Of a stretch of 64,000 nucleotides of DNA, positions 1-64,000 are shown in pieces. Under the pieces are notes generated by a model that saw only the letters and a program-made list of their open reading frames with translations, had not been told where the DNA came from and ran no database searches. Origin of the DNA: Candidatus Marinacidobacterales bacterium (GTDB taxonomy: Bacteria; Acidobacteriota; Vicinamibacteria; Marinacidobacterales; DATDRI01). How positions within the stretch are numbered: position 1 is the first letter of the stretch; every line of letters starts with the position of its first letter. The position numbers and the translations under genes were made by a program. Location: positions 4,608,001-4,672,000 of the forward strand of contig CBDCNP010000002.1 of NCBI GenBank assembly GCA_965219415.1, read 5' to 3'.

Positions 1-578
1 ACTCCGTCTGGTATTCCCTTTTTCTGTCGCCAGGCGCCCCGCACGCCAAGGTAGGCGGAGAGAATCGCGCCCGCCGAATGGCCCCCCACGTAGATGCGCT
101 GCGGATCGCCGCCGTACTCCTCGACATGCTTATGAATCCAGGCTACCGCGGCGGCGACATCTTCGGGTTGCGCCGGATATTGGAATCCGTCGATGGCGAG
201 CCGATAGCTAGCTACAGCCGTGATGATGCCGTTGGCGGCAAATGGCCGTGCGATGTATCCGTAATGGGCGCGGTCCCCTTCGCGCATACCGCCCCCGTGC
301 AGGAACAAGAACGTGGGAGCGGCCTCCGCCTTTTCCTTGGGCAGATAAAGATCCAGCTTCTGCTTGGGATCGTTGCCGAAGGCCAAGTCCAGGTGATGGG
401 GAAGCTCCTTGCGGGTCGCCGCCGTGCCCGCATCGATCTCGTCGTAGAATGCAATCCAGTCGAGGGGCAGGAACTCCTCCGGGTGCTGGTTCGTGTAGTA
501 TTTCGACCTGTCCTGCGCCGTCGCAGCGGCTGCGAGTAAGAGACCTACCACTATTGGCAATACTCTTTCTTTCCTCAC
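1..578 (-). CDS. secreted alpha/beta hydrolase (HSL-like esterase/lipase), partial, runs off window start
   Basis: Manual minus-strand translation from GTG at 578 (RBS AAGGAG upstream): signal-like N-terminus, KLDLYLP, FLHGGG oxyanion motif, YRLA, GGHSAG nucleophile elbow. Confidence 0.85.
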   Translation of the reverse strand, partial: MRKERVLPIVVGLLLAAAATAQDRSKYYTNQHPEEFLPLDWIAFYDEIDAGTAATRKELPHHLDLAFGNDPKQKLDLYLPKEKAEAAPTFLFLHGGGMREGDRAHYGYIARPFAANGIITAVASYRLAIDGFQYPAQPEDVAAAVAWIHKHVEEYGGDPQRIYVGGHSAGAILSAYLGVRGAWRQKKGIPDG

Positions 579-752
579 CGTCACACTCCTTACGCGATGT
601 CGATCACCATCGCGTCCTCCGCTAGAACGACCTGCCCGGAGAAATTCTTTCTTGCGTCCTGAACTATCTTGTCCCAGATCTAGGGCGAGCGACGCTCGCC
701 CTAGTACATGGAGGCCATGTCGATCGCTGGCTGCGCCGAGGTGAATCATAGG

Positions 753-789
753 TGGACTTGACCCGCTTTCGTGGACACCTAATCCTTTG
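753..789. mobile_element. isolated IS3-family terminal inverted repeat remnant
   Basis: TGGACTTGACCCGCTTTCGTGGACACCTAATCCTTTGG is the reverse complement of the IS3 end at ~38297-38334. Confidence 0.8.
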
Positions 790-955
790 GGTGCTTCCGC
801 CATTAAGTGTTGGTGAGATGACGCTAAGACTTTACGGTGCACTAAATTACAGCCAAAATAGCGCTTACGACCTTCGCTGCACGCTAAATGGAGCGTAAGC
901 GCCTCTTTTGCAAAGGGATGCGTACACATCACCAACACTTGATAGCGGAAGCACC
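790..955. mobile_element. ~165 bp MITE with IS1-family termini (copy 1)
   Basis: Ends GGTGCTTCCGCCATTAAGTGTTGG...CCAACACTTGATAGCGGAAGCACC match the TIRs of the element at 2406-3605; the same interior occurs at 2126-2291 and 40560-40725. Confidence 0.85.
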
Positions 956-1000
956 CTGCACGCTGCCATTCAGCCTCTCTTTAGCCATAGACTTCCTCCT

Positions 1001-1474
1001 CTATTGAAGTGTTCGCCAGTTTTTAAGCTCAACTGTTTCCGACGCGGCTCCCCGATCGCCCGTGTCATCGGTGTATGCCGCTTCGAGTCTCAGGAACCAT
1101 CCTCCGTCGCCGTTGGGAATCGAACTCTCCACTCCGAACGTCACCATCTTATGGAATGCACCATGCCCATCGATACGGTTCGTTCCGTAGTTATCCAAAA
1201 TGCGGCGCTGGCTGATGCCTCTCTTCTCCACGATCTCGCCGTCTCGCCTCGATATATAAAGGCGAATCCGGTTCAGATCGATTCCGGTACCCGCTGTCTC
1301 CATCAATCCAAAATCGAAACGAATCTTGGCTTGGCTAGAATATACCGATGTCACGTAAGTCGCTTTGTAGACCGTGAGATCAACCATTGCTTTCGGGCTC
1401 TGGCTTGGGCTCTTAGAAGAGCTATCGCCACAACCCGCTACAAACAGGGCAGACGTCAAGATATAAACCTTCAT
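1001..1474 (-). CDS. putative lipoprotein, unknown function
   Basis: MKVYILTSALFVAGC lipobox, Ser/Pro linker, beta-rich body. Confidence 0.6.
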   Translation of the reverse strand: MKVYILTSALFVAGCGDSSSKSPSQSPKAMVDLTVYKATYVTSVYSSQAKIRFDFGLMETAGTGIDLNRIRLYISRRDGEIVEKRGISQRRILDNYGTNRIDGHGAFHKMVTFGVESSIPNGDGGWFLRLEAAYTDDTGDRGAASETVELKNWRTLQ

Positions 1475-1769
1475 CCTATCACCTACTCTGGGCCAGGCGG
1501 GTGGAGGAGGAATGAGGTTTCGAGCCCGTGAGGTCAAAATACTCATGCGGATTCCCGATGGTAGAAACGGAGCAACCCGCCAAGCCGTTCACGGGAGCTT
1601 ACTTTACGCTCGGACAGAAGTAATGGGTCGCTGGCTGGGAACAGCAGCAGGATTCTCCTTGCCTTGATGATTCCTCTTGTGATGATGGTAGACGACGTAC
1701 TCCGTCCTGTGCCAAAACTCGGCCCTTTTGAAATAGACCATAAATCAGCAGCTTAGTGTCTGTGTTTGA

Positions 1770-2125
1770 GGTTCTTGAGTGCGCCGCAGGCGCGTATATC
1801 CCCACGTCGGGTTCGCCTGCGTCACGCGTACAATGAGTTCACGGATGTCCTTCGCCGTCGGGGGTCGGCCTGGGCTCCGGTTCTTGCTGCCATCGTACTT
1901 GGCTGCAATGAGGTAGCGGTACCAACGCAGAATCGTAGCGGATGTGGCAACGGACGCAATCTGGGCCAGCGCCTCGCGGCCCAAAGCCTTGGCCTTGACA
2001 GCGAGCCTGCGCCGATCGTCGTCAGAGAGCCTGAGACGCTTGCCCCGAAGCCCGGCTCGAAGCACGCGGTTCTCCTCTCGCAGGTAGTCAATCACATCCT
2101 GTTGCTGGTGGTTGACCCAGCCAGC
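1770..2125 (-). pseudogene. N-terminal fragment of rve/DDE integrase-core transposase
   Basis: YLREENRVLR...RRRLAVKAK...GRPP...NPTWGYTRL; cut by an element end and a MITE. Confidence 0.75.
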
Positions 2126-2291
2126 GGTGCTTGCGCTGTTTGCTGTTGGTGATGTGTACGTATCCCTTTGCAAAAAAAGCGCTTACGCTCCATTTAGCGT
2201 GCGGCGAAGGTCGCGAGCGCTATTTTGGCTGTAATTTAATGCAGTGTAAAGTCTTAGCGTCATCTCACCAACACTTAATAGCGGAAGCACC
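2126..2291. mobile_element. ~165 bp IS1-derived MITE (copy 2, inverted)
   Basis: Near-identical inverted copy of 790-955. Confidence 0.85.
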
Positions 2292-2405
2292 GTCCGAGCA
2301 CAAGGTGCGCTCCCGTGAACGGCTTGGCGGATTGCTGCGTTTCTACCATCGGGAAGCGCATAAGTATTTTGACCTCACGGGCAAGTGGAGCTATTCGGCT
2401 CTTGG

Positions 2406-3605
2406 GGTGCTTCCGCCATCAAGTGTTGCTACGCGGCTGCGGGCAGTGGTACAGGTGCGGAAGAGACCGGGTTGCGCGCCCTACTGAGCACGAAAACCTC
2501 GATCCGCGACCACAAAGGAATCGTCGTCGCCAAGAAGATGTCTCGAAAGGTGAGCCGTCGCGTGGTCAGACCAGCCTGCATAGCCGGAGTTCGGATCTCA
2601 CGTCCGAACTTCAGAGCTCCGTGCGGTCGGACGAAGTTGTAATAGCAACGGAGCAACTCCAGGTGCTCATCGAGCCTCTCCGTCGAGCGAGCGTGGGAAA
2701 GCGTTCGTCTCGAAAGGTATGCCGAGCTTTGCCGGATGGTCAGATTTAACCGCTCGATGAACGACGTGTTCAGTGTCGAGGAGTCCTCGGAGTTATTGAG
2801 CGCGTCTTCGAATCGCCACGCGGCTCCGTGCAGCGCTCTGCGTTCGACCTTGATGATACGATCGTTCCTGCGCGTCTTTAGGACCTGGCCGTAGAGACAC
2901 GCTGGCCCGAAGAAGCGACGGATGACCTTCTGGTAGAATTCGAATCCATCCGTGACGATCAAGGGAAGACGCTCGAAATTCATCCGTCTCGAAAGGTCGC
3001 GAAACAGAGCGTGAGTGTTCCGGTAGCTTCGCCTTCCCGTCACCGTCGATGGCCAGAGCCGAGACCAGACTTCGATTGTAACGAAGACCCAACTCGGTGT
3101 CTTCTTGTTGCCCGCGAACGTGCGAATCTCGTCGGCTTGAAGCTCTTCGGCAGCGAAGCCCGCGATCCTTCTGTGATTGAATCGACGACACACTTGGGCT
3201 GCCTTCTCGAGCCAGCGGGCGACGGTGTTCCAGGCAATCCCTTTGATCCGGGAAATCGCGGAAATGCTGACACCCTCGACTCTGAGAGCGATGACCCCAT
3301 CGAAAGTAGCTCTTCGATGTTGGAGACGGTAGTAGGGCGTGCCTTTCGTCGAGGAGAACGTCTTTCCGCACTCGCCGCACCGGTATCGACGGCGTTTCCC
3401 GGACCTCGTTCTGTAGAATCCGTGGCGAACGATGTTTCCGGAACTGACTTTGCCCCGCAACGGACATGCGAGATTGAGACATCTGCGATTCTTCACTTTG
3501 GCTCGGCCCTGACGATGAGAGAACTGTGTCTTCGGAATTCTGGTTCAAACTCTAGCACGCAGACCGGTTAGAGGCTGGCCGCCAACACTTAATTGCGGAA
3601 GCACC
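2406..3605 (-). mobile_element. IS1-family insertion sequence (~1.2 kb), apparently intact
   Basis: TIRs GGTGCTTCCGCCATCAAGTGTTG / CAACACTTAATTGCGGAAGCACC enclosing a single transposase. Confidence 0.8.
2429..3496 (-). CDS. IS1-family DDE transposase (zinc ribbon + HTH + DDE)
   Basis: C..C/RYRCGECGKTF zinc ribbon, HTH, LQADE, VTDG, IERLNLTIR motifs. Confidence 0.85.
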   Translation of the reverse strand: MKNRRCLNLACPLRGKVSSGNIVRHGFYRTRSGKRRRYRCGECGKTFSSTKGTPYYRLQHRRATFDGVIALRVEGVSISAISRIKGIAWNTVARWLEKAAQVCRRFNHRRIAGFAAEELQADEIRTFAGNKKTPSWVFVTIEVWSRLWPSTVTGRRSYRNTHALFRDLSRRMNFERLPLIVTDGFEFYQKVIRRFFGPACLYGQVLKTRRNDRIIKVERRALHGAAWRFEDALNNSEDSSTLNTSFIERLNLTIRQSSAYLSRRTLSHARSTERLDEHLELLRCYYNFVRPHGALKFGREIRTPAMQAGLTTRRLTFRDIFLATTIPLWSRIEVFVLSRARNPVSSAPVPLPAAA

Positions 3606-3807
3606 ACTCCGACGATACAGGAACTCGCTGCGGCGTAGTTGGCCTAGCGCGTTCTACTTCAGGTGCGGCCCGGGCCTACTTGATGTTCTTTACTTGTCTC
3701 AGATTTGGGGTTGTGATTCGCAAGAAAGAAGATCGCGTAGCGCTGGATCGGCTTTTTGCAAAGCACAGGTACTGAATTTATACTTCGGCACTGGAGAGTG
3801 CACCGGA

Positions 3808-4571
3808 TGTTCAAGTCATGGCGCGCCTATTTGAATTTCGAACGGGGCATCATGTTCGATCGTCGATATGTTCGCTCCGCCGATAACGAGGAGTTTTTGG
3901 ATGCTGTACTCGCTACGGCTTCAGCGCGCAAAGTAAGTTTGAAGAAAGGCTCGATATACTGGCGGGCGCAGCTCGGTCATGATTTGCGCGAAGAAGGTGA
4001 AGGTAATGACGCGTTTGAGGTAAAGCGTGCCCTTCGGTCATCTCGAATGAAACCCCGTCAAGACCGTGCGTCCGAGGGTCGAGCCAATCCGAAGGGCATT
4101 CCTTACTTATACTTGGCAAATACTATAGAAACTGCAGTGGCAGAAGTGCGTCCCTGGATTGGATCGGATGTGTCGTTGGGTCAGTTTGAAGCCATTCGCC
4201 AGCTGCAGATCATTAACTGCTCTCACAATCACAGCGATCAATCCTACTTCTTCTCCTTCGGTCACGAACCGCAATTGTCACAGGAAGAAATTGAAAAGGC
4301 CGTGTGGTCCAATATCGACAAGGCGTTTGCTGCGCCTATCGTTCGTGACGACGATATCGCTGCATACGCGGCAACGCAGACCATCGCAGAGTTGTTCAAG
4401 AGCCACGACTATGACGGCTTGGCATATCGAAGTAATTTCGGAGAAAAGGGATACAACATTGCTCTCTTCGATATCAACGCGGCACGTTTACTCAATTGTG
4501 AACTGCACCGAGTCGATTCCATCGCGATAACGTCTTCCGTGCAAGACAACGCATACTTCGTAAAAAACTAA
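3808..4571 (+). CDS. RES-family protein (NAD+ phosphorylase/ART-like)
   Basis: GRANPKGIPYLYLA (R), TAVAEVRP (E), YDGLAYRS (S); start codon uncertain (3756 or 3808). Confidence 0.85.
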
Positions 4572-4831
4572 GTCTCGGAGCTTGTCATGTCCGAAAACGC
4601 GAACGGAGCCGAAAGCTCGAATCCTGAGGTGTTGTCGAAATTCGCGGAGACCTGCCAACGAGGCACGGGCTCTGAGATATGTGAGCCCGAGCAGAAGCCG
4701 TCGTGTCCAAAAAGACAAACGTACTCAAGACCCGTCATTCCAAAAACTTGTAAGTAGGCGCTTCCGCGCACAGGCACCGCGACCTAGGCCGGCGCGCCCA
4801 GGACGGGATCTGGGTCGGCGGGTTGCCGACC

Positions 4832-5012
4832 CCGTCCTGTGCCAAAACTCGGCCCTTTTGAAATAGGCCATAAATCAGCAACTTAGTGTCTGTGTTTGCG
4901 GCCGTGCCAAGGGCCGAGCGCGAACAAACGACGAGATCATGCAGGCATCGTCCCGGGAGACCGGAGACCGATCAAGTTCGGCGCGCGCGGATGAATAAAT
5001 AGAAGGCACAGG
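4832..5012. mobile_element. ~180 bp MITE made of two different integrase-element ends
   Basis: CCGTCCTGTGCCAAAACTC at one end and GAATAAATAGAAGGCACAGG at the other; inverted near-copy at 47226-47406. Confidence 0.75.
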
Positions 5013-5200
5013 GTGAGCTCGCGTGGGACGACGTCTCGGAGCTCGGTCAGCTGGCGTGTGGGAAAGCGTCGGGTCGCCGGACGGAGGAAGACATTACGCT
5101 TTTCGAATCGCAAGGAATCGCGATCGAGGACGTCGCGGTCGCTCGCCGGGTTCTTGAGTTAGGACGCGAGCGTGGACTAGGCCAAGCACTACCCTTTTGA
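5011..5200 (+). pseudogene. C-terminal fragment of ornithine cyclodeaminase/mu-crystallin family gene
   Basis: ELGQLACGKASGRRTEEDITLFESQGIAIEDVAVA...LGQALPF*; begins right at the MITE end. Confidence 0.75.
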
Positions 5201-5653
5201 CTTGGGAGTTTCTTCCAGCAAGGTGCGCGTGATTTGCTGCCCATGCTCGAGCACTTCCTCCAGACGACTTTGAAAGTGGATGCGGTTGGCCAGCTCCGCT
5301 AGCGGCCCGAGCGGGAGCTCATACTCGATGATGTCGGTCATGCGCGTTCCGGGCCCTTCGGGGGCGAACACGTGAGTGTGGCGGTAGCTCTGAAAAGGCC
5401 CGGCTGCCTGAACGTCCACGAACTGTGAAGGGGCTGCGTACTCGACGATCTCACCGGTCCAGTCGAACCGTAAGGGACCGACGTACATCGCGTACTTCAA
5501 GACGGACCCTCGCTTCAGGCTCTTGGGCACCTCGACGATGTCGATTCGAAGATAAGCAGGAAGGATCTTTAGGAGGTTACGTGGATCGTCGTGGAATTGA
5601 AAGACCAGCTCTGTCCGGCTATCGATTAGGGTAGTTCGCTCGACTCGACTCAT
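5189..5653 (-). CDS. SRPBCC (START-like) family protein
   Basis: VFQFHDDPRNL...FVDVQAAGPFQSYRHTHVF...TRMTDIIEYELPLG. Confidence 0.85.
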   Translation of the reverse strand: MSRVERTTLIDSRTELVFQFHDDPRNLLKILPAYLRIDIVEVPKSLKRGSVLKYAMYVGPLRFDWTGEIVEYAAPSQFVDVQAAGPFQSYRHTHVFAPEGPGTRMTDIIEYELPLGPLAELANRIHFQSRLEEVLEHGQQITRTLLEETPKSKG

Positions 5654-6129
5654 GACTGGTCGGTCTTCCCTCGTTCCAGTGCTACCCTCACGTTTTCCAG
5701 TCCGGTGCTGACTAGCTCTTCAAGTTTCTCTCGTACATAGAGTTTGTGGGCGAGCGAACTGAGAAGTCCATGAGGCATCTGATACTTCAACAGCTCGCGG
5801 ACCCACGTCGACGTCCCTTCCGGCTTGAAATGATGCTCATGGCTCCATTGTGTGAATCGACCACGGCGCTGAACGTTGACGAAGCGCGCGGGTGGTTGGT
5901 ATTCCGACACCAGTGCTTCCCAGCGGAACTCCAGTGGTCAACCGCGAAGACGGTATCCGAAGATTGCCCCGGGTCGAAGATCTTTCGGGAGCCGTTCCAG
6001 CTCGACGCCCGATGTGCTGGAGGTGATGAGCCGAAGGTTTTCCGGAGTGTCGTAGAACGCGAAGACCTCGCCGATTGGCCGTGCGATCTTGGTGCTGCGC
6101 TCGATGTGGAAGCTCCTTTCATTCCCCAT
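5650..6129 (-). pseudogene. second SRPBCC-family gene, frameshifted
   Basis: N-half (VFAFYDTPENL) and C-half (FVNVQRRGRFTQWSHEHHF) lie in different frames. Confidence 0.7.
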
Positions 6130-6141
6130 GGGGGCCCTATC

Positions 6142-6540
6142 CTATGTCTGGGGGCTGTCGGAATTCAACGAGGTACTTAACAGTGGTAGGAGTCGGGCCG
6201 TAGCCTGTTCGACTTGCTCGATGGCCTTTTGGCGAGGTTTGTCAGTCAGCGCTTCGGCGAGCACGATCGTCAGCAGCGCCCGCGAGCTTACCCGGTGCAC
6301 CAACACGGTCGGGTAGGGGTCTTCTTTTCCCTCACCAACGAGTGCCCCCAGTAGCGGCGTTAGAGACGAAAGGAGATGCGGGAGCGGAAAGTCAACGTTC
6401 CCGAAAGCGCCGAAGGGAGTGCCCGCCTCGTCTACTAGGAAGGCCGAGCGTGCACCGAGCTGCGACACCAGGTCGGCGAGCAGATCGCGAATCGGTGCGA
6501 TGGCTCCAGGGCGCGCAAGAATCTCGTCCGACAGAGACAC
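6142..6540 (-). CDS. roadblock/LC7 (MglB-like) protein
   Basis: LLADLVSQLGARSAFLVDEAG pattern; 132 aa. Confidence 0.55.
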   Translation of the reverse strand: MSLSDEILARPGAIAPIRDLLADLVSQLGARSAFLVDEAGTPFGAFGNVDFPLPHLLSSLTPLLGALVGEGKEDPYPTVLVHRVSSRALLTIVLAEALTDKPRQKAIEQVEQATARLLPLLSTSLNSDSPQT

Positions 6541-6552
6541 TGTTTCACTCCA

Positions 6553-6750
6553 GTTGATATGTTATGGAGGATGTGTCCCGAGGTCCGTGGAAAAAGAACG
6601 GCGCCCTCCACTCCGTCATCGGAGTATCATACCAGGCGGTGACCTCCGCGTGTTCGAGAACCTCGCTCAGACGTTGGTAGCCGTCGATGCGTCGTAGTTG
6701 AATCTGGCCAGAGGCGATAAGCCCAAACAGCAAAGCGACCGCAGACTCCT
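6553..6750 (-). mobile_element. IS256 3' end remnant
   Basis: Near-identical to ~60175-60357 (SAVALLFGLIASGQIQLRRIDGYQRL). Confidence 0.8.
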
Positions 6751-6899
6751 CGTCCTGTGCCAAAACTCGGCCCTTTTGAAATAGACCACAAATCAGCAGC
6801 TTAGACGCCCTTGGAATCCGCGCAGAATCCAGGGTATTTCGCGCCGTAGGGCTGACTTCCGACCCATGGGGCTGGCGGATGAATAAATAGAAGGCACAG
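6751..6899. mobile_element. ~150 bp MITE of integrase-element ends
   Basis: Same two termini as 4832-5012 with a different interior; partial copies at ~7535-7647 and ~43515-43628. Confidence 0.7.
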
Positions 6900-7301
6900 G
6901 CAAGAAACCTCACTGACATGTGGGATGGTTTCCTCCTTGGCAAGCGGTACCTCATCCACGACCGGGACCCACTATTCACCGAGGCGGTACGTGGGCTGTT
7001 GAGAGATTCAGGCGTGAAGCCCCTGCGCCTTCCCGCCAATAGTCCGAATCTGAACGCATACGCGGAAAGATTCGTTCTCTCCATACGTCGAGAGTGTCTG
7101 GACCGCTTCGTACCTCTCAGTGAGCGACACCTGCGCACAGCGGTAACCGAATACGTAGTGCACTATCACACCGAACGGAACCACCAAGGTCTCGGCAACG
7201 AGCTCATCACACCTCTGCCGGCAAGCGCGAATGACGCTGGCCCCATCGTGTCGCGAGAGCGACTTTTGGGCATTCTCAACTACTACTGCCGTGCCGCGTA
7301 G
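6900..7301 (+). pseudogene. C-terminal fragment of rve integrase-core transposase
   Basis: YLIHDRD...[12 protein letters not shown]...ERNHQGLGN...[12 protein letters not shown]; a further remnant lies at ~9527-9830. Confidence 0.8.
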
Positions 7302-7647
7302 ATGGTCGCCGGCGACGGTAGCCCCTCGGCGGGCTCGACCGGCGTAGCGTGGAAACCGCTTCAGGAACACGCTTGGATATTCGCTCTCGACTAGGTGGTC
7401 ATCTGCATGGTGACGACCCCCCCGCCCAAGACGATTGTACAGCCCACGGCCCTTGGCCCGGTCGCAAACACAGACACTAAGCTGCTGGTTTATGGCCTAT
7501 TTCAAAAGGGCCGAGTTTTGGCACAGGACGGGACGCGGAAGTCAGCCCTGCGGCGCGAAATACCCTGGATTCTGCGCGGATTCCAAGGGCGTCTAAGCTG
7601 CTGATTTATGGTCTATTTCAAAAGGGCCGAGTTTTGGCACAGGACGG

Positions 7648-8035
7648 GGTCGGCAGCTGCCGTCGCGAGCTCCTTGAGCACGTGGTGGTTCTCGGCGCAT
7701 GTCATCTCATCCGGCTCGTGCGAGCTTACATCAGCTACTATCATGAGGACCGTTGCCACTTGGGGCTGAACAAGGACACACTGAGCTTGAGAGTGGTCAC
7801 GTACCGACCGTCTCCTACGGCGAAAGTAGTCGCACTGCCGCGAGTCGGTGGACTGCACCATCGATACGAGTGGCGAGAGGCAGCCTGAGTCAGCTTGGTC
7901 GCTCGCGTTACTCGGCTGGTCGCCGAGAAGTTCGTCCTCAGCACCTTCCCTCGCGCGCTGACCACGCTCTCAAGCAGTGGGCTCCAGGGCGGTCCGGGCC
8001 TAGATCCAGTCCCGGACTAATAATGATGATGGACA
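7648..8035 (+). pseudogene. 3' fragment and right end of the 349-aa integrase element
   Basis: GSCRRELLEH...GGLHHRYEWREAA* followed by the AATGATGATGGACA end. Confidence 0.85.
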
Positions 8036-8260
8036 CCCATCTGAAGTCCTCGGTCGTCCTCGAGGTAGAGCGTCGGAGCGACTTGAACCAGCACCGCCCG
8101 TGGATAGCCACGGCACATGCCGGGTTTGACACGCACCCGGGAATAGTCCAGTATGGCGCGGTCGGCTATCCGATGGCTCTTCGTAGTTTTTTTTGCTGGT
8201 GACTTCCACCACACCTCCGTCAGCCCTCGCTTAGGCCCTTTCCGTTCAGGAGTTCATTTC

Positions 8261-8554
8261 ATGGGTAAGATTTATGTAGGCAATTGTTCCTTCGACGTCA
8301 CCGAGCAACAGCTCAGAGACGTCTTCGGGACTTACGGCGAGGTGAGTAGCGTCAACGTGATCACCGATCGCGACACCGGTCGCGCGCGTGGTTTCGCTTT
8401 CGTTGAGATGTCGGACAGCTCGGCCGCGCAAGCGGCCATCCGTGGCGTCAATGGAACTGATCTCGGTGGTCGTACATTGAACGTCAACGAAGCCAGACCC
8501 CGGACCGAAGGTGGCGGTCGCGGTGGCGGTGGTGGTGGCGGGCGGCGCTGGTAA
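8261..8554 (+). CDS. RRM RNA-binding protein with Gly-rich tail
   Basis: KIYVGN (RNP2), RGFAFVEM (RNP1), GGGG tail; RBS AGGAG upstream. Confidence 0.95.
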   Translation: MGKIYVGNCSFDVTEQQLRDVFGTYGEVSSVNVITDRDTGRARGFAFVEMSDSSAAQAAIRGVNGTDLGGRTLNVNEARPRTEGGGRGGGGGGGRRW

Positions 8555-8957
8555 GCCCCACTCCTCGACTCGGACCAAATTTTTCCTTGCGACGAGCCCG
8601 AGACCTACGAAAGGTCTCGGGCTCTTTCCAATCGCGCTTCTCTTCCATGGAATCTGGTGCTTCCGCCATGAACTGTTGGCAGCCAGGCCTTAACCCGTGT
8701 GCGTGGTAGAGTTTGAGCTTGATTTCGAGAGACGTAGTTTCTCTCATAGACAAGGGGCCTGTGCTCCGCAACAAGTCTATCCCAGTGTTGATTGCGCGAT
8801 TTATGGCTGCCATGCTTGGCGACCAGTTACCTCAGTCCGAGCGCAAGGTGCGCTCCCGTGAACGCGTGAGGTCAAAATACTCATGCGGCTTCCCGTTGGA
8901 AAGGTGCAAACTGCTGACCCGATGGGCGTTCGAATATTTTGACCAGACGACCAAGAG

Positions 8958-9437
8958 ATGATGTACCCAAGCCCGAGCATGCTATCCGAACAAGTACGCC
9001 GCCGTGTCATCGAGAGCCTGAACGCACGGCTCGCGGACGGACTCGATCTGCACAGCCACATCAAAGTCGCGTACTGGAACATCCGGGGACCTCAGTTCCC
9101 GTCGCTCCATCCCCTGTTCGAGACGTTCGCGGTCAGCCTCGCCAACCACAACGATGCCGTTGCCGAGCGCGCGGTCACTCTCGGCGGCCAAGCGTACGGA
9201 ACCGCCCGGCACGTCGCCGGAGCGTCGGCACTGACCGAATACCCTCGAGACACGACCCGCGATATGGAGCACGTGAAGTTGCTGGCGGATCGGATCGAAG
9301 CCTACTTGATCGGTCTACGCGAATCGCGCGAAATCGCCAACGACACAGGCGATACCGATACCGCCGATTTGTTGACCGCCATCATCACCGAGTTCGAGAA
9401 GCACGACTGGTTCTTGCGGGCCTCGTTGGACGGCTAG
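8958..9437 (+). CDS. dps: Dps/ferritin-like DNA protection protein
   Basis: KVAYWNIRGPQFPSLHPLFE, DAVAERAVTLGG, DTDTADLLT, EKHDWFL. Confidence 0.9.
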   Translation: MMYPSPSMLSEQVRRRVIESLNARLADGLDLHSHIKVAYWNIRGPQFPSLHPLFETFAVSLANHNDAVAERAVTLGGQAYGTARHVAGASALTEYPRDTTRDMEHVKLLADRIEAYLIGLRESREIANDTGDTDTADLLTAIITEFEKHDWFLRASLDG

Positions 9438-9989
9438 CTAGATCGTCCCCGTCCTGTGCCAAAACTCGGCCCTCTTGAAATAGCTGATAAATCAGCAGCT
9501 TAGCGTCTGTGTTTTGCGACCGACAGAACGAAACCACCAAGGTCTCGGCAACGAGCTCATCACCCCTCTGCCGGCAAGCGCGAAGGACGCTGGTCTCATC
9601 GTATCGCGAGAGCGACTTTGGGGCATTCTCAAGTACTACTACCGTGCCGCGTCGATTGTCGCCGACGATGGTAGCCCCTCGGTGGACTCGACCGGCGTAG
9701 CGTGGAAACACAACTTCAGGAACACGCTTGGATATTCGCTCTCGATTAGGTGGTCATCTGCATGGTGATGACCCGCCCGCCCAAGACGATTGTAGAGCCT
9801 ACAGCCCTTGGCCCAGTCGCAAACACAGACGCTAAGCTGCTGATTTATCAGCTATTTCAAGAGGGCCGAGTTTTGGCACAGGGCGACCACGTTGTATCTC
9901 AGTCATTCGGTGCTGACAAGGGCTGATACCACACGGGGTTGCTACGTTTCTACCATCGGGAAGCCGCATGAATATTTTGACCTCACGGG

Positions 9990-10237
9990 ATGCGGCTGTC
10001 ATCATCCACGCGTTGTCGACGACGGAGCGCGGCTAGGGAGTGAAGAGCGGGACCTTCCATCTGGTTGGCGAGTGCTGTCTCATCAGCTTCCTCGTAGTAG
10101 CCCGACTTCTGAGCCACTAGCTTGATCGGAAGGGACTTTGATGTCTTTGCGATCTTGTCGTATGTCCAAATCATTCCAGGCTGATCTGAAACCTCGAAAC
10201 CGCGTAGGTAGTGTTGAGGCACGTAGTGTTGACCCAT
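9990..10237 (-). pseudogene. DUF4238-like protein N-terminal fragment
   Basis: QHYVPQHYLRGF motif; truncated by an integrase-element end at ~9990. Confidence 0.7.
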
Positions 10238-10859
10238 GGCTTACGAAGATGTCCTTCGGATCATCGTGGCTCCCGTGGTCGATAGGCTGCCGAAATAATA
10301 TCCCCAACCATTAATATGCAACGGTTTAGTATGTGCTACCTGCTTACTTTCTCGTTCGGTACGCCTCAATATGAACCGGCCTCGACTGAACCAAGAGCCG
10401 CCTGTGGACGAATCTAGAGCGGAATTCGGTTCGCGACGGTCGGCTCCTTGGCCGAGTAGTCTCGGCACCGGTGACGTTGGGTCGAACCAGTCTGGACCGA
10501 TGATGGCTGGCTGTCGATGGTGAATGTCGGCAAGCCCTGGAGAGGCCGTCGTCGGGTGCTGTCAAGTTTTCCACGGCCTGACGGCCACCCCGAATGAATG
10601 AAACGCGGTAGTCTCTGGAGGTGGCACCGGCTCAACACGACGCCTGAGGGAGCTCGGTTTTGACGTCACTGCCCCAAAACGCTACACCCTGAGTTTCTTA
10701 TTAGTTGAGATTTTGAGCTCGGAGCGGCCCGCTCAGAGTTCGAGACCTCAACTTGACAGTATCCTCCAAGCGCAAGGTGCGCTCCCGTCAACGGCTTGGC
10801 GGGTTGCTCCGTTTCTACGATCGGGAAACCGCATGAGTATTTTGACCTCACGGGGTTAT

Positions 10860-11220
10860 CGACATGCGGCGAGGACCGCCCGACAAGTCCGGAGGGGCCA
10901 ACCTCTGTTCAGACTCCAGCGCCCGGAACGTGGCGAGGGCTAACGGTCGCTTCCGAGAACCACTGCTCTCCGTACAACCTTGACGACTACGCCTACCCGC
11001 AGTCCGTCAAAGATGACATCGTGCACGAGCCGGGTGGCATCTACAGCCCCTACACCTGTGAGGCGTTGACTCGACCCGCGACACAGACATCAAGCACATC
11101 GCGGCACGCTCAGAGGCACACGACGCCGGGCTGTGTGCGGCGGATGCCGACACGAATTGGTACAACACGCAACGACTCTCGGAGCCGATCGGAAATGTCT
11201 CCTCGGTCGAGTACGAAATG
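10860..11220 (+). pseudogene. degraded DUF1524/HNH-like nuclease fragment
   Basis: WRGLTVASENHCSPY...YAYPQSV...IYSPYTCE; continuation SEAHDAGLC in another frame. Confidence 0.5.
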
Positions 11221-11321
11221 AACTATTATCGGTCGCAGGAAGGCTCGCTATAGATGGCGAGACTCAACTAAAACGGTCTCTGGAAAGCCCGGGGCGGTTC
11301 AATTCTCATGGCGGTCACAAT

Positions 11322-12674
11322 ATGAGACTTAGACGCATCACTATTCGTAAATTGTTCGGAATGTTCGATCATGACATCCAGCTCAACCAACGCGAGCGAA
11401 TCACCATAATTCATGGCCCGAACGGAGTCGGGAAAACCACAGTACTTAGGCTAATCGCGGACCTATTTTCACGGCGATACTTGTCGCTTCAAAGGGTGCC
11501 GTTTTCCTCCATGAGGGCCGAGCTTCGCAACGGAAGCGGGCGAGCGACTCTGACGGTTCGCCGTACCGTCACCAAAAAGAAGGATAAGCCGATCGAACTA
11601 AAGTTCCGATTGGAAGACGGTTCCGAGAGGGCCGAGGGCGCGGTGCCAAAGGAGCACGTCATCAGATGGTCCTCGCGTCAACATCGCCCGCCACCCGGTC
11701 TTCGGTTGGTCGAAGAGTACGTCCCCTTCCTTGAACGAATCGGGCCGCAGCGATGGCTAGACCGGCGGTTTGATGAGTCCTTAACTCTTGAGGAGGTCTT
11801 TCAACGATTCGGCGAAATGTTACCTCCGGAAGCTGGCCCAGCTGTGGACGCGGTGCCTGATTGGCTAGAAAACGCCCTCAAGTCTGTTCAGACTCACTTC
11901 ATTCAAACTCAGCGCCTCCTCGTCTCTCCTCGTCGGCGGAGACGGGCGCCCGATCCTGACACCCGGACGACCAGCACAGTTGAGCAGTACGCGGAGGACA
12001 TGGCTACCCTCATCCAAGAGAGGCTTCGGCAGTCCGGCACCCTTGCTGCCTCGCTCGATAGTACGTTCCCTCGACGTCTCATTGAGGGATCGCTGCCTGT
12101 TGCGATTGACGAGATTCAGATCCGGGATGAGTACAAGCGACAATCAGAGTTTCGAGAGCGGCTTATGGCCGCCGGCCTTATTGATCCCGGCGCACAGGTG
12201 CCATTACCCGCAGGCGAACTGGGGCTGAACGAAAGGAAGGTTCTCTGGTACTACCTGGAGGATGTGAGCAAGAAGTTTAAGGTCTTCGAGAACCTGCTGG
12301 ACCGAGTCGAACTGTTGCAGGATATCATCAATAGCCGATTTCTGTACAAGACAATGACCGTCGACAAAACGCACGGCTTTCTCTTTGAGACAGACACCAC
12401 GAAACAGAGGATTCCCCTGGCGTCGTTATCATCGGGCGAGCAGCATGAACTCGTGCTAGCGTTTGAGCTCCTCTTTAGGGTTACGGAACAGCCTTTGATT
12501 CTCATCGACGAGCCAGAGCTTTCGCTTCACGTCACTTGGCAGCACAAGTTCTTGGACGACATCGAACGGATTTCGGCGCTGGCCAATCTGGATTTTCTGG
12601 TCGCTACTCACTCGCCGTCCATAATCCACAATCGCCAGGACCTTATGGTTGAGCTAGCCGAGAATACTCGGTGA
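11322..12674 (+). CDS. ABC/AAA_21 ATPase, PARIS AriA-like
   Basis: IHGPNGVGKT Walker A, LSSGEQ signature, ILIDEPELSLH Walker B, ATHSP; overlaps the downstream gene. Confidence 0.9.
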   Translation: MRLRRITIRKLFGMFDHDIQLNQRERITIIHGPNGVGKTTVLRLIADLFSRRYLSLQRVPFSSMRAELRNGSGRATLTVRRTVTKKKDKPIELKFRLEDGSERAEGAVPKEHVIRWSSRQHRPPPGLRLVEEYVPFLERIGPQRWLDRRFDESLTLEEVFQRFGEMLPPEAGPAVDAVPDWLENALKSVQTHFIQTQRLLVSPRRRRRAPDPDTRTTSTVEQYAEDMATLIQERLRQSGTLAASLDSTFPRRLIEGSLPVAIDEIQIRDEYKRQSEFRERLMAAGLIDPGAQVPLPAGELGLNERKVLWYYLEDVSKKFKVFENLLDRVELLQDIINSRFLYKTMTVDKTHGFLFETDTTKQRIPLASLSSGEQHELVLAFELLFRVTEQPLILIDEPELSLHVTWQHKFLDDIERISALANLDFLVATHSPSIIHNRQDLMVELAENTR

Positions 12675-13555
12675 TTCAGTACATCACTGGCGCCGATGTA
12701 GCTGCCGAAGTCAGACTCGTGCGGGCAGCCTTTCGAGGCACGATCGCGATTGTCGAAGGCTCGACTGACTACAAGCTGTTCCAAAGATTTACTGACGAGC
12801 GACTCTGCCGATTGCTGCCGAGTCATAGTAAGGAAAACGCCCTTGAGGCTGTTCGACTGCTAGAGGAGACTGGATCAGAGGGCGTTCTATGCATCGTTGA
12901 TGCCGATTACTGGCACCTGGACGGTGGCGCACCCACTTCTGGAAACGTGATTCCTACCGATCGGCACGACATCGAAGTCGACATCATTTGCAGTAGAGCA
13001 CTTGATCGTTTCTTGCGCGAGTATGGATCGAAAACGAAGACCCAAAGCTTTGTCTCCGCAGAAGAAAACAAACCACTTTCAGAGATACTCCTCACTCGAC
13101 TTCTACCGCTCGGACACCTACGCCGACTTTCGCTCCTGAACAATTTTTCGCTTCGTTTCGAGGGCCTGAAATTTCGTCGCTTCGTCGATCCGGCGGCATT
13201 GCTGGTCGACATAGACGCTCTCGTCTCCCAGGTCCTTAACCTCACTCGCGACTCGTCGATCGACGAAGGAAGCTTGCTTAGCAAGCTAGCTGAGGCGGTA
13301 GAAGACGCTATCGACGCGGAGCAATGTTGCTGCGGACACGACGTAGTCGAGCTCCTCTCGCTCGGGCTCCGTCGCGCTCTCGGTAGCCAGAGAGCCGCTG
13401 TTTCATCAGTAGAGAACCTGGCGAGAGCGTTACGGCTCGCTTTTGACTGGCTGGACCTGTCGTCCATGCGCATGTTTCGCCTAGTCACTGCATGGGAAGA
13501 AGCCAATCCACCGTACGTCGTTTTCTCTCCCTCCCCGTCCTGTGCCAAAATTTGA
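12671..13555 (+). CDS. DUF4435 TOPRIM-like nuclease, PARIS AriB-like
   Basis: IVEGSTD and IVDADY TOPRIM motifs, HDIE, CCGHD; last residues (PSCAKI) come from an element end. Confidence 0.8.
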   Translation: MIQYITGADVAAEVRLVRAAFRGTIAIVEGSTDYKLFQRFTDERLCRLLPSHSKENALEAVRLLEETGSEGVLCIVDADYWHLDGGAPTSGNVIPTDRHDIEVDIICSRALDRFLREYGSKTKTQSFVSAEENKPLSEILLTRLLPLGHLRRLSLLNNFSLRFEGLKFRRFVDPAALLVDIDALVSQVLNLTRDSSIDEGSLLSKLAEAVEDAIDAEQCCCGHDVVELLSLGLRRALGSQRAAVSSVENLARALRLAFDWLDLSSMRMFRLVTAWEEANPPYVVFSPSPSCAKI

Positions 13556-13761
13556 TCCACTTGCAACGTTACAAGCGAACAGTTGACGCGGCGTGGGCGA
13601 CGCTTGGATATTCGCTCTCGACTAGGTGGTCATCTGCATGGTGACGACCCGTCCAAAGGGTAGCTCTGCTCAATGGTTGTCGCGGGCCTCACCGGCGCTT
13701 AGACGCTGGTCGGACTCGATCTGCCATTGCTGAAACTTCGCCAGTGTGAAGGTCGCTTTCG

Positions 13762-16611
13762 TCAGGCGCGCGTTTGACCGCGAGGCACTCGTCTTGTTCG
13801 GGCCCGGCGCTTGCCCTTGCCAGCAGCCTTTGCAGCCAGCGGGGCCTGCATGCGCTCGTACAAAGCAAAGAGGTACTCGACGCGCTCGCGCTCGGACATG
13901 AAGCGCGCACGGCGGTAGAGACGGTCGACGGCGCGGTCCAGCGCGTGATGTGCTCTTCGGAGGTTCGGCGGCATCAGGTCGGGGTCGTAGAGAGCGGCCA
14001 ATGTCGCGTCCGGGTGAGCGGCGCGGGCGTCGAGCACGGCCTGCGCAAGCAGCTCCAGTGCCAACAAACTCGCGTTCTCGCTCTTGAAGCCGGGCGGTGT
14101 CGGGAAAGCGTTGTAAACGACACCGATGGAGTAGCGGTAGTCGCTTTTCAACCGCCCGCCGATGTGGCGTAGCCATGCCATGTGCATGGCTGAGGTCAGC
14201 AGGGCGAAATCAGCTAATGTGGCGTCTTTCAGAACCCGAACAAGGTTGCTCGGGATTACCGGCGGCTTCAGCCAGTCTATAGGGACGTATTCACGCCGTT
14301 CAGAGCTGACCTCCGGCAGAACGAGGAACGGGGCGGCCGGCAGGATGTTCACTTGCCAGAGCGTGGGTGTCTCAGCCAGTTTCAGTGTGGACGTTCGTTT
14401 GCTGGTCCTTCGGTAAGCGCGAACGGCGGCGATGCGTTCTCTGACTCGTGGCAGTTGCGCCAGAGTAGCGGGCGAAGCGTCATGCAACGCAAGAATCCAG
14501 CGCTCGCCACCTTGTAGGTACTCACGAGCGCCGACGAAAGGACGCAACAAAGTCGCTGCGTCCGGTTCGGCATCCAGGAACGCGAGTCGTTCTTCAGCAT
14601 TGAAAATGTAGAGTCCATCGTCGATGGGCTGGGAGCCGGTGACCAGTTGAATCAGTCCGTTTATCGTCCTGCCCTCTTCTCGGACGACGAGGTGGGGATT
14701 GGCTAGTGCCCCGCCGTCGAACAGGTAGGGCGTGATCACGGCGTGGCGGCTTTCGAGCGGCTCCCCGTTGAGGTCCTCGTAGGCGAACAGCCTCCTGTCC
14801 CGTGGCGCATGCTCGGTCGTGTTTAGTCCGATGATGACCACATGCACGTGGGCTTTGCCGCGGGCGTCAGAACCCCAGGCAAACGTCCGGTGGGCAAAGG
14901 CGATTTCCAAACGGTAGCGATCGAGTAGCAGCGGCCACAGCTGCGCGACCTGCTCGCCCTGGGTAATCGAGTTGGTTGCGACGAAGCCGATCCCAGGTGG
15001 CCGACTGCTGTTTTCTGGCCGTGCTTGCCGCACATACTCGCCGGCGCGAATGAACCACGCGGCTACGTAGTCGAGCGTGCCGCCGCTACCGCCAAGCGCC
15101 GCGATACGGCGCACCTGCGACCGCTGCCCGGTCGACTGGAACTTGGCTCCACCAAATGGTGGATTGCCGAAGACATACGAGCACTCATTCGGCGGCAACA
15201 CTTCACCCCAGTCGATCTCCAGCGCGTCGGCGTGGTGAATATGCGGCGACTTCTCGATCGGAATCCGCGCGTAGGTCTGGCCGAACTCCAAGCTCAGCCG
15301 GTTGTTCATGATGTGGTCCATCATCCAGAGCGCGGTCGCGGCGATGCGCGCCGGGAACTCGCTGATCTCGATGCCGTAGAACTGATCCACATCGACTACC
15401 GACTGCACCTCCAGTTTCAGTTGGGTAGCGTCTGTGCGCGACGCCATCTCCCGCAACACTTCGATTTCCAGAGAGCGCAACTCCCGGTAGGCGATGATGA
15501 GGAAGTTGCCGCAACCGCACGCCGGATCGAACAGGCGAAGCGTGCCGAGTCGGTCCCGAAACTTCCGGAGATCGGCTATGCTGCGGCCGTCCCGGCGTTT
15601 CTGAAGCTTCTGGAACTCCGCGCGCAGATCGTCGAGAAACAACGGCTCGATCACCTTCAGGATGTTTTTCTCGGTGGTGTAGTGCGCACCCTGCGCGCGC
15701 CGGTCGGATGGTTCCATGACCGCCTGGAAGAGTGCACCGAAGATGGCTGGCGATATCGCCGTCCAGTCGAACCGGCTCGCGTCGAGGAGCGCCTGCCGCA
15801 TCGAGGCATTGAAATCCGGGATACGCAGGGTTTCGGCAAACAGCTCGCCGTTAACGTGCGGAAAGCGCGCCAAATCCTCATCGAGCGCCGCTTGACGGCG
15901 CTCAATCGGCGTGTTCAGCACCTGGAAGAGCCGCGCCAGCCATGGACCGAGGTCGGCTCCGTCGTCTGACGTGCGCTCCTCGATGAACTGCAGAAAGATG
16001 TCGCGCGGCTCGAAGATCCCGGTGTCGTCGGCGAACAGGCAGAACACGATTCGGACCAGAAACAACTCCAGGTCGTGGCCGTCGTAGCCGGATGATTTGA
16101 GCGCGTCGTGCAAGCGCGCGATCAGCTCGGACGCCTTGATGTTGACTGGATCCTGATCGCGGAACGCGCGGCGTTGCACACCGATGATGAACCCGAACTT
16201 CTCGACGTGCTGGGGCAGGTCGACAAGTGCGAGGCGGGTCTCTTCGCGCTCTTCCCGGTCGAGCAGCTCGAACGTCTGGAAATCGCAGAGTAGCTGGTAG
16301 CGGGGGCGGTCCCGCTCGGGAAGCGCATCGAAGTACCGGCCAGCTTGACGGCGAGCAATGGCTAAATCGCGACCGGCGCTCTTCTGCTCGACTAGCAGGA
16401 CGCCAGGCCAGAACAGATCGATGAAACCGGAGGTGTTGTCCAGTCGACGGATGTGTTCCTCGTACCGCGCGACGGTGCGCCGCCGGACACCGAAGATGTC
16501 GAAGAACTCGTTGTAGAAGCTCTGCGTCTCGCCCTTCTCGTACGTAGCGTCCGCCCATTCACGGGCGAAGTCGGCGGCGCGCGCTCGAATCTCGTTCCAG
16601 GAAAGCCTCAT
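13762..16611 (-). CDS. MmeI-like Type IIL restriction-modification enzyme / N6-adenine methyltransferase
   Basis: FIDLFWPGVLLVEQKS nuclease-like motif, GAHYT, DPACGCGNF motif I, GNPPF motif IV, C-terminal TRD (LKSDYRYS, LYDPDLMP); likely start MRLSWNEIR. Confidence 0.9.
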   Translation of the reverse strand: MRLSWNEIRARAADFAREWADATYEKGETQSFYNEFFDIFGVRRRTVARYEEHIRRLDNTSGFIDLFWPGVLLVEQKSAGRDLAIARRQAGRYFDALPERDRPRYQLLCDFQTFELLDREEREETRLALVDLPQHVEKFGFIIGVQRRAFRDQDPVNIKASELIARLHDALKSSGYDGHDLELFLVRIVFCLFADDTGIFEPRDIFLQFIEERTSDDGADLGPWLARLFQVLNTPIERRQAALDEDLARFPHVNGELFAETLRIPDFNASMRQALLDASRFDWTAISPAIFGALFQAVMEPSDRRAQGAHYTTEKNILKVIEPLFLDDLRAEFQKLQKRRDGRSIADLRKFRDRLGTLRLFDPACGCGNFLIIAYRELRSLEIEVLREMASRTDATQLKLEVQSVVDVDQFYGIEISEFPARIAATALWMMDHIMNNRLSLEFGQTYARIPIEKSPHIHHADALEIDWGEVLPPNECSYVFGNPPFGGAKFQSTGQRSQVRRIAALGGSGGTLDYVAAWFIRAGEYVRQARPENSSRPPGIGFVATNSITQGEQVAQLWPLLLDRYRLEIAFAHRTFAWGSDARGKAHVHVVIIGLNTTEHAPRDRRLFAYEDLNGEPLESRHAVITPYLFDGGALANPHLVVREEGRTINGLIQLVTGSQPIDDGLYIFNAEERLAFLDAEPDAATLLRPFVGAREYLQGGERWILALHDASPATLAQLPRVRERIAAVRAYRRTSKRTSTLKLAETPTLWQVNILPAAPFLVLPEVSSERREYVPIDWLKPPVIPSNLVRVLKDATLADFALLTSAMHMAWLRHIGGRLKSDYRYSIGVVYNAFPTPPGFKSENASLLALELLAQAVLDARAAHPDATLAALYDPDLMPPNLRRAHHALDRAVDRLYRRARFMSERERVEYLFALYERMQAPLAAKAAGKGKRRARTRRVPRGQTRA

Positions 16612-17028
16612 CGACGTCCGCCGATCGTCGTGCAGTTCGGAAGGTGGCTGAACTCGCTGGTGGCAATGCAGATGTCGAAATGGACGGCTAGCATCGCGTC
16701 TGTTACCGCTCGAGTCTTGAGGTAGGCGCGGTCGTAGAACGGCTCCTCGAGCGTCGCCACCCCGACGTGGCGCCAATCCTGGCGCGGGCTATTGTTGAGA
16801 TGGACTGACCGAAAGACGACGGCGGTTACCCCCAACGCCATCGACGGCGTTCGCTGCACGTTGTAGTTACGGATGCCCCATCGCCAGGATCTTGCGCACC
16901 GCCATCGGGCATGCTCAGCTTCATATCACGAGCCGGACGGACGGCCAACACCTGTGCGCCTCCGTCGTCCTGTCTCGTGGACTGTAGTCAGAGGGCGGAT
17001 GATCGATCTCCGCTCGGAAATCAAGATA

Positions 17029-17893
17029 GAGGCCAAATCTGAGACAAGTAAGGACATCTAGGTGGAAACGTACCTGGACCAGAACGTGCTAGCCCGATAC
17101 GCCGAAGTAGCCCGGGCCTCAATTCTGGCCTCTTTTCCGCTGCCGCACGACCCCCGGTCAGCGCCCGTTACCCTCTGTGGCGCAAACTTGGCACTCGAAA
17201 ATCGAGATTAGAGACGAATGCCGAAAATGAGGCCCGTTCCGCCCTTCTAGCGCGTCTCTGGTGACACCTATCCCTGCAAAACCCCGCCAACCGCGCGGAA
17301 AATCTCATCCGTCTCTGCAGTGCCACAATTGGCCAGACTGGGTGGCGGATGGTGCAGTTCGGAGCTATCCGGTCTCGGTAAAAGGTATTTATAGAGTTTA
17401 TAGAGTGTTACTTCGCCCTTTCGCCGCGCGCGTGGTGGGGCAATGTAGCGAAAACTCAGAGAAGCTCTGGTGCCCACGTCGTTCTATCCTCTTGTACTAC
17501 AGTGATTTAAAGCCATCCGTCACGTGCTGATCCCCGCACGCCTCATCGACGGGGGGTCATTCGAGTTTATTTGCGAATTGACATTAAATCTGATTTTCTA
17601 GACGGCAATCTCAACCTCCTTGACGCCTGTAAGAGGACCGTGTTGTAAACCCTCCGACGGAGGCTCCGCTCGTAAATCATTGTAGTGAAAAGCTCTTACG
17701 CCTCATCGATGGACGCGTCGTTGACGGGAACACCTTTCCGACTATCGCAGTCGTAAGGCTCAAGTGGGGGCAAGTGGAGCTATTCGGCTCTTGGCAGCAA
17801 ACAAGCAGTAACGGTGCAAAACAGGTCATAAAAATGCAATTGGAGGGCATTTCGGGGCCGAATCGAGCGCTAATCGCTCAGCTAGTGAGAAGA
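17029..17893 (+). repeat. long non-coding dispersed repeat, copy A
   Basis: Highly similar to ~41740-42600; partial copies near 27560, 29035, 45030, 47055 and 61195. Confidence 0.85.
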
Positions 17894-18067
17894 CGCCGTC
17901 GTGTCCAAAAACACAAACGAACTCAAGACCGGCGCGCCAAGACGTTTCGGTCGGTGGCCCGGCGGCGACAGCGTGCAGAATCTCCACCCGCGATGGCAGA
18001 TTCAAGCGGCCCTTGGAAAGGTGCAAACTGCTGACCCGCTCGGCGTTCGAGTATTTTGAGCAGACGG

Positions 18068-18385
18068 GTTGGCGTCGCGCCCGTCAAGCTGCCCGCACGC
18101 AGCCCGGATTTGAACTCGTTCGCGGAGCGCTGGGTGAAGTCAGTCAAAGAGGAATGTCTCTCGAAGCTCATCCTGTTCGGCGAGAAGTCGCTCCGTCATG
18201 CGCTTAGGGAGTACGTCGTCTACTATCATCATGAGAGGAATCATCAAGGCAAGGAGAATCTGCTGCTGTTCCCAGCCAGCGACCCGTTACCTCAGTCCGA
18301 GCGCAAGGTGCGCTCCCGTGAACGGCTTGGCGGGTTGCTCCGTTTCTACCATCGGGAAGCCGCATGAGTATTTTGACCTCACGGG
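18068..18385 (+). pseudogene. 3' fragment and end of a second rve integrase subfamily
   Basis: RSPDLNSFAERWV...ERNHQG...LGGLLRFYHREAA* followed by GAGTATTTTGACCTCACGG. Confidence 0.8.
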
Positions 18386-18615
18386 TTACGCCGCGGCAAT
18401 CCTGGTTCGGTCGTCGATTATGACGATGACGGATTCGTCGTCGTCGGTGTGCCGCTCAGGATTGAGCTCGACGTCACGTTCGGCGACATGTTGGCAAAGA
18501 GGCGGCGGTGGATCTCGAAGGACGACCCGGAGTGGCAGATGCTGGCGGTTTGGGCGCGTGGCGAAGAGCCTACGTGCCTGAGCTACTGAACCAACAGGAA
18601 CTCCGCCGTCGGTAC

Positions 18616-18725
18616 TGTCAAGTTGAGGCATTCAGGGCCGATCCGACCCCAAGATGTTGGCAACGCGGTGCGCTCAAGCCCCATTATCTAGCGGCCCACT
18701 CCGAGCTTGAGACCTCAACTTGACA
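18616..18725. mobile_element. ~110 bp MITE
   Basis: Perfect 13-bp TIR TGTCAAGTTGAGG / CCTCAACTTGACA; related end at ~10735-10760. Confidence 0.7.
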
Positions 18726-18851
18726 CTACCCTGCGTCATGACGGGGGAGCCTGTCAACCGAGGCCGCGACGACGGCGCCGAGTCGGCTGGAGCCGGCTGA
18801 TCGAGGTCGCCACCAGAAGAACGTCGTCTGTGCTATAAGGGACTTGATCCC

Positions 18852-19553
18852 ATGACGGTTCTTCGCGTACGTCATCACGTCGCATCGATCAACGTCAACT
18901 TCAAGCTGAGCCGATTCATTGCCGATTGGCCGACCGCCCAGCAGACGTTCATCGGCGGAATCGCTGACCGGTTTCACGACTGGCATCCGATTCACCCGAG
19001 GGACTTTAGCGTGACGCCGGCCTTGTCGCTGGAGGACCTGCGGTGCAAGTGCCAGCTCTTTGAAGGCGCTTGCAGCATCGTTCTTGCGCCAGACTCGTTG
19101 CAACTCAGTTTTGCAGGTGTGAAGCAGCCTGTTCATCCAAACGTTCTGGAGACAATTAAACGTTCCGAGAAATGGCTTTCGTCGGCGCTTGACGGTCATG
19201 AACGAGAGTGGTTTTCATTCCACACCCGCGCGCATCTGCAGGCACTGGACGATGGCGCCGTCGACATATACCTGGATCAGTTCGTGTCGGGAGAGACTAA
19301 CGAAGTGGTGAAATCGAAACCGAATGTGAGGCTCGTTCCCTCGACTCACATGATTCTTTCCGACGAAGAGGAAACGTGGGAGTTGCGACGCATGGTTGAG
19401 AAGTCTGCGTTTGTCGAGAACGGTATCTTCATGGACACATGGGTTCAGGTCCGTTCTTCAGGTCTTGCAAGTTTCGATGATCACATCGCGCTTATCGAGC
19501 ATCTCGACAGGCTTGCAGATCGAGCCGTCGGGCTGCAGTGCGAGGAAATGTAA
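18852..19553 (+). CDS. hypothetical protein, TIGR04255-like
   Basis: 233 aa alpha/beta protein with a C-terminal GIFMDT strand; TAATG overlap with the next gene. Family call is an inference. Confidence 0.5.
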   Translation: MTVLRVRHHVASINVNFKLSRFIADWPTAQQTFIGGIADRFHDWHPIHPRDFSVTPALSLEDLRCKCQLFEGACSIVLAPDSLQLSFAGVKQPVHPNVLETIKRSEKWLSSALDGHEREWFSFHTRAHLQALDDGAVDIYLDQFVSGETNEVVKSKPNVRLVPSTHMILSDEEETWELRRMVEKSAFVENGIFMDTWVQVRSSGLASFDDHIALIEHLDRLADRAVGLQCEEM

Positions 19554-20275
19554 TGGCAACAATACAGTACGGGGACGGCTCGGCATACGATACCCTCCGA
19601 TATCCTCATTCGCAGATTGCGGAGGAAGGCCCAATGACGGCGCCGTTTCAGGTGAAAAGCCGCACGATGCATGAGCTTGCGCCGGAAGATCCCATGACGG
19701 TGCCGTTTCGAGCGAAAAGCCGCGTGATACACGTAGCGCCAAGTGCGACTCCGCACCTCTGGGTGTCATGGGCCAACGTGAATGCACCGTCATTGAGTGG
19801 AACAGGTGCACCTGAAGCGTATCGGCAATTACACGCGCCGGCATCGCTCTGGCTTGCGGATGCCTTGGTGGCATTGGGGGAGGTCGACGACGAAATTGCG
19901 GAGGAGAATCTCCCAGAAATCAATGATGCCATAAAGACCGAAGCGAGAAGGATCGTCACGGCGTTGGCGCGGCACCCGTGGGCTCCTACCGTCTATCCTA
20001 CGCAGGATGCCGAGATCGCTATCCATTTCAAGTCACGGGACTTGCCGAATTCCGTCGTCATTCTGTTGAACAACGGTGGGCAGGCGGAGTGCTATGCCTA
20101 CACAAGTGGAAAGAGTCGGCGCGCCCACTATGATGTTTCGTCGGATCTTCCCGATGGCTTCGTCATGGAGCAGTTGCGCGCGTTGACACGCAGACAGCGT
20201 GCTACTTGGGCGGCGTCGGGAGCAATCGATCCGTTCGCGATGATATACTATCCGGGTCTTCCGACGATGTGGTGA
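19553..20275 (+). CDS. hypothetical protein with N-terminal 20-aa tandem repeat (candidate antitoxin)
   Basis: Translationally coupled start; EEGPMTAPFQVKSRTMHELA / PEDPMTVPFRAKSRVIHVAP repeat; folded C-terminal domain. Confidence 0.55.
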   Translation: MATIQYGDGSAYDTLRYPHSQIAEEGPMTAPFQVKSRTMHELAPEDPMTVPFRAKSRVIHVAPSATPHLWVSWANVNAPSLSGTGAPEAYRQLHAPASLWLADALVALGEVDDEIAEENLPEINDAIKTEARRIVTALARHPWAPTVYPTQDAEIAIHFKSRDLPNSVVILLNNGGQAECYAYTSGKSRRAHYDVSSDLPDGFVMEQLRALTRRQRATWAASGAIDPFAMIYYPGLPTMW

Positions 20276-20324
20276 GCACACAGTTGCGGCAACCTTTAGC
20301 ACGAATCCCGCAGCAGCGGAATCA

Positions 20325-20738
20325 TTGACAGCACCGACACAATTGGATCCTGATGAAGATCTCGGCAGATCCGTGTTCTCTCGACGTAGGAGCAATCGTG
20401 CGCGCAACAGCCACATTGATATGGACATTTTTCTGGAGCGAGAAGAAGCCGAGTCGATCTCGGTCGACCGGATGCGACATGCGTCGCTCGGTGAACTGGC
20501 TGAATGGTCCATAGTGCGGGGGCGGAACAGAACACCGCCTCGAGATTTCCATGGATGGGCGGTGCTGGCGGTCCGGCACGCGGAGATGGATGGAAGGACC
20601 GTCACCGCCACTCCAACTCCCGAGAACAGGTGCCACGCGGACATCTTCCTGAACATCACTGGAGACGAGAGAAGGCGCAAACAAAAGCAACATGCGAACG
20701 AATTGGCGGCGAACTCCCGGTGGCTGGAGTTGCCGTAG
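20325..20738 (+). CDS. small protein with ADP-ribosyltransferase/RES-like motif pattern (candidate toxin)
   Basis: DEDLGRSV (R), SISVDR (S-x-D), NRCHADI (H). Confidence 0.5.
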   Translation: MTAPTQLDPDEDLGRSVFSRRRSNRARNSHIDMDIFLEREEAESISVDRMRHASLGELAEWSIVRGRNRTPPRDFHGWAVLAVRHAEMDGRTVTATPTPENRCHADIFLNITGDERRRKQKQHANELAANSRWLELP

Positions 20739-20928
20739 AATCAGATTGCCGTGATCTCATGCGTTTGATCCGACGCGCCTGACTGTCATGCCCGCCGCGA
20801 CCGCCGCCACCTTCGCCGGCCCTCGAAAAACAGAAGGTATGGGTGCGCCGGGTGTCGGACACGGAAGCGGCAATTCTGTCGCTTCCGTTTACATGCATCG
20901 CCCGGCGGGCCCCTCCAGAAAGGAAACC

Positions 20929-21340
20929 GATGGATCACGAGAAGCTGTATCACTACACCTTCAATACGAAATCGTCTCGGGTATGTTTGCGATCAGAGGC
21001 CCTTCTGGCGCTTACAATTGTAAAGCCGAATTTAATGGTAGCGAGGGCCGCGCCGGTCAATCTTGCAGTGCCGGGCCTCCAGAGCAAAGGGCGACTCCAA
21101 ATAGAACGCGATTTCGATGGCGGCGCTCTATTCGTGATTGCCGGCGAGTCTCCTTTGCCATTGGTGCGATGTGGCCTCGCCTGGACAACTGATGGGGAGA
21201 GAGAGGTTGCGGAAGCCATGTTGTGCCAACTGCCTACGGAACGATTTCTACCAGGGTGCTACGTACAACACATAGGCACGCCGCCTACATATGACGATGC
21301 CGAGCTCTGCGTGGTCTGGGCTTTGCTGGCTTCAGGCTAA
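20929..21340 (+). CDS. hypothetical protein
   Basis: ORF with AAGGA upstream of ATG 20929; no recognisable motif. Confidence 0.4.
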
Positions 21341-21467
21341 CTAGAACGAGAGACTTCTATATAACGGGCTTCTTGCATGGGTTGCGCCGAGCGTCGGAAG
21401 GGGATTAGAACAACCCGTGCATTAGCTTCGCAAATGAGCGAATCCATAGGAACTGAACTGTATCACA

Positions 21468-21689
21468 ATGACCACTGACATCAACGATCTAATTCCCTCG
21501 TATCCCTGCGGGAATTGCGGCAAGGAGCTTGGCAAGAGCTACGCATGGATGAAGTCTCACAATCACTTTGTCTGCGATTGCGGTGCTCGTAATGAGTGGT
21601 TCCCCGATGACATCGAGGAGCTCGTCCAGGGAATCATGAAATTTAGAGAGGATGGCCGCGCGTTGCTCCGTCAGCTCAAGAAGAAGTGA
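21468..21689 (+). CDS. small zinc-ribbon protein
   Basis: CGNC...CDCG, 73 aa. Confidence 0.55.
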   Translation: MTTDINDLIPSYPCGNCGKELGKSYAWMKSHNHFVCDCGARNEWFPDDIEELVQGIMKFREDGRALLRQLKKK

Positions 21690-21772
21690 CAGCTCTTCGC
21701 AAGCGGCTTTCCATTCCGATCCGTCGAACTCAAACTTAGTGTGGAAGGTTTTCATGGGAGGATGATATCAAA

Positions 21773-22013
21773 TTGAGCGGTGTCTTGATTGTGGCCGGGA
21801 TGCTGGCGGGGCTCGCCTTTCAGACTGACCCTGACCGCTTCGATCTTTTCAACAAGTGCAGGCCGATGGATTTAATAGTGGACGTCAGTAGCCTTGGGGG
21901 AGACTCCTCCGCACCGCGCGAGGATATTCAAAAACGCCTTAAAGTTATTGCCGAAAGCCGTTTACGGGCCGCTCGGCTGTACCCTTTCGAGCTTCGCGGC
22001 GGCGACCTATCGC
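21773..22013 (+). pseudogene. secreted hypothetical protein truncated by IS insertion
   Basis: Signal-like start, DRFDLFNKCRPM...AESRLRAARLY, then runs into the IS end. Confidence 0.5.
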
Positions 22014-23298
22014 TGTGCATCGTCAAAACTGCTCCGCCCACGAAATCAAGGACTTACGCTCCGCTTGAATTCCGGGCCGAAGACGGCGAAACTCCGCCGC
22101 TATGCTCGACGTTGTTGTCTTCCTCGTCTCACTTGGCGTCCGTGTCATTCGGGCGATGTGTCGGCGCCGCGCCGACCTGGTGTTGGAGAACGTCGCTTTG
22201 CGGCAGCAAGTGACGGCGCTGAAGAAAGAGCGCCCACGCCCACCGCTCGAAGACACGGAACGGGCTTTCTGGGTTGCTCTTCGAGGTTCGTGGCCCGTGT
22301 GGGCGAGCCGCCTGCTCATCGTCCACGCGGACACCGTGGCCCGTTGGCATCGCGACCGATTCCGACGGTACTGGGCAAAGATCTCGCAGCGCCGCTATCC
22401 CGGTCGGCCTCGGATTGATGCCGAGATTCGCCGCCTCGTCCGCACGATGGCGCAAGACGGCTGGGGGGCGCCACGCATCCATGCTGAGCTCACCAAGCTC
22501 GGTTTCATCATCTCCGAGATTACGGTGTCGCGATACCTGCCGCGGCATCCCGCGGAGCCCGACCAGCTGAAGCGATGGATGGCTTTCTTGCGCAACCATA
22601 AAGACGATATCGCCGCCATGGATCTGTTCACCGTGCCCACCGCTTCGCTCCGGCTGCTGTACGGTTTCTTCGTCATCGAGCACGGCCGTCGGCACATCGT
22701 TCACTTCAACGCCACGTTCCACCCGACGTCTGCTTGGGTTATTCAGCAACTGCGTGAGGCGTTTCCCTACGACACCGCTCCGAAATATCTCATCTTCGAT
22801 CGCGACTTCATCTTTAGCGCTGCGGTCATCGAGTTCATCAAGGCAACGGGCACAAAACCCACTCGCACTTCGTTTCGCAGCCCATGGCAAAACGGAACCG
22901 CGGAGCGGTGGGTCGGCAGCTGCCGTCGCGAGCTCCTTGAGCACGTCGTGGTTCTCGGCGCATGTCATCTCATCCGGCTCGTGCGGGCTTACATCAGCTA
23001 CTATCACGAGGACCGTTGCCACTTGGGGCTGAACAAGGACACACCGAGCTTGAGAGCGGTCACGCACCGACCGTCTCCTACGGCGAAAGTCGTCGCACTG
23101 CCGCGAGTCGGTGGATTGCACCATCGATACGAGTGGCGAGAGGCAGCCTGAGTCAGCTTGGTTGCTCGCGTTACTCGGCTGGTCGCCGAGAAGTTCGTCC
23201 TCAGCACCTTCCCTCGCGCGCTGACCACGCTCTCCAGCATGTGCTCAAGGGCAGTCCGGGCCTAGAGTCCAGTCCCGGATTAATAATGATGATGGACA
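22014..23298 (+). mobile_element. rve/DDE 'integrase core' insertion sequence, copy 1
   Basis: Imperfect TIRs TGTGCATCGTCA / TGATGATGGACA; IHF-like AATCAAGGACTTA near the left end. Confidence 0.85.
22102..23151 (+). CDS. integrase core domain (rve) DDE transposase, 349 aa
   Basis: AMDLF, IFDRD, NGTAERWV DDE motifs; WGAPRIHAEL HTH; GGLHHRY tail. Confidence 0.9.
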   Translation: MLDVVVFLVSLGVRVIRAMCRRRADLVLENVALRQQVTALKKERPRPPLEDTERAFWVALRGSWPVWASRLLIVHADTVARWHRDRFRRYWAKISQRRYPGRPRIDAEIRRLVRTMAQDGWGAPRIHAELTKLGFIISEITVSRYLPRHPAEPDQLKRWMAFLRNHKDDIAAMDLFTVPTASLRLLYGFFVIEHGRRHIVHFNATFHPTSAWVIQQLREAFPYDTAPKYLIFDRDFIFSAAVIEFIKATGTKPTRTSFRSPWQNGTAERWVGSCRRELLEHVVVLGACHLIRLVRAYISYYHEDRCHLGLNKDTPSLRAVTHRPSPTAKVVALPRVGGLHHRYEWREAA

Positions 23299-23332
23299 AC
23301 GGTATTTCCCCGCGTACTCAAGAAGCTTTCCA

Positions 23333-24985
23333 GTTTCAATCCGCTCCCCCTGCCGAAGCAAGGGGAGATACGGTACGCTTCCCTACGGGCGCTTTCACCC
23401 TTACGATGTTTCAATCCGCTCCCCCTGCCGAAGCAAGGGGAGATATCTGCCATCTGCATCCCGCCGAGCACGAGATAACGTAGGCAAGTTTCAATCCGCT
23501 CCCCCTGCCGAAGCAAGGGGAGATATCCAGATCGTGGCGGCACAGACTCCCCGCTCGACGTTTCAATCCGCTCCCCCTGCCGAAGCAAGGGGAGATGTTC
23601 CAAGCGACGTGAATTGAGCGCGGTTCCCTTTGGTTTCAATCCGCTCCCCCTGCCGAAGCAAGGGGAGATATCTCAGATTCGCGTTCACAACCACCTGCGA
23701 CATCTCGGTTTCAATCCGCTCCCCCTGCCGAAGCAAGGGGAGATTAGCGTCCGTACGTGATGGTTGCTTCCGCATCAGAGTTTCAATCCGCTCCCCCTGC
23801 CGAAGTAAGGGGAGATACAACAGCATCACCGGAGAAGACGATCCCAATGTCCTGTTTCAATCCGCTCCCCCTGCCGAAGCAAGGGGAGATTACGGATCTG
23901 CTCGCGATTATCGCGGACCATATAGAGTTTCAATCCGCTCCCCCTGCCGAAGCAAGGGGAGATCTTGCCTAGTTCGACGTTGGCGCCGGCATGAGCCTTG
24001 TTTCAATCCGCTCCCCCTGCCGAAGCAAGGGGAGATGGTTTTGCCTGCGCTTGTAAGCCGCGCCACGGCCCGGTTTCAATCCGCTCCCCCTGCCGAAGCA
24101 AGGGGAGATCAAACTCCACCGCAAAGTACGCGATAACCCACTCTGTTTCAATCCGCTCCCCCTGCCGAAGCAAGGGGAGATAACTCGGCGGTCTACTCGT
24201 CTAGCCATCCGGCCGTTGTTTCAATCCGCTCCCCCTGCCGAAGCAAGGGGAGATGCGCCGGGGCTCAATCCTTACCAAAGATCAGGTCGAGTTTCAATCC
24301 GCTCCCCCTGCCGAAGCAAGGGGAGATGGTCGACGGCGTTTCTTACCCCGTCTACGCTACCTTGTTTCAATCCGCTCCCCCTGCCGAAGCAAGGGGAGAT
24401 ATCTCGTTTTTGAAGGTTCGCTCGATTTACAAATGTTTCAATCCGCTCCCCCTGCCGAAGCAAGGGGAGATACGCCAAAGCTCGACGAGCCCGGGCTAAT
24501 TCTAGAGGTTTCAATCCGCTCCCCCTGCCGAAGCAAGGGGAGATGGGCCGGTTAGGATCTCTCCGGAGTCGTTGTCGTAGGCGTTTCAATCCGCTCCCCC
24601 TGCCGAAGCAAGGGGAGATACGCCAAAGCTCGACGAGCCCGGGCTAATTCTAGAGGTTTCAATCCGCTCCCCCTGCCGAAGCAAGGGGAGATGGGCCGGT
24701 TAGGATCTCTCCGGAGTCGTTGTCGTAGGCGTTTCAATCCGCTCCCCCTGCCGAAGCAAGGGGAGATTTCGCAGCCTGAGCGGCTTGTCGCACGGCCTGC
24801 TTCCGTTTCAATCCGCTCCCCCTGCCGAAGCAAGGGGAGATTTATTTTCTTGGATTCGATAGAAGCGGAAGGTTCGAGTTTCAATCCGCTCCCCCTGCCG
24901 AAGCAAGGGGAGATCCTCGTCTGGACGGAGTTCACGCCCTCGATCGAAGTTTCAATCCGCTCCCCCTGCCGAAGCAAGGGGAGAT
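23333..24985 (-). CRISPR. CRISPR array, 23 repeats of 37 bp and 22 spacers, type I-C-associated
   Basis: Repeat ATCTCCCCTTGCTTCGGCAGGGGGAGCGGATTGAAAC (minus strand); one repeat variant at 23780; AT-richer leader at 24986-25164 next to cas2. Confidence 0.98.
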
Positions 24986-25164
24986 GCCAGTTGCTATAAC
25001 CAGCAAGTTTTCAACAGGTTATACAGGCAGATGCGCGATTCGATCAAATAGATCATTAAGCTCTCTCTTGATCTTTCAAAGAACTTGGTAACCTATTGCT
25101 GTACAGATGTTTTCGAGCTGCGCGAAAGCACGGGAGAAACTCCGTGACCCTACCTTCGCGCAAG

Positions 25165-25455
25165 CTACAATATTAGAGGTGTGCTTAGGTCCAACGGTTC
25201 CATGACCCCATGGTGTTCGGTCTCGTTTTTGGCATCTTCGTCCAGATAATAGATCCTGAGGGAATCCTGTTTGGGATCGATTTCCTTCAGCAGCCGATTC
25301 CTGAACACTGCCCATTCAGTTTTTCCAACCTGACATTCAAAAAGCGATTTTTGAACCCGAACACCGTAATCCTCACAGGCTCTCGCCACGCGGCGTAGCC
25401 GCTTTTGGCCCAGTTTATCGACCGTGGAGACATCATACGCGATCAAGATGAACAT
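25165..25455 (-). CDS. cas2: CRISPR-associated endoribonuclease Cas2
   Basis: ILIAYDV...RLRRVARACEDYGVRVQKSLFEC...DSLRIY. Confidence 0.95.
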   Translation of the reverse strand: MFILIAYDVSTVDKLGQKRLRRVARACEDYGVRVQKSLFECQVGKTEWAVFRNRLLKEIDPKQDSLRIYYLDEDAKNETEHHGVMEPLDLSTPLIL

Positions 25456-26513
25456 TACTTTGGGATAAAAGGGATATAGTCGGGGATGTCGCCGCGGAGT
25501 TTTCGGGCCAATAGCTTGGATTGGACGCTGAACACTAGCCCTAAACGGATATTTTTCTTGAACAGTGCGTGCTTTACTTCCGTTTGCTTGCGCTTTTGCC
25601 AGGACTGGATGACCTCTCTCCTGCCCCGGTCGGTCAACTCCACGGCACCGCCCTCTCGTTGGCGAAAATGTTTGGACAAGATTTGGCGGCGGTTGACGAG
25701 AGTCAACGCTAGCCTCTCTGCTAAACACGGCCGAAATTCTTCCATCAGATCCAAGGCACAGGCGGGCCTTCCCGCGCGCGTCGCATGGAGCCACCCAACG
25801 TATGGATCCAGTCCAGCAGTCGTCAACGCGGCCAAACAATCGTGGCGAATCAAGGCGTAGATGAAGGAAAGCAAGCAGTTTATCCGGTCTCGGGGCGGCC
25901 ACCGCGTGCGGGTTACGAAACGGAAATCCTCTCGTTGTTGTTTGAGCATGTACTGGAACACCGAGAAGTAGATCTTGGCACCCATACCTTCGATTCCTCT
26001 GATCGGGTCAAGTGCTTCCCGGAGCCCACAACCTTGGGAAACGGGCAGGTCATCGCTGAGTTGGTGGATTAGTCGGGCGAGCCCCGCGGCCGCGCCCACC
26101 AGTTTCTCGCGATCCGAATCGTCGGCTTCCCGGCCAGACCGTAAGAGGTTAGAGCGCGCGTTTTGCAGTTTTCCGGCAACGAACTGCCGGGCAATGCGTG
26201 AAGCATCACCTGGACTGTCCGCCGTGGCATACTGAGCCCGGCGCAGCAAGTAGCGAGTGTCTCCACTTCCCAGGACCTGCGCCAACAAATAGCCGTTCTC
26301 CGTGTGATAATGCACCGCCACCTGATGCTTCCAGCACAAGGCCATTGCCGGAGGCGTAACCACGACTTGCCCGAATGTGCAGATGCTGTCCAGGTGGTGA
26401 ATCGGCACCTTCAAGCGGGTTTCCTTTTCGATCTCGATCCGGAGCGTCAAATGCTCCTTGAGCACTATGGTTCCCGGTGTTGTCAGGTAAAGGGTGTTTT
26501 GGATGACGGCCAT
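25455..26513 (-). CDS. cas1: CRISPR-associated endonuclease Cas1, type I-C-like
   Basis: NTLYLTT, RGIEG, NCLLSFIY, GLDPYVGWLH, LDLMEEFR. Confidence 0.95.
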   Translation of the reverse strand: MAVIQNTLYLTTPGTIVLKEHLTLRIEIEKETRLKVPIHHLDSICTFGQVVVTPPAMALCWKHQVAVHYHTENGYLLAQVLGSGDTRYLLRRAQYATADSPGDASRIARQFVAGKLQNARSNLLRSGREADDSDREKLVGAAAGLARLIHQLSDDLPVSQGCGLREALDPIRGIEGMGAKIYFSVFQYMLKQQREDFRFVTRTRWPPRDRINCLLSFIYALIRHDCLAALTTAGLDPYVGWLHATRAGRPACALDLMEEFRPCLAERLALTLVNRRQILSKHFRQREGGAVELTDRGRREVIQSWQKRKQTEVKHALFKKNIRLGLVFSVQSKLLARKLRGDIPDYIPFIPK

Positions 26514-26557
26514 GATGCGTCTTGTCGACTCGCACCGCACGCGGAGCTTGGCAATCG

Positions 26558-27178
26558 CTACTTGGAGGTATCGAACACGTCCCGATAGGCCAAGGCCAGC
26601 GTAGGCGGAGCGCTGGTGATCTCTGGCAAACAGTCTTCAAAAAGCGAACACTCTGAACATTGGGGTTTGTGCACAGCTTGTGGGACCGCTTCCTCTTCGA
26701 TCAGCCGGTGCAAGGCCCTGATGGCCTGCTCAGTGAGGTGGCGTAAATCACTGGTAAACAGAACCTCTCGGCGGCATTTGCTTTTGGCGTGGAAGATCGC
26801 GGCCCGCGGTATATTCATTCCAAACATTTCTTCGAGGCATAGGGCTTGCGCGCAAAGCTGGGCCTCGTCGTTCTCGAACTTGCGGCGTCTGCCCTTTTTA
26901 AACTCGACCGGTGCCAACGAACCGTTGGGATGGCGCTCGACGATATCGCATTTGCCGCTGAGCCCGAGTCGTTCTGACCAAATGGGCAAGGCGCGCAGCA
27001 GGGTCACTCCCCTGACAGTCTCGTAGCCGGAAACGTCGGTCAGCTCGTGGACGATATCGCCGAGCACGGTGTGCTCGTTAGATCTGCGCCACCCCTCAAT
27101 CGCCTTTAATGCCGCCCGTCTCTGGCAAAAAAGGTAGTCGTTGAGGAGAGAGAGTGGGATGGGATCGGGCGATTTCAT
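26558..27178 (-). CDS. cas4: CRISPR-associated exonuclease Cas4
   Basis: FCQRR, GKCDIVE, VEFKKG, QLCAQALCLEEM, CSECSLFEDC Fe-S cysteines. Confidence 0.95.
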   Translation of the reverse strand: MKSPDPIPLSLLNDYLFCQRRAALKAIEGWRRSNEHTVLGDIVHELTDVSGYETVRGVTLLRALPIWSERLGLSGKCDIVERHPNGSLAPVEFKKGRRRKFENDEAQLCAQALCLEEMFGMNIPRAAIFHAKSKCRREVLFTSDLRHLTEQAIRALHRLIEEEAVPQAVHKPQCSECSLFEDCLPEITSAPPTLALAYRDVFDTSK

Positions 27179-27691
27179 AATATCGTCAAGTCTGTCTCAG
27201 AGTAAACGAAAGCACCGACGATGAATTCCGCACGCTGTTGAATCGACTCATCAAAGTAGAAAAATCCCACGCACTCTCCGGAGAAGGCTAACGGCTCGTG
27301 ACTGAGTTGCAGTGATCGTACCAATGATATCGAAGGATAACCACGACCTTCGTACCGAGTTGCGAACTCGTGCGGCGTCCTGTCCCCCAGCCTCTGTGAG
27401 GACGCCCCTAGTTGTACGCCGTCCTGTCCAAAAACACAAACGAACTCAAGACTGGCGCGCCAGGCCGTTTCGATCGTCATCACCCCGTGGCGAGCCCCAG
27501 ATCAGGGGCGTGTCGGAGGCGATGTCGGCGATTCGGGTTCTCCGCACGCGCAGCGAAAACACCGTCCAGCAACGGGATGCTACGCTCCCTGGGCGAAGAC
27601 CTGGATCCAGGTCCTGGGCAAAGATGGACATTAAGGAGGCCAGGGCCACACCTGGACCAGAACGTGCTAGGCCGGCTACGCGGCAGTAGCC

Positions 27692-28975
27692 TGTCCATCA
27701 TCATCATTATTAATCCGGGACTGGAGGCCCGGACCGCCCTCGAGCACATGCTGGAGAGCGTGGTCAGCGGGCGAGGGAAGCTGCTGAGGACGAACTTCTC
27801 GGCGACCAGCCGAGTAACGCGAGCGACCAAGCTGACTCAGGCTGCCTCTCGCCACTCGTATCGATGGTGCAGTCCACCGACTCGCGGCAGTGCGACTACT
27901 TTCGCCGTAGGAGACGGTCGGTGCGTGACCGTTCTCAAGCTCGGTGTGTCCTTGTTCAGTCCCAAGTGGCAACGGTCCTCATGATAGTAGCTGATGTAAG
28001 CTCGCACGAGCCGGATGAGATGACATGCACCGAGAACCACGACGTGCTCAAGGAGCTCGCGACGGCAGCTGCCGACCCACCGCTCCGCGGTTCCGTTTTG
28101 CCATGGGCTGCGAAACGAAGTGCGAACGGGTTTTGTGCCCGTTGCCTTGATGAACTCGATGACCGCAGCGTTAAAGATGAAGTCGCGATCGAAGATGAGA
28201 TATCTCGGAGCGGTGTCGTAGGGAAACGCCTCGCGTAGTTGCTGAATAACCCAAGCAGACGTCGGGTGGAACGTGGCGTTGAAGTGAACGATGTGCCGGC
28301 GACCGTGCTCGATGACGAAGAAGCCGTACAGCAGCCGGAGCGACGCGGTGGGCACGGTGAACAGATCCATGGCGGCGATATCGTCTTTATGGTTGCGCAA
28401 GAAAGCCATCCATCGTTTCAGCTGGTCGGGCTCCGCGGGACGCCGCGGCAGGTATCGCGACACCGTGATCTCGGAGATGATGAAACCGAGCTTGGTGAGC
28501 TCAGCATGGATGCGTGGCGCCCCCCAGCCGTCTTGCGCCATCGTGCGGACGAGGCGACGAATCTCGGCATCAATCCGAGGCCGACCGGGATGGCGGCGCT
28601 GCGAGATATTTGCCCAGTACCGTCGGAATCGGTCGCGATGCCAACGGGCTACGGTGTCCGCGTGGACGATGAGCAGGCGGCTCGCCCACACGGGCCACGA
28701 ACCTCGAAGGGCAACCCAGAAAGCCCGTTCCGTGTCTTCGAGCGGTGGGCGTGGGCGCTCTTTCTTCAGCGCCGTCACTTGCTGCCGCAAAGCGACGTTC
28801 TCCAACACCAGGTCGGCGCGGCGCCGACACATCGCCCGAATGGCACGGACGCCAAGTGAGACGAGGAAGACAACAACGTTGAGCATAGCGGCGGAGTTTC
28901 GCCGGCTTCGGCCCGGAATTCAAGCGGAGCGTAAGTCCTTGATTTCGTGGGCGGAGCAGTTTTGACGATGCACAG
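27692..28975 (-). mobile_element. rve/DDE 'integrase core' insertion sequence, copy 2 (inverted relative to copy 1)
   Basis: Same TIRs as copy 1; CDS at 27837-28886. Confidence 0.85.
27837..28886 (-). CDS. integrase core domain (rve) DDE transposase, 349 aa
   Basis: Near-identical to 22102-23151. Confidence 0.9.
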   Translation of the reverse strand: MLNVVVFLVSLGVRAIRAMCRRRADLVLENVALRQQVTALKKERPRPPLEDTERAFWVALRGSWPVWASRLLIVHADTVARWHRDRFRRYWANISQRRHPGRPRIDAEIRRLVRTMAQDGWGAPRIHAELTKLGFIISEITVSRYLPRRPAEPDQLKRWMAFLRNHKDDIAAMDLFTVPTASLRLLYGFFVIEHGRRHIVHFNATFHPTSAWVIQQLREAFPYDTAPRYLIFDRDFIFNAAVIEFIKATGTKPVRTSFRSPWQNGTAERWVGSCRRELLEHVVVLGACHLIRLVRAYISYYHEDRCHLGLNKDTPSLRTVTHRPSPTAKVVALPRVGGLHHRYEWREAA

Positions 28976-29559
28976 CCGCAGAAAGGGCCGCAACAGGACG
29001 ATACCCGCATCGGCCATTTCTGAGATCGGCTCCCCGTCTGCGGTAGCCCGACCTCGATTCTGGGCCTCTCGGGCGGCCTCTTTTCCGCCGCCGCACGGCC
29101 CGGTCAGCGGCCCGCTCCCCCCTTTGGCGCGAACGTGGCACTCGAAAATCGAGATTAGAGACGAAAACCGAAAATGAGGCCAGATCAGCCCTTCTAGCGC
29201 GTCTCTGGTGACACCTGATCCTGCAAAACCGCGCCAACGGCGCGGAAAATCTCACCCGTCTCTGCAGTGCCACAATTGGCCAGACTGGGTGGCGGATAGT
29301 GTAGTTTGGAGCTATCCGGTCTCGGCTGGCAACCGTGAAAAACAGGGAGTTTACAGAGAAGAATGGACACAAAATGACCCCCGAGCGCCAAAAAACCATC
29401 CGGGAGTGCGTTCTGGCTAAGGATGCCGGGGGTAGGTCGCAGACGTCGCAGGCGTCAATAAAGCCAAGTTCTACGCCTGTTTAGCGCGTGGGGAGCAGGC
29501 CAAGAGTGGCCTATATCGTCAATTTTATCAAGAGCGAAACCTATGGTAGAATTCCAAAA

Positions 29560-30759
29560 ATGGCTGGGCGGAAAACCAAACTCACCCCCGAGCGCCAAGA
29601 GAAGATCCTCAAGTGCGTTCGAGCAGGGATGACCTATAAGGCGGCAGCGGAGTCCGCTGGCATAGCCCTAGAGACGCTTTGTAGGTGGATCGCACGTGGG
29701 GAGAAGGCGGAGAGCGGCCTATTTCATGAATTTTACGAGTCCGTCCAGGAGGCCCTGGCACACTTCGAATGGGTTCACCTCGAGAACATCGAGCGGAGCG
29801 CCCTCGGGGAGAGCAAGATTATCCAGCAGACGGTGAAATACGAGGTCGGCGAAATCCTAAACGGCCAGTTGAAAGACGGGAAGGTCAAGTACGCTACGAC
29901 CGCGACGAAGTCTCGCCCACGGAACTGGAAGAGGTCGGCGTGGCTGCTCGCGCGGCGGTTGCCCGAGAGGTGGGCGCCACGAGCAAGAGGAGAGGCTCGC
30001 GATAGACAACCCACCGTCATTTGGCTCCTACCGGATAATGGACGTATGCGCCGAATGCCGGGGGTTAAGACTGTGCAATTGCCAGGAAAGAGGCCAAGAG
30101 CGGACAATTCCGTGAATTTTAAGATTCCCCCAAACATGGCTGGACGGAAAACTAAACTCACCCCCGAGCGCCAAGAGAAGATCCTCAGGTGCGTTCGAGC
30201 AGGGATGATCTATAAGAATGCAGCGCAGTCCGCTGGCATAACCCCAGAGACACTTTGCAGGTGGCTCGCACGTGGGAAGGTAGAGAGCGGCCTATTTCAT
30301 GAATTTTACGAGTCCGTCCGGAAGGCCCTGGTACACTTCGAATTGGTTCACCTCGAGAACATCGAGCGGAGCGCCCTCGGGGAGAGCAAGATTATCCAGC
30401 AGACGGTGAAATACAAGGGCGGCGAAATTCTAAACGGCCAGTTGAAAGACGGGAAGGTCAAGTACGCTACGATCGTGTCGAAGTTTACCCCGCCGAAGGC
30501 GGATGCTTCGATGTGGCTGCTCGCGCGGCGGTTCCCCGAGAGGTGGGGGGCACAAGCAAAAGGAGAAGCTCACGAAGGAAAGGCTCCCGATAGACAAGCC
30601 ACTGTCATACTCTACAAACTGGATAAAAGTGGACGTGTATGCGACTTGGTGCTCCCCTCCGATCCTCACTTTAGTAGCGAAATGCTGAAATCACCCGATT
30701 TTCTGCGGAGAGTTCAGAAGACGCTATTGGCGGCGGGGCATCCGCGTCCGACTGCATAG
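29560..30759 (+). CDS. tandem-duplicated phage terminase small subunit-like HTH protein
   Basis: Two ~190-aa units MAGRKTKLTPERQEKI...AGI..ETLCRW...WLLARR.PERW in one frame. Confidence 0.6.
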   Translation: MAGRKTKLTPERQEKILKCVRAGMTYKAAAESAGIALETLCRWIARGEKAESGLFHEFYESVQEALAHFEWVHLENIERSALGESKIIQQTVKYEVGEILNGQLKDGKVKYATTATKSRPRNWKRSAWLLARRLPERWAPRARGEARDRQPTVIWLLPDNGRMRRMPGVKTVQLPGKRPRADNSVNFKIPPNMAGRKTKLTPERQEKILRCVRAGMIYKNAAQSAGITPETLCRWLARGKVESGLFHEFYESVRKALVHFELVHLENIERSALGESKIIQQTVKYKGGEILNGQLKDGKVKYATIVSKFTPPKADASMWLLARRFPERWGAQAKGEAHEGKAPDRQATVILYKLDKSGRVCDLVLPSDPHFSSEMLKSPDFLRRVQKTLLAAGHPRPTA

Positions 30760-31254
30760 AGTTCGTGTCCGCCCCGCCTATCGCGGAGCACCCGTGGCCG
30801 AATCACGGCGGAGGACAACGATGGAGCCTGACCAGAAGCCCGCTGCGCCGGACGGTTCCCCCGCTGATGCTCAGGGTGCCGATAATAATGATGATGAAGA
30901 ACACGCAACCGATGCACCGATGGGTGCTTCCGCAGTCAAGTGTTGGCGGCCGCCGCGTAACCTGTTCGCGTGCTAGAGTCTTAGCCTGATTTCGAGAGGC
31001 GCAGTTCTTTCGTCGATGCCGGCTGGGCCGAGTTTTGGCACAGGACGGGGTCGAGGTGCTCGATCCTCACGCTCCCGAACTTCGCATCGCCGCCCGGAGC
31101 CAACACATCCGCCGCCGCCGGAAACTGGAAAGCCGCCCGCATGGTGGCCCACTACTACGCCGGTACCGCCACCGAACCGGGGCTGTCAAGAAATACCTCT
31201 AGGCTTGACTTCGGGTGGCGCCCGCGATAGTCGTTGCTCTCCAGGAGGCGCTGT

Positions 31255-31458
31255 ATGGAGAGGATACACAAGAGCATCACGACCGAGCGGGTCGACCGCG
31301 CCATAGAGCATGATAGGGGGGGAGTCATCATTCCAGCGTTTTGTCTCGTATGCGGCGCTGACCAAGAGTGCAGAGTGGGCCATGAGGAACACGGCGAGTG
31401 CAACGTCTGCGGCGCTCCCCAGGTGTACGCAGCCCACCGTCTCGCCTCCTCCGATTAG
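31255..31458 (+). CDS. small Cys-rich (CxxC...CxxC) protein
   Basis: FCLVCG...ECNVCG; AGGAGG upstream of the ATG. Confidence 0.5.
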   Translation: MERIHKSITTERVDRAIEHDRGGVIIPAFCLVCGADQECRVGHEEHGECNVCGAPQVYAAHRLASSD

Positions 31459-31514
31459 CAAATGGAGCTAGATCTGTAGAGGGGGGCTCCATTACGATTG
31501 CCGGTTGTCACGCG

Positions 31515-31960
31515 TCGCCTGACTGACCTAGCTTCTAGCGGCGGACAAAGCGTTCTTTCTCCAGCACATTATTGCGTCGGTGGCCCGACGGCTACAGAGT
31601 GCAGAACTTCCACCGAGGCGAAGACGAGTTTGCAGGACCTCAACTCCCATGTCTGTCCTGCTCGTCAATACGCGATCTTCTTTTTTACGGATCACAGAGG
31701 GCTGGAAACGGACTTACGGTGCGGCTAGTGAGGCACTCCCACAGGAAACGGGGAGAAACAGATAGGCCGCGCCTACGGAGCACCGCGCCAGCCCTCGACC
31801 CTGACGGTCTTTGTCAGCCCAGAGGTTGTTTCGAAACAGATGTTTAGGTTGAACTTCTCCTTTAGGATCTCCTCAAGCTCAGCCAAGAGTTTTTGCGGAT
31901 AAGCAGCCACTGGCATTACGACGTCCGTCTTGATCAAAATACTCTCGGCAGTTTCCTATC
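31515..31960 (-). pseudogene. degraded paralogue of the C-terminal domain of the M56 protein at 51596-54229
   Basis: DNA similarity of ~31820-31890 to ~51961-52035 (LLAELEEILKEKFNL vs LLAELGDILKEKFDL). Confidence 0.65.
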
Positions 31961-32232
31961 GGGTCGTTCATTAGGCGGCGGTTGCAGACACGCGCTGAAA
32001 CAAACCGTCCGGGAATCGGGGTCAATAGAGCTCAGTCCGGGCGCTTTCCTCCTCGCCGGCGTCGATCTCGGCAGCGTCAGCCTCAGCGATCTGGTCCGCC
32101 AGTACCTGTCCATAAGTCGGGAAGCAGGAGCGTTCGGCTTGCGAGTCCGGCTCCCAGAGCCGCCCTCTGTGCCAACATCCTTGAGACAATCCGCTCCTTG
32201 AAATTAGTGTCGAGGGCGGAGGAGGATCATAG

Positions 32233-32645
32233 ATGAGTACGTTGATTGAGAGAATGACGTCGGCGGGGTCGGAAGGAGCCCGTAGGGCGACTGGAGATCT
32301 CGCCGACGGTGGTGCTGCGGCGGGGGTCCGCGATCCCGAAGTGAGTGAGAAAGCGAAGCGCCGACGTTTCAGCGCTGAATACAAGCTGCGGATCGTTCGC
32401 GAGGCGGACGCCTGCAAGGGTGACGGTGATGTGGCGGCGCTTCTACGTCGCGAGGGATTGTACTCGTCGCATCTATCGAGTTGGCGTCGGCAACGGGACG
32501 AGATCGCCAAGGCGGGATTGACGTCGAGAAAGCGAGGTCGGAAGGCGAAGGCAGAGGCTCCACGGATCAAGGAGCTCGAGCGCGAGAACGCCCGACTCCA
32601 GCGCCGGCTGGCTCGGGTGGAAACGATGCTAGAGATCCAAAAAAA
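32233..32645 (+). pseudogene. IS3-like OrfA, interrupted at its A-tract
   Basis: RRRFSAEYKLRIV...LLRREGLYSSHLSSWRRQ...LEIQK; resumes at 35864. Confidence 0.8.
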
Positions 32646-32873
32646 CCTTCGAGCGCGGGCGCGCCTCCTGTTGAACCAGAAACTCCCTGACGGCTACCCT
32701 CTTGGCTACTCGAGAGGAGAGGCCGTCCGCTTACTGGTGATTTCGATCCCGTAAAAAAACATGGTCCGGGGGTGGCTGCGGACTTGACAGTGGTGGCGCC
32801 ATTTGGCGATCCCGTTTAGGAAAATGATGAACTTCCGCCCATCCCTCCTTTCGGGTTTAATCCGGAAGGAGGA

Positions 32874-34250
32874 ATGATGACAAGAAGGAAGCGCCGGAAG
32901 TCGTCCAGACGATCCATTACGTCCATCCACGTTAACGCCGCAGGAATCGACATCGGAGCGACATTCCATGTGGTTGCGGTCCCACCGGAGCGGGTCGAGA
33001 TGTCCGTGCGGACGTTTCGAAGCTTCACGGGCGACCTACACCAGTTGGCCGACTGGCTCGCAGAGGTCGGGATCACCACCATCGCTATGGAATCGACAGG
33101 AGTGTACTGGATTCCAGCCTTCGAGATCTTGGAAGCGCGCGGGTTCGAGGTGCTCCTGGTCAACGCACGTGACGTCAAGAATGTCCCAGGGCGGAAGACC
33201 GACGTCAACGATGCTCAGTGGCTACAGCAGCTGCACGAGCATGGTCTTCTTCGCGGCAGCTTCCGGCCTCGTGGTCAGTTGGTTCGGCTCCGGGCACTTC
33301 TTCGCCACCGTGAACGCCTCATCAACCAGGCAGCGACGCACATCCAGCGGATGCAGAAAGCCCTTATGCAGATGAACGTCCAGCTTCAGCACGTAGTGAC
33401 TGATATTACAGGTGTCACGGGCATGAAGATCATTCGCGCTATAGTCGGCGGTGTTCACGAGCCCGACGTGCTTGCCCAGTACCGTGACGTCCGATGCAAG
33501 CAATCTGTCGAAACGATCCGCGAGGCTCTGACAGGTAACTACCGGCTCGAACACCTCTTCGCGCTACGCCATGAGCTCCAACTCTATGACTTCGTTCAAG
33601 CGAGGGTCACCGAATGCGACGTGGAGGTCGAAGCCGCTATAGGCGAGCTGAACCACGATCGAACTGCGCCCGACGAGCCGATTCCACGTGTCCGACATGC
33701 GAGCGGGAAGAACGAACCGAAGTTCGATGTACGGGGAGCTCTGTATACCCTCTTGGGTGCCGATTTGAGCCAGATCCATGGATTGGGTCCGTACACGGTT
33801 CTGCGACTCGTCGCCGAATGCGGTGACGACATGCGGAAATGGCCGACCGCCAAACACTTCACGTCGTGGCTGACCCTAGCACCCGGCAACAAGATCTCGG
33901 GCGGCCGCGTGCTGAGTTCGAAGTCGCGTCGGTCCTCGAATCGCGCCGCCGCGCTCTTTCGTATCGCTGCGGTGAACGTTGGGCGAACGCAGACCGCCCT
34001 TGGTGCATTCTACCGTCGAGTGGGCGCACGAGTCGGCAAGGCGAAGGCAGTGACCGCGACAGCGAGAAAGTTAGCAGTGCTGTTCTACAACGCCGTTCGC
34101 TTCGGACTCGCCTATGTCGATCCTGGCACCGACTACTACGAGAGACATTATCAGGAGAGGGTCCTCCACAACCTCCAGCGTCGCGCTCGTCAATTAGGCT
34201 ACACGTTGGTAGAGGCGGCTGCATCGAGTCCGCACACCGGAGTTTCTTAG
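32874..34250 (+). CDS. IS110-family DEDD recombinase (copy 1)
   Basis: AGIDIG, AMESTGVYW, KTDVNDA, ISGG, ARKLA. Confidence 0.95.
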   Translation: MMTRRKRRKSSRRSITSIHVNAAGIDIGATFHVVAVPPERVEMSVRTFRSFTGDLHQLADWLAEVGITTIAMESTGVYWIPAFEILEARGFEVLLVNARDVKNVPGRKTDVNDAQWLQQLHEHGLLRGSFRPRGQLVRLRALLRHRERLINQAATHIQRMQKALMQMNVQLQHVVTDITGVTGMKIIRAIVGGVHEPDVLAQYRDVRCKQSVETIREALTGNYRLEHLFALRHELQLYDFVQARVTECDVEVEAAIGELNHDRTAPDEPIPRVRHASGKNEPKFDVRGALYTLLGADLSQIHGLGPYTVLRLVAECGDDMRKWPTAKHFTSWLTLAPGNKISGGRVLSSKSRRSSNRAAALFRIAAVNVGRTQTALGAFYRRVGARVGKAKAVTATARKLAVLFYNAVRFGLAYVDPGTDYYERHYQERVLHNLQRRARQLGYTLVEAAASSPHTGVS

Positions 34251-34482
34251 GAAACCTTCGAGCGCGGGCGCGCCTCCTGTTGAACCAGAAACTCCCTGAC
34301 GGCTACCCTCTTGGCTACTCGAGAGGAGAGGCCGTCCGCTTACTGGTGATTTCGATCCCGTAAAAAAACATGGTCCGGGGGTGGCTGCGGACTTGACAGT
34401 GGTGGCGCCATTTGGCGATCCCGTTTAGGAAAATGATGAACTTCCGCCCATCCCTCCTTTCGGGTTTAATCCGGAAGGAGGA

Positions 34483-35859
34483 ATGATGACAAGAAGGAAG
34501 CGCCGGAAGTCGTCCAGACGATCCATTACGTCCATCCACGTTAACGCCGCAGGAATCGACATCGGAGCGACATTCCATGTGGTTGCGGTCCCACCGGAGC
34601 GGGTCGAGATGTCCGTGCGGACGTTTCGAAGCTTCACGGGCGACCTACACCAGTTGGCCGACTGGCTCGCAGAGGTCGGGATCACCACCATCGCTATGGA
34701 ATCGACAGGAGTGTACTGGATTCCAGCCTTCGAGATCTTGGAAGCGCGCGGGTTCGAGGTGCTCCTGGTCAACGCACGTGACGTCAAGAATGTCCCAGGG
34801 CGGAAGACCGACGTCAACGATGCTCAGTGGCTACAGCAGCTGCACGAGCATGGTCTTCTTCGCGGCAGCTTCCGGCCTCGTGGTCAGTTGGTTCGGCTCC
34901 GGGCACTTCTTCGCCACCGTGAACGCCTCATCAACCAGGCAGCGACGCACATCCAGCGGATGCAGAAAGCCCTTATGCAGATGAACGTCCAGCTTCAGCA
35001 CGTAGTGACTGATATTACAGGTGTCACGGGCATGAAGATCATTCGCGCTATAGTCGGCGGTGTTCACGAGCCCGACGTGCTTGCCCAGTACCGTGACGTC
35101 CGATGCAAGCAATCTGTCGAAACGATCCGCGAGGCTCTGACAGGTAACTACCGGCTCGAACACCTCTTCGCGCTACGCCATGAGCTCCAACTCTATGACT
35201 TCGTTCAAGCGAGGGTCACCGAATGCGACGTGGAGGTCGAAGCCGCTATAGGCGAGCTGAACCACGATCGAACTGCGCCCGACGAGCCGATTCCACGTGT
35301 CCGACATGCGAGCGGGAAGAACGAACCGAAGTTCGATGTACGGGGAGCTCTGTATACCCTCTTGGGTGCCGATTTGAGCCAGATCCATGGATTGGGTCCG
35401 TACACGGTTCTGCGACTCGTCGCCGAATGCGGTGACGACATGCGGAAATGGCCGACCGCCAAACACTTCACGTCGTGGCTGACCCTAGCACCCGGCAACA
35501 AGATCTCGGGCGGCCGCGTGCTGAGTTCGAAGTCGCGTCGGTCCTCGAATCGCGCCGCCGCGCTCTTTCGTATCGCTGCGGTGAACGTTGGGCGAACGCA
35601 GACCGCCCTTGGTGCATTCTACCGTCGAGTGGGCGCACGAGTCGGCAAGGCGAAGGCAGTGACCGCGACAGCGAGAAAGTTAGCAGTGCTGTTCTACAAC
35701 GCCGTTCGCTTCGGACTCGCCTATGTCGATCCTGGCACCGACTACTACGAGAGACATTATCAGGAGAGGGTCCTCCACAACCTCCAGCGTCGCGCTCGTC
35801 AATTAGGCTACACGTTGGTAGAGGCGGCTGCATCGAGTCCGCACACCGGAGTTTCTTAG
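34483..35859 (+). CDS. IS110-family DEDD recombinase (copy 2)
   Basis: Translation identical to copy 1. Confidence 0.95.
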   Translation: MMTRRKRRKSSRRSITSIHVNAAGIDIGATFHVVAVPPERVEMSVRTFRSFTGDLHQLADWLAEVGITTIAMESTGVYWIPAFEILEARGFEVLLVNARDVKNVPGRKTDVNDAQWLQQLHEHGLLRGSFRPRGQLVRLRALLRHRERLINQAATHIQRMQKALMQMNVQLQHVVTDITGVTGMKIIRAIVGGVHEPDVLAQYRDVRCKQSVETIREALTGNYRLEHLFALRHELQLYDFVQARVTECDVEVEAAIGELNHDRTAPDEPIPRVRHASGKNEPKFDVRGALYTLLGADLSQIHGLGPYTVLRLVAECGDDMRKWPTAKHFTSWLTLAPGNKISGGRVLSSKSRRSSNRAAALFRIAAVNVGRTQTALGAFYRRVGARVGKAKAVTATARKLAVLFYNAVRFGLAYVDPGTDYYERHYQERVLHNLQRRARQLGYTLVEAAASSPHTGVS

Positions 35860-35916
35860 GAAAGCCTCCGAGCTCCTGGGGATCCCCCTGAACCCGATCG
35901 ACGACGACGAGAACGA

Positions 35917-37056
35917 TTGATCGTGGCGGCCGAGGAGCTGGCGGGCCGGATTGGACAAACGGCGGAAGCTTGCGAGGCGCTGGGCGTGTCTCGTTCGACG
36001 TTGTATCGTCGACGCCGACCGGTGACGTCCAAGCCGAAGCGCCGTCCTCGGCCGCAGCGAGCCCTCGACACGACCGAGCGCGAGAGGGTCCTCAGTGCAT
36101 TGCATTGCGAACGGTTCGTCGACAAGGCGCCGGCCCAGGTGTGGGCCACGCTTCTGGACGAGGGAATCTACCACTGTTCGATCCGCACGATGTACCGGAT
36201 TCTGTCGGAGCACGGAGAGGTGCGTGAGCGCCGGAACCAGCTGCGGCATCCGAACTATCAGAAGCCGGAGCTCGTGGCGGAAGCGCCGAACCAGGTTTGG
36301 TCGTGGGACATAACGAAGCTGCGCGGCCCGGTCAAGTGGACCTACTTTTACCTCTACGTGATTCTCGACATCTTCTCCCGGTACGTGACCGGGTGGATGT
36401 TGGCTCGGCGAGAAAGCGCCGAGCTCGCCCGTCGTCTCATCAGCGAGAGCTGCCTCAAGCAGAACATCGAAGCCGACCAGCTCACCATCCACGCAGACCG
36501 CGGCAGCTCGATGCGAAGCAAGTCCGTCGCTTTACTCCTGGCTGACCTCGGCATAACCAAGACGCACTCGCGGCCGTACGTCTCGAACGATAATCCCTAC
36601 TCCGAGTCCCAGTTCAAGACGATGAAGTATTGCCCTGAATTCCCAAGCCGCTTTGGCTGTCTGGAAGACGGCCGCCTGTTCTGCGGCGGTTTCTTCGACT
36701 ACTACAACAACGCGCACCGGCACTCGGGACTGGGGCTCATGACGCCGTCCGCCGTTCACTACGGTCGCGCCGACGAGCTCAACGCCGCCCGGCGCCAGGT
36801 CCTTCTCGAAGCTCATCGGGTTCACCCCGAGCGCTTCGTGCACGGAACACCTCAACCTCCGGTTTTGCCTCGTCAGGTCTGGATCAACTCGCCGCCCGAG
36901 AAAACGACGCCACAGGAGGCCCTAGGAGCCACTTTCTCGGGGCGCCCCATACCTGAGCTACCCCCGGATTCAAGCTATCCGGACGCGATCGCGTCGGAAC
37001 CCAATCGCGACCGCACCGCGCTCACGCCCCGTCCTTCACTGATCGAGGCTCACTAA
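35917..37056 (+). CDS. IS3-like OrfB DDE transposase
   Basis: WSWDITKL, IHADRG, NPYSESQFKT. Confidence 0.9.
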   Translation: MIVAAEELAGRIGQTAEACEALGVSRSTLYRRRRPVTSKPKRRPRPQRALDTTERERVLSALHCERFVDKAPAQVWATLLDEGIYHCSIRTMYRILSEHGEVRERRNQLRHPNYQKPELVAEAPNQVWSWDITKLRGPVKWTYFYLYVILDIFSRYVTGWMLARRESAELARRLISESCLKQNIEADQLTIHADRGSSMRSKSVALLLADLGITKTHSRPYVSNDNPYSESQFKTMKYCPEFPSRFGCLEDGRLFCGGFFDYYNNAHRHSGLGLMTPSAVHYGRADELNAARRQVLLEAHRVHPERFVHGTPQPPVLPRQVWINSPPEKTTPQEALGATFSGRPIPELPPDSSYPDAIASEPNRDRTALTPRPSLIEAH

Positions 37057-37117
37057 ATGCAGCCTACGGGTGTCTCTGAAGTGACCCCGCTTTCGTGGAC
37101 AGGTTAAGAGTTAGGGA

Positions 37118-37969
37118 TCAAGCGTCGCGATAGTACCTCCTTTCGAATTGGATAGGCGAGCAATAGTCGATGGCGGAGTGTCGTCGTCGCGGGTTGTACC
37201 AGCCTTCGATGAAATCGAAGGTCGCCATGCGCGCCTCAGCGTGGTAGCGAAACGACCGGCGCTCGATCAGCTCGCACTCGAGCGTCGCGAAGAAGCTCTC
37301 GCACATCGCATTGTCGTAACAGTCCCCGACTGAACCCATCGACGGTCGCACCCCGGCCTCCCGGCATCGCTGGCCGAACGCTAGTGACGTGTACTGCGTG
37401 CCCTGGTCCGAGTGATGGATGACGTCGCCGGGCTTGCGTTGGAACAGCGCCATGTCGAGGGCGCTCAAGACGAGCGACGTCCGCAGGTGGGTAGCCATTG
37501 CCCATCCGACGATGCGTCGGCTGAAGGCGTCCAGCACGACGGCGAGGAACAAGAAGCCCGACCACGTGGGCACGTAGGTGATATCGGCGACCCACAGGCG
37601 GTCGGGCCGGTCCACCTCGAAATTCCTGTCGACGAGATCGGGGGCGGGACGGGCGTCGTCACAGCGAATCGTAGTGTGCGCCCTCTTGCGCCGGTGAACA
37701 CCTTGAATGCCAGCCTCGCGCATTAGCCGCGCTACACGCTTGCGTGAGACGTGGAGCTCGTGTGTCTCTCGTAGCTCGTGGAGAATCCTCGGCGCGCCGT
37801 ACGTGCTCCGCGACGCGGTGTGAATCGCCCGGATCTTCTCAAGCAACTCCGCATCCGACACCGCGCGGGCCGACGGGGCACGCTCAAGCCACGCATAGTA
37901 GCCGCTGGCGGAGACGTCCAGCAGTCGGCACATCGTGGCAACCGGTAGTGAATCCTGGTTCGCCCTCAC
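37118..37969 (-). CDS. IS3 OrfB transposase
   Basis: WVADITY, HHSDQGTQY, NAMCESFF. Confidence 0.92.
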   Translation of the reverse strand: MRANQDSLPVATMCRLLDVSASGYYAWLERAPSARAVSDAELLEKIRAIHTASRSTYGAPRILHELRETHELHVSRKRVARLMREAGIQGVHRRKRAHTTIRCDDARPAPDLVDRNFEVDRPDRLWVADITYVPTWSGFLFLAVVLDAFSRRIVGWAMATHLRTSLVLSALDMALFQRKPGDVIHHSDQGTQYTSLAFGQRCREAGVRPSMGSVGDCYDNAMCESFFATLECELIERRSFRYHAEARMATFDFIEGWYNPRRRHSAIDYCSPIQFERRYYRDA

Positions 37970-38280
37970 GAATCGGAAGGCTTCGGTGGTACCGACTCGG
38001 TCTCCCGAGCGAACCAGGCCGCGGCTTTTGAGAGGATCTCCCGCTCCAACCGTAGTTGACGGTTCTCCCGTCGCAGGCGGCGGAGCTCCGCACGCTCCTC
38101 ACTCGTCAGACCGTCCTGCCTGCGACCCTCGTCGAGATCCGCCTGGTTCACCCAGTTCCGGATCGTCTGGCCCGAGGGCTCAAACTCTCGCGCCAGCTCT
38201 TCGGAGCCGCGGCCAGCTCGCACCAGCTCTACCATTTGGCGCCGGAATTCGGCCGCGTATCTGTTTCCCTGCTTTGACAT
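37966..38280 (-). CDS. IS3 OrfA
   Basis: HTH followed by ELRRLRRENRQL...ILSKAAAWFA. Confidence 0.9.
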   Translation of the reverse strand: MSKQGNRYAAEFRRQMVELVRAGRGSEELAREFEPSGQTIRNWVNQADLDEGRRQDGLTSEERAELRRLRRENRQLRLEREILSKAAAWFARETESVPPKPSDS

Positions 38281-38578
38281 CGTGGACTCCTGTCTCCCAA
38301 AGGATTAGGTGTCCACGAAAGCGGGTCAAGTCCACTCAAAGTCGTTGACACGTTCCGCCGGTCGCAAACACAGACACTAAGCTGCTGATTTATGGCCTAT
38401 TTCAAAAGGGCTGAGTTTTGGCACAGGACGGGCTAAAATCCTCGGTCATGAGCACACGGTCTGCTTAACTTGACGATACTTTGTGGAGGCTAGACTCCGA
38501 GAGCGAGCCCCGTATGCCGAGTTCCTCGTCCTGCATCGTCATGTCATTAGACGAAGCCAACTTCCGACAACGTCCCCC

Positions 38579-38845
38579 TTACGAAGAGCCACCCTTGGCC
38601 CGATTCAAGAACTCCTGCATCAGATCGATCGGCAGTGGGAATACGAGCGTCGAGTTCTTTTCGGTTGCGATCTCGGTAAGAGTCTGTAGATAGCGTAGCT
38701 GGATCCCCATCGGGTGTTGCCCGACGACCTTCGCCGCAGCCGCCAACTTATCCGAGGCTTCGAACTCACCGCCGGCGTGGATGATCTTGGCTCGCTTCTC
38801 CCGTTCCGCCTCCGCCTGCTTGGCCAGCGCACGCGTCATTTCGGC
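38579..38845 (-). pseudogene. C-terminal fragment of SPFH/slipin (stomatin-like) gene
   Basis: [16 protein letters not shown]...[19 protein letters not shown]. Confidence 0.8.
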
Positions 38846-39115
38846 CGGATGGGCTCCCGGATCGCGTGGAGGGAAGAATTGAGAGTCTGATTCAAAGCCG
38901 CATGCGCAGCCGGGAGCATGACATCGGTCGGTAGTTCTCACGCCATGCTAGCAGCATGAAGGTAAAAACATGGACTGTCTCTACTTCGGCGACAACCTCG
39001 AGGTCACGTTCACCACCGGACCGCGCGCTGCTCAAAACACCCAGGACCCGACTGCGCGACCGCGCAGTCTCGCGCTGGCTGGCGAGACTATTTAGCCATA
39101 ACTATAATTGTAGGT

Positions 39116-40315
39116 ATGCCAAGAAACGAGCGCGTATTGATTGTGTTAGTCGCTTCCCCATCTGACCTCGAAGAGGAGCGGAACAGCCTTGAGGATGTGA
39201 TCAGGGAGCTAAACCATACCTGGAGTCGAACGTTCGGTCTCAGATTAGAACTCGTGAAATGGGAGACCCACGGCTACCCTGGATTTGGCAGCGATCCGCA
39301 GGATGTCTTGAACCAAGAGCTACCAGACGACCCCGACATCTTCATCGGTCTCATGTGGGGGCGCTTCGGCACGCCGACTCAACGTGCAGGTTCAGGAACC
39401 GAAGAGGAATTCAAACGAGCGGTTGAGCGCTATAACCGGGATCCACAGAGCATGAAGATCATGTTCTACTTCAAGGATGCCCCAATAGCTCCGAGCGCCA
39501 TCGATCCAGATCAACTCCGCCGTGTGAAAGACTTCAAGGCTTCTATTGGTTCAGAAGGCACCTTGTTCTGGACATTCACGGAAGTTGAAGATTTTGAACG
39601 GCTTCTCCGGATCCACTTGGCGAGGCAAATACAGGAATATCACACGACGGATCCACCCCAGCAAATCGCTTCTTCTGGTCGACCGGATGAGGCCAAAAAG
39701 TCCAAAGGTGAAGCGGATGAGCTTGGTCTGCTCGACTTCATGGATATCGTTGAAGAGCAGTTCGGATCCCTCCGTGAAATCGCGACGACAATCGCACAGG
39801 AGACCCAATCTCTCGGGCAAAGTATGACAGCACGCACACATGAGATTAGTGAGGCTACTGCTAAAGCACACGGCCAACTTGGGCGGCGTGAAGCACGGGT
39901 ATTAATCGAGCGAGCGGCTGACGACATGAACGGCTATGTGGAAGCAATGGAACACCAGATCCCATCCTTTCGGGCGGCTTTGGAAAAAGGAGCCGAAGCA
40001 GCCGGACGGGTGGCGTTATTCAGCGTCGGCATGATGGATTCGTCGGGCGGAAAACAGGTTCGTGAGACTCGTGACAATCTGATCACGCTTTGCGACCACA
40101 TTACCAGTGCCTTCGATGCTACGGAATCATTCAAAGCGACTATAGATGATCTTCCACGCATGACATCGGTTATGAACAGGGCGAAGAGAAGGACGGCGGA
40201 GGTTCTTGCTGACGTGCTAGACAGCTTGGCTAATGGTCTGCGAATTCTGAGAGAGACGGTTAAGGCACTCGATACCATCTTGGGTGAAGATCAGCCTCCA
40301 CGCCTTCCTAGCTGA
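39116..40315 (+). CDS. DUF4062 (TIR/NDT-like) domain protein with helical C-terminus
   Basis: VASPSDLEEER, DIFIGLMWGRFGTPT, SGTEEEF. Confidence 0.8.
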   Translation: MPRNERVLIVLVASPSDLEEERNSLEDVIRELNHTWSRTFGLRLELVKWETHGYPGFGSDPQDVLNQELPDDPDIFIGLMWGRFGTPTQRAGSGTEEEFKRAVERYNRDPQSMKIMFYFKDAPIAPSAIDPDQLRRVKDFKASIGSEGTLFWTFTEVEDFERLLRIHLARQIQEYHTTDPPQQIASSGRPDEAKKSKGEADELGLLDFMDIVEEQFGSLREIATTIAQETQSLGQSMTARTHEISEATAKAHGQLGRREARVLIERAADDMNGYVEAMEHQIPSFRAALEKGAEAAGRVALFSVGMMDSSGGKQVRETRDNLITLCDHITSAFDATESFKATIDDLPRMTSVMNRAKRRTAEVLADVLDSLANGLRILRETVKALDTILGEDQPPRLPS

Positions 40316-40559
40316 AATTCATACTGAAAACCGATGCGTCGTGGCTCGAAGCTGATGACCGTTACCCGGAGGCGGAGCGCAGCGCAGCAACGGCTGCGGC
40401 AGTGGCTTCCGCGACGGCGTCGTCGAACTCGCCACGAGCGTGCGTGCGTTCGGGCGCGCAAGCTTGACGGAACGGATGCTCTGGAGGAGAGTTCTGCTCG
40501 GGCTCGCCTATCGCAGACCCAGTGCCGCTCGCGGACGAGATGGGTACCAGCAGAAACGG

Positions 40560-40725
40560 GGTGCTTCCGCTGTTTACTGTTGGTGATATGTACGCATCCC
40601 TTTGCAAAAGAGGCACTTACGTTCCATTTAGCGCGCGGGGAAGGTCACAAGCGCTATTTTGACTGTAACTTAATGCACTGTAAAGTCTTAGCGTCATCTC
40701 ACCAACACTTGATGGCGGAAGCACC
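40560..40725. mobile_element. ~165 bp IS1-derived MITE (copy 3)
   Basis: Similar to 790-955 and 2126-2291. Confidence 0.85.
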
Positions 40726-40904
40726 CCATCGATACGAGTGGCGAGAGGCAGCCTGAGTCAGCTTGGTCGCTCGCGTTACTCGGCTGGTCGCCGAGAAGTT
40801 CGTCCTCAGCACCTTCCCTCGCGCGCTGACCACGCTCTCCAGCATGTGCTCAAGGGCGGTCCGGGCCCTAGAGTCCAGTCCCGGATTAATAATGATGATG
40901 GACA

Positions 40905-41271
40905 GCTGGTCGGGGATCGCGAACCACGAGACCACGAGTTCACGGTTCAAGTGCGCGCGATGGATGCCGACAAGAGCGGGTCCGGTCTAGGTCTGCCGGT
41001 GCTTGCCGCCCTGACCGGCGCCATCCTGGAGCGGAATACGGAAGGAGGGCTAATAGTGGTCGGCGCCCTCAACCTCGGTGGTTCCGTGGAACTCATTCCG
41101 AACGCAGTTGCCGTGGCGGAGACCGCTATCGAGAAGCAAGCAACAACCCTGCTGATGCCGGTCGCCGCCCGTCGCCAGTTGTTCGACCTTCCCGACGAGC
41201 TCGCCACCAAGATTAATATCGAGTTCTACGGTGACGCAGAGGACGCCGTGTTCAAGGCGATGATGGAATAG
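40905..41271 (+). pseudogene. brxL: C-terminal fragment of BREX Lon-like protease BrxL
   Basis: HEFTVQVRAMD...LNLGGSVE...LLMPVAARRQLFDLPDEL...FY.DAEDAVFKA; starts at an IS end. Confidence 0.8.
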
Positions 41272-41679
41272 GCATTCTTACGCGTGGGCTGCCTGTGCCT
41301 TCTATTTATTTCATCCGCGCGCACCGAACTTGACTAGTCTCCAGTCTGTCGGCGGCATGCCTACATGATTTCGTCGTTGGTTCGCGCTCTCATCTCTGCC
41401 TTCAAGGTTCGTCGCGAGCTGGCTCTCGAGAATGTCGCTCTTCGGCGGTAGCTCGCCGTCCTTCGCCGCTCGGTGAAACGGCCGCGGCTCTCGAATGTCG
41501 ACCGCGAGTTTTGGGTGCGGTGGCGCTCGCCCCGATGGAGACTAGGATCTCCACCTTTGCCCCGCAAAAAGTCGATCCAGCGTTGATTGCGCGTTTTAGA
41601 CCTGCCATGGTCGGCTGCTTCTGGCCAGAAGGTGAAGTTGCGGTCCGGCGACTCGGGTTCCCCGTTCGCGCAGGGAAAC

Positions 41680-42600
41680 ACCGTCCAGAAACGGGATGCC
41701 ACGCTCCCTGGACGAAGACCTGGATCCGGTCCTGGGCAAAGATGGACATAAAGGAGGCCCGGGCCGCATCTGGACCAGAACGTGCTAGCCCACTACGCCG
41801 TAGTAGCCTCGGCCTCGATTCTGGGCCTCTCGGGCGAGCCCTTGTCCGCTGCCGCGTGGCCCGGTCAGCGCCTACTCCCTTATTTGGCGCAAACTTGGCA
41901 CTCGGAAATCGAGATTAGAGACGAAATCCGAAAATGAGGCCTTTTCAGCCCTTCTAGCGCGTCTCTGGTGCCACCTGATCCTGCAAAACCCCGCAAACCG
42001 CGCGGAAAATCTCATCCGTCTCTGCAGTGCCACAATTGGCCAGACTGGGTGGCGGATGGTGCAGTTCGGAGCTATCCGGTCTCGGTAAAAGGTATTTATA
42101 GAGTTTATAGAGTGTTACGTCGCGCTTTCGCCGCGCGCGTGGTGGGGCAATGTAGCGAAAACTCAGAGAAGCCCTGGTGCCCACGTCGTTCTATCCTATT
42201 GTCCTGCAGTGATTTAAAGCCATCCTTCACGTGCTGATCCCCGCACGCCTCATCGACGGATGGTCGTTCGAGCTTATTTGCGAAATGACATTTAATTAGA
42301 TTTTCTAGACGGCAATCTCAACCTCCTTGACGCCCGTAAGAGGGCCGTGTTGTAAACCCTCCGACGGAGGCTCCGCTCGTAAATCATTGTAGTGAAAAGC
42401 TCTTACGCCTCATCGATGGACGCGTCGTTGACGGGAACACCTTTCCGACTATCGCAGTCGTAAGGCTCAAGTGGGGGCAAGTGGAGCTATTCGGCTCTTG
42501 GCAGCAAACAAGCAGTAACGGTGCAAAACAGGTCATAAAAATGCAATTGGAGGGCATTTCGGAGCTGCATCGAGCGCTAATCGCTCAGTTAATGAGAAAA
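41680..42600 (+). repeat. long non-coding dispersed repeat, copy B
   Basis: Highly similar to 17029-17893. Confidence 0.85.
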
Positions 42601-42746
42601 CGCCGTCGTGTCCAAAAACACAAACGAACTCAAAACCCGCACGCCGCCGATGTCATCATCAGTAAGGGGCGATGCCGTTCGCCGACTGATGGAGATCAAG
42701 AGCGAGCGTGGCCGCGGCCGCAGGTTGGCTTACAACGTGACCTGCC

Positions 42747-43260
42747 TCACAGCGTTGCGACGAGGGCACGCTGTTTCTCCCAATCGTCGGGGAGTGGATG
42801 ATGCAAGAGGTAGCTCGAGGTCAGCCCAACGGGCTGACGGCCTTCGACAATGGCACGGACGATGTCGGGAGCCAGGAATGCATAACGGATTGCCTTGCGC
42901 ACCCGGGCCGTTGGGATGGCGTCTTCGGTGGCAATCTCCTCATAGGTTTTGCCCGCTTTGATTCGGTCGAGCCAGGAGAGGGCATTGGCGATATTGCGCA
43001 GGAGTGTGCGGTCGACGGATTTCGTGGGGTTGCCCAGAACGAGCTTGGTCTCGACGCCGCGTCGACGCAAGCGGAACGGCGCGTGGATGCGGAGTGCGTC
43101 CTCGCGAATGCGGTCGGGCCCCATAGACAGGCAAGCAGCGAACGTATCTCGGTCGAGCAGGATAGACACAGAGCCGCGGCTGATATCGACCCGCCGGATG
43201 AGACGAAGCAGGCGAGCTGCCGAGACATTATCATCATGACTGCTATTACTACCGGGACAC
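42747..43260 (-). pseudogene. C-terminal fragment of large serine recombinase
   Basis: LRRRGVETKLVL...AFLAPDIVRAIVEGRQP...LPDDWEKQR. Confidence 0.75.
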
Positions 43261-43629
43261 AGCCCGTCTAGAACGTGACGCACCGAGGCGAGTTTCTGCA
43301 TCGTCGGAGTGTGGGCCAGCGAGGCCGAGAAGGTCGGTGCTCCCACATGCTGTTGGACGAGGTGCACGACGGTCCGTTCCAGCGTGGGTGCGGGCAGACG
43401 CCAACCGGAGAGGTCCTTGTTGCCACTGTGCTGGATGAGGCGCCGGGAGACGTAGTACCGGGGCCGTTGCCCGTTTTTCTTTTTGGTGTGGCTCGGCGTC
43501 AGCCGGTCCCCGGGGTCGGAAGCCAGTCCTGCGGCGCGAAATACCCTGGATTCTGCGCGGATTCCAAGGGCGTCTAAGCTGCTGATTTGCGGTCTATTTC
43601 AAAAGGGCCGAGTTTTGGCACAGGACGGG

Positions 43630-44137
43630 GTCGGGGACACGACCGAGTTCGTGATCGGCAGCGGCGGGAAGCTTTATCTCGCGGCGCTCCTCGACCTCTA
43701 CTCGCGATTCCTCGTTGGGTGGGCCGTAAGTGCTATTAACGACCGTCACCTGGTTATCAAGGCGTTGCGGATGGCACTGAAACGTCGCCAACCGGCCGCG
43801 GGGCTCTTGCATCACTCCGATCAGGGCAGTCCGTATGCCAGCAAAGACTACCAACGTCTCCTTGAGACGCATGGCATGACCGGGAGCATGAGCCGACGGG
43901 GCAACTGCTACGACAACGCCGTCATCGAGAGCTGGTTCTCCACGGTCAAGCACGAGCTTGGGGAGCATTTCCTCAGTTGCGGCGAGGCCAAGATGGCCCT
44001 CTTCGACTTCATCGAGGTATTCTACAACCAGAGACGACGACACTCGACCCTCGGCCAGGTCAGTCCGGCCGAGTTTGAACGACGGATGAGGACTTCGCCA
44101 GCTTAACTAAACCGTCTACGAAACCGGATCAAGCCCA
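43630..44137 (+). pseudogene. IS3 OrfB 3' fragment with right end
   Basis: HHSDQGSPY, NAVIESWF, RRHSTLG. Confidence 0.85.
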
Positions 44138-44700
44138 GGTTGGCGGCACAGAGAGGTGAGGCAAGGATCGGGTGCAAGATTCTCAACACCATGACGGCGC
44201 TCGGGATGCCTGATAGCGAGATGATCGGATGATGGGAGTCGGGGCCAAGCGAGCTCTCGGCCTCTATCGGAGTTGTGCACCAAAGCAGAAGCGATGGATG
44301 GCTCAGCATCATAAGGCGTTGATTGAGTGAGCGTGCGGGCACGGGCTTGCTCAAGCGAGTTGATGAGTTCGGCGAGCGTGCCGTAGTAGACTCGCCGTCC
44401 CTTCTGTGCTGCGGCGATCGCGAGGCTGATCGTGAGATGGGTCTTACCGACGCCGGGCGGTCCCAACAGAACGACGTTCTCCTCGCGCCCGACGAAACTG
44501 AATTCGTGGAGGGAGTCGATCTGCTCGTATTTGATCGACAGCTGGAACGAATCGAGCGTCTTCACCGCGGGTAGGTGCGACGAGCGCATCGCTGCCTGTA
44601 GCCGCCGGTTGTTATGCAGCGTGATCTGCGCTCCCAGAAGCCGCTCGATCGCCTCCTGCGTCGTGACCGCGCCGCCGTCGGCGTCGGAGAAGACACCGTC
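44138..44700. mobile_element. IS5-like 3' scrap followed by an IS21 istB ATPase fragment (minus strand)
   Basis: EARIGCKILNTMTALGMP (+ strand); LLGPPGVGKTHL (- strand). Confidence 0.7.
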
Positions 44701-45278
44701 GACTTGTGCTCCGCAAAAAGTCGATCCGGCGTTGATTGCGCGGTTTAGACTTGCTATGATCAGCTACTTTGCCGTCGTGTCCAAGAACACAAACGAACTC
44801 AAGACCTGCGGGCCGGGACGTTTCGGATTAGAGGTGTCTAAGCTTGGTTCGCCAACGGAAACTAGAATCCTCAGTCATAGGCATGCCGATCCAGCCCTTG
44901 ACATGGTCGGCGGTCGCCATCTCCGGTTGAATCCAGCGTGACCAACAGGCAGCTATCGTTTACTTGCTTGAGGAGAGCAGAATCCTCCAAGCTCGGCTTC
45001 GCGGGAGGAAGCTTCGCTCAAACTTGGCGGACCCTGGTTGAGGCCCAATTCGAGACAAGATAAGGGCATCAAGGAGGCTTAGGCGCACCTGGATCAGAAC
45101 GTGCTAGTCCGCGACGCCCCGGAAGTAGTTCTCACCAGGGCGATGTTCCGGAAGCGGCGTCGCTCAGATGGCGATTCGTAACGTTGCCAGTGGATAAAGT
45201 TTTGGCACGGGACGCGGTCCGCTTTTTGCCCAGCCGATCGGATCTGCTACCCTTCAATCACTCGGTCGAACAATCCCA

Positions 45279-47018
45279 ATGAACAACGCTGACGACAGAC
45301 CCAAAGTTGATCGGGATTGGATCGCCTTCGTTGTCGCGTGGCTTCCCTACTCGCTATTGACCTATAAATTTTGGCACAACGTCGACGACGCTTTCATCAG
45401 TTTCCGTTACGCGAAGAACTGGGCGATGGGATACGGTCTCCGCTACAACCTGGGGTTTCAGCCACCGGAAGAAGGATACAGCAACTTCCTGTGGGTCGCG
45501 GTGTGCGCGTTGGTCGAATATTTGGAACTTGACATCACTTTCTGGGCACCGATGCTCGGTTTCGCCTGTGGTTCTTTGCTCTTGTATCTGGTCTTTCGAA
45601 CGCTACGGCGAGATTTCGGGATGGGGCTCAGCGTGGCCTTTCCCATAACGCTGGGCCTGGGCCTTTTTCCACCCTATGCTTTGTGGTCGACGGGCGGTCT
45701 GGGTACCATGGCGTTCGCCTTTTCCACCTTCGCGACGGCCTACTTTCTTGTTCTACGCTCGGCTGGCATCGCGCCTTACCCCGGTGCGCTCGCCGGTGTG
45801 GCCATGGCGTTGTTGCGTACTGAAGGCATTGCCTGGGCTTTGCTCATTGCCCTACTGGGAATTGTCACCCGACGGATGAGAGGGGAATCGGTCTGGCGAC
45901 CGGTAGCCGTCTATGTGGCGATCGTGGGCACTACTTTTTCAGTCTATTTTGCGTGGCGATACTCCTATTACCAGCTTCTCTTTCCCAATCCGGTCTATGC
46001 CAAGGTTGGTTTCAGTCCCGAAGTCGCACTGCGAGGTTTCCGCTACGTGGCCTCATTCGCTCTCACATTTGTGACACCGCTTTTCTTGTTGCTGGCGGCT
46101 GGCTATGTAGCTTGTCGGGAAGCACCGAAACCGGTAGGGCTTGCCCTCGGAACCTTGAGCTTGGCATTTCCCGCCTACGCTGTGGTGGTCGGCGGGGATT
46201 GGATGGCCATGGGACGGTTTCTAGTTCCCGGTTTCGCCTTCGGAGCACTCTTGATGGGATGGTTGGTGGCTAGGCTGTGGGAACAGCTCTCATCGCGCCT
46301 TGTGGTCATGGCGGTAGTGATAACGACCATCACGGTGGGCCTCCTTCCCGCTTGGAACGTGCATCTGGTTCCCGAATCTGTGCGCCGCGCCTCTCGTTTT
46401 CGCTACAGCAGTTCCTTCCGCACTGAGTACGATTTATGGAGTACGGGAGTCGAGAACTTCCGCCTCCGGAAGGAGGCCGCGCTGACGCTCAAGCGGTATT
46501 TCGAGCCGGGAGACAGCGTCGTTTATACAGCGATCGGCGGGCTCGGATACTATTCTGGCCTACACATCTACGACCGTAACGGCCTAGTCGACCGCCACGT
46601 CGCGATGCGTGAGCCCAAACCTGTTCTCTCTCCCGGGCATGACGCAGAGGTCCCGCTGGACTTTTTTCTCTCCCACGAACCGACCATCCTGCGGTTCGCG
46701 AGAACGGTCGGGCCGCCACCGGATCGCGAGAATCCAGAGTATCCATTAGCGCAGCGCATTCGATTGAGAGCTGAGCGTTGGAGAGAATGGGGTCCTGGTC
46801 AGATCTGGCGACGCTACGCACCAGAGGTTCTACCGTTGAAGCCGTTGCCCGACGGTAGGCGTAACGTGCTCTTGGTTCTTCGATTGATCGAAGAATCTCC
46901 GCATATCGCTACACTCTCTCGTCCCGAGCGCATCGCCACGCGCAAGAGGCGTGCCAGAAGAGCTTGGGGCGACTTTTTTGCGGATTTGAATTCTCCCTTG
47001 ATAGCAGAAAACGACTGA
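45279..47018 (+). CDS. polytopic membrane protein, GT-C glycosyltransferase-like
   Basis: DDAFISFRYA.N...EGYSNFLW, many TM segments, GGDWM. Confidence 0.75.
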   Translation: MNNADDRPKVDRDWIAFVVAWLPYSLLTYKFWHNVDDAFISFRYAKNWAMGYGLRYNLGFQPPEEGYSNFLWVAVCALVEYLELDITFWAPMLGFACGSLLLYLVFRTLRRDFGMGLSVAFPITLGLGLFPPYALWSTGGLGTMAFAFSTFATAYFLVLRSAGIAPYPGALAGVAMALLRTEGIAWALLIALLGIVTRRMRGESVWRPVAVYVAIVGTTFSVYFAWRYSYYQLLFPNPVYAKVGFSPEVALRGFRYVASFALTFVTPLFLLLAAGYVACREAPKPVGLALGTLSLAFPAYAVVVGGDWMAMGRFLVPGFAFGALLMGWLVARLWEQLSSRLVVMAVVITTITVGLLPAWNVHLVPESVRRASRFRYSSSFRTEYDLWSTGVENFRLRKEAALTLKRYFEPGDSVVYTAIGGLGYYSGLHIYDRNGLVDRHVAMREPKPVLSPGHDAEVPLDFFLSHEPTILRFARTVGPPPDRENPEYPLAQRIRLRAERWREWGPGQIWRRYAPEVLPLKPLPDGRRNVLLVLRLIEESPHIATLSRPERIATRKRRARRAWGDFFADLNSPLIAEND

Positions 47019-47405
47019 TCTTAGCTATCAGCGGCTCGATGGAAGAGATAACCGCTGTAGCCCCGGCCTCGATTCTGGACCTCTCGGATGGCCTCTTTTC
47101 CATTGCTGCACGGCCCGGTCCGCGGCCCTCTCCCTCCTTTGGCGCAAACTTGTCCCTCGGAAATCGAGATTAGAGACAAAACCCGAAAATGAGGCCCGTT
47201 CAGCCCTTCTGGCGTGTCTCTGGTGCCTGTGCCTTCTATTTATTCATCCGCGCGCCCCGAACCTGATCGGTCTCCGATCTGCCGGGACTATGCCTGCATG
47301 ATTTCGTCGTTTGTTTGCGCTCGGCCCTGGGCACGGCCGCAAACACAGACTCTAAGTTGCTGATTTATGGCCTATTTCGAAAGGGCCGAGTTTTGGCACA
47401 GGACG

Positions 47406-48358
47406 AGGTCGGCGAAATCCTAAACGGCCGGTTGAAAGACGGGAAGGTCAAGTACGCTACGACCGCGACGAAGTCTCGCCCGCGGAACTGGAAGAGGTCG
47501 GCGTGGCTGCTCGCGCGGCGGTTCCCCGATAGGTGGGGGCCACGAGCAAAAAGAGAAGCTCACGAAGGAGAGGCTCGCGATAGACAACCCACCGTCATTT
47601 GCCTCCTACCGGATAATGGACGTGTGCGCCGAATGGGGGAGAATAAGACTGCGCAATTGCCAGGAAAGAGGCCAAGAGCGGACAATTCCGTGAATTTTAA
47701 GATTCCCCCAAACATGGCTGGACGGAAAACTAAACTCACCCCCGAGCGCCAAGAGAAGATCCTCAGGTGCGTTCGAGCAGGGATGAGCTATAAGGATGCA
47801 GCGCAGTCCGTTGGCATAACCCCAGAGACACTTTGCAGGTGGCTCGCACGTGGGAAGGTAGAGAGCGGCCTATTTCATGAATTTTACGAGTCCATCCGGA
47901 AGGCCCTGGTACACTTCGAATTGGTTCACCTCGAGAACATCGAGCGGAGCGCCCTCGGGGAGAGCAAGATTATCCAGCAGACGGTGAAATACAAGGGCGG
48001 CGAAATTCTAAACGGCCAGTTGAAAGACGGGAAGGTCAAGTACGCTACGATCGTGTCGAAGTTTAGCCCGCCGAAGGCGGAGGCTTCGATGTGGCTGCTC
48101 GCGCGGTCGTTCCCCGAGAGGTGGGGGCCACAAGCAAAAGGAGAAGCTCACGAAGGAAAGGCTCCCGATAGACAAGCCACTGTCATACTCTACAAACTGG
48201 ATAAAAATGGACGTGTATGCGACTTGGTGCTCCCCTCCGATCCTCACTTTAGTAGCGAAATGCTGAAATCACCCGATTTTCTGCGGAGAATTCGGAAGAT
48301 GCTATTGGCGGCGGGTCATCCAGTAGGCGAGTTCGGGCATCCGCGTCCGACTGCATAG
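47406..48358 (+). pseudogene. second tandem TerS-like gene, 5'-truncated by a MITE; second unit (47714-48358) intact
   Basis: Highly similar to ~29843-30759. Confidence 0.65.
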
Positions 48359-48411
48359 AGTCCGTGTCCGCCCCGCCTATCGCGGAGCACCCGTGGGGTG
48401 CTTCCGCCGGT

Positions 48412-49696
48412 TGTGCATCGTCAAAACTGCTCCGCCCACGAAATCAAGGACTTACGCTCCGCTTGAATTCCGGGCCGAAGACGGCGAAACTCCACCGCTA
48501 TGCTCGACGTTGTTGTCTTCCTCGTCTCACTTGGCGTCCGTGTCATTCGGGCGATGTGTCGGCGCCGCGCCGACCTGGTGTTGGAGAACGTCGCTTTGCG
48601 GCAGCAAGTGACGGCGCTGAAGAAAGAGCGCCCACGCCCACCGCTCGAAGACACGGAACGGGCTTTCTGGGTTGCTCTTCGAGCTTCGTGGCGCGTGTGG
48701 GCGAGCCGCCTGCTCATCGTCCACGCGGACACCGTGGCCCGTTGGCATCGCGACCGATTCCGACGGTACTGGGCAAAGATGTCGCAGCGCTGCCATCCCG
48801 GTCGGCCTCGGATTGATGCCGAGATTCGCCGCCTCGTCCGCACGATGGCGCAAGACGGCTGGGGGGCGCCACGCATCCATGCTGAGCTCACCAAGCTCGG
48901 TTTCATCATCTCCGAGATTACGGTGTCGCGATACCTGCCGCGGCATCCCGCGGAGCCCGACCAGCTGAAGCGATGGATGGCTTTCTTGCGCAACCATAAA
49001 GACGATATCGCCGCCATGGATCTGTTCACCGTGCCCACCGCTTCGCTCCGGCTGCTGTACGGCTTCTTCGTCATCGAGCACGGCCGTCGGCACATCGTTC
49101 ACTTCAACGCCACGTTCCACCCGACGTCTGCTTGGGTTATTCAGCAACTGCGTGAAGCGTTTCCCTACGACACCGCTCCGAAATATCTCATCTTCGATCG
49201 CGACTTCATCTTTAGCGCTGCGGTCATCGAGTTCATCAAAGCAACGGGCACAAAACCCGTTCGCACTTCGTTTCGCAGCCCATGGCAAAACGGAACCGCG
49301 GAGCGGTGGGTCGGCAGCTGCCGTCGCGAGCTCCTTGAGCACGTCGTGGTTCTCGGCGCATGTCATCTCATCCGGCTCGTGCGAGCTTACATCAGCTACT
49401 ATCACGAGGACCGTTGCCACTTGGGGCTGAACAAGGACACACCGAGCTTGAGAGCGGTCACGCACCGACCGTCTCCTACGGCGAAAGTAGTCGCACTGCC
49501 GCGAGTCGGTGGATTGCACCATCGATACGAGTGGCGAGAGGCAGCCTGAGTCAGCTTGGTTGCTCGCGTTACTCGGCTGGTCGCCGAGAAGTTCGTCCTC
49601 AGCACTTTCCCTCGCGCGCTGACCACGCTCTCCAGCATGTGCTCGAGGGCGGTCCGAGCCTAGAGTCCAGTCCCGGATAAATAATGATGATGGACA
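48412..49696 (+). mobile_element. rve/DDE 'integrase core' insertion sequence, copy 3 (CDS 48500-49549)
   Basis: Same TIRs and 349-aa ORF; inserted just after the first bases of an IS1-type end (GGTGCTTCCGCC). Confidence 0.88.
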
Positions 49697-49715
49697 AGAT
49701 GTTCTGAAATTTACT

Positions 49716-51000
49716 TCAAGCGATTACACTATTGCTCTCGTCGTAAACCCGACCATCCGACTCTATAACCATTGCCTCCGAGCCGTCGGGCCTGCGCTTC
49801 CAACTCAACGTGTAAGGCACTTCCTCACCGTCAATATATATACTTGCCGCTCCAGTGGCACCAGGCTCGATCCCCACAATCTTGATTACGTGTTTCTTGT
49901 CGCCAGTCGACGCCCGCACGCCACACACTGATGCCGCCATTATCATCCGTTCCACCAAGTACTTCAGTTGCGCAATTTCGCACCCCAGGCCATCCGCGCG
50001 GTCGCCTCCTGTGTGAACCGCCTGGCCCCGAATCCGAGACAGCCGCTTTACGACCTCAGTATCACCTTCATGCAATTTGACGCCGAACGCCTTTGCGAAC
50101 AACTCTAGTCTCGTTCGTATAGGCCACGTATTGTTCAGGAGCCGTCCCTTCAGCAAGTCCCTAACGACTCCCGCCTTATCTGTTTTGTCCTCGTCGTCGC
50201 CAATCTCGTCGATCGCTTTGAGAAGCGCCTTCTTGATGTCGACACGACGCTTGTCGAATATCGGAGGATATTCTATCGCGCAAAGCACAGCTTCGAGAGC
50301 CGTCCACACGGGCAATAATTGGTACTCATCCTCCAGCGTGCGGGCTGCTTCAGCCAGCCAATGCACCGCAGTCTGCACGGCCTTCGCTATTCTGTTTTCA
50401 CGAACACTCCGCGCGCTGGACTCCAATTGCTCAACGGCATCCCCGGATGTCGCCACTCGCTGGAAGTGGCGAAAAAATATTCGCAACCTCTCTTTCGCCG
50501 TCCGCAACTGCGCCTTATTGTCGACAAATGTCAGTGGCACTGAACGCACCCAACCCTTCAGCGTCTTGTCTTCACACAAAAGCAACCATGGTCGGGTGGA
50601 CACCGTCGTCATGGACTCTGCGGCGTCCCAATCTAGGCGCTCGCTGTCATGTAGTGTGTCCAAGTGGCTGGCTCCGGCTTGCAGAGCGAAGGTGATTAAG
50701 TCAGCAGCAAATCGTGCGCGTCGCAAGGCGTGCGCTTCCGCCTCTAATGGTGTACGTGTTACCACCGTGCCGTATACTTTGGGCACATTCACTGCCCACG
50801 ACTCCTCATCTACATCTTCCGTCAGTTTCCCTATCAATTTGTTGACTGGGTCCTTTCCGTCAGAGGACGTGAGCCCGAAGTCTGAATGACCGATCAATCG
50901 ATCGGTGTCATCATTGGACAACCCAATCAACGGAACGGCGTAACGGAATACCCGCTGAGTTGTGTCGGGTACATATCCGTGCACACTGGGATTTTGTCCG
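49716..51000 (-). pseudogene. Apea-like HEPN domain protein, 5'-truncated by IS ends
   Basis: WTALEAV helix and RGQAVH RxxxxH motif; the N-terminus of the called ORF is IS3/IS1 sequence. Confidence 0.6.
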
Positions 51001-51101
51001 CTGTGCGAGGTTTTCGTGCTCAGTAGGGCGCGCAACCCGGTCTCTTCTGCACCTGTACCACTGCCCGCAGCTGCGTAGCAACACTTGATGGCGGAAGCAC
51101 C

Positions 51102-51575
51102 TCGCTTGCTGGGCGAGCGCTTCATCTGAGCGTAGTAGCCGCTGGTCGATACCCTCAGGACTCGGCACATCACCTGCACCGGGTAGTTGGCCCGCTCCGC
51201 GTGAATGAAATTGAATCTCATTCGCTTTCTTTCGCGAAGAAGGCCGCCGCCTTTTTTAATATCTCTCGCTCTTGCTCCAACGTGCGCACTCGACGTCGTA
51301 GCGAACCCAGCTCATCATGTTCCGCCGTCGTCAGAGCCTCGCGTGGACCTTCACCGTGATCAACTTTGTATTGTTTCACCCAGTTTCGAAGGGCCGATTC
51401 CGTCAGGTCCAGTTCCTTAGCGACCTGGCCGATGCTGCGTTCGCCCTCCCTGAACAGCCGGACCGCTTCCTTCTTGAACTCCCCCGTGAACTTCCTGCGT
51501 CGTCGCTTTCCCATGGACGCCTCCAGGCGCGTTGTCGCGCCTCGGTTGGTGTCCACAAAACCCGGGCAGGGTCAA
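51102..51575 (-). mobile_element. IS3 left part (orfA 51218-51514 and start of orfB) truncated by an IS1 right end (~51005-51101)
   Basis: RRKFTGEFKKEAV...ILKKAAAFFAKE; MRFNFIHAER. Confidence 0.85.
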
Positions 51576-51595
51576 GGAGCCTCCTTGGTGTCCAG

Positions 51596-54229
51596 TCAGG
51601 ATTGACTCTCGATAACAGCGACCATTTGCTGAGGCCGTTGTTCGAGCACAATCTCAAGATCCGTTTGAGCTTCTAGGTTCTGAATCAGAAGGTCGATCTG
51701 CGTCGTGCTATAGGCGGAGTTGTGAAGTAGCACCTCGTAAGGTTCCGTAGCGCTCCCAGAGGTTTCGTCGACAACGGGCATCCCCAAGTGATCTGCCAAC
51801 ATCTCGGTTAGATCCTCAGCGTCCACGACCGAATCACCACCACCACCTCGATCCTCGTTCTTCGCATGCGTAAACACGTGGAGGACCCGTGCCCCGTCCC
51901 ATACGTCATCGAGCGGAATGGTTCCGATTGTGCCTCTCAAGACAAGCGTCTTTGTCGGCTCAGAGGTTGCTTCGAAACCGATGCTTAGGTCGAACTTCTC
52001 CTTCAGGATATCCCCTAGCTCAGCCAAGAGTTCTAGGCGAGGAGCACCCTCTCGCATTATGATGTCCGTCTCGATCAAGATACGCTCGGCAGTTTCCTCG
52101 AAGCGAACGGTGTGAGGTGGAAAACCGATATTATAGAGAACGTCAAGAAGGTTGTTGCAACCGCCGCACGAGCCCCTGTACATAGGGCGACCGTCCTGCC
52201 ACAGAATGATCATCTGGTCCGGCGCACTCGGTATGGCCCGGGCCTGACGGGGGCTACCGGTGCGATAGAAGAGCATCCGCTCCGGCGGATGAGGGGGCGG
52301 AAGAAGATCGAGGTTCTGACCGTCTTCCAGCCGATAGACCTCCGAAAATCTTCGATCTAGCTCTTCCTCACTTCCCGCAGCGCGGGTCGCGACCTGGAGG
52401 CCTTGCGTCGAAAGGCGCAGGTCGAGCATTGCGTATACTCGGACCGGCAAGCCATCATCCAGCAGGACCGGCTCGAAGCGGAAGGTCTCAACATATGGAA
52501 GCAACTCCGCTGGTGGCGGCACCGTCGGGCCGTCGGGCCAGTCGGGGGGTGGATCTGGCTCTGCGGATTCGACGTTCCCGCTCCCATCTATCGTGAGAAA
52601 GAAGGACCAGATGAACTCCTCGTCGGTAGCCTCAAGGACCGGCAGATCACCCTTCTCGAGAATCTTGATGTACCTTGGCCTTTCCCAAGTCAGCGGAGTG
52701 TCTGAATCAGGAACGACGTTGGAAACCTCTACGACCTCGTCGCCGATGAGCGGCTGGCCAGCATCATAGAGTGACCTCCGCTCCGGTTTAGGATTAATGA
52801 GGTAATCGACCTCCATCTCTACCATGACGGGACCACGATCATAGTGAACCGTCGGTTCGAAACGAGCGGCGTTCAAAACATCCAGAAAAGGTTTTTGAAG
52901 GTCCCCGGCCACCTCTTCTGAGCAGCGAACACCTACGACGTGGCCTTGTGGATTGACGAAAAACCGGCAGCTCAAGCGTCCCAGCTCTTTGAGCCTGTCG
53001 AACAGTCGTGGGTCTTCAGCTGCCAGCCTGTCCGCGTCTGGTTTCCACGGCGTCATCGATTCCCCGAGTGTGAAATCTCCGGTTAACCTGATTCTCTCAG
53101 AGCCCTCCAGTTCATCTATCGACTCAGCAAAAAAGGCGTCACGCGACCACATCGTGGCATAGATCCGTGACTCTGACTCCAGCTGCCCCTCCGTGGGTGA
53201 ACCAGCCTCCATAGACAGAGCGACGCCAAGGCCGACACCAAGAATGAGCCCGGACAACGGCAAGAACCCCAGCTTGGGATTGGGGTTGTATTTGGGTTGC
53301 AACATGCGTTGGAGACGTCTTGCTAGCGGTCGTTTGGCCGTCACCATCCGAAGCACCGGAGCCAAGATGCTCGGAGGCTGTTCCTCGACCAAACGCAAAA
53401 GACTCCTCATGTAGAGGCTCTTCTTTCCACCAAGACGCTGAACCACGGCGTCGTCACAAGCCTTCTCTCGCTCTTCGCGAAGACAGCGATTCACCCACCA
53501 AACAGCTGGATGGAAAAAGTAGAAGATCTGAAGAAGGTTCCCGAGTGCGCGCGCCATCGGGTCCCACCGTTTGAGGTGGACCATCTCATGGAGCAATACC
53601 GAATCAAGTTCTTCGCAATGCCAGTTTCGAACGAGGGCCGCCGGCAGGAGCAAGCGGGGCCTCAGGAAACCTTGAATCGCGGGTCCCCCCAGCACATCGT
53701 CCTCAACGACCCAGGCGCTCACACCTCGCCGTATACCGACCTCATGCCGGATAGCTTCGATTCGCTCGTGAAGCTTCGGCGGTAGAGGCGCCATCGCTGA
53801 CCGGACACGCCTTCGGCGTCGAACGCTTCGAGCCAAGTGAATCCCTACAAGAAAGATCACGATGCCAGCCCAGGCGGTAAAAACCGTGAGGGGAGTGGAC
53901 GCGCCCGTAGATGATTTCGGGGTTGAGCTGGTAATGGTTTCTTGGGAAGGGGACGTCCCGGGAGACGCTTTCGGCGCTGAGCGTATCCCACCGTGGGAAT
54001 CCACGACTCCCGTTGGTGAGGTGGATGGCGGCAGGACTCCGAACGGGGACGTTATGCCCGCGGGGAGCGCTAGACGCAAAAGAACTATCAGCCAAACCAG
54101 GTAACGCACCCTCGGGGTTAACGGCCGTAGCACGGCAAGCAGCAATGCCACGACGCCGACGAGCACCGTGAACTGAAGGCTTACGGAGAGCATCCCGTCG
54201 AGCCACTGGCTTGCCACCTCCGCGCTCAT
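51596..54229 (-). CDS. BlaR1/M56 metallopeptidase fused to TonB-C-like and TIGR03435-like domains
   Basis: VLLHEMVH HExxH, FFHPAVWW, EKACDDAV; RFEP TonB-C-like motifs; VVDETS. Confidence 0.85.
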   Translation of the reverse strand: MSAEVASQWLDGMLSVSLQFTVLVGVVALLLAVLRPLTPRVRYLVWLIVLLRLALPAGITSPFGVLPPSTSPTGVVDSHGGIRSAPKASPGTSPSQETITSSTPKSSTGASTPLTVFTAWAGIVIFLVGIHLARSVRRRRRVRSAMAPLPPKLHERIEAIRHEVGIRRGVSAWVVEDDVLGGPAIQGFLRPRLLLPAALVRNWHCEELDSVLLHEMVHLKRWDPMARALGNLLQIFYFFHPAVWWVNRCLREEREKACDDAVVQRLGGKKSLYMRSLLRLVEEQPPSILAPVLRMVTAKRPLARRLQRMLQPKYNPNPKLGFLPLSGLILGVGLGVALSMEAGSPTEGQLESESRIYATMWSRDAFFAESIDELEGSERIRLTGDFTLGESMTPWKPDADRLAAEDPRLFDRLKELGRLSCRFFVNPQGHVVGVRCSEEVAGDLQKPFLDVLNAARFEPTVHYDRGPVMVEMEVDYLINPKPERRSLYDAGQPLIGDEVVEVSNVVPDSDTPLTWERPRYIKILEKGDLPVLEATDEEFIWSFFLTIDGSGNVESAEPDPPPDWPDGPTVPPPAELLPYVETFRFEPVLLDDGLPVRVYAMLDLRLSTQGLQVATRAAGSEEELDRRFSEVYRLEDGQNLDLLPPPHPPERMLFYRTGSPRQARAIPSAPDQMIILWQDGRPMYRGSCGGCNNLLDVLYNIGFPPHTVRFEETAERILIETDIIMREGAPRLELLAELGDILKEKFDLSIGFEATSEPTKTLVLRGTIGTIPLDDVWDGARVLHVFTHAKNEDRGGGGDSVVDAEDLTEMLADHLGMPVVDETSGSATEPYEVLLHNSAYSTTQIDLLIQNLEAQTDLEIVLEQRPQQMVAVIESQS

Positions 54230-54618
54230 AAGTTTTCCTCTTTTTCCAGCTGATGACGGAAAAAGCGAACCTCTTCTTCGCTGAGGTCGTCGCGCTCCGC
54301 GAGGTGGAGATAGACAGGAGTGACAGAACGTTCGAGCACATTGTCGACGAACTCCGCAACGGCTTCAGAGAATGCACGTTGACGTCTGACCGCGGGTGTG
54401 TAGACGCTCAAGCGGTCTAGCTTCCCCAAACGCAGAAACCCCTTCGCAGCAATACGGTCGAGAAGGGTTCTTATCGTCCGATAGTCTCGCCGGCCGTCCG
54501 ACGCCTCGTAAACCTGCCGCGCGGTTGCTCGTCCCAATCTCCAACACAGCAGCATGACCGTCCACTCGGTCTTGGAAAGTGGACGTCGGGGTTTCGAATG
54601 TTTCTTTCTCTTTTTCAT
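54226..54618 (-). CDS. BlaI/MecI/CopY family repressor
   Basis: LSKTEWTVM..W, YRTIRTLLDRIAAKGFL; overlaps the M56 gene. Confidence 0.9.
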   Translation of the reverse strand: MKKRKKHSKPRRPLSKTEWTVMLLCWRLGRATARQVYEASDGRRDYRTIRTLLDRIAAKGFLRLGKLDRLSVYTPAVRRQRAFSEAVAEFVDNVLERSVTPVYLHLAERDDLSEEEVRFFRHQLEKEENL

Positions 54619-54625
54619 GTGGACA

Positions 54626-54654
54626 GATATACTACAGACGTAATAGGCTGTCAA
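54626..54654 (-). promoter_or_regulatory. sigma70-like promoter with embedded BlaI/CopY-type operator
   Basis: TTGACA-17 bp-TATATC on the minus strand; TACAGACGTA resembles the TACA-NN-TGTA box. Confidence 0.55.
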
Positions 54655-54686
54655 GATGACGAGGATGAAAAGTAAAGGTTTGAGCT

Positions 54687-54882
54687 GCAGCTTCGCCGAC
54701 GAGAGCGTGGGAACCAGGAGACTCACGACATGGACAACGAACACATCCGTGCCCTGGCGCACGGGTTGCCGCCCACCGGCCGGGAAGGCATCGGAGTCGA
54801 TCGACTGATCATGATCTGTACCGACTGGCGATCCGTCCGCGACGTCATTCTCTTTCTTCACATGCGTCCTGAGACTCTTTAG
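54687..54882 (+). pseudogene. lysS: degenerate 3' fragment of lysyl-tRNA synthetase
   Basis: [39 protein letters not shown], class II motif 3. Confidence 0.75.
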
Positions 54883-54904
54883 TCGACCTCCATGCCTTAC
54901 GAAT

Positions 54905-55130
54905 GGTGCTTCCGCCATCAAGTGTTGGTGGCTGCCGCGTAACCCGCTCGTGTGCTAGAGTTTGAGCTTGATTTCGAGAGACGCAGTTCTTTCGGCGATG
55001 CGGGTTGGGCTGACCACACGGTGCCTGACGTTCAGAGACACCTTCGTGTGCACGCCGACATCCTTATTAATGGCGTTCGCCGACACAGGCAGGCCAGTTG
55101 ACACTAGCATTCAAACACGGCGTAGCAACA
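54905..55130. mobile_element. internally deleted IS1-type element whose right TIR is split by IS1111 (remainder at 56574-56593)
   Basis: Left TIR GGTGCTTCCGCCATCAAGTGTTGG; right TIR halves GCGTAGCAACA and CTTGATGGCGGAAGCACC. Confidence 0.75.
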
Positions 55131-55199
55131 TATCTGGACTCCTCTAGTCAAGCCCCTTTCTTTCTAGTCACGCCCCTTTCTTAATAAATCTTCCATCGA

Positions 55200-55450
55200 A
55201 GCTGCGCATCCATCGCGTCGTGACGAGTGGGTCAGACTGCAAACGTATCTTCGGCCTCAGTGAGGAGCGTCTTGGGTGCTCCGGGCCATGATGGAAAATC
55301 CGCGCGCGAGGAGCCAATCACTTTGAACGACCTCTTAGGGCCAGTGTTGCTATTGGCTTGACCCCGCGCCGGTCCGACCGGTACGCCATCAGTTGGATGG
55401 GTATCGTCGCAGCCTCTTTTGGAAGGGAAAAAGGAAAACACGAAAGTGGA
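55200..55450 (-). ncRNA. predicted bridge/seek RNA of IS1111 copy 1 (same in copy 2, ~61590-61845); boundaries approximate
   Basis: Stem AGCCAAU/AUUGGCU encloses an internal loop matching the target; a second loop matches the donor junction. Confidence 0.7.
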
Positions 55451-55460
55451 GCCTCTAAAT

Positions 55461-56492
55461 CTAAGCGGCCACCGGCGACTGGAATTCACTCTCGCGGGTG
55501 GAGACGGCCCAGACGATCCGGGCGAGTTTGTTGGCGACAGCAATCACGGCCTTGTTGTGTCCCCGCGAGCGGTGGACCTTCCGAGCCCAGGCGCGGAGCT
55601 TGTCGGGCGGGCTCTTGCTGACGTTCGCCGCGCGGAGCACGGCGCGCCCGCCCTGGGTGAGGAGCATACGGAGGTAGGAGTCGCCACGCTTGGTGATGCG
55701 TCCGAGGCGGCGAATGTCGCCACTGGAGTTTTCCTTGGGAACTAGGCCGAGGTAGCTCGAGAAGCGGCGCCCCGATGGGAAGCGGCGAAGATCGCCGACG
55801 AAGCCCACGATGGCGGTCGCGGCCAGAAGTCCGATGCCGGGAATGGCGAGAAGTCGTTGGACTTCAGGAAGCTGCTTGGTGAGCGCCTTGAGCTCGTGCT
55901 CGATGCTAGCGCACTTGTCCTTGAGTTCTCGAATCTCGGAGCAGGCATCACGGAGATGCGAACGGAGCACGTCGGGCAAATCAGAATCAGCGTCTTCGAC
56001 GAGTTCGAAGAGGGCGGGCACGACGAAGTGAGCGCCCTTTGGGATGATGAATCCGAGTTCGCGCAGGAGCCCGCGTACGGCATTGATGCGTGCGGTCCGT
56101 GTGGAGAGCCATCCTGAGCGCAGGCGATGGAGCGCAGCGAGGGTGTGCTGGTGCACGGACTTGATGGGTACGGGAAGAAGCTCCTCGTTCCTGTAGGCCT
56201 CGAGCAACGCCTTCGTGTCGGCGCGGTCGTTCTTGCTCCCGCGTCGATACGGCCTCACGAGGTGAGGTGGGAGCAGGACGACGTCGTGTCCCAACCTTCG
56301 GAACGTCCTTGCCCAGAAGTGAGCCGAGCCGCAGGCTTCGAGAAGCACGGTGGCAGCGCTCTGTTTGGCAAAGAACGACACCAATTTGGGTCGACTCACA
56401 CGGAGTTGCTTGGACACCTTCCCCGCTTCTCCCGAGATGGCAATCTCGAAGACGTTCTTTGCAAGATCCACAGCGATTGTCGTATCTTTCAT
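55461..56492 (-). CDS. IS110-family (IS1111 group) DEDD recombinase
   Basis: AVDLAKNVF, LEACGSAHFW, KNDRADT, NSSGD, ANKLARI. Confidence 0.95.
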   Translation of the reverse strand: MKDTTIAVDLAKNVFEIAISGEAGKVSKQLRVSRPKLVSFFAKQSAATVLLEACGSAHFWARTFRRLGHDVVLLPPHLVRPYRRGSKNDRADTKALLEAYRNEELLPVPIKSVHQHTLAALHRLRSGWLSTRTARINAVRGLLRELGFIIPKGAHFVVPALFELVEDADSDLPDVLRSHLRDACSEIRELKDKCASIEHELKALTKQLPEVQRLLAIPGIGLLAATAIVGFVGDLRRFPSGRRFSSYLGLVPKENSSGDIRRLGRITKRGDSYLRMLLTQGGRAVLRAANVSKSPPDKLRAWARKVHRSRGHNKAVIAVANKLARIVWAVSTRESEFQSPVAA

Positions 56493-56593
56493 TCGGACTC
56501 CTCCTTTTCGATGCGTATTCGACTGACTTTGGCACATCGATGCCGTCTATGTCAGTGGAGGAGTCCATTCCATCACTTGATGGCGGAAGCACC

Positions 56594-56990
56594 CGCTCTT
56601 GGCGTGGAGTGCGCCCGCGACCGCCACTAGAACCAGTGTAAGTCCGCCGAAGACGGCGGACTTACACGTGAGAAGCGTCCCTCCGGCGGCTATCTGGAAA
56701 GAGGGCGCGTGCCCCAGCCACCAAGAAAGCATGGGCAATGCTGGTGCACCCGTACGTTCGTGGTCCATCGGGGTTCCAAGCGAACCCATTTCCGGCCAGA
56801 ATATTGTCGGTGTAGCGCAGAAACATATAGGCATCGTCGACCCTGGTGCTCTCGGCCGCGAGCATCCGATACGCGTAAAACCCGACCATCTCCACCATCA
56901 GCAGCGGAATGACGAGAGTGGGCGTCCACCTCATCGTCGTCCGACCGGGATTCGCTCCGAGGTGGGCACCGCTTCTGCAAGCAGGGACGA
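56594..56990 (-). pseudogene. N-terminal fragment of another GT-C-like membrane protein
   Basis: VDDAYMFLRYTDN...WNPDG...YGCTS; cut by the IS1 end. Confidence 0.65.
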
Positions 56991-57116
56991 ATCCATATGT
57001 TTCAAAAGGACTTGCTATACCACTCGCGCACCCCGGGGGTGGAGCCGCTGGATTGGCCGTTTGCAGCGTAAACGTTATAAAGTGTAGCTTCCGTCGAAGC
57101 GTAAGGAGGTTTTCCC

Positions 57117-57841
57117 TGAGCCCGAGTGTTGCGGTCGCTATTCCCTGCTACAACGAAGCAACCACTATCGCCAAAATCGTACGTGACTTCCGCCGGGTCC
57201 TTCCCCAAGGGGAGATTTGCGTTTTCGACAACGCTTCCACAGACGAAACGGCCGAACGAGCCCGAGAGGCCGGTGCTCGAGTTGTCGCGGAACCGAGACG
57301 CGGCAAAGGCTTCGTCGTGCAACGGGTCTTCGAGATCGTGGATGCTGACATCTGTGTCCTCGTCGACGGCGACGACACCTATTTCGCCGAGGATCTCGAC
57401 ACGCTGCTCGCGCCCATTCTTGCGGGCGAAGCCGACATGGTCGTGGGAAACCGTCTCGTAAACGCTTCAGCCGAAGCACTCACCGGGTTCCGGCGTTTCG
57501 GCAACCGGTTCTTCATCGGATTGGTGAATCTCTTGACGCGAACAACACTCCATGACGTGCTCTGCGGCTACCGGGCCATGAATCGCCGATTCCGCAAGGC
57601 GGTGCAGCTGCAGAGTAGCGGCTTCGAGATCGAGACCGAGCTGACGTTACGCGCGGTGCGGGAAGGTATGGCGATCCGGGAAGTTCCGATCGGCTACCGC
57701 GAGCGTCCCACGGGCAGCTACTCGAAGCTGAGCCCGGTGAAAGACGGCTTGCGTATACTGTGGGTGATCACAGCGCAGCTCATTGGACTCCAAGAGCGTC
57801 CCCGGAAGTCGGCACGGAGCAACAACGCTCGCATCGACTAG
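57117..57841 (+). CDS. GT2 glycosyltransferase (polyprenol-phosphate sugar synthase-like); start uncertain
   Basis: IPCYNEA, FDNASTD, VDGDDTY, FEIETEL. Confidence 0.9.
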
Positions 57842-57906
57842 CGCTCATCGCTTCCTTTCGTCGCCGAAGACGATCGGGATGCACCTTCGACTAGAATGAG
57901 CTAGGC

Positions 57907-60123
57907 GTGTCGACGGGACGATTTAACAACGTGAGCGCAGCTTCTATCTGGGAGCACCTCGCGTTTTTTCTGGGCTATCTCACTATTGCAGTGGTGCTCC
58001 TCGCACCCATGAGCTTGTCCCCGGCGAACCGCCTCGCCGACGACGGGGACTCGTTACAAGGCCTGTGGATTATCTGGTGGGGATCGAGCCACCTTTTTCC
58101 CGAGCTGGGACAACTCTTCGACGCCAACTCCTACTACCCTCACCCGCTCGGACTAGCCTATTCCGAACCGATGCTCACCGAGGCGATCCTCGTTTGGCCG
58201 CTGTTCGAGGCGATCTCGAATCGGGTGCTCGCCATCAACGTCCTGACTTTCCTGAGCCTCGCGTCGGCTGCGTTCGCATGTCACTTGCTCGTTCGAGAGC
58301 TGACCGAAAGCCGTATGGCCGCGTTTGTGGCCGCTCTGTTCTACGCGTTCAACTCCTACGTGCTCTCCCACCTCGCGCAGCTTCAGCTCGTCTCGGTTCA
58401 ATGGATTCCGTTGGCGCTATTCTTCCTTCATCGCTCGTGCACCCGGAGCCAGGCGCGCTACGCGCTCGCGTTCGCGGCGACGATCACCCTCCTCGGTTTG
58501 TCGAGCTTCTACTACCTCGCTTTTTTCTCTATTGCGCTCGCGATCGTGTTACCAGCGTACTTGTTCTCATGCCGTGCCTGGCGGCACCTTCGCCAACTCG
58601 GCCTCCTGGCCGCGGGCGGGCTCGTGAGCGCCATCATCGTTTTCGTGGTGGCGTCGCGCTACCAAGAGCTCTTCGAGCGATACGGTTTTACTGGCGAGCC
58701 AGCCACTCTCGACCTTTGGGCGTTTTTCGAGCCGCCTCCGGGAAGTCTTCTCTTCGACGACCTCGCCCCGTACCGCCTCACATCCTACTTTCTAGGTTAT
58801 GTCGCGGTCGGGCTCGGCATCTGGGGTGTCTTTAGTCTGATACGCGACCGCAAGACGGCGACGAGTGGAGCCCCACTCATCGTCTGGCTCGCCTTCGCAC
58901 TGACCGGCATTCTCGCTTTTTTCCTCGCCGCTGGTCCTCACCTATGGATTCAGGGGCAGTATGTCGGGGTCGGCCCGTTCGAGCTTCTCCGAATGGCCGC
59001 TCCGTTCGAAAGATTGAGAGAGCCGGCACGGATGGCGGTTCTGGTCTACTTGGCGCTCGCAGTGTTCCTCGGACGAGGCGTCGCCCAACTCTTCGGCCGA
59101 TTGTCGAGACAGAAGCAAATCGTCTGCGCTTTGCTCGCCGGCGGACTCGTCGTGGCGGAGCAATGGTCTCCGCGTCGAACTCAGGGTATGGAGATCCCCA
59201 CTGGAGACGCGCTACCATCGGCGTACGAGTGGCTCCGTGATTACCCCGAGGCCGGAGCGGTGGCCGAGCTTCCGGTCCGTCGGTTCCACGAGATTCGAAA
59301 AACGTCGCTCGAAGCCTATTTCTCTACGTTCCATGAACGTCCCATCCTGTTCTCGAAGCCGAGCTTCTATCCGCCGGCGATGGAGCTATTGCAGTGGGAG
59401 CTCCGGGATTTCCCCGATGAACGCTCTTTGTACTTGCTGCGGGCGCTCGATGTCCGACTCGCGCTCGTCCATCCCAAACGCTGGGAAACGAACCGAAGGT
59501 TTCGAATGCGCCGCCTCGACCGCTTTGGCGACGCCATGACACTCCTGAGCACGTTCGAAGATCGAAGCGACCCATTGTGGGCCCACTACCAGCTCGGGGG
59601 CGAACGTCTATATCGGGTAGCATCGGAGGGGGAAGGACGAGACGACCTCGGACTCCCGCGCGAGTGCCACTGCCGGGAGATCGACCGGAGCACGTTTCGC
59701 CTCGAAGCCAATGGCGTGACCTCTCCGGAGCTAGCGATCGACGGAGACCGCCTCACCAAATGGACCACCGGTGAGGGACAGAGAGAGGGGTATTTTTTCG
59801 AGATCGCCTTCGATCGGCCGCAGCGTCCCGTGCGCGTCGAGATCGAGGTGGCGTTCCCCTACGGGGAGTTCGCGCGCAATCTGGAGATGAACGGCTACCG
59901 CGGCCAACGCGGCTACCGGGTAACACAGATCGAGGATCTCCCTTACAAAGCGGAGTTGATGCGACAGCTGGTCGAGCGACCGACCGAAGCACGGCTTCGC
60001 TACGATCTCGAGCCCATGCCGATGGAGCGCTTGCGTCTGTTCATCCACCGGACCGAGAGAGGTACGATTGGCTGGAGTATTCCCGAGATCCACGTGTACG
60101 AGCAGAGGGAAACGGCGCGTTGA
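57907..60123 (+). CDS. polytopic membrane protein (YfhO/GT-C-like) with C-terminal discoidin-like domain
   Basis: LFDANSYYP..LAYSE, many TM segments, R.PARM, AIDGDRLTKWTT. Confidence 0.7.
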   Translation: MSTGRFNNVSAASIWEHLAFFLGYLTIAVVLLAPMSLSPANRLADDGDSLQGLWIIWWGSSHLFPELGQLFDANSYYPHPLGLAYSEPMLTEAILVWPLFEAISNRVLAINVLTFLSLASAAFACHLLVRELTESRMAAFVAALFYAFNSYVLSHLAQLQLVSVQWIPLALFFLHRSCTRSQARYALAFAATITLLGLSSFYYLAFFSIALAIVLPAYLFSCRAWRHLRQLGLLAAGGLVSAIIVFVVASRYQELFERYGFTGEPATLDLWAFFEPPPGSLLFDDLAPYRLTSYFLGYVAVGLGIWGVFSLIRDRKTATSGAPLIVWLAFALTGILAFFLAAGPHLWIQGQYVGVGPFELLRMAAPFERLREPARMAVLVYLALAVFLGRGVAQLFGRLSRQKQIVCALLAGGLVVAEQWSPRRTQGMEIPTGDALPSAYEWLRDYPEAGAVAELPVRRFHEIRKTSLEAYFSTFHERPILFSKPSFYPPAMELLQWELRDFPDERSLYLLRALDVRLALVHPKRWETNRRFRMRRLDRFGDAMTLLSTFEDRSDPLWAHYQLGGERLYRVASEGEGRDDLGLPRECHCREIDRSTFRLEANGVTSPELAIDGDRLTKWTTGEGQREGYFFEIAFDRPQRPVRVEIEVAFPYGEFARNLEMNGYRGQRGYRVTQIEDLPYKAELMRQLVERPTEARLRYDLEPMPMERLRLFIHRTERGTIGWSIPEIHVYEQRETAR

Positions 60124-60237
60124 CTACGTTTATCTAATCGTCGCGCCCACGTCTTGGAGAATCGCTTCCGTCCTGGATGTGTCCCGAGGTCCGTGGAAAA
60201 AGAACGGCGCCCTCCACTCCGTCATCAGAGTATCATA

Positions 60238-61190
60238 TCAGGCGGCAACCTCCGCGTGTTCGAGAACCTCGCTCAGACGTTGGTAGCCGTCGATGCGTCG
60301 TAGTTGAATCTGGCCAGAGGCGATAAGCCCAAACAGCAAAGCGACCGCAGACTCCTCGCTGGAGAACGACGCTTGGGTTTTCGTCCGGCGTCGAAACTCG
60401 CGGTTGAGATTCTCCAGAGCTTTGGTCGTTCGAAACGATTTCCACATGGCACGAGGGAATTCGTAGAAGGTCAGCAGCTGATTACCGGCCTCCTCTAGGC
60501 TTCGGACGACGGCCGGCGCGAGAGGCGTCCACTTGGCGACGAGCTCGTCATAGGCTTTGCGAGCATCGATCCCGTTCTTGGCGTAGACGATCCGGTTGTA
60601 GTCACGCCGGAGCTCACGGCGTGCGTGCGCCGGGCAATGTTGGAGCAAGTTGGCGCGCTTGTGCTCGGTACATCGCTGCAACCGGCACCCCGGCCACTTC
60701 TCCAGCGCTTTCGTCAGCCCCCTGTGGCCGTCGCTGATCACTAGCTTGGGAGCCCGGAGTCCTCGAGCCTGGAGTCCCTCCAGCGCGGAGCCCCAATGCG
60801 TCGAGGCTTCGCTCACCGCCAGACGCAATGACAACAGACGTTTGTGCCCGTCTGGCGCGACCCCGAGCGCGGCCAGTACGGGTACGCTGATCACACGTTT
60901 CGCCATCCGCACTTTCAGGTGGAAGCCGTCCAGGTAAACGATCGCGTAGACCTCCTCGCTGAGAGCACGGTTCTGCCATTCCTCGAAGCGCTCCTTCAGC
61001 CGACTAACCACGCGAGACAGCGCGCTCTTCGATAGGTGCTCCTCACCGAGCAGTGGTTTCAGCGCTTTGCGGACCCGGCGGCTATTTGTGCCCGACAAGT
61101 ACGTCCCCAAGAGCGCCTCGTCGACCTCACGAGTCCGGCGCGCGTACCGGGGCAACAGGAACGACGATGAACGAGATATGCTCTCAAGCA
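60238..61190 (-). pseudogene. IS256-family transposase, 5'-truncated
   Basis: VYLDGF, ISDGHRGL, QRCTEH, LENLNREFRRR. Confidence 0.85.
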
Positions 61191-61542
61191 TTGCTGGACC
61201 CTGATTGAGGCCGAATCCGAGGCAAGTAAGGACATCAAGGAGGCCCAAGCCCACTTGGACTAGAACGTGCTAGCCCGCTACGTCGCGGTAGCCCGGCCTC
61301 GATTCTGGGTTCCTCGGGTGGTCTCTTTTTCCGCCGCCGCACGGCCCCCGGTCAGCGCCTGGCTTCCCCTATTTGGCGCAGACGTGCGTGAGGTCAAAAT
61401 ACTCATGCGGCTTCCCGATGGTAGAAACGTAGCAGCCCGCCAAGCCGTTCACGGGAGCGCACCTTGCGCTCGGACTGAGGTAACTGGTTGCTGGCTGGGC
61501 ACAGCACACTAGCCTTCAAATGCCTCTAGCGGCGTAGCAACA

Positions 61543-62965
61543 TATCTGGACTCCTCTAGTCAAGCCCCTTTCTTAATAAATCTTCCATCGAAGCTGCGCA
61601 TCCATCGCGTCGTGACGGGTGGGTCAGACTGCAAACGTATCTTCGGCCTCAGTGAGGAGCGTCTTGGGTGCTCCGGGCCATGATGGAAAATCCGCGCGCG
61701 AGGAGCCAATCACTTTGAACGGCCTCTTAGGGCCAGTGTTGCTATTGGCTTGACCCCGCGCCGGTCCGACCGGTACGCCATCAGTTGGATGGGTATCGTC
61801 GCAGCCTCTTTTGGAAGGGAAAAAGGAAAACACGAAAGTGGAGCCTCTAAGTCTAAGCGGCCACCGGCGACTGGAATTCACTCTCGCGGGTGGAGACGGC
61901 CCAGACGATCCGGGCGAGTTTGTTGGCGACAGCAATCACGGCCTTGTTGTGTCCCCGCGAGCGGTGGACCTTCCGAGCCCAGGCGCGGAGCTTGTCGGGC
62001 GGGCTCTTGCTGACGTTCGCCGCGCGGAGCACGGCGCGCCCGCCCTGGGTGAGGAGCATACGGAGGTAGGAGTCGCCACGCTTGGTGATGCGTCCGAGGC
62101 GGCGAATGTCGCCACTGGAGTTTTCCTTGGGAACTAGGCCGAGGTAGCTCGAGAAGCGGCGCCCCGATGGGAAGCGGCGAAGATCGCCGACGAAGCCCAC
62201 GATGGCGGTCGCGGTCAGAAGTCCGATGCCGGGAATGGCGAGAAGTCGTTGGACTTCAGGAAGCTGCTTGGTGAGCGCCTTGAGCTCGTGCTCGATGCTA
62301 GCGCACTTGTCCTTGAGTTCTCGAATCTCGGAGCAGGCATCACGGAGATGCGAACGGAGCACGTCGGGCAAATCAGAATCAGCGTCTTCGACGAGTTCGA
62401 AGAGGGCGGGCACGACGAAGTGAGCGCCCTTTGGGATGATGAATCCGAGTTCGCGCAGGAGCCCGCGTACGGCATTGATGCGTGCGGTCCGTGTGGAGAG
62501 CCATCCTGAGCGCAGGCGATGGAGCGCGGCGAGGGTGTGCTGGTGCACGGACTTGATGGGTACGGGAAGAAGCTCCTCGTTCCTGTAGGCCTCGAGCAAC
62601 GCCTTCGTGTCGGCGCGGTCGTTCTTGCTCCCGCGTCGATACGGCCTCACGAGGTGAGGTGGGAGCAGGACGACGTCGTGTCCCAACCTTCGGAACGTCC
62701 TTGCCCAGAAGTGAGCCGAGCCGCAGGCTTCGAGAAGCACGGTGGCAGCGCTCTGTTTGGCAAAGAACGACACCAATTTGGGTCGACTCACACGGAGTCG
62801 CTTGGACACCTTCCCCGCTTCTCCCGAGATGGCAATCTCGAAGACGTTCTTTGCAAGATCCACAGCGATTGTCGTATCTTTCATTTGGACTCCTCCTTTT
62901 CGATGCGTATTCGACTGACTTTGGCACATCGATGCCGTCTATGTCAGCGGAGGAGTCCATTCCAT
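61543..62965 (-). mobile_element. IS1111-type IS110 element, copy 2 (CDS 61853-62884)
   Basis: Near-identical to copy 1, with the same CA/TG junctions inside an IS1 TIR. Confidence 0.9.
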
Positions 62966-62999
62966 CACTTGATGGCAGAAGCACCCCATCAGATGATAA

Positions 63000-63180
63000 G
63001 TTGACCGAACCCCTGCGAGAGGTGGCCAAGTACCTCAAGATCAAAGACCGCACGATTTACCGTTTGGTTGCCAAGAGAGAGGGATTCCAGGTTTCAAGGT
63101 TGGTGGTTCCTGGCGGTTCAGGAAAAGCGAGATCGACCAGTGGACAGCAGGGAACGCGGTCGGGCCGGATGACATAGGAG
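63000..63180 (+). pseudogene. excisionase-like HTH_17 gene, frameshifted
   Basis: LREVAKYLKIKDRTIYRL, then IPGFKVGGSWRFRKSEIDQW in another frame. Confidence 0.7.
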
Positions 63181-63199
63181 AGCCGGTGGAGCGGGAGCA

Positions 63200-64000
63200 A
63201 TGACCATTCCAAAGATATTCGAGACATGCCGGCCACGCGCGGATGTTCTCAAGGGAGCGATTACCGAGGCCGACTTTGCGGCGGACTTGGCTCAAGTCAT
63301 CATCGGGGTGGGCAATGTCGAATATCTTGATTCGGCCCGTTTCTTCGCCAACACCTATCCCACGAGGGGCCTTAAGAACCTGCTTGCCAACGTGTGTCGG
63401 CGGCTGGTGGGTGCGGGTGGTGAAGTCGCGTCGATTTTCCGGCTCGACACCGCCTACGGCGGCGGTAAAACCCACGGGCTGATCGCGTTGTGCCATGCCG
63501 CCCGGGGCATGCAGGGTGTGCCGGGTATCGCGGAGTTTGTCGATCCCTCCCTTCTGCCGCAGAGCCACGTCCGTATCGCCGCCTTCGACGGCGAGAACGC
63601 AGATCCGGCCAATGGGCGGAGGATGGAAGCAGGTCTTCTCGCTTACACCCCTTGGGGTGAGATCGCTTATGCACTTGCTGGCAAGGATGGGTATGCGCGG
63701 GTGCGCAAGAGCGACGAAAGCGGCATCGCTCCGGGTGCCGAGACCCTGCGCGAGCTGTTCGGTGGTGAGCCGACACTGATTCTGCTCGACGAGTTGTCGG
63801 TTTACCTGCGCAAGGTGCGCAAGCTCGAGGACGCTCGCGATCAGCTGACGGCATTCTTGACCTCGTTGTTCAAGGCCGTCGAAAGCGCACCCAACGCCGT
63901 CCTGGTCTACACGCTGGCGATCGGAAAGGATGGCCGTGCGACCGACGCCTACAACGAAGAAAACCAGTTCATCGCCGACCACATGGCGGAAGCGGAGAGC
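63200..64000 (+). CDS. DUF499 AAA+ ATPase, partial (runs off window end)
   Basis: Manual translation: PRADVL...FAADL...FFANTYPT...YGGGKTHGLIAL...TPWGEIA...LILLDE. Confidence 0.85.
   Translation, partial: MTIPKIFETCRPRADVLKGAITEADFAADLAQVIIGVGNVEYLDSARFFANTYPTRGLKNLLANVCRRLVGAGGEVASIFRLDTAYGGGKTHGLIALCHAARGMQGVPGIAEFVDPSLLPQSHVRIAAFDGENADPANGRRMEAGLLAYTPWGEIAYALAGKDGYARVRKSDESGIAPGAETLRELFGGEPTLILLDELSVYLRKVRKLEDARDQLTAFLTSLFKAVESAPNAVLVYTLAIGKDGRATDAYNEENQFIADHMAEAES

Follow-up and report, generated by a model that had tools for sequence, protein, structure and literature searches.

An IS1111-family element that probably uses an RNA encoded downstream of its transposase gene to insert into the terminal repeat of an IS1-like element and its MITEs

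The 64,000-nucleotide stretch of acidobacterial DNA analyzed here (referred to as the window) contains two copies of an IS1111-family insertion sequence that, with a probability of roughly 0.87, is an active element whose DEDD transposase is aimed by an RNA of ~150 nt encoded directly downstream of the gene for that transposase. Under the proposed mechanism, the 5′ strand of a first RNA loop, (U)AGCAACACU, would pair with the top strand of AG-TG-TTGCTA, and its 3′ strand, ..CAAAGUG, with the bottom strand of CAAG-TG. The two pairings together would define a site of 11–13 nt that in this genome is nearly confined to the terminal repeat shared by an IS1-like IS and its MITEs. A second loop, containing UUCCAUCAU and AGAUA, would likewise hold the element's joined ends, and recombination at the TG would then insert it with a single orientation at a distance of 20 bp from the host repeat's outer end. 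The RNA is presumably produced, and bound by the transposase.

The element is present in 30 complete copies, ~99.5% identical to one another, across the 8-Mb genome. In the window, copy 1 occupies positions 55131–56573 (minus strand, 1443 bp, one of the 30 complete copies with identical junctions) and copy 2 positions 61543–62965 (minus strand), the latter lying inside a different MITE type and measuring 1423 bp because its right end is short of one 20-bp tandem unit. The transposase gene of copy 1 (55461–56492, minus strand) encodes 343 amino acids from an ATG preceded by AGGAGG, while the longest open reading frame extends to 56537 and would yield 358 amino acids; it is intact in 29 of the 30 copies, and the guides are identical in all 30. 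The protein matches the Pfam domains PF01548 (45.7 bits) and PF02371 (85.5 bits), each above its cut-off, as well as the NCBIfam family NF033542 of IS110 family RNA-guided transposases (302.6 bits, cut-off 140). Its translation contains GLVPKENSSG, which corresponds to the C-terminal GL-P----S(T)G motif of the IS1111 family as given by Siddiquee et al. (section 6).

The ends of the element carry sub-terminal inverted repeats that are complementary at 10 of 11 positions, with the right repeat at 55135–55145 (minus strand; sense strand AGAGGAGTCCA) and the left one at 56557–56567 (minus strand; sense strand TGGACTCCTCC). They are also found in relatives, and the norm for IS1111 elements is 11–13 bp. 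Outside the repeats, the extensions are ATGGAA on the left (6 bp, or 8 with TG) and GATA on the right (4 bp, or 6 with TG), lengths that vary with the boundaries chosen for repeat and core. The IS1111 norm is a left extension of 7 (or 6) bp and a right one of 3 bp. The non-coding flanks of the transposase gene are unequal, with 330 nt on the 3′ side of the stop codon versus 81 nt on the 5′ side of the ATG (56492). Taken together, the domain and family matches, the motif, the sub-terminal repeats and the 3′ non-coding region support the assignment as IS1111-type that was made in the first-pass annotation. A −35-like hexamer, TTGACT, can be read directly in the right end (55146–55151, minus strand), and its TTGAC is kept in relatives. 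In a circular intermediate, which we infer, the hexamer would be positioned 17–18 nt upstream of the left end's TG-n-TGGAAT and might thus serve as part of a junction promoter.

The 29-bp terminal repeat into which the element inserts belongs to a 1.2-kb IS and to its MITEs of ~244 bp. An intact host IS is present at 2406–3605 (minus strand, 1200 bp) with a transposase open reading frame at 2429–3496 on the minus strand; its targeted end (2406–2434) includes the transposase stop codon and its untargeted end is located at 3583–3605. The MITE carrying copy 1 spans 54905–56593 and would be 244 bp without the insert, with an untargeted end at 54905–54927 and a targeted end split into 55120–55130 and 56574–56593. 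The first-pass annotation had classified this host as IS1-type, which holds only in a loose sense. The best NCBIfam family of the host transposase is indeed the IS1 family NF033558, and its homologs carry PF03400 and the JGI name IS1 family. However, the match to NF033558 reaches 85.3 bits at a cut-off of 100, and the IS1/IS1595 zinc domain (20 bits versus 28) and PF03400 (22 bits versus 24.1) likewise score below their cut-offs. A BLASTP comparison with E. coli InsB gave a match over only 34 amino acids (E 2e-5), and in an alignment of the host ends with both ends of IS1A, 10 of 36 columns are invariant. The transposase is encoded by a single open reading frame of 355 amino acids, as in its homologs (also ~355 amino acids), unlike the InsA/InsB frameshift arrangement of classical IS1, although single-ORF IS1 subgroups are said to exist. 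IS1 target-site duplications are ~8–9 bp long. No direct repeat of at least 4 nt was found flanking any of 55 host elements, and a search for a duplication at any offset performed no better than mismatched controls (54 elements). This is against classical IS1 behavior but could reflect recombination among hundreds of copies. The host appears to be only distantly IS1-like.

Insertion is site-specific. The element always splits the 29-bp repeat at TG and in a single orientation, as seen from a mapping of all copies (33/33 left junctions and 30/31 right junctions reading TGTTG). All 33 left ends show GGTGCTTC(C/T)GC(C/T)ATCAAGTG, and genome-wide 30 of the 31 right ends reading TGTTG continue with CT. 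There is no duplication beyond the shared core, TG alone being common to both sides. On the plus strand, both window copies are bordered by GCGTAGCAA-CA on one side and CA-CTTGATGGC(G/A)GAAGCACC on the other, the CA (55129–55130 and 56574–56575 for copy 1) being the TG core of the sense strand. The earlier description of both copies as breaking the terminal repeat at one position with TG on either side is accurate in coordinates and sequence, and so, within a base, are the uninterrupted targets that it listed, located at 2406–2434 (plus strand) and 51073–51101 (minus strand).

The genome offers a natural specificity experiment, in that its sites, 111 of them matching and 98 near-matching, share a context that is identical in all other respects. 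Three variants of the terminal repeat occur, TTGCTACGC, which is the targeted one, TTGGTGAGA and TTGGCGGCC. Among repeats with an identical CAAGTGTTG, those occupied have CT in 30 cases versus another sequence in 1, while those that are empty have CT in 81 versus another sequence in 97 (Fisher p 1.6e-8); the bases that make the distinction are those with which the A-G of the guide pairs. Expressed as occupancy, 30/111 matching repeats are filled (27%) versus 1/98 of the variants that differ solely at guide-paired positions (1%), which estimates the effect of two or three guide mismatches in a natural IS1111 system. The one insertion is in a TTGGCGG variant, and discrimination by the guide is therefore not absolute.

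Any effect of the insertion on the host element is a matter of inference, and the immobilization of the host that the first-pass annotation judged probable is at most a possibility. The outer end keeps 22 of the 23 conserved terminal bases, only position 21 being altered (TTG to ATG), and the host transposase might therefore still recognize it. An insertion that does not disable the host, being either neutral or allowing the IS1111 element to hitch-hike on MITEs moved by the host, is a serious possibility to which we give somewhat less than an even chance. Besides the single changed position, the host stop codon and open reading frame are unaffected, and 30 of the 111 susceptible ends are filled with no obvious loss of host copies. 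On the other hand, the host parts of the composites are diverse, and the 6–9 inner bases by which the targeted end's 29-bp repeat differs from the other end are now 1.4 kb from the tip.

The insertions are also independent of one another, as the first-pass annotation had proposed from the differing host flanks. The inner flanks of the window copies are unlike, with copy 1 in the 244-bp MITE and copy 2 in the other MITE type, and genome-wide the 30 copies are distributed over host types A (15), B (10), C (2) and others (3). Paralogous empty sites that are 99–100% identical exist for 3 of the 30 copies, and these filled and empty pairs show insertion into pre-existing host copies. Furthermore, the host parts share a pairwise identity of 79–83% versus 99.5% for the IS copies. 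It is improbable, on this evidence, that the copies spread mainly by riding along, either through movement of composites by the IS1-like host transposase or through segmental duplication from one or a few insertions. The junctions are all identical and hence cannot by themselves tell the two routes apart, the nearly complete outer end means that composites might be mobile, and certain outer flanks recur, one of them being common to two copies. Yet at least four host types have been hit, the three filled and empty pairs and the divergence of the host parts point the other way, a single 1423-bp variant of the IS occurs in host types A and C alike, and relatives occupy look-alike sites beyond any terminal repeat.

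Downstream of the transposase gene, a conserved non-coding RNA corresponding to the seek/bridge RNA region is predicted at 55232–55382 (minus strand) from an alignment, a consensus fold and a covariance model. Its nucleotide identity is 73–76% even with relatives whose proteins are 55–62% identical. The minimum-free-energy fold contains the stem AGCCAAU/AUUGGCU (55312–55358), the internal loop in which AGCAACACU lies opposite GUUCAAAGUG, and GGCC/GGUC as the inner hairpin, all of which had been drawn from the sequence at first sight. Across 31 distinct relatives, 88.1% of cells are paired versus 30–38% when the partners are slid, and the covariation score is 0.455 versus at most 0.079 in controls. 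Double-sided changes are found in 22 of 32 pairs, including all five pairs of helix 4, the inner hairpin of the target loop, and 0/500 shuffles did as well. All of these values are to be read with the caveat that the alignment was fitted to the RNA model. A scan of 54900–56800 against Rfam returned chance-level matches only and no family for this RNA.

The target loop has its 5′ strand at 55343–55352 (minus strand), where U-AGCAACACU forms a 10-nt exact complement of the target top strand AGTGTTGCTA, the top-ranking match out of 21 flank sets. Its 3′ strand at 55319–55328 (minus strand), GUUCAAAGUG, has the same sense as the left half of the target, ..TCAAG-TG; here AAGUG is exact over only 5 nt, and 7 nt are reached only with a 1-nt bulge. 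The inner hairpin between them (55329–55342, minus strand) reads GGCC-CUAAGA-GGUC in copy 1 and pairs as GGCC/GGCC in copy 2, which is the G-U to G-C change noted previously. The donor loop consists of a 5′ strand at 55288–55296 (minus strand), UUCCAUCAU, which is a 9-nt complement of A-TG-ATGGAA (made up of the right end's final base, the core, and six bases from the start of the left end), and a 3′ strand at 55243–55251 (minus strand), AAGAUACGU, with AGAUA at 55246–55250 equalling the five bases that close the right end. Both strands of this loop had been proposed in the first-pass annotation, but after AGAUA the RNA continues with CG and the DNA with TG. A hairpin, GGCC..GGAGC..GCUCC..GGCC (helix 6; 55253–55287, minus strand), separates the two strands. 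The donor loop also contains CCAUCA in the same sense as a CCATCA in the host repeat, a chance resemblance.

In shuffle controls on the window alone (5000 shuffles), the 10-nt target complement arose 33 times and the 9-nt complement of the donor junction 74 times, while both together did not arise. Published descriptions of IS1111 seekRNAs place the complement of the top strand 5′ of the match to the bottom strand, with the two overlapping in the target, and in this RNA AGCAACACU likewise lies 5′ of CAAAGUG with an overlap at AGTG. The two-loop seek/bridge layout put forward in the first-pass annotation is thus borne out by target and donor matches in the published order and by the covariation of the fold, and the sequence of the window makes guide, donor and target alike readable.

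Guides and flanks co-vary across relatives. In 21 relatives, the match of the guides to their own flanks was reached in 0/20,000 permutations for each target-loop strand, although the relatives are phylogenetically related and such tests overstate independence, most of all for the donor loop. The mean match lengths are 6.8 and 5.4 nt for self versus 3.8 and 3.1 nt for cross comparisons. These 21 were taken from 27 relatives, from which one with a rearranged junction and the same guide as the window (L015), two duplicates (L063 and L071), two with the left flank cut by a contig end (L037 and L049) and one whose ends are probably mis-set (L067) were dropped. In 24 of 25 relatives, the right-end 5-mer of the element recurs in the 3′ strand of its own donor loop, with six different 5-mers represented. 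Two 93% relatives (L018 and L028) occupy sites that belong to no terminal repeat of this kind and have only CAAG-TG-TTGCT in common. The idea that relatives are also aimed at IS1-like ends was set aside, their right flanks (…TTGTTAGGC and similar) resembling attC-type sites, as for ISPa25. It is very improbable that the transposase protein itself recognizes the terminal repeat, with the RNA complementarity a by-product (for example target sequence that was captured, or an antisense sequence with a regulatory role), even though part of the RNA does resemble the host repeat by chance (the CCAUCA above), because loop strands change together with flanks in 21 relatives with proteins 40–98% identical, because another relative that is 93% identical (L014) differs in its loop strands as well as in its site, and because published experiments report the RNA to be essential in IS1111 members.

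Targeting by the RNA would make the element a clear new example of a known mechanism and lifestyle; no new mechanism is revealed. The closest parallel in lifestyle is IS4321/IS5075, also of the IS1111 family, which according to published descriptions occupy a single position, with a single orientation, within terminal inverted repeats that belong to other transposable elements, namely the 38-bp terminal repeats of Tn21-family transposons. Their host is thus a Tn3-family transposon, whereas here it is an IS1-like IS/MITE family in an acidobacterial genome, which is added to the known mobile-element ends colonized by IS1111 members. The IS5075 transposase is 32.9% identical to the one described here, and the non-coding region of IS5075 gave no match to the covariance model of this RNA, so that the two RNAs are distant relatives at best. 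The closest named transposase is that of ISPa25 (45.9% amino acid identity), and the region downstream of its transposase gene matches the RNA model with 83.5 bits (E 1e-16); a Klebsiella plasmid IS is also matched (41.9 bits). The loop strands of ISPa25 match its own flanks, and in the published account its RNA figures as a prediction only, whereas a seekRNA is reported there as experimentally shown for ISKpn4 and ISPst6, IS1111-family elements that target attC like ISPa25. These three have the same loop order as the element here, with the top-strand complement first, but they are aimed at integron attC sites instead of an IS terminal repeat, and conserved stems go together with different guide strands.

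Copies of an IS1111-family element within a MITE family are likewise described for IS1111 of Coxiella burnetii, which is found in QMITE2 and for which strains differ in filled and empty sites. According to that description, however, the Coxiella site is a GTAG palindrome (REP) inside the MITE and not a terminal repeat. IS621 of the IS110 group also uses one RNA with a target and a donor loop, each reading both strands around the core dinucleotide. In the published IS621 system, the RNA is encoded 5′ of the recombinase gene with its guide strands in reverse order, whereas here the RNA lies 3′ of the gene; the long sub-terminal repeats are a further difference. The at least 21 relatives with readable guide–target pairs could help to define the targeting rules for such 3′-encoded RNAs.

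A more far-reaching scenario, which we regard as rather unlikely, is that of a specialized “transposon of transposons”, in which a few loop changes would have turned the guide away from attC-like sites (GTTAG..., the kind used by relatives and ISPa25) and towards that end of the IS1-like element which holds the stop codon. Since the left end of the element itself regenerates 22 of the 23 terminal bases, it would both cap the inner repeat of the host and travel with the host MITEs as a passenger. In the same scenario, the left junction would always keep the donor dinucleotide (TG or TA) and the right junction that of the target throughout the clade. If true, a core mismatch would be tolerated, unlike in IS621.

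Contigs from sequencing libraries add some minor observations. RNA-library contigs cover parts of the element and of the transposase gene, although, as assembled contigs, they are no proof of transcription. Neither a circle joint nor an empty-site joint is among the joints listed for the contigs, a type of data that would not reveal circles or RNA ends in any case. One of these contigs (X18) matches 55232–55258 and 55362–55382, with 99 other letters replacing 55259–55361, and probably derives from a relative with other loops, which is to be taken as a hint only. Among the assembled contigs of the sequencing runs, loose ends are found at 54905 and 56593, the boundaries of the host element, which fits a repeat that is present in many contexts.

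The two IS1111-family copies of the window (G000:C3:4608001-4672000 in genome coordinates), copy 1 of 1443 bp (55131-56573, minus strand) and copy 2 with one 20-bp tandem unit fewer (61543-62965), belong to a set of 30 complete copies recovered by BLAST and end-motif searches of the whole genome. The copies share a mean pairwise identity of 99.5%, with an intact open reading frame (ORF) in 29 and identical loop strands of the predicted seek/bridge RNA in all 30. Each of the 33 left ends follows GGTGCTTC(C/T)GC(C/T)ATCAAGTG, with unrelated DNA farther out. The 30 paired right ends are followed by TGTTGCT in 28 cases, by TGTTGGCGG in one and, in the remaining one, by the element's own non-coding region as a partial tandem. 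The exact uninterrupted sequence GGTGCTTCCGCCATCAAG-TG-TTGCTACGC occurs 58 times in the genome. Given these uniform junctions and uninterrupted copies, insertion is always at the TG, in a single orientation and 20 bp inside the outer end of a terminal repeat. The genome-wide map bears out the first-pass annotation, which had placed both copies at one position of an IS1-type terminal repeat and had listed uninterrupted targets at 2406-2434 and ~51072-51101, the second being 51073-51101.

The ORF of copy 1 contains both IS110-family domains (PF01548 and PF02371; Pfam) and scores 302.6 bits against the NCBIfam model 'IS110 family RNA-guided transposase' (cut-off 140). Translation likely starts at the ATG at 56492, preceded by AGGAGG, yielding a product of 343 aa. 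Its motif GLVPKENSSG matches GL-P----S(T)G, the signature of IS1111-type transposases according to Siddiquee et al. The sub-terminal inverted repeats TGGACTCCTCC / AGAGGAGTCCA are complementary at 10 of 11 positions, and the non-coding sequence comprises 330 nt 3' of the transposase gene versus 81 nt 5' of it. Among named relatives in the plasmid collection, ISPa25 comes closest (45.9% identity); IS4321 and IS5075 are ~33% identical to the window transposase. Within the right end, most copies, at 1443 bp, have a 20-bp unit resembling tagtca[a/c]gcccctttcttt duplicated in tandem (55152-55191, versus 61564-61583); copy 2 and one more copy of 1423 bp lack the duplication.

The 23-bp host terminus, GGTGCTTCCGCCATCAAGTGTTG, has 463 occurrences at ≤3 mismatches and heads several element types. 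An example of the host IS (2406-3605, 1200 bp) contains a single 355-aa ORF with its stop codon inside the targeted end, the opposite end reading ...GTGTTGGCGGCC. Further types are MITEs of ~244 bp, one of which (54905-56593) hosts copy 1. The best family for the host ORF is IS1, at sub-threshold scores (NF033558, 85.3 bits versus 100; PF03400, 22 versus 24.1). Its many homologues of ~355 aa carry PF03400, the named ones being IS1 family per JGI. Furthermore, the host termini share 10 invariant columns with the E. coli IS1A termini, and one 34-aa stretch of the ORF matches InsB (E 2e-5). None of the 54-55 host elements tested genome-wide is flanked by a target-site duplication. Taken together, these scores, names, likenesses and missing duplications make 'IS1-like' a fair label, with 'IS1' itself not established; the earlier description of the target as an IS1 element is supported as far as the best-matching family goes. 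For a DDE element, it is unusual to combine good 23-bp terminal repeats of this kind with no detectable target-site duplication.

Of the 436 terminal-repeat copies nearly all, and of the 30 IS1111-type copies every one, lie in two regions of the genome assembly, contig C2 and C3:1.83-5.67 Mb; contig C1 (2.07 Mb) holds two repeats and the first 1.5 Mb of C3 four. GC content is equal across all contigs, and this skewed distribution could stem from replicon structure, recent invasion or an assembly artefact. The surroundings in the window form a nest of other IS remnants, including a Mutator-family (PF00872) transposase fragment (60238-61254, minus strand) and a C-terminal transposase fragment, ...RERLGGLLRFYHREA, present in two copies that border host repeats (2300-2366, plus strand; 61400-61466, minus strand).

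A single segmental duplication as the source of both window copies is excluded, since they reside in different MITE types. The 30 copies are distributed over host types A (15), B (10), C (2) and others (3), and the host parts are alike at only 79-83%, compared with 99.5% for the inserts. For three of the 30 copies, a paralogous locus has flanks 99-100% identical over 300-480 nt and an uninterrupted repeat. These observations support the independent insertions suggested in the first-pass annotation. In a sister genome, two elements (L018 and L028) that are 93% identical and have the same loop strands occupy sites outside any such repeat, with CAAG-TG-TTGCT being all that these sites have in common.

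The element is unusually legible, and its genome also holds a built-in specificity experiment. Repeats with identical CAAGTGTTG were grouped by their next two bases, as CT or other. Occupied repeats comprise 30 CT and one other, and empty repeats 81 CT and 97 other (Fisher p 1.6e-8), which puts occupancy of susceptible ends at 27% (30 of 111). Compared with the target, the variants left empty (TTGGTGAGA, TTGGCGGCC and the like) are altered only at positions that would pair with the start of the 5' loop strand. As 82 of the 87 genomic occurrences of the 11-mer CAAGTGTTGCT lie within the terminal repeat, the repeat is effectively the sole location of the guide's site.

The two-loop structure that had been proposed for the 3' non-coding end is recovered in the minimum-free-energy fold, and the consensus fold of a 13-sequence alignment is the same. 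An outer stem CGCGGGG/CCUCGCG is followed by the stem AGCCAAU/AUUGGCU and by loop 1, in which AGCAACACU and GUUCAAAGUG flank the hairpin GGCC/GGUC; a second hairpin follows, bordered by UUCCAUCAU and AAGAUACGU. The region 55232-55382 retains 73-76% nucleotide identity even in relatives with transposases only 55-62% identical. Matches of the covariance model built for the RNA include ISPa25 at 83.5 bits and an IS from a Klebsiella plasmid at 41.9 bits, whereas IS5075 is not matched. With the caveat that the alignment was fitted to the model, 31 distinct sequences give 88.1% paired cells versus 30-38% for slid partners, 22 of 32 pairs show both-sided changes, and the covariation score is 0.455 versus ≤0.079 in controls; no shuffle equalled any structure measure. 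The stems are conserved and the variable parts are the four loop strands. A contig from a marine-sediment RNA library (X18) matches the two sides of the RNA region, with 99 different letters replacing both loops (55259-55361), and probably stems from a relative whose guides are different. Incomplete tandem copies of the RNA module adjoin full copies in the same genome (C3:3315116-3316873) and at relatives' loci (L002, L010, L011, L025, L015, L016, L020, L021), several with the right end fused to an internal point near the transposase gene end (..AGTG-AATTCC..). They recall the modular circles described for ISPpu9.

In the window, loop 1 has a 5' strand complementary to the target AGTGTTGCT(A) and a 3' strand that shares AAGTG with the target, or TCAAGTG if one A is bulged. 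The complement of A-TG-ATGGAA, i.e. right end, core and left end, is found in loop 2, which also shares AGATA with the right end. In 5000 shuffles of the 330-nt region, the target match arose 33 times, the donor match 74 times and both together never, in line with the earlier reading of one loop as target-reading and the other as donor-reading. For the 21 relatives in which ends could be determined, both strands of loop 1 fit the flanks of their own element more closely than the flanks of other relatives (mean longest match 6.8 versus 3.8 nt and 5.4 versus 3.1 nt; 0 of 20,000 permutations for either strand). A few relatives are poor matchers, e.g. L078 and, for the 3' strand, L064. In loop 2, the 3' strand includes the final 5-mer of the element's right end in 24 of the 25 relatives, with six different 5-mers, a count that overstates independence because relatives share descent. 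The donor-loop test is also partly circular, since donor-loop sequence helped to define the ends in distant relatives; the target-loop test is unaffected. In another genome, a 93% identical element (L014) has loop 1 strands AACAAUCGU and UUUGCAGCG and the site ...CCAG-TG-ATTGTTA, a natural re-aiming of the guide.

By analogy with the family's published mechanism, the element would excise as a circle, whose joined ends would set TTGACT (55146-55151) 17-18 nt upstream of TG-n-TGGAAT, a plausible junction promoter of the kind described for the IS1111 family. In the RNA-transposase complex, loop 2 would hold the donor junction and loop 1 the repeat, with recombination at the TG; what is demonstrated are the sequence relations behind this scheme. 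The complement of the top strand lies 5' of the match to the bottom strand, and the two overlap in the target, which is the order given for IS1111 seekRNAs by Siddiquee et al.; Durrant et al. locate IS1111 bridge RNAs in the right end. IS4321 and IS5075 are IS1111-family elements aimed at Tn21-type terminal repeats, other members target REP sequences and attC sites, IS1111 itself resides in QMITE2, a MITE family in the genome of its host, and RNA guidance was shown in 2024. The literature searched yielded no report of an IS1111 member aimed at IS1-like ends. IS1111-family aiming at transposon terminal repeats and RNA guidance are therefore already known, and the window element adds one more case.

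The left junction is always TGATG, or TAATG in proteobacterial relatives, and the dinucleotide after the right end varies among relatives (CG, CC, CT, GG, TG; L042, L045, L047, L050, L054, L064, L065, L068, L073-L080). Uninterrupted targets of L068 read GCTCGAA-CC-GATTGTTAGG and lack the TG, which together with the varied dinucleotides argues against core duplication in most relatives. The left junction thus appears to keep the donor dinucleotide and the right that of the target, the window element presumably being a case where the two happen to coincide. Right flanks of ..TTGTTAGGC, GTTAGAC or GTTAGCC in many relatives (L045, L046, L054, L056, L064, L065, L068, L079), ISPa25 included, resemble attC core sites, reported targets of ISPa25-type elements. 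In the window lineage, the guide seems to have shifted its aim from attC-like sites to TGTTGCTACG.

Insertion leaves the host ORF and stop codon untouched, and parts the outer 20 bp of the host end from its end-specific inner bases. Because the left end of the element begins with ATG, the outer host terminus still equals 22 of 23 conserved bases. Insertion might disable this host end or might leave the composite able to move; no sign of movement of host elements carrying the insert was found in this analysis. At the left junction (56568-56587), host CCATCA and element TGATGG make up a perfect inverted repeat of 6 bp centred on AG, so that CCAUCA of the donor loop agrees in sense with a stretch of the target, which may be a coincidence.
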